A stretch of 63,395 nt of DNA, filler included, from Lenisia limosa (lineage: Eukaryota; Protista; Breviatea): NCBI GenBank assembly GCA_001655205.1. It is 10 parts of 10 records of this genome, joined end to end, with 100 filler letters (N's around TTAATTAATTAA, not from the genome) between each part and the next. Parts side by side here need not be neighbours in the genome. Positions count along the whole stretch, not along the records: positions 1 to 18,883 come from LPNZ01011649.1; 9 more parts are not named here. The stretch is one strand, 5' to 3'. Within the stretch, counting starts at the first letter, position 1, and each line of letters starts with the position of its first letter. A program made the translations under genes and the position numbers. The notes under the pieces are model-generated. The model was not told the origin of the DNA. It saw only the letters and a program-made list of their open reading frames with translations, and searched no databases. This document shows, piece after piece, positions 1-63,395 of the stretch.

Positions 1-66
1 CCAACAGAGTTGATTTGGGCTCTTTTTGTTTCATAAATTTTCCAATTTTACTCCCCCCCCGCCCAG

Positions 67-145
67 ATCTGCGTCCTCGAGGCCCAAGGGGAGGTGGTGT
101 AAATGGGCCTCATGGTCTCAATAACATGGGGCTCGGATTCCATTA
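67..145 (+). CDS. Probable terminal exon of an unidentified gene entering from upstream of the window
   Basis: Follows the recurrent intron 3' cassette (...ttttactccccccccgcccag). All three frames stop by about 145. Frame not determinable. Confidence 0.35.
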
Positions 146-290
146 ACTCCAGACTGTAAATTACCTTTTGTTGTGTTTTTGCTTATTTTCGATTATCGTT
201 TGTTTCTTCCTATTTAATGCACGTCTTTGCTGATTCAATGGCGTGAACCTAGTTTCAAGAGAATGGAGTCCTTCTTTAAAGCAGTATAAT

Positions 291-474
291 TCAGAAAATT
301 GTCATGGATGCACGGATGTTGTTAGAAAATTGTTCTAAGACCCCTTCTTTGAAACGAATTACTTTTTTGCTAATAACTAACCGTTTCGTCAGTTTGAAAG
401 ACTCTAAGCTTTGACGTAAATCACGTTCAACATGCGCCATTCTTCGAGAAAATTGAACGAAAACCCGAGCTTTC
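291..474 (-). CDS. Probable terminal exon (KARVFVQFSRRMAHVERDLRQSLE...MTIF*), possibly the last exon of the ZNHIT2-like gene
   Basis: Open frame after a tttcag acceptor, ending in TGA. Linkage to the upstream exons is inferred only. Confidence 0.35.
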
Positions 475-1130
475 TGAAATACCACCCAACTTTAAATCCG
501 AGCTGACAAAGAACAACGTGAAATCAATCAGAAACAATAATACCAGAGAAAATAATATTAACATAAAACACACTATATCAAGAAAGGAGAAGCTTCTGGC
601 TCTGAAGTGATGAGCAATGAATAGGTCTGTGATAGGTCTATATTAATAGGTCTGTGACAAGTCTGTGAGAGAGTGATAGGTTGTGATAGGGGGAGGATCG
701 CATATAATAGACGAGCCCGCAAGCAAGAGAAATGAGAGAAAAAGAAAAAGGAACATAAATAAATATAAAAATGAGAAATAAAACAAGGTTGTGTCTGGCA
801 ATGAGCCCCTACTCTCAGTTTGCAGATTTTTTCGATATATTGCCCGAGTCTGTACCATGTCAACGNNNNNNNNNNNNNNNNNNNNNNNNNNNNNNNNNNN
901 NNNNNNNNNNNNNNNNNNNNNNNNNNNNNNNNNNNNNNNNNNNNNNNNNNNNNNNNNNNNNNNNNNCGAAGGAAATTTTGATGAAGAATATTGGTGTTAA
1001 GGATAAAGAAAAGACAAAGACACATATTAATACAATGGAAGGGAGGAGCTACATGGTCAATGGGCGTTGCGGTTCGGGCAGTATGTAATTAATCCTTGAT
1101 GAATTCTCAGTAAACTCCGGATGATACCTA

Positions 1131-1221
1131 GGGCTTCACTTCGGTCCGAAAAATACCAATAAAATATCGATAGATTTCGAAGATTTATCGAGAAATTCTC
1201 TTTTAAACCGAAGTGACGCCC
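1131..1221. mobile_element. MITE family A copy (about 90-95 bp hairpin element)
   Basis: TA|GGGCTTCACTTCGG...CCGAAGTGACGCCC|TA: terminal inverted repeats flanked by TA; intronic. Confidence 0.8.
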
Positions 1222-1805
1222 TAAGGATACCCCAGTAAATCCTTGACAAATCCCAGAAATATGTATTATTCAGTTATCCTCGAATATTTCCCATTCCCAC
1301 CAGGGACCCCCTCTAAAAGTATTCTTCATAAATCCTCTAAAAATCATCCATTCCCTCCATTCCCGACCTATCAAAGTGGTCAGCGCCGTGTTGCCACACC
1401 CGTAGAGGTTACCTTTGACGTATGACTGCAAAAACAGCAATTTGGCCTGAAATATTACGTGGAAAAAATTGAAACATTTCTAAAACAAAACAAAATAATC
1501 CAAACCCCGAGGTAAACAAAGCATCAAGCAACGAACCAGTAAGAGGTGGAGGAGGGGGGAGAGATAGAAGGATGATATGATATATTTATTCATGATTTTT
1601 TACGGTGACTTGTGAGTCAGAAGTATCAATACAGCTCAGAACGCAACATGAGAACAGCAATGTTTGTACGTTGATATGAGAAATAAAACAATGTTTTAGC
1701 TGGCTGGCTACACCACTATCAGAATGGATTATAGTATAGATTATATTATACATTTGGGTAAGTCGCTCAACAATATATATCCTACAGATTAAGACGGCTT
1801 CCACT

Positions 1806-4800
1806 CACCACATGTTTACTGTATTTCGATATCAGCTTCTTCGGATTACTCGACTGTCCCTGGTGCAACCCCTAAAACGTCAGACTTTAATAACTGCATC
1901 TTGTTTATCATTTTTAGAGCTTCACTTGTGGTTCAAAAAATGTCCAGAAAAATCCTTGAATATATCGGTTTTTTTATCCGTCTTTTTCGTAATGGAGTGT
2001 AACACCAACAATAACCCTATAACACTCCTGCGGACCTGAAGCTGCTGTCGTCCGATCCGACCGCCTGTTTGTGTGGATGGCTTCTTCGCCTGTTCGGTTA
2101 CTATTTGCTATTTTTCAGAAAACCAAGTTACAATAAAGGGAAATAATGAAATAAAGTTATTAAGAAACAGACCATTGAGAAGCCCAAGGTATAGCAAAGA
2201 GAAAGCCAACATTTAGTGGCGAGAGGGGAGTAGAGATGAGGAACTATTTGGTAGATGGTAGAAGTCAAGAGAGAGAGAGAGGTAGAGAGGGGTAAAATTG
2301 GAAAATAATATATGAAACGAAAAAGCTCTCCCCCCCCCCCAAACATTGACCGCAATTTCGATTTCTTCATCGTCATCTTGTGGTTCGGCTATGGGAGTTT
2401 CGGAGAACCGCACTGATGATCGCGGAGACGCTGTGACCTAGGGGGGGGGGGGGTAAAACCCAGATGTTATTTTTCCAACTTTACTCCCCCTTCCATAGAG
2501 ATAGGAAATGAAATCAGGCTATTAGTATACTATATATCAGATATGATATTAGTAGTAGCTATACTGTATCTCAACTCACTTTGAGGGTGCTGATGGCAGA
2601 TTTGAAAATACTTGACAAATCCGAAAGACATGACGCCACGTTTTCTTGTGAACCTGGAAATTAGGCATCATATGATATGAAAAAGCAAAAGACTAAAATA
2701 CATATACTATATCATATAGTATATCATATCATATTATGTAACAATTAGAAATAAAACAAAGTTGTATTGGCCGAAGCCGTCCACACCATCATGCTTATCA
2801 GAGATATTGAATTATAGTAATACTAATTCACCCAACCATTTGCCTTACAACTCTGTACACACAGACAGCTTTCTGCGTGCCTCGTAATAATCTTCATCAA
2901 GTCTTCCCAACGGTCCGAAAAATGGCAGTAAAATATCTTTTTAACAAGTTTTTTTGCAAAACAAATATTTTTTCACCCAGCCGCCCTTAATGTACCTCCA
3001 CAGCCTTGCCCACTTAATATGGATGAAATGTCATCGTAAAGCGCAAGGGAAAAGTCGGCAGGAAAGCCTAGCTGAGATGTTTGAAGCAGGTCCAATGTGC
3101 AACTGAGAAGCTCGGATGCATTTGTGCCTATAATCGTCAGGGCAAAATACTGCTGCAAGTAATGACGAGTAATAAATAGTAAATCAATTAGGACTTTGTG
3201 TACTTTTTTGATGAAAATAATTGTTAAGAGATTAATATATATTAGAAACACGACCATCCGAGCACTCTCACTTGCCACAGCCTTATGCTACACCCCATCA
3301 TCACAATTAAAACACGATAAGTTTCGAAGATTTATCGAGAAATTCAGTCTTTTTTTGAACCGAAGTGAAGACCCACACTACCACCACCTTATAAGTACTC
3401 CGTCACCACCATCACCATTTCCCCCACGGGTATAAGGCGACTTCGGGGCAATAAGTTCCAAAAGGTCCGAGGCTAAATCGGCTGCAAAGGACACGTCACT
3501 GCTCCAGTCACTGTTCATCCGCCGCACAACTGCCGTATATGCCCAAAGGACGTAAAACAGGTCGAACGGCAAGAGCGGCGATGGTGCCCTGTGTTGTAAA
3601 AAAAGACTGAATTTCTCGATAAATCCTCAACAAATATCGATGTTTGACCGGTCTTTTTCGGACCGGAAGCCCTGCCCAAAATACACAGACATATCTTTGA
3701 ATGAAATAATAACAGTACTATCAGGTCACAGCATACACATAATACGTACATAAATAAATAAATAGATATCATATATATACATAATATATATATCATATAG
3801 CTATATAGCTATATAAATACATATCTTGGAATACAAATAATAAAAACAGACCCCTAATTAAGGCTTCACTTCGGTTCGGGAGTATAGTTTTCAAGGTTTT
3901 ATCGAGACCTTCAGTCTTTTTTCGAACCGAAGTGAAGCACTACCCAGCATACACAGACATATCTTGGAATGGTGGTGATGGCATCACAGGCGGCACAGGG
4001 CCCTTAATACCGTTGTCCGTCATCTACGAGGGTTAAGAGGATGTTTTATTGTGAATGTTGAAATGGAATGTAATACCATTGGTGGGTTAGGAATCATGAA
4101 TTATTTTGAATGGAAGTAGAGTATGCTTTGAATGCTTGAATATGCTGTAATTCCGCAATGTCTGTCTCTCATCTGTGAGTGTTTATAAGTCGAGCTTATA
4201 TTGATGTTTGAGATACCCCCCCCCACACACACACACACGTCCCCACTCCNNNNNNNNNNNNNNNNNNNNNNNNNNNNNNNNNNNNNNNNNNNNNNNNNNN
4301 NNNNNNNNNNNNNNNNNNNNNNNNCGGTTCCTCCTGAGCAACCAAAGCGTCTGGATTAGATGCGATGGTCTTGTGGAAGGACTTTAGCAATTCCTGCAGA
4401 GTGAAATGGGGAGATAAAAAAAGCGATGGGAAACAAAACAGTGCTTCACTTTATATTTATCGAGGATTTCTTGAGGATTTATCAAGACATTCCTTTTTTT
4501 TTGGACTAAAGCGACGCTCTAGTAATGTTCCTCCAGAAATGCTTACAGGTGGGAGAAGTGACTCGTCAATTACCCCGTCCTCAAACCCCTCGGCAATCTT
4601 ACGGAGAACTGGAAAGTAAAACATAGCCATCAGTCTGATGAAAAACTGAAGAAACTAGAACTAGGGCTTCGTGCAATTAAATGAAAAAATAATTGCAAAA
4701 TTTGAAGTGCAACATATTGTGACATAAATTCAATTTGAGATACTTAAATTTCAAATTTTGTTTATTTTCTTCAAAAATATTAATTGCACAGAGTTCTAAC

Positions 4801-6593
4801 TAGAACCCTCGAAATGCATATCAAAAATTGAAATGATAAATTGAATGAGAAACGAAAGATCAATATGATCTACAGTCATTTGAATCGATTCTTCATTTCG
4901 ATGACACCCACATCTCCCCCTCCTGACACCCCAGGGTATGCCCACATCCTCCCCCTCCATCCCTAACTAGGACTTCACTTCGGCACCAAAAAGACCTGTA
5001 AAATATCGATTTTTTTCGAAGATTTATCGAGAAATTCGGGCTTTTTTTGAACCGAAGTGAAACCCCATCCCCTCCCTGTAGACCCACGCTCATAATTATG
5101 AGCATCAAGCTCGTTTTCCTCCAGTCCGGTATCGGCATCTTGGAGCATTTCCGACTGCATTAAGTCCTGGAAAAGTCAGCAAAAAAGCGAGGGATTGCAA
5201 CCAGGGCTTCCAGCAGTCCCAAAAAAAAGGCCGAATTGTTCTAAAAACTCGATCCTCAGTCTTTTTCGGACCATAGGAAAGCCCTTAGCAAAAAAAATGT
5301 TTATTTTGATGATAAAAAGACCATTTTCTTGCCCTAAACTAACCCACCCTTACCGCATGGGAAAGCCCGAGGCTCCCAAGCTTCGCCTCAAGATCATCAA
5401 GATCGACCTCATTGGACTCCTTCTCGTGCATGCGCTTCAGGAAGCCCAAGAGACGCTTCTTGTCTTCGGAGCTGGCTTTTTGCCCCTGAGGAATGAGGAA
5501 GAGTAATGAGCATTATACCTGAGGAATGAGAGGGTGGTAAGAAGGGAGGAATAGATGGGGCATTTATCTGGTAACAAGAAACTCTTTAAATCATATCTAC
5601 GGATTCAAAATATAGATTGGTTAATAAAACAACAGTAACCTATACCTGAGGTATGAAGGGAGGAATTGCTTTCTGAGATTTTGACATTTAATTCAATCTA
5701 GGGATATAATAAAATATACAGATGAGAGAAGAAAAAAACACCATACTATGTGTAGTATACTTTTAATACACCCCATCATTTGCCTTACAACTGTGCTCAC
5801 AGCTTTCTGTTTGCCTCCCCAGCATACAAATATATATTCACATGATACAGAGATAAGAAATAAAACAAGGTTGTATTTGGCCGAAGCCGTCATATAGACA
5901 CCAGAAAAGAAAGAAAAACAGTACTTCCATCCCCCCTCGAACACATGATGAAGAGTATTGGAGTATATATGATGTGCTAATCCTGATACAAATATTTTGA
6001 AACTCCAAACATAGCACAAAGTAAAACAAAGAAAGAAATAAACAAACAAACAAACAACAGAATAAGATGGTACTCACCCCAGCAAGAAAACAAGCTGTAA
6101 AAAATGTCCGCAAATGCACTTACACACAAAAAAACCCAACCCGCTCAGTACACATAGAAATTAATACCTGATTCAATCAGAATTTTTTGGGAAAGGGTCC
6201 AACCCACACACACACCTTGCTAACCGAAAGGAAAACAATGCCAACGCCCCCTCCAAACCGACCTTAACATGGCTCTTGATTTGGTCCTTATAGAAGTCCT
6301 CAGTGCACCTCTGTCCATGGGTCTTGATCGTCAGCTTCATGGTTCCAAAACAGAAGAAAGGGAGTGCGAAACTCTGCGCAGCTTACCTGGTAGCAAGCTA
6401 ATGAACACGAAGACAGTCCACATTTAGGGCAAGTGTACTTGGAGATCTCAGATTGACAGCTGGGAACATGACTTTGAAAACCCTAGGCTTACATGCTGCA
6501 GGCTTTCTTCGTTTTCTCGATTATAAGAGGAGATTTATCCTGATCCGGAGGAGCATCTGCAATAAACCGGTCTGCCACTGAAGAAACAGACAT
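1806..6593 (-). CDS. ZNHIT2: Zinc finger HIT domain protein, ZNHIT2-type (multi-exon; 3' end uncertain)
   Basis: Spliced exons from ATG 6593 give ...KACSICQSEISKYTCPKCGLSSCSLACYQTHGQRCTEDFYKDQIKSHVK, a zf-HIT domain plus the ZNHIT2-like C-x-E-x-FY-x-DQ extension. Later exons: GQKASSEDKKRLLGFLKRMHEK (5356-5487), APSPLLPFDLFYVLWAYTAVVRRMNSDW (3430-3590), ENVASCLSDLSSIFK (2581-2654). Junctions are GT-AG, including a 33-nt intron at 6460-6492. Confidence 0.85.
2742..2883 (-). repeat. Dispersed repeat family B (about 140 bp), near full-length copy
   Basis: Reverse complement aligns by eye with 10599-10723 and 62954-63100 (gaggcacgcagaaagctgt...gtaaggcaaatg.ttgggtgaatta...tgatggtgtggacggcttcggcca.atacaac.ttgttttatttct). 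Confidence 0.8.
3861..3940. mobile_element. MITE family A copy (internally deleted)
   Basis: TA|AGGCTTCACTTCGGTTCG...CGAACCGAAGTGAAGCAC|TA. Confidence 0.7.
4970..5065. mobile_element. MITE family A copy
   Basis: TA|GGACTTCACTTCGG...CCGAAGTGAAACCC, inside a ZNHIT2 intron. Confidence 0.75.
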
Positions 6594-7301
6594 TGTTTGA
6601 AGGTTGTGGTCACCTTTCGACAGTTTTCCTTGGAAATAATAGTAGTACTTAGTGCCTGTTAACTCGAAGACTGGTTACAAACTGTTTTGATGGGGGGGGG
6701 GGGGGGNNNNNNNNNNNNNNNNNNNNNNNNNNNNNNNNNNNNNNNNNNNNNNNNNNNNNNNNNNNNNNNNNNNNNNNNNNNNNNNNNNNNNNNNNNNNNN
6801 NNNNNNNCATCGGTTTTAATTCATCTTCATTATGTGAAGCAAACGAACAAATGTGTAACAAACGATTATGGTTGTTGCCCATTGGTTTCCCATGTTTCCC
6901 AAAACTACGGAACCAAAATGAAATTCCCACATTTTACAAGATTGGGTAAAACTGAAACCCAAATAAAAAATCAAACAACAAAACAATCTGAAAGTAGCAA
7001 GGAGGTAATCAGTCTTGTCCTAGGCTGCAGGGCATTTTTGTTTTAGGAATGAATAGGTGGGGGGGGGGCAACTTCAGCGGAAAGTGAGCGGGAATTCCCC
7101 ACCCCATCCGATCAAGGCCAATATAAGAGGATAATAAAAAGAAACCGAAGGGTGGAGATAAGCAAGAGATAAGAAAGAAAGTGAGAAGAGAAAAGACACT
7201 GAATCAGAGCTGACGGGGGTGGCAGTTGCGGGTCATCATTTGAAAGTCTGAACAAGTCAATCAACAATAAAATTGAATTGAAAAGAAAAATGGTAAAAGT
7301 G

Positions 7302-7406
7302 ATTGTCAGAATGGTGGATGAAGAGTCAGCTTTCCAAAAGGTGCACCAAGTGGGTTTACTTGATCAAAGCCTCCTGGTCAGACAGCATCCAAAGTTAATC
7401 ATTCAA
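7302..7406 (-). ncRNA. Candidate box C/D snoRNA (type Z)
   Basis: ATGATTA (box C variant, 7396-7402), 14-nt guide, CTGA (D'), then CTGA (D, 7306-7309). Box D is 58 nt from the acceptor, matching the neighbouring snoRNAs. Confidence 0.45.
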
Positions 7407-7645
7407 TTCAACGTTTCGAGATTCTTTTCGGTTCAGAAAGCCGTGTCTATTCTCGAGAATTATCGAAAATTCCTTAGCTTTTCTGAACCGAAATGAAACA
7501 TTTTTTCATAATACCCACAGAAAAAGGGCTTACTTGAGATTTGCTTGAGATTGAGGAGCCAAGGGAAGTGAGCGCTTATGACCGAAGCAAACTCCTAAGG
7601 TGGTGAGAAAAAATAGAGAGTCAAGGCTAGGGTATGCGAAAGAAA

Positions 7646-7735
7646 GGTCTCAGGTTTAAATGACGTGAAGTTTCTCAGCACAACTGCGAACAGTTTCAGA
7701 TCGGTGCTTGAATATTGTTTCATCACAGATTGCAA
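7646..7735 (-). ncRNA. Box C/D snoRNA type X, copy 1
   Basis: Minus strand: C GTGATGA - guide AACAATATTCAAGCACCGAT - D' CTGA - hairpin AACTG-TTCG-CAGTT - C' GTGCTGA - guide GAAACTTCACGTCATTTAAAC - D CTGA; intronic. Confidence 0.85.
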
Positions 7736-7872
7736 ACAAAAGAAAAAAAACTGCCAATAACGCTTACCTGACAGGATGAGTGACTTTTCACTTGAAAGAG
7801 TGCCTTGCTTGCGTGTGTTAATTCTGAGAGATTAGATAAGAGAAACTTGTGAAAGTTGGAGAAATGAAAAGA

Positions 7873-7938
7873 GATATCAGATCTTCTTAGAGGTTGATTG
7901 CGTCATGGGCATCCACATTCACTTTTATCATCATTTAC
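7873..7938 (-). ncRNA. SNORD61: Box C/D snoRNA, U61/SNORD61-like, copy 1
   Basis: C ATGATGA (7928-7934) and D CTGA (7877-7880). D guide CCTCTAAGAAG is complementary to the conserved SSU rRNA segment CUUCUUAGAGG, the U61 target as I recall it (human 18S Um1442). Confidence 0.8.
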
Positions 7939-8072
7939 AACAAAGATCGCTGATTAATTATATACAAACCTGGTGCTCGCTTGATTAATGCGCTTCAATG
8001 ATGAATCTTCGTAGAGCATCCCTAAAGATATCAAAGGAAGAAAAAGACCATTGACATATCGAATAAAAGAAT

Positions 8073-8162
8073 GGTCTCAGGTTTAAATGACGTGAAGTTT
8101 CTCAGCACAACTGCGAACAGTTTCAGATCGGTGCTTGAATATTGTTTCATCACAGATTGCAA
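8073..8162 (-). ncRNA. Box C/D snoRNA type X, copy 2
   Basis: Identical 90-mer to copy 1, in a separate intron. Confidence 0.85.
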
Positions 8163-8297
8163 TCATGGATAAAACTAATAATACTAACCTGTCAAGAAAG
8201 AAGCAGCTGTGAGTTCATTCTGGGCGTTTCATTGGCAAACACATTCCTAAATATGTTAAAGTAAGAAGAAGATTGTTGACACATCAAATATAAGAAT

Positions 8298-8387
8298 GGT
8301 CTCAGGTTTAAATGACGTGAAGTTTCTCAGCACAACTGCGAACAGTTTCAGATCGGTGCTTGAATATTGTTTCATCACAGATTGCAA
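8298..8387 (-). ncRNA. Box C/D snoRNA type X, copy 3
   Basis: Identical 90-mer to copy 1, in a separate intron. Confidence 0.85.
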
Positions 8388-8524
8388 ACAAAAGAAAAAA
8401 AACTGCCAATAATGCTTACCTGACAGGATGAGTGACTTTTCATTTGAAAGAGTGTCTTGCTTGCGTGTGTTAATTCTGAGAGATTAGATAAGAGAAACTT
8501 GTGAAAGCTGGAGAAATGAAAAGA

Positions 8525-8590
8525 GATATCAGATCTTCTTAGAGGTTGATTGCGTCATGGGCATCCACATTCACTTTTATCATCATTTAC
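8525..8590 (-). ncRNA. SNORD61: Box C/D snoRNA, U61/SNORD61-like, copy 2
   Basis: Identical to 7873-7938, offset by 652 bp. Confidence 0.8.
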
Positions 8591-8724
8591 AACAAAGATC
8601 GCTGATTAATTATATACAAACCTGGTGCTCGCTTGATTAATGCGCTTCAATGATGAATCTTCGTAGAGCATCCCTAAAGATATCAAAGGAAGAAAAAGAC
8701 CATTGACATATCGAATAAAAGAAT

Positions 8725-8814
8725 GGTCTCAGGTTTAAATGACGTGAAGTTTCTCAGCACAACTGCGAACAGTTTCAGATCGGTGCTTGAATATTGTTTC
8801 ATCACAGATTGCAA
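8725..8814 (-). ncRNA. Box C/D snoRNA type X, copy 4
   Basis: Identical 90-mer to copy 1, in a separate intron. Confidence 0.85.
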
Positions 8815-9329
8815 ACAAAAAAAACTGACATTGTCCCTTACCTCTTGCCACAATCTTGGTTGTTGACTTGAAGGAGTGGGTGCAAATTGTGGTACCCTTC
8901 CGAATCTAAAGTAATGAGACAAAAGAAAAAAAATGTTTTGGGGCCATAAAAGAAAGTCAAAGATAATGTCAAGAGAAGTACGTGGAACGAAAGAAGCAGA
9001 CAAGCTACCACAAAAGAAAACAGTTGCTCAACCGCACGAGACCAAAAATGAGAAACACGCCAATTTATGTTGTAATTGTAAATAAATGTCATAAAAGCAC
9101 AAAGGGAATGGAAAGAAGAGCATTTGGGTTCATAAAAAAACTCCACTTCTAAAAATGTGTTAAAATAAGTTGCTGAGGGTTAAAATATGATTAAAAAATA
9201 AAAAAAAGTCCCCTGAAAATCAATAACTAACCATAGAAAAGGGGAAGCCTTCTTTTTTAATTGTGGCGCGTGGTGACTGTCACAAATTCAATGTCACTTC
9301 TTCGCATTTCCTTCGTTCAGAAAAAAAGA

Positions 9330-9760
9330 CTCAGTTTTTTCAAAAAACCAGCATAAAAGGAAATGGCAACTGTCCGTTTGACACCTTCCTTCAATGGCTC
9401 GGCGGGGCATTCATCCTTGTCGCCAAACTCTTTATTCTGCTTCCTCTCTCCCTCCTCTTTCTATCGTCACTAATTCTTATATTATTATTATGTATATTGA
9501 TAAAAAATAAACAGGGGAAAAGTATAGATTTTATGCAATCATGACTATATCCGCTCTTCTCTTTCTGTTTCTGTGCCTAAGTCTGAGCCTTTCAAGTTTT
9601 GCACAAACTTTGCAGTAGGATCAACCTCCTTTGTTTTTACGCTCTTTCCCTTGTTGCTAATGATTTAGCTTGACACCTGAGGGGGCACAGGTCCATTTAT
9701 CGCCACCAACAGCGGTTGATAATGCCTCACCGTTCGGAAGTAGGAACTCATACCTAGGAG
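9330..9760 (-). CDS. Unidentified small multi-exon gene (charged exons DDRKRRERKQNKEFGDKDECPAEP..., KSVKTKEVDPTAKFVQNLKG...)
   Basis: Open frames with plausible splice sites; phases could not be reconciled. Confidence 0.25.
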
Positions 9761-10598
9761 GAGTATATACATGTATATAAATTCCTCCTAGCTCATACCA
9801 TATCTTGGATATTCGCCTGAGATTATTTTTAATAAGATTGGGCGATTACTAAATTAAAACTTCGTGTAACGTTGTATCCTTTTGTTGATTGTTGTGAGTT
9901 AATTCCTGATGCTCACAACTTGTTGTCATACCGTCACTATTGGATGAATTAGTACTATAATTTAGTATCTCTCATAAGCGTGATAAGTATGATTGTGTAG
10001 ACGGCTAGATACATTTTTTCCTCAATCACAAATAGTTGAACTGCCGGTTCTTTATTACCATAGTTTCAATTGAGACTTTACTGCAAAAAAACTTTGGCTT
10101 CGCTACGCTCCAAAAAAGACCATCAAAATATCGATATTTCTCAAGGATATTTCAAGAATTTTATTCTTTTTAGCTTTTTAGGGAACGTAGAAAAACCCAC
10201 TTTTTTTGAACAATAAATACTATATTATATGATATAAGTTAGAAAGGTGTGAAAAATCACACATTCACCATATCCTTTCACGCTGCACGTTCCCCCTTTA
10301 TCTAGTCCCAATCACAGCTCCAATTTAATTGACATTAGTGACGTTATGCCTCTTGGGACCCTCTCCCCCTCCAGGTGTCAAAATCGTTTTATCAGGTTGG
10401 TAAATGGCATTTGGAGATGTACGAAAACTGCTCTCTATTTGGAGGGGGGTGGTGGGAGGATACTATATACTATTACTATATGATATGCTAATAGTATCAT
10501 ATATTATATCATATCATATCAAATGTTACGTAAGAATATATTACCTAATTTTCAATATTATGCATCACCAGTGTTATGTTGGGACAATGATTTAATTT

Positions 10599-10723
10599 CA
10601 CAGAAAGCTGTGTGTACAGATTTGTAAGGCATATATTGGGTGAATTAATATTATACTATAATCCAATAAGCGTGATGGTGTGGATGGCCTCAGCCAGATA
10701 CAAACTTTTATATTTCTCATTGC
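10599..10723 (+). repeat. Dispersed repeat family B copy
   Basis: Aligns with 62954-63100. Confidence 0.75.
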
Positions 10724-10962
10724 TTTCTACTGTATACGGAGTTGTATGGTAATTTTTTTTTTGTCTGAGTGTAATCTGGGTCACCGATCGTAATCGAATA
10801 ATTAGGTTTTTTTATTTCTTCGCGAAAAATCTGGTATTTGGAATTTGGCACATAGATATTTTAAATCTTCTCTCAACGTAATGTGATCTTCACCTCAATT
10901 TTAATCATAATCTACAAATCTGCTGGTCTTACGCTCATGTTTTTTTTTAGATTTAAAAAGGG

Positions 10963-13900
10963 TGACTGACGGAACTGAAGCCACGTTAACCCTGGAGGTA
11001 AGGAAGGGATAATGAAAATAAAACAACATTAGAAATTTTAGGAAATAAATAAACATAGGGATACTATGAAACAAATTATCATACTCTCGCGCCAAATATC
11101 GATATATCGATATTTTTTCGGGTATTTTTCCGAGGAATTAATCTGGTTTTTGTACCGAAGTGAAGTGTACTGACACCACCAGGGTGACTGTCCGCTGGGC
11201 GAGTATCTCTCCTTCAACACAGCCGCTGCCACCTGCTCGTTTTCTTCGGGATGGAGTCATGTTCCCGTCTGTTTGACAAGTATGTTTTTCTTTTTCTTTT
11301 TCTTTTTCTTTCTTTTTCTTTCTTTATGTTTTCCCTTAATTTTATTATTTAGCTTCTTTGCTCCCTCTTTCTTTCCTCATTTTTTAAGCTCAGTGCCAGT
11401 TCACCTTCGAACCCGAATCATCAAACTGCACTCTTGATGGTAGGTCAACAACACCCTGTACCCTCTAGGGGGCCCACTCAAGGGGAGATGGTCAGCAGAG
11501 CTGAGAAATGAGAAGCAAATTTGAAGTGACGTTTTTGTAACGAGAACCCCATTTCAGACCGTTTAATTACACATGTTGCTTTGTAAGTATATCATATATC
11601 ATATACTAGCTATATAGTATACTATATCTTGGGCTACAGAAAATGACCGAATTGATAAATCATTGATATATTTGATAGTTTACCAATCTTTTTGTTACCT
11701 GTATATCAAACCAAAGCGCTTCTCATCACGGCCATCTCATGCATATGAAATTATTACTGTTTTGATCAATTCTTGAAAATCCTAAATTATTGATGAGGGA
11801 AAATCATGGGGATTTCACAACCAATTTAATATTGTACTATATATCGATATATATTAATCTAATACATTTTTTAAGCGTGGTGGGGAAGGCTTCGGCCAGA
11901 TACAACCTTGTTTTATTTCGCATATCGATTTATTAATCGGTTGTCTTTCTTCTTTCAATACATGCATCTGTGATACTTTCACGACCATCCTCCTTCAGAC
12001 ACCTAGGAGAGGTCTTTTGCTCTCAAAACATCACCATCTTCAGCTTTCTATGACTTCGGAACCGTTTGTGAACTGAACTGCCAAGGATTGGCGGAACCAA
12101 AATACTCGGTTTGTGTAGAAAATATGTATAACTATTGTGGAAGACACTGTATGGATTTGTGGCAAATGGATGAATTAGGTCAATGTCGTAAATTATCATA
12201 AACTTGATGTGTGGGCTGCTTCAGTGAGCTACTTCTTTTTCAATTGCTCTCTTATCTTTTTTTATTTGAAGTGTTTGCTGCTACATATCTGGGTTCACTT
12301 CAGTCCGAAAGAGAGGCCTTATTCTGTAGCCCCAACTTACATGATGTGTTTTCCCCCCAGTAGTTCTGCTGTGTTTACCCCCTCAAAACTATATCAACTC
12401 ATCTAATTAGATGTGTGATGAATTTGGAGTGTTCTTTGATGGATGCGGAGTCAAAGGTTGGCTGATTGTTATCTTTTTCTTATACTATGTGTAGTATAGT
12501 GACCGGGATAAGTCTTGACCTATTTTCCTTGGGAAATCAGAGAGCAAATCGGTCAAAACTTATCCCGGTCACTGTATATCATACCCTTCAAAATAATATT
12601 GTTTTATCCTCNNNNNNNNNNNNNNNNNNNNNNNNNNNNNNNNNNNNNNNCTAGAATACTTCTGAAATGCAGGTCGTTAGAGATGAGAAATAATAACAGG
12701 AATAACAGGCAGTAACTGAATATCCCTTAAGTTACTATTTCAGGAAGTCTGCATACATGCGGCCGCGCTCAGTACTACAACCTTGGAAACGTGGGGGGGA
12801 TTGGCATGAATTTTGGAAAATATATTGAAAAAAGAGAGAGTGAATTTGCTTTGTTTTTTTATTATTTGTGATTCTGAACGACTTTGTCCGCAGTATCTCA
12901 ACCTAGGCCATCAAATGATGAAATACTATAACACACTAATATGCATATCATTATGATAGTATACATGTATATATTATGATGTAGTAACTCTGTTGAGGCC
13001 GTCAATAGCAGTATGATGATACTACACACATCGATATGATATAATTACACTATAATATTTAGTGTATATACTATGCATATGATATACTATATGATATGAT
13101 ATAAGATGTATAAAAATAATATGTGTGGTGGGTGGGGGTTCAGTTCGAAAAAACACAATAAATTCAGTCTTTTTTCGAACCGTAGTGAAGCTCTAGTGGT
13201 GGGGTATCCTTCCGTTAACTCTATCAAGGCCGTCAATACGGACGTTTTCTACCCGTCCTTCACGAACCTGGGATCCGCCAATGGAAATCCTGATGAGGTC
13301 AAAATGGTGGCAGGAGCGAATATGAACTTCTGCTCAGTGGACATGAGTGGGCTGGGACATATGTGATCGTTTTTACAGGGTTGTGGGTTTTTAAAAATAA
13401 GCTTGAGATTTTGCTAGTAATATATTCCCCTTCTCCAGTCTTCCCTCCACCAAACATATTCCGCAACCTTCTAAAAATTTCATTTGTATAAAAATTATAT
13501 TACAACATGTTTGCTTTTTAAAGAACACATTTGCCAACATAGTTGATTTGGGGCTCTTTTTTTTTTGTTCCATAAATTTCCAACTGTACCCCCTTCCGAT
13601 GGGGATACTATTCTATGTCCTTTGTATTTGTTCACCAAACAGGTAATAAAGTTCGCTGCGTTGGGTACAATGAGAAGAAAATGGTATGTCGTCATTTGAT
13701 AAGGTAAATGATTTGCTATATTACTGTGGTACTATATTACTCTCCGATATCTCTGATCAGCTTTATCAATTAATTTCTTCAATATTAATTTACGAAGTAT
13801 TTTGTTTTATGGGCAACTCTGACATTAACTTATTTTATATTTCTCATATCACTTTTTGGATCATTTTCACAACATTTAATGTCCATGTGATATGATACCA

Positions 13901-16900
13901 CACATTTCCACTCGTGTAATAATTGACCAATGATACTCAGATACTCTCGTGATAACCTGTCGTGGTCATTTCGACTCTTAAGTCGATCATAATACTTGTG
14001 AATGGTGGTCTCTATAGTATATGATATAGTATAGCTATATTGTACATACATATCATATAGTAGCTATAATATAATCTCATTCTGCACCTCATTCATTACG
14101 TACTTCTCCCCCAGGTTGCTGAAACTGGAGAGTACGTATCAGTACCGCGTCTTATGATTGATCTTGGCGCGCTCGGGGAGACAATTGTCAGCTTCAAGTC
14201 TGGAATTTATTTCTACTCTTTCATGACTGGTGGGAATAACGAATTTGTTTCTATTACTATGAGTTTCTATATATTACATGATGGTAGAGGAGGGATTTAC
14301 GCCTACTCTTTCAGAAATGCTGGTATTTGTTTCGATTTCACGAACACGTTTCCTCCTCTTTCTTCATGACCCTTTTTAGACAATAGAAATATCTCCACAT
14401 GAACTTTTCCACTGCTTTCTTCTTGACCTTTTTTAGACAACAAAAAGGTCTACACATGGGGCCAGAACACCTATTGCCAACTTATGAGAAATGGCAAGAT
14501 AGACAGCTCTGTCCCTACCCCGGTTTGAGGGGTGATAGAAAACTGGGAGAGGGGTGAGTCAGATTTATCCCTTTTTTTCTCAAATAGGAAGTGATCGCTC
14601 TTTTGATGGCGTCAAATCACATATCGATATATGGAGGAGTGGTAATAGAATACAGTATATTTTCCTCGTTTGAACAAGGGCTTCACTTGAGTTACAAAAA
14701 AAAGACTGAATTCTCGATAAATTCTCGAGAGCTGTCGATATTTTACCAGAGTCTTTTTGTTGACGTGGTGTATGGTGCTTCATTACTTTGGTTTCCTCAT
14801 TTTCATCGTTCTAACGGACCAGATTGCAGTTCCCGCGGGACGGACGATCGTTGATCACTACAGCGGATACGTGTCGGAGATGGTCAAATTGGGTATGCTC
14901 GGTCAGATGCCACCTTGTTACATCCCTCTCTCCCCTAACCTATCATATATATAAGCGTGATGGTTTTTATTGCTCATCTCTACTTACGCTCATTTTGTCG
15001 TGCAGTAAATATGGCTGGCTCCCCTATTTCCAACATAAATCACGATTTTAGATTATTTTCAACACAAATCACGATTTTTAAATATTATTAACAATATTTC
15101 CAACACTAATCACGATTTAGATAACGGGGAGTTCCATGGTGCAGGATACAACGTCTATGAATCCCTGACCCCGGGACCTACTGAGTTTCTGTCGTCACAG
15201 CTCGTCAATATGGACCTGCCTGCTGGAGAGGTATGCGATGTTTGTTAATTTATTATTTTCTTTTTTAGTTTAGTTTTGTTTTGTTTTTTATTCTTGCGGA
15301 GCAACAGCAGTTTTTTGGACCTGCCGGGGAGGTATACATGTATGCGGTGTCATTGAGTAATAGATTGCTTTTTTTTTTTTTGTTTGTTTGTTTGTTTGTT
15401 CGAAAAACACTTCTGACTAATCCTGTATGATAAATAATTATCATCAGTTTGGGACCTCCTGCCTGAATTTATATAATCCATTTTCTCACGTTTGTCATCC
15501 GCTTTAGGAAATTAAAGAAGTACAAATGTCGACTTTCTTCACTGCCGTATTGACTGGTGGGTTCAGTGGTATTGTATGAAATAATAGGTTATTTAAACAT
15601 TTGTTTTTCAAGATTTTTAATGTGAGATATTATTATATATGTTTAACAAAAAGCTCATCCCCTTTAGCATCAAAGAAAATCTTTGCAAAGGGGAAGCACG
15701 CCAACTTACAGGCCACTTGCTTGTCCACCAATTCAAACGTCTTACTTGAGGTAGGATTGGGGCTTTCCGCCTTCCCTCATCCCCCCCCCCCCCNNNNNNN
15801 NNNNNNNNNNNNNNNNNNNNNNNNNNNNNNNNNNNNNNNNNNNNNNNNNNNNNNNNNNNNNNNNNNNNNNNNNNNNNNNNNNNNNNNNNNNNNNNNNNNN
15901 NNNNNNNNNNNNNNNNNNNNNNNNNNNNNNNNNNNNNNNNNNNNNNNNNNNTTTTGTTTTAAGCTTTTTTATGAGAAATATCCTTTTTTTTAAGCACCTC
16001 CAGTCATAGTACGATCTTATATTTGCCACTACTCCTTGTCACCTACTAATATCGTTCGTCCTGACAATAAAGGACATATGATGTAATTTCTCGAAATTGA
16101 AGAGGCTCAATATAGTAGCTGAATGCATAACGCAAGAAGACGGGTTGAGTCCCCATAGAGAAAACAGTTAAAAGATGAAAATTTTGACTTGTTTTTGAGT
16201 TTTCCCTAAACAGTATCATTTTGAGAGTATTAAAATATATGAAGTAAAAATACAATCCAAGTTCATCATACTCATATCACATTACTGATATATACAATCG
16301 GCTTCTCTAATCTCATTATAACAGGCTCACTCGTCACTTCAAGGTAACGTTGAGCAGTTTTCCTGTAGTTACCTCTCTTGTGGCTTCATCTTGAGTGAGG
16401 GGGCAATTCTCTGAAGTCAAAAAAAGCCCATTATTGGACCTTGGGGGGGGGGGGGGCNNNNNNNNNNNNNNNNNNNNNNNNNNNNNNNNNNNNNNNNNNN
16501 NNNNNNNNNNNNNNNNNNNNNNNNNNNNNNNNNNNNNNNNNACAGAGTACTATCACACTATGAAAGAGCACCACACTGTGAAAAAAAAACTGAATGAACT
16601 CTCTCTCATTCCTTAGCAACCGGGGAGGTCATGATCTGCAGTGCAAAAGCTGCACAACCCGGCGGCCTCAGTTCAGCCGTACCTGTGGGGGGGGGGGGNN
16701 NNNNNNNNNNNNNNNNNNNNNNNNNNNNNNNNNNNNNNNNNNNNNNNNNNNNNNNNNNNNNNNNNNNNNNNNNNNNNNNNAGTATATGATTTTCCAATGA
16801 AAATCAGCCAAAACTGATCCCGGTCACTGTATGTAGTATGTTAGATTGGGGGTCCAGTTGTAATGTACACTAAATAGATAGGGGAAAGTCCAGTCTGTGA

Positions 16901-17930
16901 TCTGAAACGTCTACAGAATCAACAAAAAAAAAGTACCTTTTTGTTTTGCAAGAGAAATACTTTACATTGTCTACCTGTATCTAAGAGGTTTTATACTGTG
17001 TGTGGGGATCTGCTAGTTTGGAAGATCGTGTTGTACCTGTGTTCTTAAAACGATAAAGGTGTCCTTTACCTATTTCTAATTAGCTCATTGCGGCGTAGGT
17101 GGACATTTCGAGTTATTTCCCTTGCTTGGACGGCGAGAAAATCGACACTGTTTCCGGGTTTTCCCACGAGGCTCTCTACTTCACTGGACGTGAGAAGACT
17201 TTTTTTTTTGACGTTTTTTTTCTTCTTCCAATTTTCTTTTTTCCTTTTTCCTTTTTCCTTTTTTGTTCTTCAACCCCCCTCCCCTTTTATGTTTTTCTTT
17301 GGGATGCGATGCTGTAGAAGCAGCTGGCCTGGGCTTTGTTNNNNNNNNNNNNNNNNNNNNNNNNNNNNNNNNNNNNNNNNNNNNNNNNNNNNNNNNNNNN
17401 NNNNNNNNNNNNNNNNNNNNNNNNNNNNNNNNNNNNNNNNNNNNNNNNNNNNNNNNNNNNNNNNNNNNNNNNNNNNNNNNNNNNNNNNNNNNNNNNNNNN
17501 NNNNNNNNNNNNNNNNNNNNNNNNNNNNNNNNNNNNNNNNNNNNNNNNNNNNNNNNNNNNNNNNNNNNNNNNNNNNNNNNNNNNNNNNNNNNTAACACTT
17601 CTGTGCACACAGCTCTGCGTGCCTTCCCACATCGGGTATAGATATCGGTTTCCTTATCATCATTATTTGAGATTCACTATTGGGGATCTTTTTAAACCCC
17701 AAGTCCATGCGCTGTTGGATCAGACAGTTGAGAATTAATTTCCTCGCAGGTTGAAACTGTTGTCGACAGCCCCACCCGCATCAAGGCCTTTGTGGGAGGA
17801 AACCCTGTCGTAGCCATTTTGTAATTTGAGTTTCAACGCTTCGATATTGTAATATTAATAATGCTACTATTCACACTTATTGACAGATGGAGGATGTATC
17901 GAGTATTTCAGATAAGAACGGACGTGGTAT
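10963..17930 (+). CDS. RCC1/BLIP-II-like repeat protein with a Cys-rich N-terminal region (ends uncertain; crosses several N gaps)
   Basis: GT-AG exons encode NKKVYTWGQNTYCQLMRNGKIDSSVPTP (14437-14522), VKL/DNGEFHGAGYNVYESLTPG (14823-15230), FTAVLT/ASKKIFAKGKHANLQ (15520-15750), TGEVMIC (16615) and EVKMVAGANMNFCSVD (13229-13362), all RCC1-like blades. Cys-rich exons at 11180-12190. Confidence 0.55.
12497..12574. mobile_element. MITE family C (78 bp, Tc1/mariner-type ends)
   Basis: TA|TAGTGACCGGGATAAGTCTTGACC...GGTCAAAACTTATCCCGGTCACTG|TA. Confidence 0.8.
13840..13990 (+). repeat. Dispersed repeat family G copy
   Basis: Matches the reverse complement of 56560-56740 (cactttttggatcattttcac...gtgatatgatacc...ataattgacc...tcatttcgact). 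Confidence 0.6.
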
Positions 17931-18883
17931 GTCTTACCGTGCTCCTTCCAATAATAGTGTCTACTCTGAGAGTATTGATTAATAATTAATCTATACTAGA
18001 CCCCAAAGGGCTACAGATCCAGGTAAAAGGTTCATCTGGAATATCTTGAGGTCAACTTATCCCCCAGATCTGCAGCCCTCTGCTAGACCCTCTATATCTT
18101 ATATTATAGGGTCCCACGAAGATGGATATAAAATTGATTAAGACAGAGAGTCGCCAACCTTATCGAATCGGATCAAGACTTATCCCACTGTATACATCCC
18201 CAAAAACTAAAGCACAAATGCATCATCCATCATACCTAACTTCCTGTTTTATAAATATTAAAATACTAACATAAAGACTTCCAGCCGTTACAAGAAAGAC
18301 AAGGCGTAACACCGCTAATTGAGTGAGTAAACGTTGAGGGTGGGCTCGACGAGGAGATTGATGCTGAGCAAGTAGACCCTTTAGATGGATGATACATCTC
18401 TTTTCTCTTATTATAATTTGACGACTGAACCGCAACGTTCATCATATTAAAAGACCAGAACCCAAGCTAAAGAACTGTAATCTGTGGCAACTCAATTAAT
18501 AATTTGCCTACGGTGCTAATATCCCATAAGGTCACACAATTATTACTTTTAAGCCAATATTCTTCATCGAAATTTACTTCGTTTTACNNNNNNNNNNNNN
18601 NNNNNNNNNNNNNNNNNNNNNNNNNNNNNNNNNNNNNNNNNNNNNNNNNNNNNNNNNNNNNNNNNNNNNNNNNNNNNNNNNNNNNNNNNNNNNNNNNNNN
18701 GGAGTGATGGAGGCATGCACAGACCACACCTCCGGTGGCGGTGGTAGCGCTGAAATGGTCAAGGGTCTTATTGCAATTTTTTTTTTTGATTATTGTTAAC
18801 TGTGTTCACAAAAAAATACCTTTTAAAAACTACAGACACTAAAAAACAAAGGGAAAAAACCAATACCCTCCCCATTTAGATCA

Positions 18884-18983
18884 NNNNNNNNNNNNNNNNN
18901 NNNNNNNNNNNNNNNNNNNNNNNNNNNTTAATTAATTAANNNNNNNNNNNNNNNNNNNNNNNNNNNNNNNNNNNNNNNNNNNN
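18884..18983. other. Artificial scaffold linker N44-TTAATTAATTAA-N44 (12-mer also at 20665, 24846, 50628, 52228, 54120, 55663, 60278, 62142)
   Basis: Identical 12-mer with stops in all six frames, centred in 100-bp N spacers, nine times. Confidence 0.97.
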
Positions 18984-19007
18984 CCCAAAACACGGTATGT
19001 GTATGTA

Positions 19008-19085
19008 CAGTGAGCGGGATAAGTCTTGACCAATTTACTTTATGATTCCCCAAGGAAAATAGGTCAAGACTTATCCCGGTCACTG
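19008..19085. mobile_element. MITE family C (78 bp), opposite orientation to 12497-12574
   Basis: TA|CAGTGAGCGGGATAAGTCTTGACC...GGTCAAGACTTATCCCGGTCACTG|TA. Partial copies near 16812-16830 and 18165-18192. Confidence 0.85.
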
Positions 19086-19134
19086 TACGTATTATAAACA
19101 TACGGTGTACATTTGACAAATATTATTGAAAATA

Positions 19135-20330
19135 CCTGGAGGGCCACACGACCTTCCTTGGCCGGATCAGTAAACACGTGCTTCTGCTGAAATGAGCGGT
19201 ATAATGAAATGTAACAAGTATAGCCTATGTACTTCATGGGTTATCGCACCTTGCATACTAAAATAAAAACCTGTATTGGTTGGGAAAGAGCACGACTCAC
19301 CTTATATAGGGTTGTTTAATATAATGACATGTCCCCCCCCCCCTCCACCTGTAATTGAGGCCGCATGACGGAGTTAGGACGGAATACTGGGCTATGCACA
19401 CGACATGGGGCTAATGGATGCGACGGCTGAGGGGGGGGGGGTAAAATGGGCGATACCCTTGGGNNNNNNNNNNNNNNNNNNNNNNNNNNNNNNNNNNNNN
19501 NNNNNNNNNNNNNNNNNNNNNNNNNNNNNNNNNNNNNNNNNNNNNNNNNNNNNNNNNNNNNNNNNNNNNNNNNNNNNNNNNNNNNNNNNNNNNNNNNNNN
19601 NNNNNNNNNNNNGAGAAGGCACCAACCTGCAGCGCTGGGCCTATGGAGGCGCTTCCGTGAAGAACAGGGGGTCTAGTGCTGGGTTCCCGGGTACTGTATT
19701 GTAAGTTGCCTCATTTTTGCACGGAAGCTCAGAGTATATGAAATGATTTATTTGAACTTGTCCTATCAAACATTCATTGAATATTATAATATGATATACA
19801 CATAGGCATCATCAAAATCCAAAATAAGTTTACTCTGGTTAACATCCATAATAAGTATTATCATTAGGAAGAAGTCACAATGAAAGAGTAAAAGGGTAAA
19901 AGGATAGTATCCATCATCAAGCGAAAGCCGTCATCACCCTTGTGATTACAAAGCATATTATGTGATTTCGTACTTGGTCAATTGATTTGCTTGCCTTCTC
20001 ATGCACACAACTTTCTGAGATAGGTTGCGGCAAGAAGGAAACACACAACCCTTATTTTTACCTTATCCAACCATTCTTTCAATCCCCACTATACCTTTCG
20101 AAGGATGAGGGCTGGGCTGAGGCTCGGATGAAGGGCCTGGGAGGTGCAGAAGGAGTCTGCTCCAAATAATAAAACGCAATGTCAACTCACCTTGATAACA
20201 CCCTCGAAAAATATTGCACCTTGATAACATCTTCCTCACCTGCATTGTCGAAACATGCATTGATGACGGTTCAGGCACAGCCGCTTCAAACTGCCTTGAA
20301 AAGGACCTGTAACGCATCAAACACTTCGTA
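19135..20330 (-). CDS. Unidentified exons on a short scaffold (e.g. QKHVFTDPAKEGRVALQ at 19136-19186)
   Basis: GT-AG-bounded open segments; no recognisable domain; a plus-strand exon-like segment at 19613-19700 conflicts. Confidence 0.25.
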
Positions 20331-21434
20331 TTTAGACCAACGCTCTTTTTTTGAAAGATGTGGAATTTGAGATTGTGTTTCAAATGTTCATCAAAATTTC
20401 CAAATTTGCTTCTTAATTATATACTTTTCTCATTAAAATAGTATTGTTTTCCCCCATACTGGTGTCGCTTTTCTGATACCACCGTGCGTGCGAGGGAATT
20501 TTCCGCGTTTTCAGCGGAGAACGGGGGCTGAGTAGCAGAAACTAAAACGTTACACTCTTCTCAATCATCTTCGGCGTACAATTTGAGGATAATAATATTG
20601 TGCAACATCTTCATTTAGTANNNNNNNNNNNNNNNNNNNNNNNNNNNNNNNNNNNNNNNNNNNNTTAATTAATTAANNNNNNNNNNNNNNNNNNNNNNNN
20701 NNNNNNNNNNNNNNNNNNNNGATACGCCGAGAGCGGATATCTTGAAACAGGTTCCCCTACATTGTCACTGATAATAAAAAAAGCTAATTATAGGTTTTAT
20801 TTACCTTTGAATGTGAAAGAGGGCTATTTTTCATTACAGTAGCAAAATGTACATATCGATATTTTTGCGGTCTTTTTCGGACCGTAGGGAAGCCCTAGTA
20901 GTATCAAGTCCTATCCAGTCACTGTTGGGATAATATGATATAGCAGCAAAATGACCTAGAATATCATCCCTCGTATCTATTACCTCCTCCCTATCCCTGA
21001 ACCCCCCTCCCGTAGCTACAACCGAAGCCGTCCACACCATCACATTTTGAAGGGGTATTATTATATCGGAATTTTTGATGAGAGAAAACAATCATATGTC
21101 GCAGTCTTGACCGATTGAATTAATATGTCTAATAATATACATCTTTATACAATTATCCTGACGGCTGTGGTTTCGATGGCTATTTTCTCTTATCAAAATT
21201 CTTTATCAACATGATGATGTGGATGGCTTATATTATTAATCAAAATTCCTTCATGCGACAAACAGTACATGTATATAATATACATAACAATTCAATAAAT
21301 CAATACTTTACAGACTCGGATAGAGACATACACCCATTAATCAAGAACGCGGATAGAGACAAACATATATTATCAAATAAACATTAATCAAGAATGACTA
21401 AGAGACATCTAGATCCCTTCCAGAGTTGATTTCT

Positions 21435-24362
21435 TGATTTTTTTTTCCCTCACCCACAAGTGAAACAGCGGGGAGGCAAGCGCAAAAAGAAGAACGAGAA
21501 GACTGCTCATCATCCCTTGTCAAGTTCCTAACTATTTTCTTTCTGATTTCTTTCGTATTATTATTATATTTATTGTTTATTTTAATTGTATTGACCTGGT
21601 ATTTGGTATTTGATTTGACTGAGAACACTGAGAAGAGTATGAAATAAACAAATGCTGATCTCCACGATCAGCATCCAAGTTTTCTTTAACTTACACTTGC
21701 ATTTTTTTTTTTTTGGATTTTGAAACCTTGATAATAGAGAACATGCCAACTGGAGAGGATATAGACCCGGCAAATCCATTTGCCGATGAAAGTGTCCCCG
21801 AGATCACCAAGGAAACCACGCTTGAGGTAGGATCCGAGTCTCTTCTGGCCTGTTTATAGGATTAGACAAGGTTTTATTGACCTAATAGCATAGGATTGTT
21901 TCATTACCATCTTCCCCTATTTGTCCTTTCTCAACCTTCTTATGTGGAAATAACAAAATTAGGGTTTATCACAATCATAATCTCACCACCATCACCAACA
22001 TCACCATAATCATCATGATTATCATTATCCTTACCACCAATATCTCCAACGTTACCTCCAAGGATGTCCTGATACGAATGGAGAATGAAGAGAAGGCGGC
22101 TGAAAACCTCGCGAAGGAGCCCATTGTCGAACAAGCCCCTGAAACACCCCTTGAATTCCAAGGCAAGCGGCGTGAAATACGTGAAACTTCAGTAATTTCT
22201 TAAATCATAAAGAAGCCTCTCCCAGCCTCGTGGCTTTTACATGTTTTATTACTGCGTCATATGGCAGAGCTCCCTAAAGTGACACAATATGCATGTATTA
22301 TTAAGTCACGGCACCGTACTACTTTTTAACCAAACTCAGAATTTGAAGAAACAAGTTCGTTCAATGACCCTCTTTCGCATCCTTCACCAACATCCCATGG
22401 TCAGCAAGGGTCGTCATTATGCATTTAATTTGGGCGTCCCTACGGTCCTAAAATAAGACCGTTAAAATAGCGATATCCTTGCATATTAGTAAAATAATTA
22501 AAACTGATAATGCCAATTCCACGCAATGTACTTAGCACTGACTTGCGATATTTCGATGAGGTCCCAAAATAGACTGAATATCGTATGGAATCCTTGCATA
22601 TAATTATGATGTATACTACACCTTCATATGATTTACCCACGGATATTGAGCTTTAGCTTTTGTCAATCGTGTCAGGACTTATTGCGGCTAGTGTACTCGT
22701 GATCATAAAACCGGCTTTGGATTCGGTAAAATGAACGAAGATAACACGGGTATTTATTCCGAGTGTTTCATCATATTATTATTGAGAGATCGGTGAATTG
22801 TGAACATGTAGCATCTTGGAATTCAATAAATTTCGTCAGATTTCAACATAGTTACATGGGATTCCCATATAAATAATAGGAATTCCAACCTTTTCATCAG
22901 AATCGCAAGTCAGTGCTAAGTACATTGCGTGGAATTGGCATTATCAGTTTTAATTATTTTANNNNNNNNNNAAATAGCTACATGTTTTTTTTTAAATTAA
23001 GCTGGGTTGATGAATGATTTAAGTGAAACTACACTTTATATATGCTATTTCGATATATTTTATTATTAAAATTTATATTTAAGGTGGGGATACGGACAAG
23101 CAGTCACTGCTCCCCCCTCCCGCCTCCGCATCTCCAGACCAAGTAAGGCGGCGTTGTTCCAAATATGGTATCTGTGATGTTTTATACAAGTGGGGTGCTT
23201 TCTAGCTCTTTATCCCAAACAATGGGGTCACAAATACTTAAAATTCACATTTCACCGCGCTTGGTTTGTGATCGTTACCTTTACCTTTACCTTTTCTTCA
23301 TCGCTTTGCTTCATTTCCCGACCCCCACCCCGCGCGCAAACTCACATTCTAGCCATCATACCACAAGCTCCAAGTCCAATACTACTCAAAATACTTCAAT
23401 GTTTGGGGTTAAGGAGTTGTTTGTAATTGTATGTTGGCATTGAATCAAATTATTGAGTGAGAGAGAGAGGCTGCTATCTTGTTTGTGAAAACGGTGTCAG
23501 TGCATGGCGACGTCTTTACAACAGTTTATCACATAGTGCCTGCTTTTAGGTCTTGCTCTTATCTCAGGGTTTTGTTTCTCTTTTTTGTCTATTGATTCAA
23601 ATAACAGTTTTAACTTCCACACTCATATTTAAACAAAAGTCTCCCCCCCAGGATTAGTGTTACCCATGCTCCAATATTCTTCATCGAAATTTCCATATTT
23701 ATTTTCAGATTGAAACGAAAGACTTCTTTACCCGGCTCGGGATGGCGGTGTATCCACGGAAGTCATTTTTTGAGGAAACAGCTTCGTCGCCGGACCTGTC
23801 TGGGGGGGAGGTTATTGATATAGTATTATTGTGTATAAATACGAGGGGTGCGTATACCTAGTGCTATTATTGATATAGTATTATTGTGTATAAATACGAG
23901 GGGTGCATATACCTAGTGCTATTATTGATATAAAATATGTTGGGAGGGGGTATATAGATATGGACCAGACAATGGTAGTGGGTGTTATTATTCTACGGGG
24001 TTATAATTATTATTGATTATAATATATTATGATATGTATGATGATATTTACTACTGTGTCTACTATTTTTATACATACTAATTCCTGTATTTTATATCTT
24101 AGACATATGATAAATGTTGTTTACTGTAGACCATATAAATCTATCGCAATTTCCTTTGTTACCCCACAGCTACGGGTTGATTTGGGTTTTTTTTTGTTAC
24201 AGAGTTGATTTGGCTAGTTTAATTTCGTGAAATCAATTTGTTTCATATTTTCCAATTTTACTCCCCAGCTACGGGCCATTTTGGGTCAGTGCCACGTTTG
24301 TGATCCTCTTTGCAATCTTCTCCAACCTTGCGTCCTACCTCTCTCACAGCGACTCCGAGTGG
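21435..24362 (+). CDS. Yip1-domain protein, YIPF1/YIPF2-like (core 23353-24362 confident; acidic upstream exons tentative; 3' end missing)
   Basis: Exons 23353-23400, 23709-23797 and 24269-24362 splice to YYSKYFNIETKDFFTRLGMAVYPRKSFFEETASSPDLYGPFWVSATFVILFAIFSNLASYL, containing the PDLYGPFW Yip1 signature. Confidence 0.8.
22490..22961. mobile_element. Foldback/MITE-like element with 60-bp perfect inverted repeats
   Basis: 22490-22549 is the exact reverse complement of 22902-22961; the right arm runs into an N gap. Confidence 0.7.
23812..23932. repeat. Tandem repeat, 55-bp unit x2.2, in a YIPF intron
   Basis: ttattgatatagtattattgtgtataaatacgaggggtgc(g/a)tatacctagtgcta. Confidence 0.9.
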
Positions 24363-24384
24363 GTATGTGATATTTTATTTGTTG

Positions 24385-24471
24385 TCGGTTCGAAAAAAGA
24401 CTGAATTTCTCGATAAAACCTCGAAAACTATCGATATTTTACCGGTATTTTTTGAACTGAAATGAAGGCCT
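24385..24471. mobile_element. MITE family A copy (left end eroded)
   Basis: tcggttcgaaaaaagactgaatttctcgataaaacctcgaaaactatcgatattttaccgg... Confidence 0.7.
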
Positions 24472-24901
24472 GATTATGGGGTGTATAGGGGTAATTGTTA
24501 TAAATAGGATTATAAAGGGGTGTGTTGGACAGTATCTAGTGTCTCTTTTGATGTAACTTATTTTTTTGATGGGGTTGACGCTGACGGCTTTTTTATAGCC
24601 CGATATGAGCTAAATCGCATATTACATTATTATTTTTTATTTCTACAGATTAACTTTTCATTAACTTGTCCAATATTATTTCAGATCCTACGAGCGTATT
24701 AGCCCTCAAAAAGTTCTTATTTTCCTAGATACACAGGAGTATGAGCAAAATAGCATTAAATAGGATATAAGAATAGTAATATATGATATAATATAGATAG
24801 ANNNNNNNNNNNNNNNNNNNNNNNNNNNNNNNNNNNNNNNNNNNNTTAATTAATTAANNNNNNNNNNNNNNNNNNNNNNNNNNNNNNNNNNNNNNNNNNN
24901 N

Positions 24902-25533
24902 CACTGGTTTTTGTGGACAGGGATATATGATATAAATTATATCCACAAAGCAATGAGAAAAAAATTACAATATTATATACACAAAGTATATCATACTATT
25001 TGTTAAGATATTCTCCTTAATTCAAATAATTAACGTTCCTTGACATTTGCACCTCCAGAGGTGAATGGACCAGCCGCGTTGCTCTGCTTACGAAGTAATA
25101 CGGGGTGCGCCCATCTCGTGAAGTGTCTCGTGACACTCTCTCATTGCGTTCATGACGTCTTCCCAGTCACCTTCCATGTCGGTTCCTTTGATGATAAGGT
25201 ACAAGCATACTGAATCGAAAGAAAACACAAAAGACCAATATAGGAAACAAAATTGCCAAGTTGACAAAAATGACATTGACAAACAAAACAATGGTATAGC
25301 AAACTAACCATAAGAATGAAGCTTGGTGTTGAGGTTGTGGGACTTGAGGATGTCTTCGCAGACGGCCACATATTTTGAGACGCTAGTGCCAACACCAATG
25401 GGCACAACACACAGGTCAGCAATCACGTTGAAGGGCTATATCGTCAGATGAGACATCAATAAAGCGACACTTGCTCTCTGTCTCTGTCTCTCTCTCTCTC
25501 TCTCTCTCATTCCTTCTCAAAAATTACAACCAT
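24902..25533 (-). CDS. ECM15: UPF0045 / thiamine-binding protein family (MTH1187/Ecm15-like); last exon lost in a gap
   Basis: ATG 25533, intron, then PFNVIADLCVVPIGVGTSVSKYVAVCEDILKSHNLNTKLHSYGTDMEGDWEDVMNAMRECHETLHEMGAPRITS, the characteristic family sequence. Confidence 0.85.
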
Positions 25534-25574
25534 AAAGCTTTAAACTATTTACAATCAGCCTCTGCCTTCGGGGA

Positions 25575-28440
25575 ATGACATTCCGAATTGAGCTACATCT
25601 CGAGCCATACCTTCTTCGCAGTCATCATAACTGGGGTAACGTGGAGCCTGTGGATGTCAAAACCGATCAAAATAATAAAAATGCACAAACGCACATAACC
25701 TCATTCTCAAGAGCGTACATTCTGAGCCCAGTGGTACTGAAAAGTCCTGTTTTGGCAAGGTGGAACATTTTTGTTCAGATTTTGTTGACGACGATGCTGG
25801 TTTCCTGGTTTCACTGTTTAGGGTTTATTCTTATACTCACCACAAGGATCAATCAATTTAGCGGCCATAAAAAGGGGGGGGGGGGCAAACCGCCACCCGC
25901 CACGCCCTGATCTTTCAACTTTTTGAACTATTTTTGTTTACGACTGGCTGACGACTGGTGTGCGACTGGTTTACGACGGGCGAAAAATAACGTAGTAACA
26001 AGAGATTGGAGGAAAAAGAGACACTGATCACCTCCAGAACATAAATATGTTTAGTCCACTTATGCAACATTGTATTCCTTTATTGCTACTTCTAGGATGG
26101 TTTGTTGCGGGTTATGATTAGGTTTGTTCATGACGACTAAGCTTTGGGCGGCTTTTAATTACAGATGTTTTTTTTTTGATGGGTTCACAGGCTGACTCTG
26201 ACAAGCGCAACCGTTAGCATAAATTCTGAAGGGAAGGCATCTATAGCCTTCATAGAATCGTCTGACCTCGATGCACCCATTTTGAAGGTGGGCCTGGCTG
26301 CCTGTTGTCCACTAATCTGGTTTCCTTTAGGGTGAGCTCAACCCTCAAGATCTGAATTCTGGTTGGTTTGGTCTTTCTTTTGTTTTGACTGCGCAGTCAT
26401 GACTTGGGAAGTGGTTGCAGTTGAAGGCTCAAGAGTGTTGATGAATGTCACGGACCTGCTGCGCGATGAGAACACTTTCATTCGGGTACGTTCGTCATCA
26501 GCATTAACCCCCCAGTTTACCTCGACCCTCGGTGCCGTTTCAAAATACTCTCTCAACGGCGTTGTCGGCGACTCCTTTAATATCACTGCGCCCACTGCTG
26601 GGCTCTATAATGTCCAAGTGGGGAGGGGGTATCGACATGAATATTGGTGCGTTTGTCATGATTTAGGCATGTATCAATCGGCTCTGTGGGCCGGCTTTGC
26701 TCCTCGAGGTGAGTGTTGTCTATTAAGGGGGTCTTGTCTTACCATTCAGCTTAAGGAAATCCCATACATCATCGAGGTATGGGGGGTCAGTTTTAGTAGC
26801 AGGGTTGATACCCTCCTCGTTTGTACTTCACTCAAAAATCGCTTTCTCTAATATCAGATGGGGGAAAACGAATGAAATTGATATTATATTATCATCTACT
26901 ATATGATATGAGATATGAGATATGATAGTATTTATCATATGTATATCATAGTATATAATATAATATAAATATGATCGATATTAGTACAAAATACTACGAT
27001 ATGTACATGTATAGTAATATAGTATATACTATATCATCTCACAATCATATATTAGTGTACTATTTATTTTTTATTGCTCATTGCTATATCATATATACTA
27101 TATCATATTGTATTCGCTATCAATATCAGGAGGTTCAGTGATAATGGTACTCTAGAGGGCTGAAACAGCAACTGTTCCCCCTGTTGGGCTTCCTGAGTTC
27201 CCTTCAATAACTTGGCCCTCTGGTTCGTTTTCCATTGAGGTTTGTAGTGCGACCCTCGTGTTCTCTTCATGGTTGTGTTATGGATGGAAACCAAACTGGT
27301 GCCAATCATTCAAATGTAGATGTGGGGCCTGATTTCAGCATCTTCACCCACGGGATCCTATTTTGCCTTTATGGGAACTGCTGTCGATGGATTGACCTCT
27401 GCCAAATCTTATCACTCTATTTTGCAGTTCTACCGTTTTAGCGTTTGTTCCTTTTATTCAAGGATCTTTCTGACTAACACAGTCAACAACAGTCAAGACA
27501 AACGTTTATTTTAATGGAGTTGGCTACCACACTGACGTTGCTCTCAGTCCAGGTCTGTCCCTTGTTGATCTGTCATTTAGTGAAGGTAATGATTGTAACA
27601 ACGCAGTTCTGGGAGACTGGAACTCTTGGATCGTCTCGTTTGACTCAACAACTTCGGTGAGGTTCATGGATATTTAGCAACTCACGATCTAGACCTTTAG
27701 TAGTTACTTGAATGGTGTGCTTGCTGGAACCAAAACATCAGTCACACCTCCTACTCCAGGAAATGTGGTGAGTGGGTTCTGTGGAAGGTGATTATGTCAA
27801 CCATGTAATATACACATTGACGATATAACAATTTTTGTCTATTATTGTATTAATGGTAGACGATTGGGATTCGCGGGACAAAATTGTAATAAGATAACGT
27901 GCCACAGGAGTTTGTTCCACTGACGCACTTCAAAGACAACGTTTCCCCTCTCCAAGTCTACGAGTCAAACAAGGGCCTCTATCCTGGTGAAAAGATGGCT
28001 TCAGTGGGTTTGGCTATTAATGTAAAGCTGTAATTAAAATTTCACTCTGTAGATCCGAATGTACAATAAAGCCTTTAGCGCTGGCGAGATCGTAACCCTT
28101 CACAGCAAGGGTGTGTCAGTAGAGGTGGGTGAAGCATCATACCTGACCCTCCAGTCGCCCTACAGCTCTAATATTCACTACGAGTTCAAACCTTCCGCTG
28201 ATGAAGGATCCTACTCCGACGATGTATTGTTTACCACTCTCTAATTCATGTAATGAGACCTGAGATTACAAGGCGGAATCAATAAATAACGAAAAATAAT
28301 ACCATAATGGAACACAATAATACCTATAACCAGGTCAAAGCAAGTCGCAATCTTCCCTCCTGACGCTGAAGGTACTGCCGCCTCCCCTCCAAAATCTAAA
28401 CCGTCAGGATAGTGTTACCTTGTTACCCACCATTTCAACC
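25575..28440 (+). CDS. Probable extracellular protein with FN3-like and LamG/concanavalin-A-like modules (ends uncertain)
   Basis: Exons give ...APTAGLYNVQ/ACINRLCGP (FN3 F-G strand pattern), WNSWIVSFDSTTS/SYLNGVLAGT and IRMYNKAFSAGEIVTL (LamG-like C-terminal motif). Splicing near 27130-27190 is unresolved. Confidence 0.55.
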
Positions 28441-28476
28441 ACATTTTTGCACTGCTCATTTGAAGAGCACACAACT

Positions 28477-31400
28477 TCATGGGTTTTTTGACTTGACCGC
28501 ATTAACTGCTGCGTGAGCCCTGATGATATCACAAACCTTTCCTTTCACGGTGTATGAAATCTGAACTTTGTTGGACTTCCTCTCAAGCTTTGCGTCAACA
28601 AACACTTGAAATGTGAGACTTGAAGCAAAGATTCCCTCCCCACGTTTATACTCCACCACCCAGTCCAAGACCATGCTGTCATTGAACTTCAAGATGGAAT
28701 CCGGGGACACGCACACGGTGCTGTTCTGTGGAAGCCTACAGAGAGACACGACGACACTTGGTGCCTGGATTATGAGATATTGCGGCACCGAGATGACCAA
28801 CTTTACTATTGGCCGTTTTGATGGCACTAACAGCTCGAGCAGCAATGGCGTGGTAGGGAACAACAGCCTAATAAGGTGAAAATCGACAACTACCCCATAC
28901 GCCATCAGCCGTGAACGCTCTAGGTAGACGCATGAGCCCGGCGTGTGTTTTGATTGTCATTGAAGCCATCGTACGACTCAACACAAGCGCGCCAGCCTGG
29001 GGGAATCGTCAGAAATGCTGCAAGTAAATCGTCCCCAACCATTTTGGCAAAATGCACGGGCTTAGCCACATTGTATTGAATAGTGGAGGCCATAGCATTT
29101 CCGGTCAACTACATGGTAAAAGGGAATATTTGGGCCTCGACGTACCCTTCGTAGGTTGCTCTCAAATGATTCACTGTAGTGCGTTTGGAACTTGAGAGTC
29201 AGTGTGTGTGTGAGTTAGTGATATCCTAGGTAGTCCCAGTGTGTGTGTGAGCTAGTGATATCTTAGTCCCAGGTTAGATGGACACGTAGTCCTCAGTAAG
29301 TCAATACATCACCCTGTCCCACTCTTTCTTGGAGATCTCCAGTGTGAAACGTTTGTTCAGTGAACGATAGAGATGACATACTCAGAGACGACTTATTCAC
29401 CTGGGGGTTAGGTCACAATTAGAGGCTTACCTTGATTCTCCTGAGTTTCTTAATTGTAGGGTGTATTGACGGCGATTCAGATGTATCTATAGAGCTGCAA
29501 CGTCAGAATTGACTGTAATAAACCATTAAACACAAATCAGTCAGATATATGTAGTACTATATGATATCACCCTCGAGATTATTCCACCAGCCCACCTTGG
29601 CGTATTGGAGAGGAGAATGGAGATGGGTGACACGGACAGGGAGCCGAAATGCCTGAGTCGCGGCAAAGACGTGCCGTTTTGAAGACCTTGGATGGACTCC
29701 GGCGGCCGGGGGTCTACTGCGTTACAGGCTTGGAACAACATACCATTGCTTTGTCTCTGTGGGATTTTGGAGGGCAGCGGGGAGGCCAGAGAATTGAGGA
29801 ACTTGGTCGGGCTAAGACCAGAGCCAGTTGAGAAGAACTCAGCAAGGGCCTGGGGGGGGGGGGGNNNNNNNNNNTTACCTGTAAGGCGTTAAAAAGTAAG
29901 GGAAATAATAGAAGATCCGACTTATTAACGGTCACAATCCAATCATAACGCTTAGAGCCGTCCCAAGCATACGACCCCCGAGGGGATCAAAGCTGGATGG
30001 ACAGAGCGCGGACCAGACCAGACTGCAGAAAAGAATCTCAACAGGTACGAACAATATGGTGTCAATCAAACTGTGACCATTCTAAACTATACTGATGCTG
30101 AGCAAAACAGTTGTAATGGTATCAACAAAAAGTGGCTGGGCAAACAAAGCACAAACAAAACAAACACACATACAGCAAACAGTAAAATAAAAACAACAGT
30201 ACAAAAAAAAAAAAAAAAANNNNNNNNNNNNNNNNNNNNNNNNNNNNNNNNNNNNNNNNNNNNNNNNNNNNNNNNNNNNNNNNNNNNNNNNNNNNNNNNN
30301 NNNNNNNNNNNNNNNNNNNNNNNNNNNNNNNNNNNNNNNNNNNNNNNNNNNNNNNNNNNNNNNNNNNNATTCCACCGGCAGCCTACATGAAGATGAGCAG
30401 CATTGGTGACGACCTGGAGGGGCTGGAGGGCCACGTGACACTTGGGGAACACCACCACCCGGCCGCGCACAACAGACACCGTCACATCAATCTGGAGGGC
30501 CGAGGATAAAATGGAAACAATGTTGCAAAGCAAAAAATTACAAAACCAAATATTAACTGTGTTGGTGAGGTGAGAAAAAACGTTTTCCGTACAGATACGC
30601 ATTGGTAGGCATGTGTGCTGGGGTTCTGCGTGACCATAATGGGCGTGTCAGGGTTATCGGGGCTCTCAATCTGCAGACGTTGCGCGTTGAGTTGGACATC
30701 AAATCCCTAAAAGATAACCCCACGAAAGCATCAAGAACGGCAATATCGCGCCTCCAACTCTTGGCCCCGGGCCGGCTTCAGCAGTAATCCTATCCAGCGA
30801 GAAGTAGGCCAGTTCTGAAGGGTGTTGTGCGCCGCCGAGATGCTCAACTACTGTTGAGAGTCGGACGCCTTGCAGGAACAAGTTGAACCTGCGGGGTGAA
30901 AAGGGGATTAAATTAAGTGCGAGGAGAGGGGGAGGGGTAATTTTAGTTGAAATCAATTTAGATTTGATGTCTATCCGTAGCCACCAGGAAATAATGCCCC
31001 CCCCCCCCANNNNNNNNNNNNNNNNNNNNNNNNNNNNNNNNNNNNNNNNNNNNNNNNNNNNNNNNNNNNNNNNNNNNNNNNNNNNNNNNNNNNNNNNNNN
31101 NNATGCCATATTGGAGGACAGAGCAGTGATAGTGGCTACATAATGAGCGTTCATGTAACAATTGACCAACGACCCAAGGTCAATAGCGCTACCTACCTGA
31201 GCTCTGCCCTTGGGCACTCATTGCTAAAGTATCAGCTCAAATTTGAAGGACATTCACAAGAAATCAGTCGTACATACCAGGGAACACTGCTACTGGACTC
31301 GGGTCTCCGGGAATGGACGTCAGCTGTCGACTTACCGAGACAACCTAAAGTGTCACATAGCGACGTGTCTCACCTTCGTAGGGCCCTCGGGCATGACGGT

Positions 31401-34400
31401 TACTGATAGGCCCGGAACAAGTCCGTCATTGGCCTCCTGAAAGGGTCACATCTCAACATTCTAATAACACCAGATATTTTGAATTGAGATTCCCTTTGGT
31501 CCAAGGAAAACGACTGAAGGGAGGCTCACGTCTCTACACTTGGAATACGCTCTAAAAGACTCAAGGTCAATTTGGCCTTTGAGGGGGTTGCCTTGAACGT
31601 ATAACTTGATTGCATGGGGGGCTTGGAGGTTATCTAAACAGAAGGACCGTTGCGACTATTTTGGTAAAAAAAAAAGAGAGAAAGTAATAAAACCGAATAC
31701 ACAAGTGTCAAATACCACATAACGCACCATTGGCGGGACCTTGTGTGTTCCCATCTCCACGCCCGCTTGATGGAACCAGATTGAGTCGGAAGTGAAGTTC
31801 CGAAGACGGTAAGGAGGATGGCCCGGCCGCTCATGGTGCAGCGTCATGATCTTAAGGCGGTTAGGTGTGGCGGTGAATAAACGTATAATGCTTGATGAGA
31901 CCCTGACTAACCATGCACGCTTCATTGAGACGGGCTTCCAAACGAACAATTTGGTAGTCAAGGTCAAAGCCTTTCTTTCCCAAAGGAAGCTATACGTTCA
32001 GCAACCAACACTCAGTATACCGACAAACTTTAACCGCCACTTCGCCTTCAGACGGAGGGATAGCTGTAGACCACGGCTGCCCTGCAAGACGGATTTGGAA
32101 GGCTTCTTCTCCCTACAATGTCATATTATATCATCTTTTTAAGCTCATTTTCCCTCCCAATCCGATTGAACCGCATACAGTTGGGATAGTCCAGATAAGG
32201 GGTGCTGAACGACCAGGATCGAGAGTGAAAATTTCGGGTGAAAGGTCCTAAGAAGTTACTTGGTCGAGTCCAGCATATAATATGATACAGTATGCCTTCT
32301 GTATTATCCTTAACAGAACCCCACCCCACAGTGTTCTGCGAAGCCGACGGTGATGTTTGACTATATGACGCCTTTGTATGGGTCTTAGCAACTTGTCGGT
32401 ATTCTTAGGGGCAAATAAGGACGGGGGGAAGACATAATCATTCAGTTGGCAACAGAACAGAATTGAATTTCCTTGTTCCTTTTGAAAGAAAGATCATCCA
32501 GAATCGCAAAATCAGTGCCCTCTTGATTAGCTTCTTGTTCCCACGCACCAACAGCCGCCTCCAGTCCGTTGATCATGGTGTAGAGTGGCGTGACGGTAAC
32601 AATTTTTGTGGCATCGAAAGGTGGAATCGCGTCATCAATCTTGATACCAACAGACATTCGGTAATTGTCTCCTGAACAGTGAGATGGCTTCCCAATGTCA
32701 TGTAGCTCCCACGTAAGAGGTCCACAAAGCCAGTCCAAGGGCTTTGATCAACACGAATCTCCTGCGAAAACCTTGGGCGTTAAAAGCGCACTTGCAAATA
32801 GGTTTTCTCACTTTCCTTTGGGAAGCGCTAGTGCCATTTTGTGCCAGGCTTTGTCCATTCCATTACCGCTGGACAGAGCAATTGCAGGTCCTAAAGTGTT
32901 GGATGGACCAACAAAGCAGGTTACCTACCCCTTGCTCCGTGAATGATCGGAGTGTTGCTTTGTCTGTTTCCGACTCGGTAGACAATGTCCTGCCCCGTCC
33001 AATTGACCATCCAGAAAGGCATCCAAATCCGAACCTGGAGAGTCAGAAAAGAAACTGAACCAAAGAACAAGGAAAACAAGTGCTACCAAATCATACCCTT
33101 CTTAGACCGAAGAGATTGTTGTGCTGTAAAGAGATATGCAGATCGGCAGTTGAAGAGCTACCGGGTGGGGTGGTTGGTGACATGTCAACTTGTGTGGGGT
33201 TCTGGGAATAAGAATTTCACAACGGTTCTACAGGTACAATATAGTTATAGTAAGGATTAATCAAAAACTTTGCCCGTTGAGGGGAAGACTACGTTTCAAC
33301 GTAAAATGCTCACCTCCTCAGAGCCGATGACGGGGAAGGGCTTCGAGGTAAAGCCTTGGAAGGTCGTTGAGCATACAGTGACTTCGCTGCAATAGTCACA
33401 CCAACCAACAACAGACTAACCTTGGCCGTGAAGAGTAGATCAGCCACTTCTGGCTTGGAGCCAGTTTTTGTTCCAGCATAGCACCAGAAGAGGTTTGGAG
33501 GGACAGTATCGCCTTGAACGTGAGCTCAAGATAAGACGAGGCTTACAGAGCTACAGAGGAGATTGACAAGTACCAAAGGCGGCCGGATATCAATCATATA
33601 CGGCATGGGTTGGCCCCTGGAGTGTAATCTAGCAGACAGTTGATTAATGTGACACAATATTTGCATCTCACAAACGATTTTTCTTGAAGCTTGATTGTGG
33701 TGATGATGAAGAAAATGGGATGCCGTGTGTCGAGGGATTCTGGGAAGTGGGTGGGCTTGCAAAAGAGAGATATTAACTGTATCACAGTGTAATACAAAGA
33801 AATATAACTGTATAAAAGCTAAGCAGACTGTGTTTGGAGTTGTCGTTGACAGTGGGGTTGCAGGCCACAGTAAAGGGAACGTCACTTGGCTGGAGAGTGG
33901 CGGGGTGTGATGCGGTGTAGTTGAGGCCCTCCGGTGTGATGGTGAAGTCGCCTGCATGTTAATAGGTTACAAGGAACAAACCGTAACACGAGACAAAAAG
34001 CGGGAGTAATCGGGTCTGTCTTGGTTTGAGCTTGATTACCGGGTGCGCTGCTACAGCCCTGTCATCTGGGGTAGTCTGATAGGTTAGGTTTGTACATGGC
34101 ACCAAATTTATTTCTCTCACTTGCTCTTATTTTCTTCTCATCCCTTCATTCCATAATTCTATTTTGAGGTTAAGCGAAAATTTTCCTATTCGTTTTGTGG
34201 ATTTAATTCGTTTTTGATATTTTTTTCTCTCCAGGTCAACTTTGTGATTCCGCTGCTGAAACCATGAATAAGGGCCGGGATGGTGGGTAGTGGTGGATGG
34301 ACGTTTTTTAAATTCGAATTAGGGGGTTCAATACTTTTTGTTAGTTTGCGAATTTGGTTTTTGCATATGAATTCAGCCTTTGGTATCTTAGAGAAACCCA

Positions 34401-37400
34401 ATCCGGGGATAAGTGTGTAAAAGACGAGAAGTATTCAGGAATAAGCATGTTCTGCTGTGCTTACGCTACAATGAGTCTTTGAAGTAAAATGAAACACGAG
34501 TGGCTGATATTGGCCCAAATACTCTCAAGAAGCAAGTCAGCGGGATGTCACAGAAGTTGCGGAGAGTACACGCAGACGAAATTGTGATCTTTGGGGTGAG
34601 TAAGAGCAGCAATGGGCCAATAATAAGCACCCCCTGCGAACGGTCTTGCCACCGGCCTGCGTGCGCGTTGTAGCGCAAATGACGTAAGGCTGAGGGCGGC
34701 GGTGGTCTCGAATGTGGTACACCTATCAAAGAAATGAGATTTCTTCTGGAGTTCTCGGTACAACTGGCAAAGTCCACTATTCGCTAACTTCTGTTCCAAT
34801 TTTGCTGCAGTCCACAAAATGACGGCCTGCAAATCCTTGAACTTCAAAGTACACGCGCGAGGGGTTCGAGCTTGCGGCTACACAGTTTTAGGGACAAGAT
34901 AAAGGTCATTTCAAGAATAAAAGTTTGGTCGAATCAGAGGCAATCAAGACGTACCAGCCTTGATCGGGTCAAATGGTGACGTGTTTGTTGATGAGAACCG
35001 AGAGGGACGCACACCAGCAAGGAGATCAAACGACGCTTGCTCCTCTGATGAGTGAACAGAAAAAGACACGGTAGGTGGTAGATGTGAGTCGTCATCAAAA
35101 ACCATCCAACCATGCTGTATGAGAGTGGAGGATGATGGTGCCACTATCTTCACTGGAAGGCCAAGCTGAAAGGTTATCATTGACACTGCGTTGGTCTGAC
35201 AAAGGGGGGACCAAGCCCACATGGTTGAAGAAGACAAATGGAGCTGTGTTACGTCTGTGGTGTACCAGGGGGTCCTTCAACTGCTTCACCACCCGGGCTG
35301 TAAACTGAACTGTAAGAAGGCACGAACACCAACAAACCAATAGACTGTCGTCAAGAATGTCCTTAGTGATAGTGAGCTCCAACGGCTGGTTACACACAAC
35401 AGACACTGCAGACTGAATTCGCGCTGGTTCGTCACAAGATCAATAATCTCTCCCATTAGTTGCCCCATCATACGAGGTATGGACACAACGCTCTTAGCCT
35501 TGAGAGTGGCCACTGAATGAGTCGGCTCCATCACCGGAACCCAGGCGGCCGTGAAGGCACTGAACATCTCCGCGCTACTGTCTATGGACGTTTCGGCCTT
35601 GAGGTTGCTGGACAACGACCCGTGTGCGTATGCAGTTATGTGTGAGGTTGTCTAAATGGTCAGAAATAAACAGCCCAACGAGATACCCACTCTGATGACT
35701 GGCCGTGGTAAGCATTGGGTTTCATCTTCAATCAGAACCGAAAGGTGATCCGCAGTGAAGGACAGCTAAATGGTGACATTGAGCAATTTGAAGGACCGCC
35801 CGAACCTCAAAGTTGGTATCACAAATAAGGGCCGACTGGGCAATTGAGTCGATCAAAAGATCACGCGACACTAAAAATTAGTCAAGGACTGGAATAGCTC
35901 ACATTCGTCGACGTCGTCAGCAGTGACAAAAGCTGGTGGTGGTGATATCGCCTCCACTAAGGTGTAACAATAAAAAAAGATGATGTGATACAGTCACGTA
36001 AATACAGCCCCCAATAATCGCTCACATTTGAATCCGAGCCGCCGCATGTAGCTGGTCCGGCGTGGCCATCCCCTCATTGTGATAGCGGTAGCCGAAGAGA
36101 TGAGCAAGGCGTCAGAGGTGGAGAGAATGAAGACAACAGCACCTGGGGCCACTGAAGCTCTGGAAAATTAGTTGGTTGTCCCTTCATCTCAACACGCACT
36201 TCAGAGTGGGCGCGAGTCTGCGGTCCCATGAAGCCGCCATCATTGCCAGCACATCGACAGTCTCCAATATGGCCGCGGAAGTGATCTCGTCAGAGAGACG
36301 GCGATCGGTCCAGGCGGCTGCGGGGGGGGGGGGANNNNNNNNNNNNNNNNNNNNNNNNNNNNNNNNNNNNNNNNNNNNNNNNNNNNNNNNNNNNNNNNNN
36401 NNNNNNNNNNNAGGCGGACAATCTAAGAGCGCCTACATAGGTCCTTTAGGCATTGGTCAACATGAAACTCCGGTTTGGGACCCAATCGGCTGTTGATTGT
36501 CCAAGTCATGTGGGCCGCCTTGAGCACTTGTTGGGCCCTCTGCAGGGTTAGCAGGCTCTTATTGTAAAGGAGAATTGTAACGCCTCCAACTGATCCTTCG
36601 TCTTCATCAACAAGAAGGACTATCTGCGGCTCCCTCACAATTATGATTGCCTGAATTGTCAAAATAGATCGGGTCACAAGTCCAAAAGAGAACAAAGGAA
36701 TGGCAGTCTCCACCTCAAACCGTCAGGTGATCCAAAGTGGTAAACCATTGAGACTACAAATGTTAGGGAGCTAACGGGGGAAATCGCCCTATTGATGTAC
36801 AAGGATTTCAGGAAACAGTCACCTTACATGTTGCCAACCTTTGCGAACAATTCATGAGGTAGACAGTCCGGGTGGAGTGTGGGTACAATTGGCGATGGTG
36901 TTGCGATCACAGCTGAAACGTTAAAGTCCGAAGTCAATGAAGGACTTGTCAAATGAAGTAACATAAACCCCACAAACGGTTGAGAAGAGGGTCATGTTCA
37001 TCGTCAATAGGGAATAGAAGGGGACTGCTGCTACTAAAATGTGAGGATAGCACGGACGGCGATACCTTGGCACTGGTTTAAGCGGGGCTAGGAACGAGAT
37101 TTCCAAAATTGCGGCAGCGAGGGACGGAGATAGTCTTATTTGCGGCTTATTCACGCCACAGGTTACGGCGATGCCCTTCAAACGTCAAACAAAACCATGT
37201 GAGTGACAGGGCTAACCTTGTTGTTCTCCGGTTGGAACGCCTGGGCGGTCTCAGTACTTGGTGTGCAAGACAGCAGGATAGAAGGGTCATTACTACCTGA
37301 CCTCACGTCCTCAATGACAACGTCGCTGCAGAGTCAGCTTCAACATTCCAAAAGTCACGCCACTCACCCGACACCAGCGCGACAGTAAATCTTGCCCTTC

Positions 37401-40400
37401 GAGTCCACAACCATGTGACACAATGCGTTCTCTACCCGCGCTTCAATAATGGCCTATACTGTCAGAAGCAAACGATCATATGAGAGTTCAAACTTGTTTC
37501 TGGGCAAAAGTGCCGCCAGCTTCAAGAACAGCCTTGTTGAGACCTCGCACAACATTTCGGTCAACAACACCGCCATTTTTGGACAGCGCAAAACAGTGTG
37601 ACGTGTCAACAACACAAACGGTGCCGCTGACGGCCACTCCTCGGAATCGGATATTAGCAAGAGATGACGTGTCAATCTTCATTTTTGGCAGTTCTGCAGT
37701 GTCAAGAATAGACACAGACTCGACAGAAGCTAGGTCGGAATCTGTCCTCGTGAAAGTAGTGACAACAGGGAGGAAGCTGCCAACAACGCAGTCACGCAGC
37801 ATGCTCAGGATGACGTGGTCCAAAGCAATGGAGCCCCACATGACTTCAGAAGAGATATCAAGACATGTCGGAACCATTTCGGAAACGGAACCGAACACTT
37901 CCGAGGACGCGGCCGTGTTGTCTCTGTTGACTTCAAACCATGCACTGAAGGGGGTGCTGGCAAGTGATGGGATGGATGTGCACTGAATGGTTATTATACT
38001 CCGGAACAAAAAGCTACATTCACTTTGTTTTTAAGAATTTTGAGGATAACACAAGGCCAAATCGTTTACCTTGTATTGGCCTAGTACCTCTGACAAACCT
38101 TGGCAACTTGCTTCTGAAGGTGTCTCAGAGGCCAAGAGATTTTCGACGATAAACTCGGACCCTGAAGAGTGAGGACTGAGTCTCCAATCAAATCCACAAT
38201 GATGCAGACAAAGCCTACCAAAGGTCCGCACGTGCGCTCAAGTCTGTCAGATACGGCAAGGTAACTGTTACAGCTACAGTCTTCAGGAACAACAACCGCA
38301 TCCAGAGAGGAGCGACTAGCTTCCAAAGTCAAATGCTCCGTTTCCTATTGAGTCACTCGCTGCATCATTCAAGGGCTAACGAAGCGAAATGATTCTGAAA
38401 CTCCAACCCATTCGCCCATGTTGCAGAACCCAGAGTTGAGAGACACGGAGCCAAGGGTGAATGCCAAGCCAACAGCCGCGCCCGGGCTTGTCGGCATGTA
38501 CACTGTTTGCTGGTTTATTGTAACCTGGGAAGTAACCAATTAGGAGCAGAGAAACACTGCATTCGAGCTCTTGACTATTTCCACCCAGACCTGGATTGAA
38601 TGGCGATCATTTGGAGTGACATAGAGTAGTCCCGTTGATGCTGCTGCTAGAACTTCCTCGTAAGTCTCCATCAGTAGTTTCTGAGGGGAGGGAGTGATGC
38701 TTTTGATTTCATTACGGTCTAAAAAAGAGGCTACAAACACTGTATTCATCGTGTATGTCAGAGCATTGCAGAGTCGCACCTTGACATCAGCACATCTTGA
38801 GTAAAATGCGGCAACGTGTCTCAGCCACTGCACGCGGACTTCCGAAGACGATGACGGCAAGTTCAGCACCAGGACGGTGGCAGGATCAGACTGGTCGCTT
38901 GCTAAAGAGTCAAGACGTCGTGATGATCCCCACCTTGCTTNNNNNNNNNNNNNNNNNNNNNNNNNNNNNNNNNNNNNNNNNNNNNNNNNNNNNNNNNNNN
39001 NNNNNNNNNNNNNNNNNNNNNNNNNNNNNNNNNNNNNNNNNNNNNNNNNNNNNNNNNNNNNNNNNNNNNNNNNNNNNNNNNNNNNNNNNNNNNNNNNNNN
39101 NNNNNNNNNNNNNNNNNNNNNNNNNNNNNNNNNNNNNNNNNNNNNNNNNNNNNNNNNNNNNNNNNNNNNNNNNNNNNNNNNNNNNNNNNNNNNNNNGTTT
39201 TGGCCGGTAGGGGGACAAGGCTGGGTTATCTAAAGAATGAAATCAACCGTACTGAACTGGCTACCTTGGGAAGAAATTAGATCTAAAATCTGCGCCTGGT
39301 GGAGTGTACAGTCCAAATCGAACTGTGTAACAGACTGCTTTTGCATGTAATCTAAAAGTTAGTTTGGAAGAAAAAGTGCTTTAATCAATGTTAATAAATG
39401 TCACGCTCCTACCCGTCTTCCCCGTCTCCAGCACTGATATTGGCTTTCCCTTCTCATACGCCACCAGCAGCAACGTTGAAGCCATCATATCGACCTGCGA
39501 CACTGCGGCTGATGGGTCGATGGGTGACGAGTAGAAGTTGTTAATGGATACAAAGTCCGACAGGAAGAGCGCGATGGCTGGGTCCGGCTTTTCCTACAGT
39601 GTCAATTCCGCCTTATTGAGTGCAGCAGTCATACCCTGGAAGTTTGGAATGCAGGGTTTTCCAGCAGGCAAAATGTGAAGTAGGGAACCTGAAGGGTTGG
39701 TATAGATCCGATTCAATGGAAAGCGTCAGGGGGGTATGAAATAGTAACCAAAGCCCACTCACCTTGATTGCCACTTGCTGGCCTAATAGGAGACCTTCGT
39801 CATCGAGGTCAATTTCAGCCTATACTCGTCAATAGAACAACCACGAAATACAAGAACAATATGAAAAGTGTGCTCCGCTTGAAAGATAGAGATAATACCG
39901 CGAGTCATACTTGGTCATCTTGGATATTGAGAGAAAGGTGCTGGTAGAACGCCAAAAAAGCCGCCAATTGAACAGTGGAGCACGTGAAATGGAGGCCGTG
40001 TTTCTACACCATTAGAATCTAAAGAAGTCTTCAACGTAACAATTACAAATTGGCTCAGCGAAATCTCTTCAACTCCACACCTCCTTGCCCTCTTTGAGAC
40101 TCTGCGCATCTGCAGTGTCGGTGGGGGTACTGTGTCCCTCAGAAAACTCGTGATGCAGATCACAGGAAGTCAGCTCAATGATGGTGTTCGGCTTTAGAGG
40201 TAAATAGCGTACTTATGCTGACATGTGTGCACCCAACAAACCTCATTTGCAGAAGTTGACCCAATATGTTGTTTCATCTGAAAAAAATAAGATTGTTTGA
40301 TGAAGTTGAGTCATCGAGAAAAAAAACCAACATACAAAGGATTGTAGCGTGACGGGTTGAAGACAGTAACTCGCATTTGCTGCCTAAACAAATGAGTTAT

Positions 40401-42467
40401 CAGAGTCATGGGTTGAGTAAGATGATTCAAAATGCTGCAACAAGAGTTTTTCATCATCCAAAACAACAAAATATCTATGTATGTTGCAGGTATTTCTGTA
40501 TTTTGCACCATAATAGACTCACTCGCATGTCCATGCTGGCAATAAACTCGTCATCAGCAGTGTGGACGCAATCCAATGAAACTGTATCCGTGTCCACGTA
40601 GAGGGATAGTGCTGAAAGTTGACCAGCCTACACTATCAGAGGTTGCTAAATCTTACTGTTGCAAGTATTCTATTCTTATCATATCGATACACTATATCGT
40701 GAAATACTATCATATGATAGCTACTATATAATTATGTGTTATTCAATGCTCTTCAAAAGTTGCATTTCCTTCGATTTCAAACAGAAGAGATAAACAGCCT
40801 TTATGTCTACCAATCCTACTTTGAAGTGCACATCCTCCTGCACGCGACACTTCGTAATTGGCACCCCGTTCGAGTCAGAAGCGCTGAAGTCCAAACGGTC
40901 AAACCTAAAGCCGACAGCCGACACCGTCTGTTGAGGTCACGAAACACCAGGGAAAAAAAAAAAAAAAAAAGNNNNNNNNNNNNNNNNNNNNNNNNNNNNN
41001 NNNNNNNNNNNNNNNNNNNNNNNNNNNNNNNNNNNNNTGAGACCCACATCATTGTCGGCATCATAGCTCTCATATCGGATGTGAACATTTAGAAACTCAA
41101 GCTGAAATGTCTGAAAAGAATGGCATGAAGAACAAACCGAAAGATTATTGAATATCTTATCCATTCGATTCTCGTCTTCCTCCTCCTTCTCCTTTTTTGA
41201 TTTCTCTTTCTTCTTTGGTTCAGCTGGCGCTGTTTTCTGGGAAGTCAGGGGATGGAAGCCCATGTTCAGTAACCTAGTAAACATACCTCCTTTGGGGGTG
41301 GTGGAGGGGGCCTTCTCTTCTACAATAATAAAGGTGACGGGTAGTTCCTATCAAATGCATATTTCAAAATGAAAAGTAGCGTATTGAGACTGCTACGATT
41401 TACTGATAGTAAATAGCTCCATGCAAGCTACATGTGTCTCACAAACTTTTTTATCTGGGGTAGAGGCTAGCCCAGGAAGATCAGATGTTGATGACACTGA
41501 CAAGATTAATACTAAAAATACAAGCCATAATCACATTGCATATACAATTGGACTTAGTCTCAGTGCATTTAGAGTGCCCACCTTCGGCGCCGCCGGCAGT
41601 AGGATCGAGTCCCTCACCAGTCCATCCTTCAGCCTTTCCTTCTTCAATAGACTTGGACCGTTGTGGAAGGTCCTACTATCGTGAGGCGTGTTGTCATCAA
41701 TTGTAAGAATCTGACTGTGGTGAAGAAACAGTATAGTGTCCCATATCCACTTGTGCTTTGACAATATTATGGCCCATGGATTTAAAGAAAGAAGATAACA
41801 TCACAGTACGTCAAAGTGTATCAAACCTATCGTTGATATGATGATCTATGAAATGAAAGTTTGATACCCATGAAAAGTTGTATGATGCAACCAAATCAAG
41901 TGACCTTCCCACCGGAGCAATAACGAGGTACACACCATCAATGACAATGTGGATGGGTGTGGTGGTGGTGTCGGACATTTTACGTTCTTTGACTTCAATA
42001 GTTCCGAGAAGCCCTGGAGGTATTGGATATGGCTTGGATCAAGTTTCACACATTAAGGCGAAAACAATCCGTTTTACCAGTACGACATTGTGACGCAACC
42101 AAAAAGTAGTAGATTCATTATATTCCCATACAAAAATCTATAATGTTGATCCAGTAGAGAAAATACAAATAAAAAGGCAGCAAAAAGAAGCCTATGACCT
42201 TTGTACCGGAACCATAACAATGCCTCAACTACCTTTTCGGACATCATATGGAAGGTTTTTCTTTTTCAGGAAATCTCTCTGTAATGCTACATTTTTAGCT
42301 CCAACTTTAGCTTGGAGGCCTGGGAGAGGATAAGGGGGGACTGTGCAGGAAAACAGCGTCAAACCTCGGCGGTTATATATGAAATCGGCGATTCCTCCCT
42401 CTTGAACATAGTCAGCAAGAAGGTTTTCAAGCTTCCGCTTCGCTTTATCGCGGATAAAGTCAAACAT
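28477..42467 (-). CDS. VPS13: VPS13-family bridge-like lipid transfer protein (dozens of short introns; several N gaps)
   Basis: N-terminal chorein-like MFDFIRDKAKRKLENLLADYVQEG...GLQAKVGAKNVALQRDFLKKKNLPYDVRKG and PIHIVIDGVYLVIAP (about 41920-41990). VAB/SHR-BD-like VGIKIDDAIPPFDATKIVTVTPLYTMIN (32560-32660), LDPGRSAPLIW and HPPYRLRNFTSDSIWFHQAG...KVPP (31730-31850). LQIESPDNP at about 30640. Confidence 0.9.
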
Positions 42468-42759
42468 TTAAATATATACAAAACACTTTACCTCTTATTT
42501 TTGCCCTACATATGCTTGCTTTAAACATTTAAGATTACCAACCCGCACTCTATTAAAAAAAAACCCTGCCTCATTTTCGGTTTTATTAATTCTGGGGGAT
42601 GAACCAGATAATTCGTGACACTTGTGACATGGGGAGAGAGAAAAGNNNNNNNNNNNNNNNNNNNNNNNNNNNNNNNNNNNNNNNNNNNNNNNNNNNNNNN
42701 NNNNNNNAAAAAAAAAAAAAGGCAAAGCACAGATAGATTGATGACAAAATTGACATGAT

Positions 42760-44983
42760 ATGATGTTGTTTCTGTTCATGTTCCAATTGGTGATATGTAG
42801 GCCAACATTTGTGACCGATTCTGATGCATCTATTTGTACAATATCAGAGTAATGGAATTTATGATTTGCTTAACTCCCCCTCCCCCCCCTCCACCATCCA
42901 ATTAGTTGATACTGTAGGTACTGCACTGGCTGCTGTCTGGCCTTTACCAGGAGTGGTGAGGGGGTTGAGTGGTTTTAATTCCATTACGATGTAGCATTTG
43001 CCTTTATCTAATGTTGCCTGTAGCCAAATGCCCAGTCAAGTCCCTATGGACCCCGTCTGAAGATTAGTGAAGATTCAAGGTAATACCATCTTGTTTGGTG
43101 TTTTGTACTGAGGGTTTTTTTTACTTCCTCATTGATGGTGCTTAATGAATTTCCTTTTCTCATCGCCTCCCTTCAGATACGATTTTCACAGAGGTATCGA
43201 CATCCCATGCCCAAACAACACCGTGTTGGTCAGCCCTTTAGCTGGTACTGTTGTACTGCTGCTTTCTTCACTAAACTCTTAAGGAGCTGTCAAAAAAGCA
43301 GGTCTCTACCCTGGGGTATATTTTGATCGAGTTGTTACAGTTCGTGGGTGTTTTAATAATCATCAGGGATGATAGTGGAGGGAGGGGGCTGTTGAGGAGG
43401 GAGAGAAAGTTTCAAAGAATTAAAGCAGTCTTTCCAATCTTTGATACCACTGCTCCATGCATCAACAATGAGTTTGAAAATACGCCTTTATTCATCCAGT
43501 GAATTATAATCTTTTGACAATCACATATGGAGACTATCCCCATTATTCGGGTATTGATTGTTCAGGTTAAGAACGTGACTAGCGATGGCGAGTCAATTTA
43601 CCTTGTGTTTCTTCACTTGACTTCCAATTCCGTAAATGAAGGCGATATCATTGGGGAAGGTGACGTTATTGGAGCCTCAGGTGAGCAAGTGTAAGCAACT
43701 TATTCCAAAGGAATCAGTGTTTCTGGCTTCGAACACCTTCATTTTGAAACAAGGTCTTCAGAGTATCAAAAAGACTCCTTCAACCCCTGGAACATTTTGC
43801 CACATCTATCATCCAATGTCAAGCCATCTGGCTCTTTCGGTTTGCAACATCCTAGGCTTCCAAAAGTCCGGTGAAATATCGATTATTATTGGGATATATA
43901 TAATATATACTATATATACATGTAGATCTTGTGTAATCTCAGAATTGTTTTGAATCAAACCGTTTCTTTATTTGTAATTACCTAGTAATTACTGAACGGT
44001 CAAACCCTGGCCACTTTCAGATTGAGGTGAGACATGAAATGAAAGAGTTTCGTTGATTGAATAACGTTGATTGTGTATATCTATTACTTTGTAGGTGTCA
44101 CTGAAGACTCCAGGAAAGCATTTAGTAATAAACGGCTTTGAAATCCTTGGACTACAGGTTGGTTTATATTGGTTGACCAAATTCCTTCTTTTTCTTGCCT
44201 GTTTATATAGCTCCTTATGGACTACCTATAAATGCTCACCAAGACAGGGAGGTGAAACAGTGGTTTCGACTGGGCTGGACTGGTTTGTTGGGGAATGGCT
44301 TCTAAATGCAAAATTCGGGGAGCAGTGTGTTCAGCAGATCTAATTTGCTACTAATTCTGCTCATGTTTCCTTTTCACATTTGATATCGAGGTACAAAGCG
44401 AACCAGCACAATGACGGGGAGCCAATTCTAATGGATGACCCTCTCTGGCCCCCTTCTCGAGCATCATGGCGGTGAGATTGCTATTGGCTGAGTTACTCAT
44501 ATCAACAGGAAAAACAGTCACTCCTTCACCATTAGGCCAGAAAAATACTCATCTTCCGACTGGTCTGATAATTCTTTCTGTGTTGTGAAGGTTAGTCAAA
44601 TTTCTGCTTTTTCATTGTAACGCTCAATTATTCAGATTACTCTGGATGTTGAAGTCTCCTTAACAAATGGTGATTTGAACTTGAATGGCCAAGTTCTCAC
44701 TTCAGAGTATGGATTAGAAAAGGGGGGCAGGCATCAATATCATCATATGAAAAAAGTACATATTTGCATATGATATACTATATAATATGATATATTATAT
44801 CATGCATATCATATTATACATTAAAATTATATACTCATAGACGATAACATTATTGCAATATTCGCTTACCACTACAGCGGTATTGAGACCTTTAGCAAGA
44901 CGTTAGAAATTGAACCTGCAGAAGGTTCAGTATCATTTGTCACTGCTGGGCTTGCTGTCTTGTTTCTTGTTTTTATGTTGTAG
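42760..44983 (+). CDS. Peptidase M23 (lysostaphin-like Zn endopeptidase) with signal peptide and C-terminal GPI-like hydrophobic tail
   Basis: Spliced: MMLFLFMFQLVICTALAAVWPLP...SSPYGPRLKISEDSRYDFHRGIDIPCP (HxxxD)...IYLVFLHLTSNSVNEGDIIGEGDVIGASGISVSGFEHLHFETR (HxH)...FNPWNILP...EGSVSFVTAGLAVLFLVFML* (TAG 44981-44983). Confidence 0.85.
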
Positions 44984-45279
44984 TATTTATTATCATCATT
45001 ATCATAACAAGGCCAGTGTTCTGCGTCATAAAACCTTGAACAGTGTCCATTTTATCAACAGTAAAATGAGGTTATCATGAGGTCATATTGACGGCACTAA
45101 TTGTAGAATATTTGGGATTACTAACTGTTGTATGCTGGGAGGCAGTGTACACAGAGATGGCAAATGATTGGATGTGTTAGGCTAGATACAACCTTGTTTC
45201 ATTCTAATCTCTATAATATATCATGGAAGCGGTGAAATAGCATTTGTTATCAAAATGGATTACCAGTATTCATGTCAAT

Positions 45280-48200
45280 ATTTGCTGCCCTTGTTCGAAT
45301 CAGAGTGAATAATATGATGGTGAAACAATAAAACAAAACGGAAACATAACCCACAGGAAAATGAACCACAATAGATCTCAAAAAAACAGCTATCACTCAA
45401 AATCAGGTATGACCCTCTCAGGACTTGGATGCTAAGAAGGTTATCTTGCAAGCCCGGTAATATACGAGTGATGTAATGTAAGAGTGATATTACGACAAAA
45501 GTGAAGCTAACATGTAAATTGAGAGGAGGCGGCCTCTCCAACACAACTCTTTGCGAAGATGGGAATACTCTCGGCTTGGAATTGCGTAAATGTTCTCCCC
45601 CAAGAACTATGTGCTGAATAGCTATTTCCGGAATCTGAAGAGATTATCTGTCATCTTTTGTTCTGCTTTTGCTTACTTTAAGAGATGGCGGAGGTTGCTT
45701 GAAAGGAGACACGGAACGCTCAATTGAAGGGGACGGGCGTCTTGGAGACAGCATCACCACATCAGAATAACTTGGCTTTTGCTGAGGTTGTGCTGTCATT
45801 CGCCGGACATGGGGGGCTGAACGATGGGACATGATGGCATATTATCGACACCAACCTGCTGGGAGGGACAATGGAAGTTGCATTGAGGTCAATGGGGCTG
45901 CTTCACTATGGAGAGTCTAAGACGGTTAGATAGGGTTCGCTCAACAACAGACAGAAGTAGCACAGGAGACCTACCAGACAATGCAGGCGGATCACTACCA
46001 TTGTTACTACATTGTGAGTGATTTTTAAAAGACACATACAAAATAATCCTTAAAAGATGGATGAAATAGATCCACTTACTTATGAGACAAAATGTCAGGA
46101 AGATTACGAGAAGGACAAGAGTTGAATTCAACCTCTCGTCACTCTCTTCTATACTTGACGATGGGGCATCAGACAGACAGAGGACTTTGTACAAGAGTGG
46201 CTCAGTGAACGAGTCTACCCCTTGGGAACAATCTTCATCCATTGTTTCTGACTTGAGTAACATGGTAAACATGGACTTGATGGGACTCGATAAAGCCTAC
46301 CTTCTCTGTGATAGCAATCAAAGAAGAGCGGCAGAGCCCAATTTACAATCCCAAATCCGAGGAAGAGCAAAATTGGCTATATCAGTCAATATTTCATCCT
46401 TTATTTGACGGCAAAACCACGACTTACGTAAATAATCCAAAACAAGTTGTTATTCTTGTGAGTAAACAGAAGAATGCTCAAAGTTGCAGCAGTCAGAGCC
46501 AAAACTGAAAATCAATTTGAGGTATTTATAAAATTGTCTGCTTTTTCAAAAAACATGGGGTAATAGGTATTCATCAGAATGTCAAAAATATGACACCAAA
46601 ATAATCATCAAGTATCAATGTTAACATACAGAAGAAGAGATAGGAAAGGCGAGACGCGTATAAGGATACTGTCCAAAACGACGACCATGTAACTGTCAGT
46701 CCGTTCTCACTATTGGGTTAGGGAGGTGGGATAAAGACATAGAATACATTGCTGACTGTGAAATCCCGTTACATTTTAATTTCGTAGACAATGGTACCAT
46801 CAATCACGCATTTTGACGATTGCTGATGGTTCTACAAAATAAATAAAAGCACATTAAAAATTGAAGTGAAAATATTACCAACTTAAATTGGTCTAACAAA
46901 ATAGCATATTGTTTGATATGATATACTTGTGGTTGGCATGACCTCACAAACCTCCGCATTGGGATTGTCGTCAGAGTCTTTGATAGTAATGTAAATTTCT
47001 GTTAAGTACATAGTGGCAGAAACCTAGCTGCGTAAATAGAAAACACAAGAAGCAATCCAAAAAACTGAACATCCAACCTACGTCTTGTATTACAGTACTA
47101 CCGGGGCAGTATCTTTCCAAGACAGTTGAATTGAAATCCGTTTTATCCAAACTGGTAACCCCCTTAAATTAAGTCAATACCCAAAAATATCAAATAGATC
47201 AATCAATAGGCGTTAATCATGAATAGATTCAAAACAAAACATCCTACCCTGGTAATAAAGGGCAGACTTGGGATGAAGAAAAAGAACATTGCGGTGATCT
47301 ATGTGCATGAGATTAAAAAGAATACAACAACTCCACAAACCATAAGGCCAAGCCAGAGAAAACAAGGAAATATCGGCATCTGCTCCATTTCTTCAATTGG
47401 CTGCTTTGGGATTGTCACTTTTTCATGTAGTTCATCGAGTATGTAAGTGGGTTTAATTTGAGCAGTATTTCCAAAAGACACCATATGACACTGTCCATGG
47501 GTGCATAAGTTACAGGAACAATTTGTTCCCTCATCCTAAGGAAAATCAGAGTAAGGAGACTGGCTAACTTTTGGCTCTTTTGAAACGCTACCTGGGGATG
47601 AAAGAGAGGCGGATTGGCAAAGAACACTATGCGCAACAATATTATACTCATCAGAAATAGCAACTTCCTTAAAACGTTATTACATTCAAAACAATCATTA
47701 AGTACACCAACTGGACCTAGTATGGAAACATACTTTTTCGTAATCATGAACCATGGAGTATGACAAGGCCTTGGGTTGGGGCAGTGGGGATGGTGAAGGG
47801 AGAGTAGGCGAGATAGGTGCTTGGTTGAAAAGCCTCTTTCGATCAAGTTCATCATCTTAGTGGTTAGATTACTGTCATTATTTCGGGTCCACTCACTCAG
47901 AATGATAGCGTAGTAGGGTTCTGTTCGCGGGAGAACTACATCTGTTTTGTGAGATGAAGTCTTGAGCAACTCATCTCTATCATATCCCAAATACCAGACG
48001 CCGTGAGGCAAAATTGGCCATCGTATATTAAATCACAGGTCAATAGCTCGCAGAGGAAAGATGCTTCTTTGGCTTCACCTTGAAGGTCATTTGTAACCTT
48101 ATGAATTCTGAAGTGAGAATATCAAACAAAAATGTATAAAACTGCAGTCATGAATACACAATGCACCAATACCCACTGAATACGCCACAGACAGCATTCG

Positions 48201-48420
48201 AAGAAGATCGGACAACAATGGATGCCATAATCTAAAAGTTATTTGGTACTGACAGAAAAAGAAACACATTTCAAAATGTTTCGCATATTCTTGTCTTTAC
48301 TATCATATTTAATAGGCAATACCATCAAAAAATATTATAAGAAGTATTCTTTACCTGTCAACTGACCTTTGGGCTGGGCCGATGAGGGGAAAGAAGCGGG
48401 AGATAGGAACGCCTCTGTAA
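45280..48420 (-). CDS. Unidentified multi-exon protein-coding gene
   Basis: Long open segments (47415-48011, 45889-46272, 45644-45832) with GT-AG boundaries; no family recognised. Confidence 0.45.
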
Positions 48421-49116
48421 CTCTGTAATTCTCACATATCACATAACCCCCCCCCCTTTTTTTTTAAGCATATAACCACTGTAACACGTTCAGAAACTAT
48501 ACGGTGGTTTTGGCGCTCTATGCTCAATCCCAATGGTAGTTAGAGGGCTTCTGTAGGGGGGAAGCAATCAGGAATGGTGGTGTGTGTTGATAAACAGTTT
48601 GAGCATTATTGAATCAAAAGAAATCAGCAAACTGCCATATTGGGTAGTTGCAGGACTTTCACATACCTTTTTAGGAAATGCTGCAGACTCTTACCAGATT
48701 TAATCTGTTCACTTTGGTTAATCACTATCATTTTCGTCAATGAATCAGCAAAATAACTTGATAGATTGATAGATTAATTTCAATCCTTTCACTAAAATTA
48801 AAAGGGAGGGCATTCACCGAATTCCATCTAAATTCACGGAAGTTGTTCGCAGTGCAATCCTCCTCCCCCTCCCACCCTCTCTCAACCCCTCCCACCGCTC
48901 ACCACCTGAACACTTCTTAGTTCATTATTATTTCTTAAAATTCACTTCTCTCTCCACACTCATCTTGTTCAAGCCAAGTCACTGCATCACTGCACACTTC
49001 TTTGACACTCTTCAGTAACTGTAACCAAGATTATAAGATTCTTGTGAATATTCATACAACCACAAGCATTACTGAAAACACTTGTTTGACGATTTCAATC
49101 AACACATTCTTGTACT

Positions 49117-50302
49117 ATGTCCGATTCAGGAACACCTTGTACGTGCTGTCCTGAATTGCATTTCACCACCCAGCACCGTCAACATCGGAGGACCAATTAC
49201 TGAATTCAATGGACCTTCAAGGGGTTGCTGACTATATCAAGGAGGGGAAGGCAAAGAAGATTGTTGTTCTAGCAGGAGCTGGTAGCTGGGATTTGTAATT
49301 CTCCACCCTTTTTTATTTTTCTTTGATTTGCTTAATCGACCAAGGCATGTCAGTATCAGCAGGTATCCCTGATTTCCGTTCCCCTGAAGTGGGATTATAT
49401 GCACAAATCGCAAAGCTAGATATTGAAGTTGAAAGCCCGATGGTTGGTTGGGGTACAGCTTGCTCAGTACTTCTTACTCTTCATTCTCATTTGCTACTTT
49501 GATGTCAATATTATGTCTATTGTGCTATCTCATGATGAAGCCTAAAAATCATTTTTACAATTATATTAATCAAGTGTAATATTCATCCAAACCTGATGAT
49601 ACAGCATCCTGGGCAGAACCAAATGCACCTTCATATTTCCACTTCTCTCATTTCGAATTATCATCTATGTAGGATGTTTTTGATATTGAGACTTTGGAGG
49701 AAACACCAGAGCTTTTCTTCAGTGTCGGAAACTGTGTGTGTGTGTTTCTGTCTAGTGTCACTAATAATCTTCATACTTCTTTCTGATTATTGTCATTTGT
49801 ATTTTCTGAAGACCGATTTTTAAGTGTTGTTAAATTGTCGGAGACTGACACATCAGTAATTGCTCCCACAAACTTTGACCCCACGCCAAGTCACTTTTTT
49901 GTCAAACTTCTGGACACTAAAGACGTTCTACTGCGACATTTCACTCAAAACATCGACACTTTGGACCATAAGGCCGTAGGGTGGCGAACAATATATCATT
50001 ATTCAATAGTATAATATTTACTGAGTGTATCGTAATCATTGGATTCATTATTGATAAGAATTCGGCCACTCTGAGGATAACTAACATAAACTCAGGGTAT
50101 TGAAGAAGACAAGATTGTTGAAGCGCATGGTTCCTTTAAAGCTGCAAGATGCATTGCTTGTGATACTCCATACACTTCTGAGGTATAGCGTTGATGGGGT
50201 ACTACTTAATAACACTATTTTTTCTTAGTCTTTTGACAATACCAGGAAATCTGCGATAGTTTGGAGCGAAAAGAAGTGATGAGATGCTCAGTGTGCCAAA
50301 CG
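49117..50302 (+). CDS. SIRT2: NAD-dependent deacetylase, class I sirtuin (SIRT2/Hst2-like); 3' part missing at the scaffold end
   Basis: [41 protein letters not shown]...[54 protein letters not shown]...RCSVC. Confidence 0.9.
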
Positions 50303-50756
50303 GTTAGGGGATTGAAATAAATGGTGTATTCTTATTAAAAAACATGAGACATTTAGAGCAGGTTCTGACTGATGTGGAAAGTGTCAGGAAAACAATTTCA
50401 GTCATTTATGTGTTTTTATTTTGTACGTGATAGCACCCTCGCCAATACTCTTCATTGAGTTTTCTTTCGTTTAACTTTATAAAGTAACCTTTGGTCTGTA
50501 CACCTATGTTTTGTACTGTTGTTTTTTTAATGTTTGCTTGTGTGTTGTGTTGTGTGTTTACCCAGCCACTTTTTGTTGATACCNNNNNNNNNNNNNNNNN
50601 NNNNNNNNNNNNNNNNNNNNNNNNNNNTTAATTAATTAANNNNNNNNNNNNNNNNNNNNNNNNNNNNNNNNNNNNNNNNNNNNTATCAACCCTTGTGTGT
50701 TGTCAGCCAGCAGAGTTGATTATGGGTTTCATTGATTTCCTTCGTTTTACCCACAG

Positions 50757-51890
50757 TGGATCGGCGTCATCGCAGCGTTTGGCGGAAGCCGAGCACCACG
50801 CCGCACTCTTAGCTTCGGAAGTGGAGCGGCTTAAGGCTAAGGTGGGCGGGTATCATATCATATCGATATATCATGGAATGTAATAAGCGAAATTAAAATG
50901 GTGCATGTTTTTATTTACTCTTTAGGAGACTCCTGAGTTGCATGATATGATGAGAGATCTGAAGATCATTGAGGTTGGTCCGGTGGTTTGATGTGTTTTT
51001 AATACTTTTGGAGACTTTGAAGTTGATTAAATGAAATCTATGGACAGAACATAGCTTAGTTGAATGCTCTACTTTTGTATGTCATATTTTTTCTTTGATT
51101 TGCAGTTTTTTTGGACTAAAGGGAGCATGACTTGTATGTACTTGTTCCCCCATATTGTGTTCACCAATCATTTTCTTTTATAGGGCTTCACTTGGGTTCG
51201 AAAAAGACCTTAAAATATCGATAGTTTTTGAGGATTTATCGAGAAATTCAGTTTTTTTTTAACCGAAATGAAGCCCTAATTGGGATACAAAATACTGTAC
51301 ATGGGTACACACTTAACCCAGTTACACCATCCTTCGTTTCACCGAGTCAGAACGAGCATAACATAGCCGAAGGCGAATGGTTACGTGACCGCAAGATCTT
51401 GGAGAAGAAGATTTTCAGGCTTACTGAAGTGAGGGAGAGGGGGGTATACTGAGCATATTGATAACCAACAGAGTTGATTTTTGGCTACTTTTGTTTCATT
51501 AATTTTCCATTGTTCTCACTCTCCCCCCCCCCCNNNNNNNNNNNNNNNNNNNNNNNNNNNNNNNNNNNNNNNNNNNNNNNNNNNNNNNNNNNNNNNNNNN
51601 NNNNNNNNNNNNNNNNNNNNNNNNNNNNNNNNNNNNNNNNNNNNNNNNNNNNNNNNNNNNNNNNNNNNNNNNNNNNNNNNNNNNNNNNNNNNAGCCAGGA
51701 CTGCCCAGTAGGGTGGCTGGTTTGTCATTTATTAGTATTGGGACTGCGCAGCAATGTTTCCTTATTTTTAACATTAATCATGGATTTTTTCTTGTTTTTA
51801 CACTTTATTTTCGAATTTTTTTTCCTTTTTACCTGGTGCAGACAGCCTCAACGCGGACGGTCACCGACTCAGCGCGGGAGACCCCAAGGT
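50757..51890 (+). CDS. Fragment of a coiled-coil protein
   Basis: Exons QRLAEAEHHAALLASEVERLKAK / ETPELHDMMRDLKIIE / NEHNIAEGEWLRDRKILEKKIFRLTE in phase. Confidence 0.5.
51183..51276. mobile_element. MITE family A, near-consensus copy
   Basis: TA|GGGCTTCACTTGGGTT...AACCGAAATGAAGCCC|TA. Confidence 0.85.
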
Positions 51891-52057
51891 GGGGGGAAGG
51901 AGGTAAATTCGTATTTATATGAAAGGACTTGCTATTTTCAACCACAAATGAAAGAACTGTGTGTCACAGTTTAATCGCACTATTATCTACATTTCCTTGT
52001 TGTTACGTTCTATCTCCAGTCATCGTTTGTACCCGAATTATGACCATATCACTAGTA

Positions 52058-52153
52058 AGGCTTCACTTCGATTCAAAAAAAGACAGAATTTCTGGATAAA
52101 TCCTCGAAAACTCTCGATATTTTATCGGTATTTTCCGAACCGAAGTGAAGCCT
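52058..52153. mobile_element. MITE family A copy
   Basis: AGGCTTCACTTCG...CGAAGTGAAGCCT. Confidence 0.8.
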
Positions 52154-52319
52154 TGATCGCAGAAGCGACTGGCCTGGGCTTTGNNNNNNNNNNNNNNNNN
52201 NNNNNNNNNNNNNNNNNNNNNNNNNNNTTAATTAATTAANNNNNNNNNNNNNNNNNNNNNNNNNNNNNNNNNNNNNNNNNNNNGATACAGCTATATGTGT
52301 ATATATCTATATAGCTATA

Positions 52320-52361
<42 letters not shown>

Positions 52362-52784
52362 GCACGCAATCGCAACATACACAACCAGGAAAATAACATA
52401 TGAAGATCTTTAAAGCAGGGTGCCTATCCAGAAACTAAATCACAAATAGAGCGTACCTGCTTGGTTTTTGTTTTACTGTTATAACAGTTGTTTTAGTTGC
52501 AAGAGAGCAAATGTTTTAATTGTCATACTGACCATATTTTTTTTGCTAAATTCAAGTAAAAAGTAGTTAAAAGATAAAGTCACCGAAACTTTTTGTTCGG
52601 ACATCCCGTGACAATTCTGGGCACCCTGCTTTAATATTAACATTCACCCTCAGAAGGAAAGTNNNNNNNNNNNNNNNNNNNNNNNNNNNNNNNNNNNNNN
52701 NNNNNNNNNNNNNNNNNNNNNNNNNNNNNNNNNNNNNNNNNNNNNNNNNNNNNNNNNNNNNNNNNNNNNNNNNNNNNNNNNNNA

Positions 52785-53808
52785 AGGCTTCAGAGGCTCT
52801 AAAGGCGGTTTTGGCCACTATTGCTCTTCCAGCTCTACAGAGGTGTGTAATGTAATATGTAATACTATAAGCCCATACAACATTATAGGGGGGTGAATTT
52901 TGGTTGGTCAGATGCTCACCACAAGGGTTTTACTTCGGTTCAAAAAAAGACTGATTTCATCGATAAATCGTCGAAAACCATCGATATTTCCCAGGAACCG
53001 AAGTGAAGCCCACCACTCTGTTTTATACGTTATACCCTGATCCGCTTTCCCCTCGCTACTTCTTATTGTCTCACCTCGCGATTGGATACGATGCTGCAGA
53101 AGCGACTGGTCCAGGCTTTGTGTGTTTTGTTGGTTATCAACCCCGTGTGTTATCAGCAATACATAGATTTTAATTTTCCAATTTTACCCCCCCCCCCAGA
53201 CTTGAGGAACTGAACCAACCAACAGAGGCCCTTCAAGAAGCAGTGGATTCGGCGCGGAGCATTCTGGAAGAAGATGTTGAAANNNNNNNNNNNNNNNNNN
53301 NNNNNNNNNNNNNNNNNNNNNNNNNNNNNNNNNNNNNNNNNNNNNNNNNNNNNNNNNNNNNNNNGGATTTATCGAGAATATTCGCGACGATGATTTAATA
53401 AGAATGCTATTTTTTTAGCCCACAGAGTCGATTAATTATTATTATCATTATTGTTATCTTATATTTCATAAAAGTGTTTAATTTCACTTGCAGGTTGACT
53501 GTGAACTCTTCATCTCGAATCCCCTGGATAACACAGGGGAAAACGAGGAATCTTCTGAAGCCGAGGAAATCCCCACAAGCGACGACGAAATCGAGGAGGA
53601 GGTAAGGGCCATGATTAGGAAGAAATTTTACCGGTCTTTGTTGTACCGAAATAATGTATGTATATTGTGACCACAATTAATGCCGTATTTCTACCTGAAT
53701 TATATATCACATGCATGATAACCGTATTTTGACAAGATTGATTGTTTTTACTGAATTAGACTCTTCTCCGAGCTGAATCTGGACTTGGTGACGGCCCTCT
53801 TCCAACCT
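52785..53808 (+). CDS. Fragment of an unidentified acidic protein
   Basis: Exons EALKAVLATIALPALQ, LEELNQPTEALQEAVDSARSILEEDVE, VDCELFISNPLDNTGENEESSEAEEIPTSDDEIEEE. Confidence 0.45.
52925..53011. mobile_element. MITE family A copy
   Basis: GGGTTTTACTTCGGTT...AACCGAAGTGAAGCCC. Confidence 0.75.
53095..53199 (+). repeat. Intron 3' cassette family F, complete copy ending at the acceptor AG
   Basis: gcagaagcgactggtccaggctttgtgtgttttgttggttatcaaccccgtgtgttatcagc...ttttccaattttacccccccccccag; shared with 1-66, 24180-24268, 50684-50756 and 63305-63395. Confidence 0.7.
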
Positions 53809-53881
53809 GTAGGGGGGGGGGGTAAACGTTTATTATTAAATATGGAGATGAGTTAATTTAATTCTAGAGGCAACAGCTTTA

Positions 53882-53977
53882 GGGCTTCACTTCAGTTCGA
53901 AAAAAGACTGAAATTTTCGATAAATCTTCGAAAATTATTGATATTTTAGTAGACTTTTTCGAACAGAAGTCAAGCCC
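53882..53977. mobile_element. MITE family A copy
   Basis: TA|GGGCTTCACTTCAGTTCG...CGAACAGAAGTCAAGCCC. Confidence 0.8.
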
Positions 53978-54382
53978 AAAAATCTTCCTTCTTATCACTT
54001 GGTCTCTTATCCCCCCTTTCGAGTCCGTCCATCCACAATCCAAACGTCATCACCCCCAATACACGTATATTTAGTNNNNNNNNNNNNNNNNNNNNNNNNN
54101 NNNNNNNNNNNNNNNNNNNTTAATTAATTAANNNNNNNNNNNNNNNNNNNNNNNNNNNNNNNNNNNNNNNNNNNNGGGGGGGTGGAGGGTATATTAGCAA
54201 TGAGAAATATAAATAAGGTTGGCCTGGCCGTAGCCATCCACACCATCACTCTGTTTAATTTAATAGATTAGTTGAGGGAGGTTTGTTACAAGTAGTAATA
54301 TATAAGGGGATCGATATATCATATGATGTATCAAATACTTTTTAGAGATATCTTTATTATTTTGTTTCCATTATCGTCCTTA

Positions 54383-55618
54383 GATATGTTCTATGCGAGT
54401 AAGAACTTTTCGCGCGGTCGTACAGTTTCCGACCAAAATGCCAGGCGAAATGCTGACGACAGTGGGAGGTGGCTATTATTGTTTTGTACCTTGACATCTA
54501 AATACTATCAATTTACACTGGAAAGAAAGTACGGAATGGAATTGTCCTAATACAGTTTATACAGATAAGAGGGAAGGTCTTCTTTTATTTTTAGTATTTT
54601 TAATATTTACGCCAATATTCTTCGCTTTTATTTCCTTCGTTTTACATATGAAATGCTGTGCTGCAAAGCAACAGGCCTGGTCTTTTTTTATTATTATTGT
54701 TATCTATCCTTGTGTATGANNNNNNNNNNNNNNNNNNNNNNNNNNNNNNNNNNNNNNNNNNNNNNNNNNNNNNNNNNNNNNNNNNNNNNNNNNNNNNNNN
54801 NNNNNNNNNNNNNNNNNNNNNNNNNNNNNNNNNTTTTTCAATTTTACTCTGCTAGGTCTCATGCAGCTCCAAAAGCTCTGTATGACCGAGTCTTGCAGAA
54901 GGGAGCACATTCTGAGATTCTTCGGTGAAACAGACGTGAAATGCAGTGGATGTGATAATTGCGACGCAATGAAATCAGGCGCTACCAGTATGTTACCCGT
55001 GGTTTTACTCGGAATTATGGTGGACGTTTCGGTCGTTATAGTGGTTTTATGTTACTGTGATCTTTTTCTCATAAAGTAATCAATCCAAAAACAAACTCCA
55101 TTCATATAACCCGGTTTAGAAGATGCCAAAATTGATGTCACAAAAGAGGCTCGACTTTTCTGTCAGGCTGTGTCCGATGTGGGCGAGGTATAATGTCAGT
55201 TGTATGTCGGTTATCGGTTCGGTTGTCGGTTCGGTTCGGTTCAACCCGTATCTTTTTTTAAAAAAAAACTCACTGGCATAGACAGGCGGACGCTTTGGTA
55301 TTGGGCGGCCTGCTGATGTACTCCGCGGATCTAAAAAGAAGGGCGTGGGAGGGGATGTTGATGGTGTTGTTGTTGTTGATGATGATGGTAATGGTGGTGA
55401 TGATGATGTTGTTGTTGTGATAGTGATGATGATGATGTTGTTGTTGTTAATGATGATGATGCTGATGATGATGATGATTAGATGAGTACATGTAACAACA
55501 ACGTCCTTATTTTCCCTTATTTACCCAGATGGAAATGAGCTTCAATGTAAAGAGCTTTGCCCAAGGCAGGGAGAAGCCCCGTGACTTCTGGACCGAACTG
55601 GGCACGCTCTTGACTGCT
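54383..55618 (+). CDS. RecQ-family helicase fragment (Zn-binding and RQC domains; WRN/RecQ-like)
   Basis: CMTESCRREHILRFFGETDVKCSGCDNC (RecQ Zn-binding), IDVTKEARLFCQAV, GGRFGIGRPADVLRGSK, FAQGREKPRDFWTELGTLL (RQC). Confidence 0.85.
55355..55480. repeat. (GAT/GTT)n microsatellite in a RecQ intron
   Basis: Seen directly. Confidence 0.85.
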
Positions 55619-56559
55619 NNNNNNNNNNNNNNNNNNNNNNNNNNNNNNNNNNNNNNNNNNNNTTAATTAATTAANNNNNNNNNNNNNNNNNNNNNNNNNN
55701 NNNNNNNNNNNNNNNNNNCAATGACGAACTTACTCGCTCAATTGTGGGATGGGGGTGCTCTGTGTATTATTTATGCATATTAGAGCTGAATGGTGTGATC
55801 GTTGTATTTTTAATATCATATAATGATATATGACATGAGTAATATTATTATGTAATATTAGGTACATATAATACATAGAGTATAAATATTGTGTAGCTAT
55901 ATTTATTTATCTAATTGTATCATCTTGTGTGTATATTATATCATATATAGTTAGGGGTTCCCTGCACTCCGAAATGTACCGATAAAATATTGATTTTTTT
56001 CAAGGATTTAGAGAGATTCAGTCTTTTTTGGGACTAGTTATAAGCTATCATATATTATTATGGCATATACTATGGGGTATGTAATATGAATAATTAAATA
56101 ATTTAAGGTGGTTCAGTCCTTTTTTTGGTTTTGAAAAAAATCATAAAAGTGTGGTAAGTAATTAAAATGAGCCTTCGGGATAATTCCGGAGGGTAATTTG
56201 AGTGTGTGAGAGTCATCACAGCTGATTCACTTCACATTGTTTGTTTGTTCCTGGTTTGCAATTAAGCCCCTTTCTTCTTTGAACCTCACCCTTTTAGTCA
56301 ACCGCGTCATGGCAGGAATGGAGTAGGATTTTGGCTATATTTGGCTGTTTTTTTGGCTCTGGCTGTTTTTTTGGCAAAAATGGGAATATTTTGGAAATTG
56401 TCGGATGTGATGATAGGGGATATGAGATGATGGATTTTTCACTCATCGTCATTATTTCAGTAATGTGTAATGTCATATCAGTGATATTTTGGTGATGTTT
56501 TATCCTCCTGTGCATATTACATATGTAAGTTCACCCATATCTACTAGATATAGGATCAT

Positions 56560-56740
56560 ATAACCGACTTTCAAGTCGAAATGATGAGCGAAGATAACAT
56601 GAGTTCATCCCGAGTGTATCGGAGTATCATTTCGACTTGTCGGTCAATTATCATATGAGTGGATATGGGGTATCATATCACCGCGTGGAAAATGATAGTT
56701 CACACGTGTGAAAATGATCCAAAAAGTGCTATTATATCAA
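56560..56740 (-). repeat. Dispersed repeat family G copy with an internal 14-bp perfect hairpin
   Basis: caagtcgaaatgat (56572-56585) / atcatttcgacttg (56626-56639); homologous to 13840-13990. Confidence 0.6.
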
Positions 56741-56867
56741 ATCGTATACCATATCGAATGCTTTTCACTTGAGATTCCCAACGATCCGAAAAAGACCGGT
56801 AAACTATCTTTATGATACATTTTTCAATGGAGAATTTTCTGCAAATTATCACAACTGACTTTGCAGT

Positions 56868-59800
56868 GTTCGTGTCAATTTGCTATATCAACACCAAATC
56901 TACTGGCGGGTACAACGTGAAGATCAAAGTTTGTTGGTTGCTGAAACGAGTAGTGTTTCTGGTTCCACTGATTGTTTCCTGTGATTGTGATGATACATCC
57001 TTCTTCATCAGAAGACGCAACAGCAAAACGAAACCCTTCTTTATTGGACATATACTCTGTTCAATAGGCTTTGAGTTGTTAATATAGGCTTTCATCCATG
57101 TTAACTCATATTAACACAGGCCTTAATCCATGTTAACCAATATTTACACAGGCTTTTCATCATTTAGAGTTGTTAATGCTGGATTTTTAATCATTTAGAC
57201 TGCATCAGATGTTGACTATCGAGACGCTTATCACAGCGAAATTGTTTGGGACATGCGTAGGGGGGAGTGGGGAGACAATTTATGAATACTGTTAAGTTTT
57301 ACTTCACTTTACTATCCAATATCGCTTATGAGCGTGATGATGTGGACGGCTTCAGCTACAACCTTGTTATATTTCTCATCCATCTACATATATGATATTA
57401 TTGAAACCCTTAGGTCCTCATGGTTACAAATGCTCGTCGCCCCTCCACGGCCATTGCTGCATTGAGCCTACACCGATATGCGGAGACGGGTGGGGGGGGG
57501 GGGNNNNNNNNNNNNNNNNNNNNNNNNNNNNNNNNNNNNNNNNNNNNNNNNNNNNNNNNNNNNNNNNNNNNNNNNNNNNACGAAGTGAAGCCCTAGTTGT
57601 GATCTTGTTTTTATGATATATTTTTTCGAGGGGCTATTTTTTATTTTGTTTTAATGATTTTTATTGTTTTAATGATTTTTATTGTTTTAAGGTAGTTAAG
57701 TCCTTTTTATTCTACTGGTTATTGAGGTTTTGCAACTGATAACGTGTTGTTAGTACAAAAACATTGATTTTGAAACATGTTGTGTGTCTTGTATAAAAGT
57801 TTAAGAGATGGATTATTTTATTTCTCTGTTGAAACCTATCCCTTCCTAGTGTAAGGATATTGAGATCGGTATATTGAAAGCCAGGATTGCAGTGTCAGGA
57901 GGACAACCATGTTGGACGATTGTGTATAGGGTTAAAACCCATAACACCTACCCTTCATGGAGCCCTATTGTGTATTGATTGAAGAAACATATATAGAGCC
58001 TAGAAAAAACTCAAAAATATTTCAAAAGAGGAATTGTTATTCATATTTTTTGTTAAATCTCAGATGAACTGAAATTAGTCTCTTAACATATTTACGATAT
58101 TACAATTGTGCGATTATGTAATCTGTTGTTGCTATCATTGTTTACATCCCTCTTACCTGAAATAAAACTATCATTAAACACACTGCTGCATTTAAGACTA
58201 TTTTTTGATTTTGGAAAAAAATAACAAAAATGTTGTAACTAATTAAAAAGCGCAGGGTACTTTTTGTATGAAATGGCGTCGGGCAGAAAAACGTAATAAT
58301 GCCCAATTTTAGACGTTTTTGGGCTTCGCTTTTTTTCACCTTTTTGGGGTTTAAACACTTGAGGAATTTGAATAATTTAAGTGACTACACACAACAAATA
58401 CCTACTCATTATTGATATTATAGTATTAGCCTCATATAGCCTCGGTTAGGCACATTCCATGCAATTTTCACCCATTTTTAGATTTTCCGTGTCAAGGCAA
58501 TTTTTTACAAAAAACTACCCTGCGGAATTATCTCATTTTAATTACTTACCACATTATTATTATTTTTTTCCAAAATAAAAAAAAGTACTGAACCGCCTTA
58601 ATGTTTTCTATTGATTTAACGGACTTTATTGTTTTAATGCTTTTTATTTGGTTGTAATGACTTTATATGGGGAGTGGTGTGTAGTTGTAATTCTTAGCAA
58701 AACATTATACTCTATCAAAGTGATCATATTACACCCAGTTCTCGTGGTTGAATTGTCAATTTTTGATATGATATGTAGGATAGTATAGATATTTATTTTT
58801 TACAATTATACAATGTGATAGTGTGGACGTACAAGGCTACAAACATCTGGATATTATTTGATTTACAACTCCAAGCAAGGCTGTAATAACATAACTTATT
58901 CTTCGCAGAAAGCTGACCTACATGGAGCGCTATCACTCCAACTACGGCCCGGACTATTGTGACGACGGCAACACTGTCAGCGGCGACGGCTGCTCGTCCA
59001 CGTGCAAACGCGAACCAGGGTTCAGGTGGGTAGGTTATGTATTATTACTCTAATCCAATATCTCTTCTAAGCGTGATGGCGTGGACGGCTTCGGTCAGAT
59101 ACTAAAATCCAATATCTCTTCTAAGCATGGTGTGGACGGCTTCGGCCAGATACACATTTATGTTTTGCTATATATAACTGATTCTCTAGATGCTGGACCG
59201 AGTCAGCTTCCGGCCCGCACAAGTGTGTAAATCTCAATGAAGTACGACGGGGCCTTATTTGAGGGGGTATTGGCAATGCATATAGTATTTTAGATTTAGC
59301 ATTGTGCAATTCTTCTAGGGACTCACTCCAATAAGAAACAGATCGGTAAACTATCGAAATACATGTATGTAATATATCGATGTTTTATCGATTATTAATC
59401 GAAGAAAGCCCTATTAACATTAAATAATTCGGATTGTTGTTTTTAGACTTATAGACAATCCGCAATAACTCTCAATTTGATATCCCTGATTTCTAGTATT
59501 ATTTCGCCTGTTTCAAAAAAAATACGATTCTTTACCATTTTTTTCCTAACCCCTCCCCGCGTAGTGTATTGCGTGCTCTCCCACTGAGTTGCGCTACAAA
59601 CCCACCCACTCCGACGGGCACACCTGTGTCAATTTCGGCACCCAAGTTGACCCCTATGCCTGTGGCGACTTCGGCGTATGGGGGGGGGTGAATTTCCGGG
59701 TGGAATGCGGGAATTTACACGTACATATAAGATGCAATTGTTGGGGAAAATAGGGCTTCCGTTTGAGATTGATGGGGGTGTGGATGAGATGCAATTAGGG

Positions 59801-60233
59801 CTTCACTTCAGTTCGAAAAATACCGGCACAATATCGATAGTAATGGAGGATTTATCGTGAAATTCAGTCTTTTTTCGAACCAAAAATATATTGTCTGGGT
59901 GAAATGCGGCATGTATGAGATGTAATTGTATGGGAAAATAGGGGTTGCTGTTGGGGGTCTGCTGGAATATAAAGGCAGTGGATGATATGGGTTTTTGGAC
60001 TGGATTGGTGGGAGTTTGGGGGGTTTTGTTTGGGTGAGTGGTGTGGTCGGATGTGATGATGATATAATGATGTATATGTTCAGTCTCTTTTTGAACCGAA
60101 GTGAAGCCCTAATCTGCAGCACTCTCAATGATTTTGTTTCACGTAATTTTCAATATATTTAACGTCCATAGATCTGCAGTGACATTCTGAATGGCGGCGG
60201 TTGGCAGTGTACCTGTCAGGAAGGCTCTAGATA
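56868..60233 (+). CDS. Cys-rich surface protein with Myxococcus-type cysteine-rich (DUF4215) and EGF-like repeats (fragment)
   Basis: PICGDG (57480), YCDDGNTVSGDGCSSTCKREPGF (58950-59027), ICSDILNGGGWQCTCQEG (60172-60230). Confidence 0.75.
58185..58601. mobile_element. Family E inverted-repeat element; right end ...ACTGAACCGCC|TTAA; a further terminal copy at 56103-56200
   Basis: 58510-58601 reverse-complemented aligns with 56103-56200 and, more degenerately, with 58190-58265. Confidence 0.55.
59798..60109. mobile_element. MITE family A copy with about 200 bp of internal insertion and a duplicated right end
   Basis: TA|GGGCTTCACTTCAG...cagtctttttcgaac (to 59880), then cagtctctttttgaaccgaagtgaagccc|TA (60081-60111). 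Confidence 0.6.
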
Positions 60234-60411
60234 NNNNNNNNNNNNNNNNNNNNNNNNNNNNNNNNNNNNNNNNNNNNTTAATTAATTAANNNNNNNNNNN
60301 NNNNNNNNNNNNNNNNNNNNNNNNNNNNNNNNNGACGACCACCACCATTACAAACCACGACGACCACCACCACCATTACAAACCACGACGACCACCACCA
60401 CAAACCCCCAC

Positions 60412-61863
<1,452 letters not shown>

Positions 61864-62298
61864 CTGCGGGAAGTAAACGAAGGAAGTTATGATGATCAAA
61901 GGAAATTATGATGATGCGTCGTAACAGGGGGAAGTAAATGAAGATTTTTATGATGAAAGAGCAAAATGGAGCCTCTGCGATACTCGTTTCAAAATCTACA
62001 CTCTACCCCCCTCACTCGCTGTACTATAGTCTCATAAAATAGCTATATTGTTATCTTTCTCAGACTATATCTATATCATTGTATATATACAAACATANNN
62101 NNNNNNNNNNNNNNNNNNNNNNNNNNNNNNNNNNNNNNNNNTTAATTAATTAANNNNNNNNNNNNNNNNNNNNNNNNNNNNNNNNNNNNNNNNNNNNTAT
62201 ATTATTTCCATATGATATATTATATAGTATACTATATCATATGTTTCAAATAGCTACATACGTATAATTTTCCATCTTTACTTCTCCCCTAACCTTCC

Positions 62299-62806
62299 AG
62301 GAGTGGGTGAGCAAATGGTCAAAAAAGCTCAGAAACGAATCCGGTCCTCCAGACTCAAAAACGAAAAACAATTCGTGGGGGGGGGGGGGNNNNNNNNNNN
62401 NNNNNNNNNNNNNNNNNNNNNNNNNNNNNNNNNNNNNNNNNNNNNNNNNNNNNNNNNNNNNNNNNNNNNNNNNNNNNNNNNNNNNNNNNNNNNNNNNNNN
62501 NNNNNNNNNNNNNNNNNNNNNNNNNNNNNNNNNNNNNNNNNNNNNNNNNNNNNNNNNNNNNNNNNNNNNNNCCCGCTCGCATTTTTGGCTCATCTAAAAA
62601 GGTGGTGGCAGCGTCTATAGTTTAAAAATAAAAAGTGAAAAAAGTTTTCTCCTACATATTATCAGGTATACCACACATTGACACAACATATTCATTTTTC
62701 TAGGAAGAAGAAATGGCGTTCCTCGTCTCGAACCAAACCCGGTCCCTCCCAGCCCAGCGACTCGCTTACTTGTTGCCTGTCCCACCATCGTCCGCTCCTA
62801 ATGCAC
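62299..62806 (+). CDS. Two exons of an unidentified gene
   Basis: AG/GT-bounded open segments at 62299-62375 and 62704-62806; frame ambiguous. Confidence 0.35.
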
Positions 62807-62953
62807 CGTATGGGGAGGGGGGGGACAAGTGGAAAAATTATGAGACAAAAAAGCCAAAATCGGGGATTAAAAACGAATGTAGCTGACCAAGTTGGTTGGA
62901 TACGAGGTGCAATAGTGTTGTGAACAATAATAGTAGTAGTTTATTATATGATA

Positions 62954-63100
62954 GGGGGGAGGCACGCAGAAAGCTGTGTGTTCGGTGTTGTAAGGCAAAT
63001 GATTGGGTGAATTAATATGATACTATAATTCAATATCTCTCACGGCGTGATGGTGTAGACGGCTTCGGCCAGAGACAACCTTATTTTTATTTCTCATTGC
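62954..63100 (+). repeat. Dispersed repeat family B, best-preserved copy
   Basis: Reference copy used for the by-eye alignments. Confidence 0.8.
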
Positions 63101-63395
63101 TATATCTTATATATAGCTATGTCTTAAATAGAATTCGGGGGAACATCATCCGCTCCTAAAGTACAGTAAAAAGGGGACAAGAATAACATTCTTCATCGAA
63201 AATTCCTTCGTTTTACTCCCCCAAGGCCTCTCCCCTTGTATTAGATATGATGTATGTCTCCCCACCCCTGTATTATATTTTTCACGTACGCTGGAATGAT
63301 GGGATGCTTTGTTTGTTTTGTTGTCATCAACCGTCGTGTGTAGTTAGCCAGCAGAGTTGATTTCGGCCTTGTTTTGTTTCATGAATTTTCCAATT

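Follow-up and report, generated by a model that had tools for sequence, protein, structure and literature searches.

A minus-strand locus with one C/D-like unit in each of seven consecutive predicted introns lies within the 63,395-nt stretch of Lenisia limosa DNA analyzed here (the window). The initial annotation had given the order of these units as X, U61, X, X, U61, X, and Z, and we found the introns and their contents (the U61 units being U61-like), in that order, where it had placed them. The boxes and guides were read directly from the DNA, as were the splice signals, the lengths, and the pattern of duplication. Acceptors and donors were predicted from sequence alone, and coordinates were recomputed by script. 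From the 5' to the 3' side of the predicted transcript, the features are as follows (slashes mark splice junctions; the 5' flank runs from the donor to the snoRNA, and the tail is the stretch between box D and the intron's 3' end).

8906..9231, minus strand: possible upstream intron 0, GTTAGT...CTCATTACTTTAG, speculative
8842..8905, minus strand: exon "1", 64 nt, with the acceptor-like CTCATTACTTTAG directly 5'
8674..8841, minus strand: intron I1 (X), 168 nt, GAG/GTAAGG...TTTAG/G, 5' flank 36 nt, tail 55 nt
8727..8809, minus strand: X copy 1, box C GUGAUGA at 8805-8799, box D' CUGA at 8778-8775, C'-like UGCUGAG, box D CUGA at 8732-8729
8622..8673, minus strand: exon 2, 52 nt, same sequence as exon 5
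8476..8621, minus strand: intron I2 (U61-like), 146 nt, CAG/GTTTGT...CTCAG/A, 5' flank 35 nt, tail 53 nt
8525..8591, minus strand: U61-like copy 1, box C AUGAUGA at 8586-8580, D guide AACCUCUAAGAAG, box D at 8532-8529
8420..8475, minus strand: exon 3, 56 nt
8247..8419, minus strand: intron I3 (X), 173 nt, 5' flank 41 nt, tail 55 nt (type 2)
8300..8382, minus strand: X copy 2
8189..8246, minus strand: exon 4, 58 nt, holding the stop of the only frame open through exons 1-3
8022..8188, minus strand: intron I4 (X), 167 nt, 5' flank 35 nt, tail 55 nt, same sequence as the I1 tail
8075..8157, minus strand: X copy 3
7970..8021, minus strand: exon 5, 52 nt
7824..7969, minus strand: intron I5 (U61-like), 146 nt, tail 53 nt
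7873..7939, minus strand: U61-like copy 2
7768..7823, minus strand: exon 6, 56 nt
7595..7767, minus strand: intron I6 (X), 173 nt, 5' flank 41 nt, tail 55 nt (type 3)
7648..7730, minus strand: X copy 4
7534..7594, minus strand: exon 7, 61 nt, donor CAA/GTAAGC
7248..7533, minus strand: intron I7 (Z), 286 nt, 5' flank 132 nt, tail 58 nt
7409..7509, unstranded: palindromic MITE-like insertion in the 5' flank of I7, forming a strong hairpin (z = -4.1)
7302..7410, minus strand: candidate C/D RNA Z, box C variant AUGAUUA at 7402-7396, box D' CUGA at 7381-7378, C'-like UGAUCA, box D CUGA at 7309-7306
7100..7247, minus strand: start of exon 8, the last recognizable exon

Both X and the U61-like RNA have C/D boxes and an Rfam-like architecture, and all of their copies lie on the minus strand. 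The boxes of X follow the canonical order and spacing (GUGAUGA, a 21-nt guide, CUGA, UGCUGAG, a guide, and CUGA) and are identical in 4/4 copies. The snoRNA together with about 10 nt on each side is likewise invariant in 4/4 copies, and the flanks beyond have diverged. X has no obvious terminal stem, and Rfam gave weak matches only, to snR56 at 28 bits and to Z221/R21b at 22.6 bits. Its D' guide resembles the guides of U25/snR56/Me18S-Gm1358 and SNORD121; pairing of this guide with the universal 18S sequence GUGGUGCAUGG amounts to 6 bp, a mismatch, and 3 bp, which is too weak. A search of metagenomes for X orthologues, by box C, D' guide, and box D', returned three chance matches only, in bacterial-looking coding DNA, and the metagenome scan found no orthologous host locus.

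The 13-nt D guide of the U61-like RNA, AACCUCUAAGAAG, is identical to the snoR01 consensus. It is complementary to 18S CUUCUUAGAGG, with a U facing the fifth nucleotide upstream of box D, and it forms a perfect 11-nt duplex with CTTCTTAGAGG in a eukaryotic small-subunit (SSU) rRNA (L004, 4114-4124), which is one of two SSU fragments from a scan of viral_contigs for eukaryotic rDNA and is not this organism's own rRNA. A conserved LSU motif had no match in viral_contigs. The SNORD61 clan targets a conserved 18S site, Um1442 in human and Um1381 in Arabidopsis (PMC3511168). Boxes C and D, the guide, and the target site are those of this SNORD61/U61 clan (Rfam CL00067; snoU61 RF01170; snoR01 RF01583), but the candidate, measured from box C through box D, is only 58 nt long and falls below the Rfam gathering score (23 vs 55 bits for snoU61 and 27.6 vs 55 bits for snoR01). 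Over the whole piece, Rfam at gathering thresholds returned no match, and the C/D matches obtained in E-value mode were all sub-threshold.

Z is an atypical candidate for a C/D RNA. Its non-canonical box C is one change off consensus, a 4-bp terminal stem (AUUG/CAAU) closes it, 51 nt separate C' from D, and it has no Rfam match even at E<=10. A reading of Z as an H/ACA RNA with a single hairpin was rejected for want of a two-sided pseudouridylation pocket. The additional hairpin of I7 belongs to the MITE and is not an RNA gene; the MITE family has at least eight copies within the window. It is because of the MITE insertion that the 5' flank of I7 measures 132 nt; with the MITE subtracted, about 35-38 nt remain. 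Two further candidates were rejected: a 36-nt AUGAUGA...CUGA stretch in exon 8 (7239-7204) is too short and stemless for a snoRNA, and a candidate at 12415-12465 (plus strand) overlaps a very high-copy repeat.

Several protist lineages use unspliced tandem snoRNA clusters. The locus might similarly be an unspliced polycistron cut by endo- and exonucleases, as in plants, Euglena, and trypanosomatids, with its GT..AG pairs coincidental; its snoRNA units do stand in tandem repeat, and no spliced RNA was seen. Two sequencing runs were used, one DNA-like and one of polyA RNA; the latter, the only RNA run, gave no coverage at all between 6808 and 9329 but reached a depth of ~19 on the neighboring gene. 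Mixed snoRNA gene organizations have been discussed (PMC2656528). However, every distinct spacer holds a complete donor, branch-point-like, and acceptor set. When the four distinct inter-snoRNA spacers were shuffled, the full signal set (a branch-point-like motif at -7 to -11, YAG, an exon of 40-80 nt, and R/GTWWG) appeared in only 1-3% of shuffles each, for a joint chance of roughly 1e-7. Donors vary in sequence and all fit R/GTWWG, and composition alternates between T-rich introns and purine-rich exons. Furthermore, YTNAY with its A at -9/-10 occurs at 8/8 host acceptors, a position shared by introns next door: in the neighboring gene, 3/4 acceptors supported by an RNA contig have YTNAY, at -9, -7/-11, and -10. 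An unspliced cluster is thus disfavored by several kinds of evidence, and we consider it very unlikely. The splice-signal statistics instead give good support, at the level of predicted splicing, to the dedicated host with one C/D RNA per intron that had been proposed for this locus.

The gene may extend beyond these introns on the 5' side. Exon "1" is probably not the first exon, because an acceptor-like CTCATTACTTTAG precedes it. The possible intron 0 that would end there has no snoRNA-like structure, and when folded for an H/ACA or other RNA it did no better than shuffles (z = +1.7). Upstream of the possible first donor, a pyrimidine run, CTTCCCCTTTTCT, occupies 9247-9235 and might, speculatively, represent a TOP-like start. 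The 3' end of the host gene was not found, and an assembly gap (6707-6807) lies downstream.

Whether the joined exons could encode a protein bears directly on the nature of the host. Their lengths recompute to 64, 52, 56, 58, 52, 56, and 61 nt, within the 52-64 nt first given. The sole frame open across exons 1-3 (frame 0) does stop in exon 4, as had been claimed, and the other two frames meet stops earlier; with stops in all three frames, the spliced model has no long ORF. A small protein or peptide could still be encoded farther along, for example by a ~100-codon frame running from exon 4/5 into exon 8, and spliced frame 1 indeed has no stop for some 110 codons between exon 4 and 7115, a stretch that includes an internal Met. 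Against such a product, no frame, that one included, is open across the first four exons. The exon repeat unit (52+56+58 = 166 nt) is not divisible by three, and neither are the indels that distinguish the X-paralogous exons (52/58/61 nt). Pfam was also null on one unspliced host-strand frame, 7115-7363, whose exon-8 part (7115-7247) ends the ORF in question; among ten open frames within the window, there was no real Pfam match. A coding function seems extremely unlikely, and the non-coding status suggested by the initial annotation fits these observations.

A block of ~520 nt with X copies at its bounds has been duplicated (about 8815-8297 vs 8163-7645) and the two versions differ by 4 mismatches (~99% identity). 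Such growth of the array by tandem duplication would be expected from unequal crossing-over between X copies. Contigs from the DNA-like run cover the locus and break at the repeat; none spans 7972-8359, and the repeat number given here is that of the assembly. The repeating unit measures 652 nt, and one odd joint in the contigs connects 8572 to 7305. Because the block was duplicated, the seven introns have five distinct tails, and as evidence on spacing roughly four tails, and not seven, can be taken as independent.

For the distance between box D and the intron end, values of 55, 53, 55, 55, 53, 55, and 58 nt had been listed, and recomputation by script agrees. The X tails are of three types, unlike in sequence and alike in length: all are 55 nt, and type 3 has only chance-level identity to type 1 (33%, against a shuffle mean of 30%). 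Since indels among the X paralogues occur in the exons and in the 5' flanks (35/36/41 nt) but not in the tails (55/55/55 nt), and since the diverged tail is still exactly 55 nt, the constraint on tail length looks real. Alternatively, the host may be genuine and the 53-58 nt tail an inherited by-product, with all units descended from one compact ancestral exon-plus-intron unit, indels simply being rare and introns of this genome near-minimal on either side of the snoRNA. The duplication of the ~520-nt block is recent, all four X introns are paralogous, and few tails are independent. In addition, the 5' flanks, at 35-41 nt, are as uniform as the tails (35, 35, 36, and 41 nt, and I7 in the same range minus its MITE), and duplication of a compact unit could in part explain the regularity on that account. 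However, inheritance of this kind does not readily account for indels in the same paralogues that spare only the tails, for a type 3 tail of unchanged length at chance-level identity, or for the unrelated U61 and Z tails of 53 and 58 nt. The one big insertion, the MITE, went into the 5' flank of I7, upstream of the snoRNA and not into the tail, and dependence on position is known biology for C/D snoRNAs (PMC8162545). We therefore regard the by-product explanation as rather unlikely and favor a constraint on the tail.

What such a constraint would measure is a separate matter. The spacing had been read as a shorter rule than that of animals, and this holds for the 3' splice site, to which the distance of 53-58 nt is less than the roughly 70 nt reported for vertebrates and Drosophila (PMC1821038). 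It would not hold for the putative branch point: box D lies 44-48 nt from the A of the YTNAY motif, similar to the rule of Hirose and Steitz (IBP160/Aquarius), which in mammals puts the best place for a C/D snoRNA about 50 nt ahead of the branch point (PMC8162545). Because of this match, the shorter rule probably reflects the known one, acting in introns whose branch point is near the acceptor. In mammals the branch point is far more distant from the acceptor than the one predicted here from YTNAY at -9/-10. We tentatively suggest that a snoRNA-to-branch-point ruler of ~45-50 nt may be conserved between mammals and this distant eukaryote, with the branch point as the reference landmark and tails that keep 55 nt after their sequence has been randomized. 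Such a ruler would point to an ancient, perhaps LECA-level, mechanism of the Aquarius/IBP160 type; we see this as a possibility worth considering, short of a likely outcome.

As a whole, the minus-strand locus is likely a UHG/GAS5-like snoRNA host gene and probably non-coding, and this layout is already known, since animal and fungal snoRNA host genes share the one-per-intron design. Like the animal UHG, GAS5, and Drosophila dUhg genes, it has many short predicted exons, no long ORF, one C/D snoRNA per intron, paralogous snoRNA copies from tandem duplication, and a favored spacing of the snoRNA ahead of the acceptor (PMC1821038, PMC8162545). It differs from them in that distance (53-58 nt vs about 70 nt) and in its compact introns (146-173 nt; 286 nt for I7 with the MITE), with a 5' flank fixed at 35-41 nt. 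A 5'TOP start, polyadenylation, and NMD sensitivity are features of the animal hosts; the host described here is known from its sequence. Hosts of the UHG type, which the initial annotation had cited from animals, are indeed known there but are not confined to them, as Neurospora has them too (PMC2780460). The UHG-like C/D hosts of Neurospora crassa and other fungi show this design outside animals, and they resemble the present one in having one snoRNA per intron and only short ORFs, and in narrow ranges of distance to both splice sites (PMC2780460). Their clusters carry other snoRNAs, conserved across fungi, whereas here most are recent duplicates of two snoRNAs.

We infer that the host locus is transcribed and spliced, that the putative branch points are used, that snoRNPs assemble, and that the host has no coding function, and the following sequence of events is proposed. 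Splicing would remove at least seven short GT..AG introns from a primary transcript, each intron with one box C/D snoRNA, the cargo being four identical X, two U61-like, and one atypical candidate Z. The 44-48 nt between box D and the putative branch point would be a distance that, in mammals, favors splicing-coupled assembly of the C/D snoRNP. The snoRNAs may then be freed from excised, debranched introns, with exonucleolytic trimming stopping at the assembled snoRNP, and ligation of the short exons would yield an RNA without a useful reading frame.

Non-coding hosts with one snoRNA per intron have been documented mainly from animals and fungi. If the Lenisia limosa locus counts as protist, it would be a clean example there and would extend this host design, in a setting where snoRNA annotation is sparse (PMC11028025). 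For RNA-seq annotation, the locus offers predictions of eight exons and three snoRNA species, along with the 18S U61 site. Apart from the question of spacing, it would be an ordinary housekeeping arrangement. With a conserved ruler, spacing from the snoRNA to the branch point and spacing to the 3' splice site would be distinguishable at this locus. Its very short putative branch-point-to-acceptor gap also offers a natural test of the landmark behind the C/D positioning rule.

Script recomputation placed every feature of the host on the minus strand and reproduced the coordinates, the snoRNA order and the tails (nucleotides from box D to the intron end) reported in the initial annotation. Boxes C (RUGAUGA) and D (CUGA) recur accordingly, with one box C/D-like RNA in each of seven predicted introns (I1 to I7).

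Predicted host introns and the RNAs within them
8841-8674, minus strand: I1, 168 nt, X at 8727-8809, tail 55 nt
8621-8476, minus strand: I2, 146 nt, U61-like RNA at 8525-8591, tail 53 nt
8419-8247, minus strand: I3, 173 nt, X at 8300-8382, tail 55 nt
8188-8022, minus strand: I4, 167 nt, X at 8075-8157, tail 55 nt
7969-7824, minus strand: I5, 146 nt, U61-like RNA at 7873-7939, tail 53 nt
7767-7595, minus strand: I6, 173 nt, X at 7648-7730, tail 55 nt
7533-7248, minus strand: I7, 286 nt, candidate RNA Z, tail 58 nt

Exons 1 to 7 measure 64, 52, 56, 58, 52, 56, and 61 nt, and every donor matches R/GTWWG (GAG/GTAAGG, CAG/GTTTGT, CAG/GTAAGC, CAG/GTTAGT, and CAA/GTAAGC). Since exon "1" follows an acceptor-like sequence, at least one further exon probably lies upstream. 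A candidate donor is located at 9231, behind a pyrimidine run (9247-9235); a search for structured RNA in the resulting intron 0 found none.

We defined an exon-like set as YTNAY (A at -7 to -11), then YAG, then 40 to 80 nt, then R/GTWWG. Complete sets were present in all four distinct inter-snoRNA spacers, versus only 1.1 to 3.3% of shuffles of the same spacers, for a joint chance on the order of 1e-7. The rarity of such sets among shuffles argues strongly against an unspliced tandem cluster and for real introns. Only two public runs contain DNA of the window, one polyA RNA and one DNA-like; depth in the polyA RNA run is zero over 6808-9329, but its contig set is small and could easily lack a spliced non-coding RNA, which is probably unstable.

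No reading frame runs through the whole spliced model in any of the three frames. Frame 0 is open in exons 1 to 3 and stops in exon 4, as noted initially, and the other two stop sooner. Neither the exon repeat (166 nt) nor the indels between paralogous exons are multiples of three, and Pfam yielded no match for any of ten open frames from the window, one of them over exon 8. We consider it likely that the locus is spliced and serves as a host, probably non-coding, with a single snoRNA in each intron. The spacer splice signals support the proposed dedicated host, and the stopped frames fit a non-coding status. Many tiny exons, a single C/D snoRNA in each intron, paralogues in tandem, and a position rule make up the design of the non-coding snoRNA hosts, which also occur outside animals: it is known from mammalian UHG/GAS5, from the Drosophila dUhg genes (PMC1821038), and from cluster hosts of the UHG type in Neurospora (PMC2780460). 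The locus is a further member of this known design.

Rfam gave no match in the window at gathering thresholds; X and the U61-like RNA were placed in E-value mode, every score being far under the gathering score. The four identical X copies matched snR56 (28 bits), Z221/R21b (22.6 bits), and Afu_263 (23.3 bits), and the two U61-like copies matched snoU61 (23 bits) and snoR01 (27.6 bits). The U61-like RNA has box C AUGAUGA, measures 58 nt from box C through box D, and carries a D guide (AACCUCUAAGAAG) identical to the snoR01 consensus. Over 11 nt, this guide forms a perfect duplex with CTTCTTAGAGG (positions 4114-4124 of L004, a eukaryotic SSU rRNA fragment from IMG/VR; Rfam SSU_rRNA_eukarya, 534 bits). 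The fifth nucleotide upstream of box D faces the second U of CUUCUU. The predicted target is the position recognised by the SNORD61 clan (human Um1442, Arabidopsis Um1381), and this clan has been traced back as far as the last eukaryotic common ancestor (PMC3511168).

X carries two long guides along with canonical C, D', C'-like, and D boxes. The D' guide does no more than resemble those of the U25/snR56/Me18S-Gm1358 family and SNORD121A; pairing with the universal 18S stretch (6 bp, a mismatch, and 3 bp) would be too weak, and a metagenome scan for X orthologues yielded chance matches only. Z ends in a 4-bp terminal stem, and its C box (AUGAUUA) departs from the consensus at one position; it also contains a D' box, a C'-like UGAUCA, and a long C'-to-D segment (51 nt) that includes an internal hairpin. 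Rfam gave no match for it, and whether it is a genuine C/D RNA is about an even call; its 58-nt tail hinges on taking the last of three CUGA motifs in I7. Two other C/D-like pairs were rejected. In Neurospora there are snoRNAs encoded in exons, but the pair at 7204-7239 (minus strand, AUGAUGA...CUGA) in predicted exon 8 has 25 nt between boxes, lacks a terminal stem, and is probably due to chance. That at 12415-12465 (plus strand, GUGAUGA...CUGA, 51 nt, with a stem of 4 bp) overlaps a repeat of very high copy number and is probably not a snoRNA.

The seven introns do not count as independent observations. Two aligned 652-nt units share ~520 nt (~8815-8297 versus ~8163-7645) with just 4 mismatches, from just upstream of one X copy to the 3' end of another; beyond this block, identity drops to ~50% with gaps. 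Such a block is the mark of a recent exchange between X copies, by unequal crossing-over or gene conversion. Five distinct tails remain (I1=I4, I3, I6, I2~I5, and I7), those of I1 and I3 being related (80% identity). The inner 40 nt of the I6 tail show 33% identity versus a shuffle mean of 30%, which makes this tail effectively unrelated in sequence, yet its length is still exactly 55 nt. The DNA-like run has no depth at 7972-8359, its contigs breaking off at the repeat, and the array copy number given by the assembly is therefore provisional. One contig of sequencing run X1 (depth 57.6) links 8572 to 7305, with variant letters at 7336-7337 and 8573-8574, fusing the end of Z, just past box D, to a point midway through the U61-like RNA. 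It may represent a further variant of the array, a Z/U61 hybrid gene at another place in the genome, or an artefact of assembly.

Alignment of the four X introns with flanking exons showed X and ~10 nt on either side to be unchanged. Indels vary the surrounding exons (52/58/61 and 64/56/58 nt) and the 5' flanks, the donor-side stretches before the snoRNA (35/36/41 nt); the three tail versions align free of gaps, which points to a constraint on tail length. The sole large insertion in the locus, a ~95-nt MITE-like palindrome at 7409-7509 (hairpin z-score, -4.1), lies upstream of Z and outside its tail, and without it the I7 5' flank would be ~35 to 38 nt. Uniformity is just as marked in the 5' flanks as in the tails, so the regularity may partly reflect duplication of one compact unit. 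The locus is notable for its compactness and for a tail length apparently kept after sequence decay.

The palindrome in the I7 5' flank belongs to a family of ~95- to 110-nt elements with at least 8 members in the window. Their ends resemble GGGCTTCACTTCGGTTC...GAACCGAAGTGAAGCCC, and they show weak Rfam matches to a plant miRNA (MIR319). A spliced plus-strand gene (9469-12107 and beyond) neighbours the host, and a 1,722-nt contig from the polyA RNA run supports it.

Other elements in the window
1125-1223, 3317-3370, 3598-3665, 3884-3937, 4964-5062, 7409-7509, 11112-11165, 13137-13190, 14672-14745: MITE-like palindromes
9469-9614, 9669-9739, 10339-10393, 11181-11275, 12043-12107, plus strand: exons of the neighbour gene, among others
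9912-10299, 10494-10881, 11852-12045, 12434-12611: very high-copy repeats

The N terminus of the neighbour gene product is signal-peptide-like. As this gene diverges from the snoRNA host, 9232-9468 may be a bidirectional promoter common to both. Summed contig depth over the high-copy repeats in the DNA-like run is 1,400 to 38,000, versus ~32 to 40 for unique sequence, with numerous contig joints among the blocks. Long G or C homopolymers border several N gaps (edges at 6691-6706, 4217-4224, 15780-15793, and elsewhere) and look like a sequencing or scaffolding artefact rather than biology.

A YTNAY motif whose A lies at -9 or -10 occurs at all eight host acceptors, including that before exon "1" (e.g., 8683, 8484, 8256, 7604, and 7257), and at three of four acceptors of the neighbour gene (-9, -7/-11, and -10; e.g., 9660, 10332, and 11171). 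In this organism, a branch-point-like A 7 to 11 nt, mostly 9 to 10 nt, from the 3' splice site seems to be usual. For C/D snoRNP assembly coupled to splicing, reviews place the mammalian optimum ~50 nt upstream of the branch point, with assistance from IBP160/Aquarius (PMC8162545); for vertebrates and the tandem DmSnR60 genes of Drosophila, the position given is ~70 nt before the 3' splice site (PMC1821038). The initial annotation had proposed a shorter spacing rule, and the 53 to 58 nt to the acceptor are indeed below ~70 nt. If YTNAY is the branch point, however, box D lies 44 to 48 nt upstream of it, near the ~50-nt optimum, so that the apparent shorter rule would most simply be the known rule with a branch point close to the acceptor. 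A conserved branch-point ruler remains a tentative reading of the spacing, to which we give somewhat less than even weight; on that reading, the locus may provide a natural case for the branch point as the landmark from which the ruler runs.
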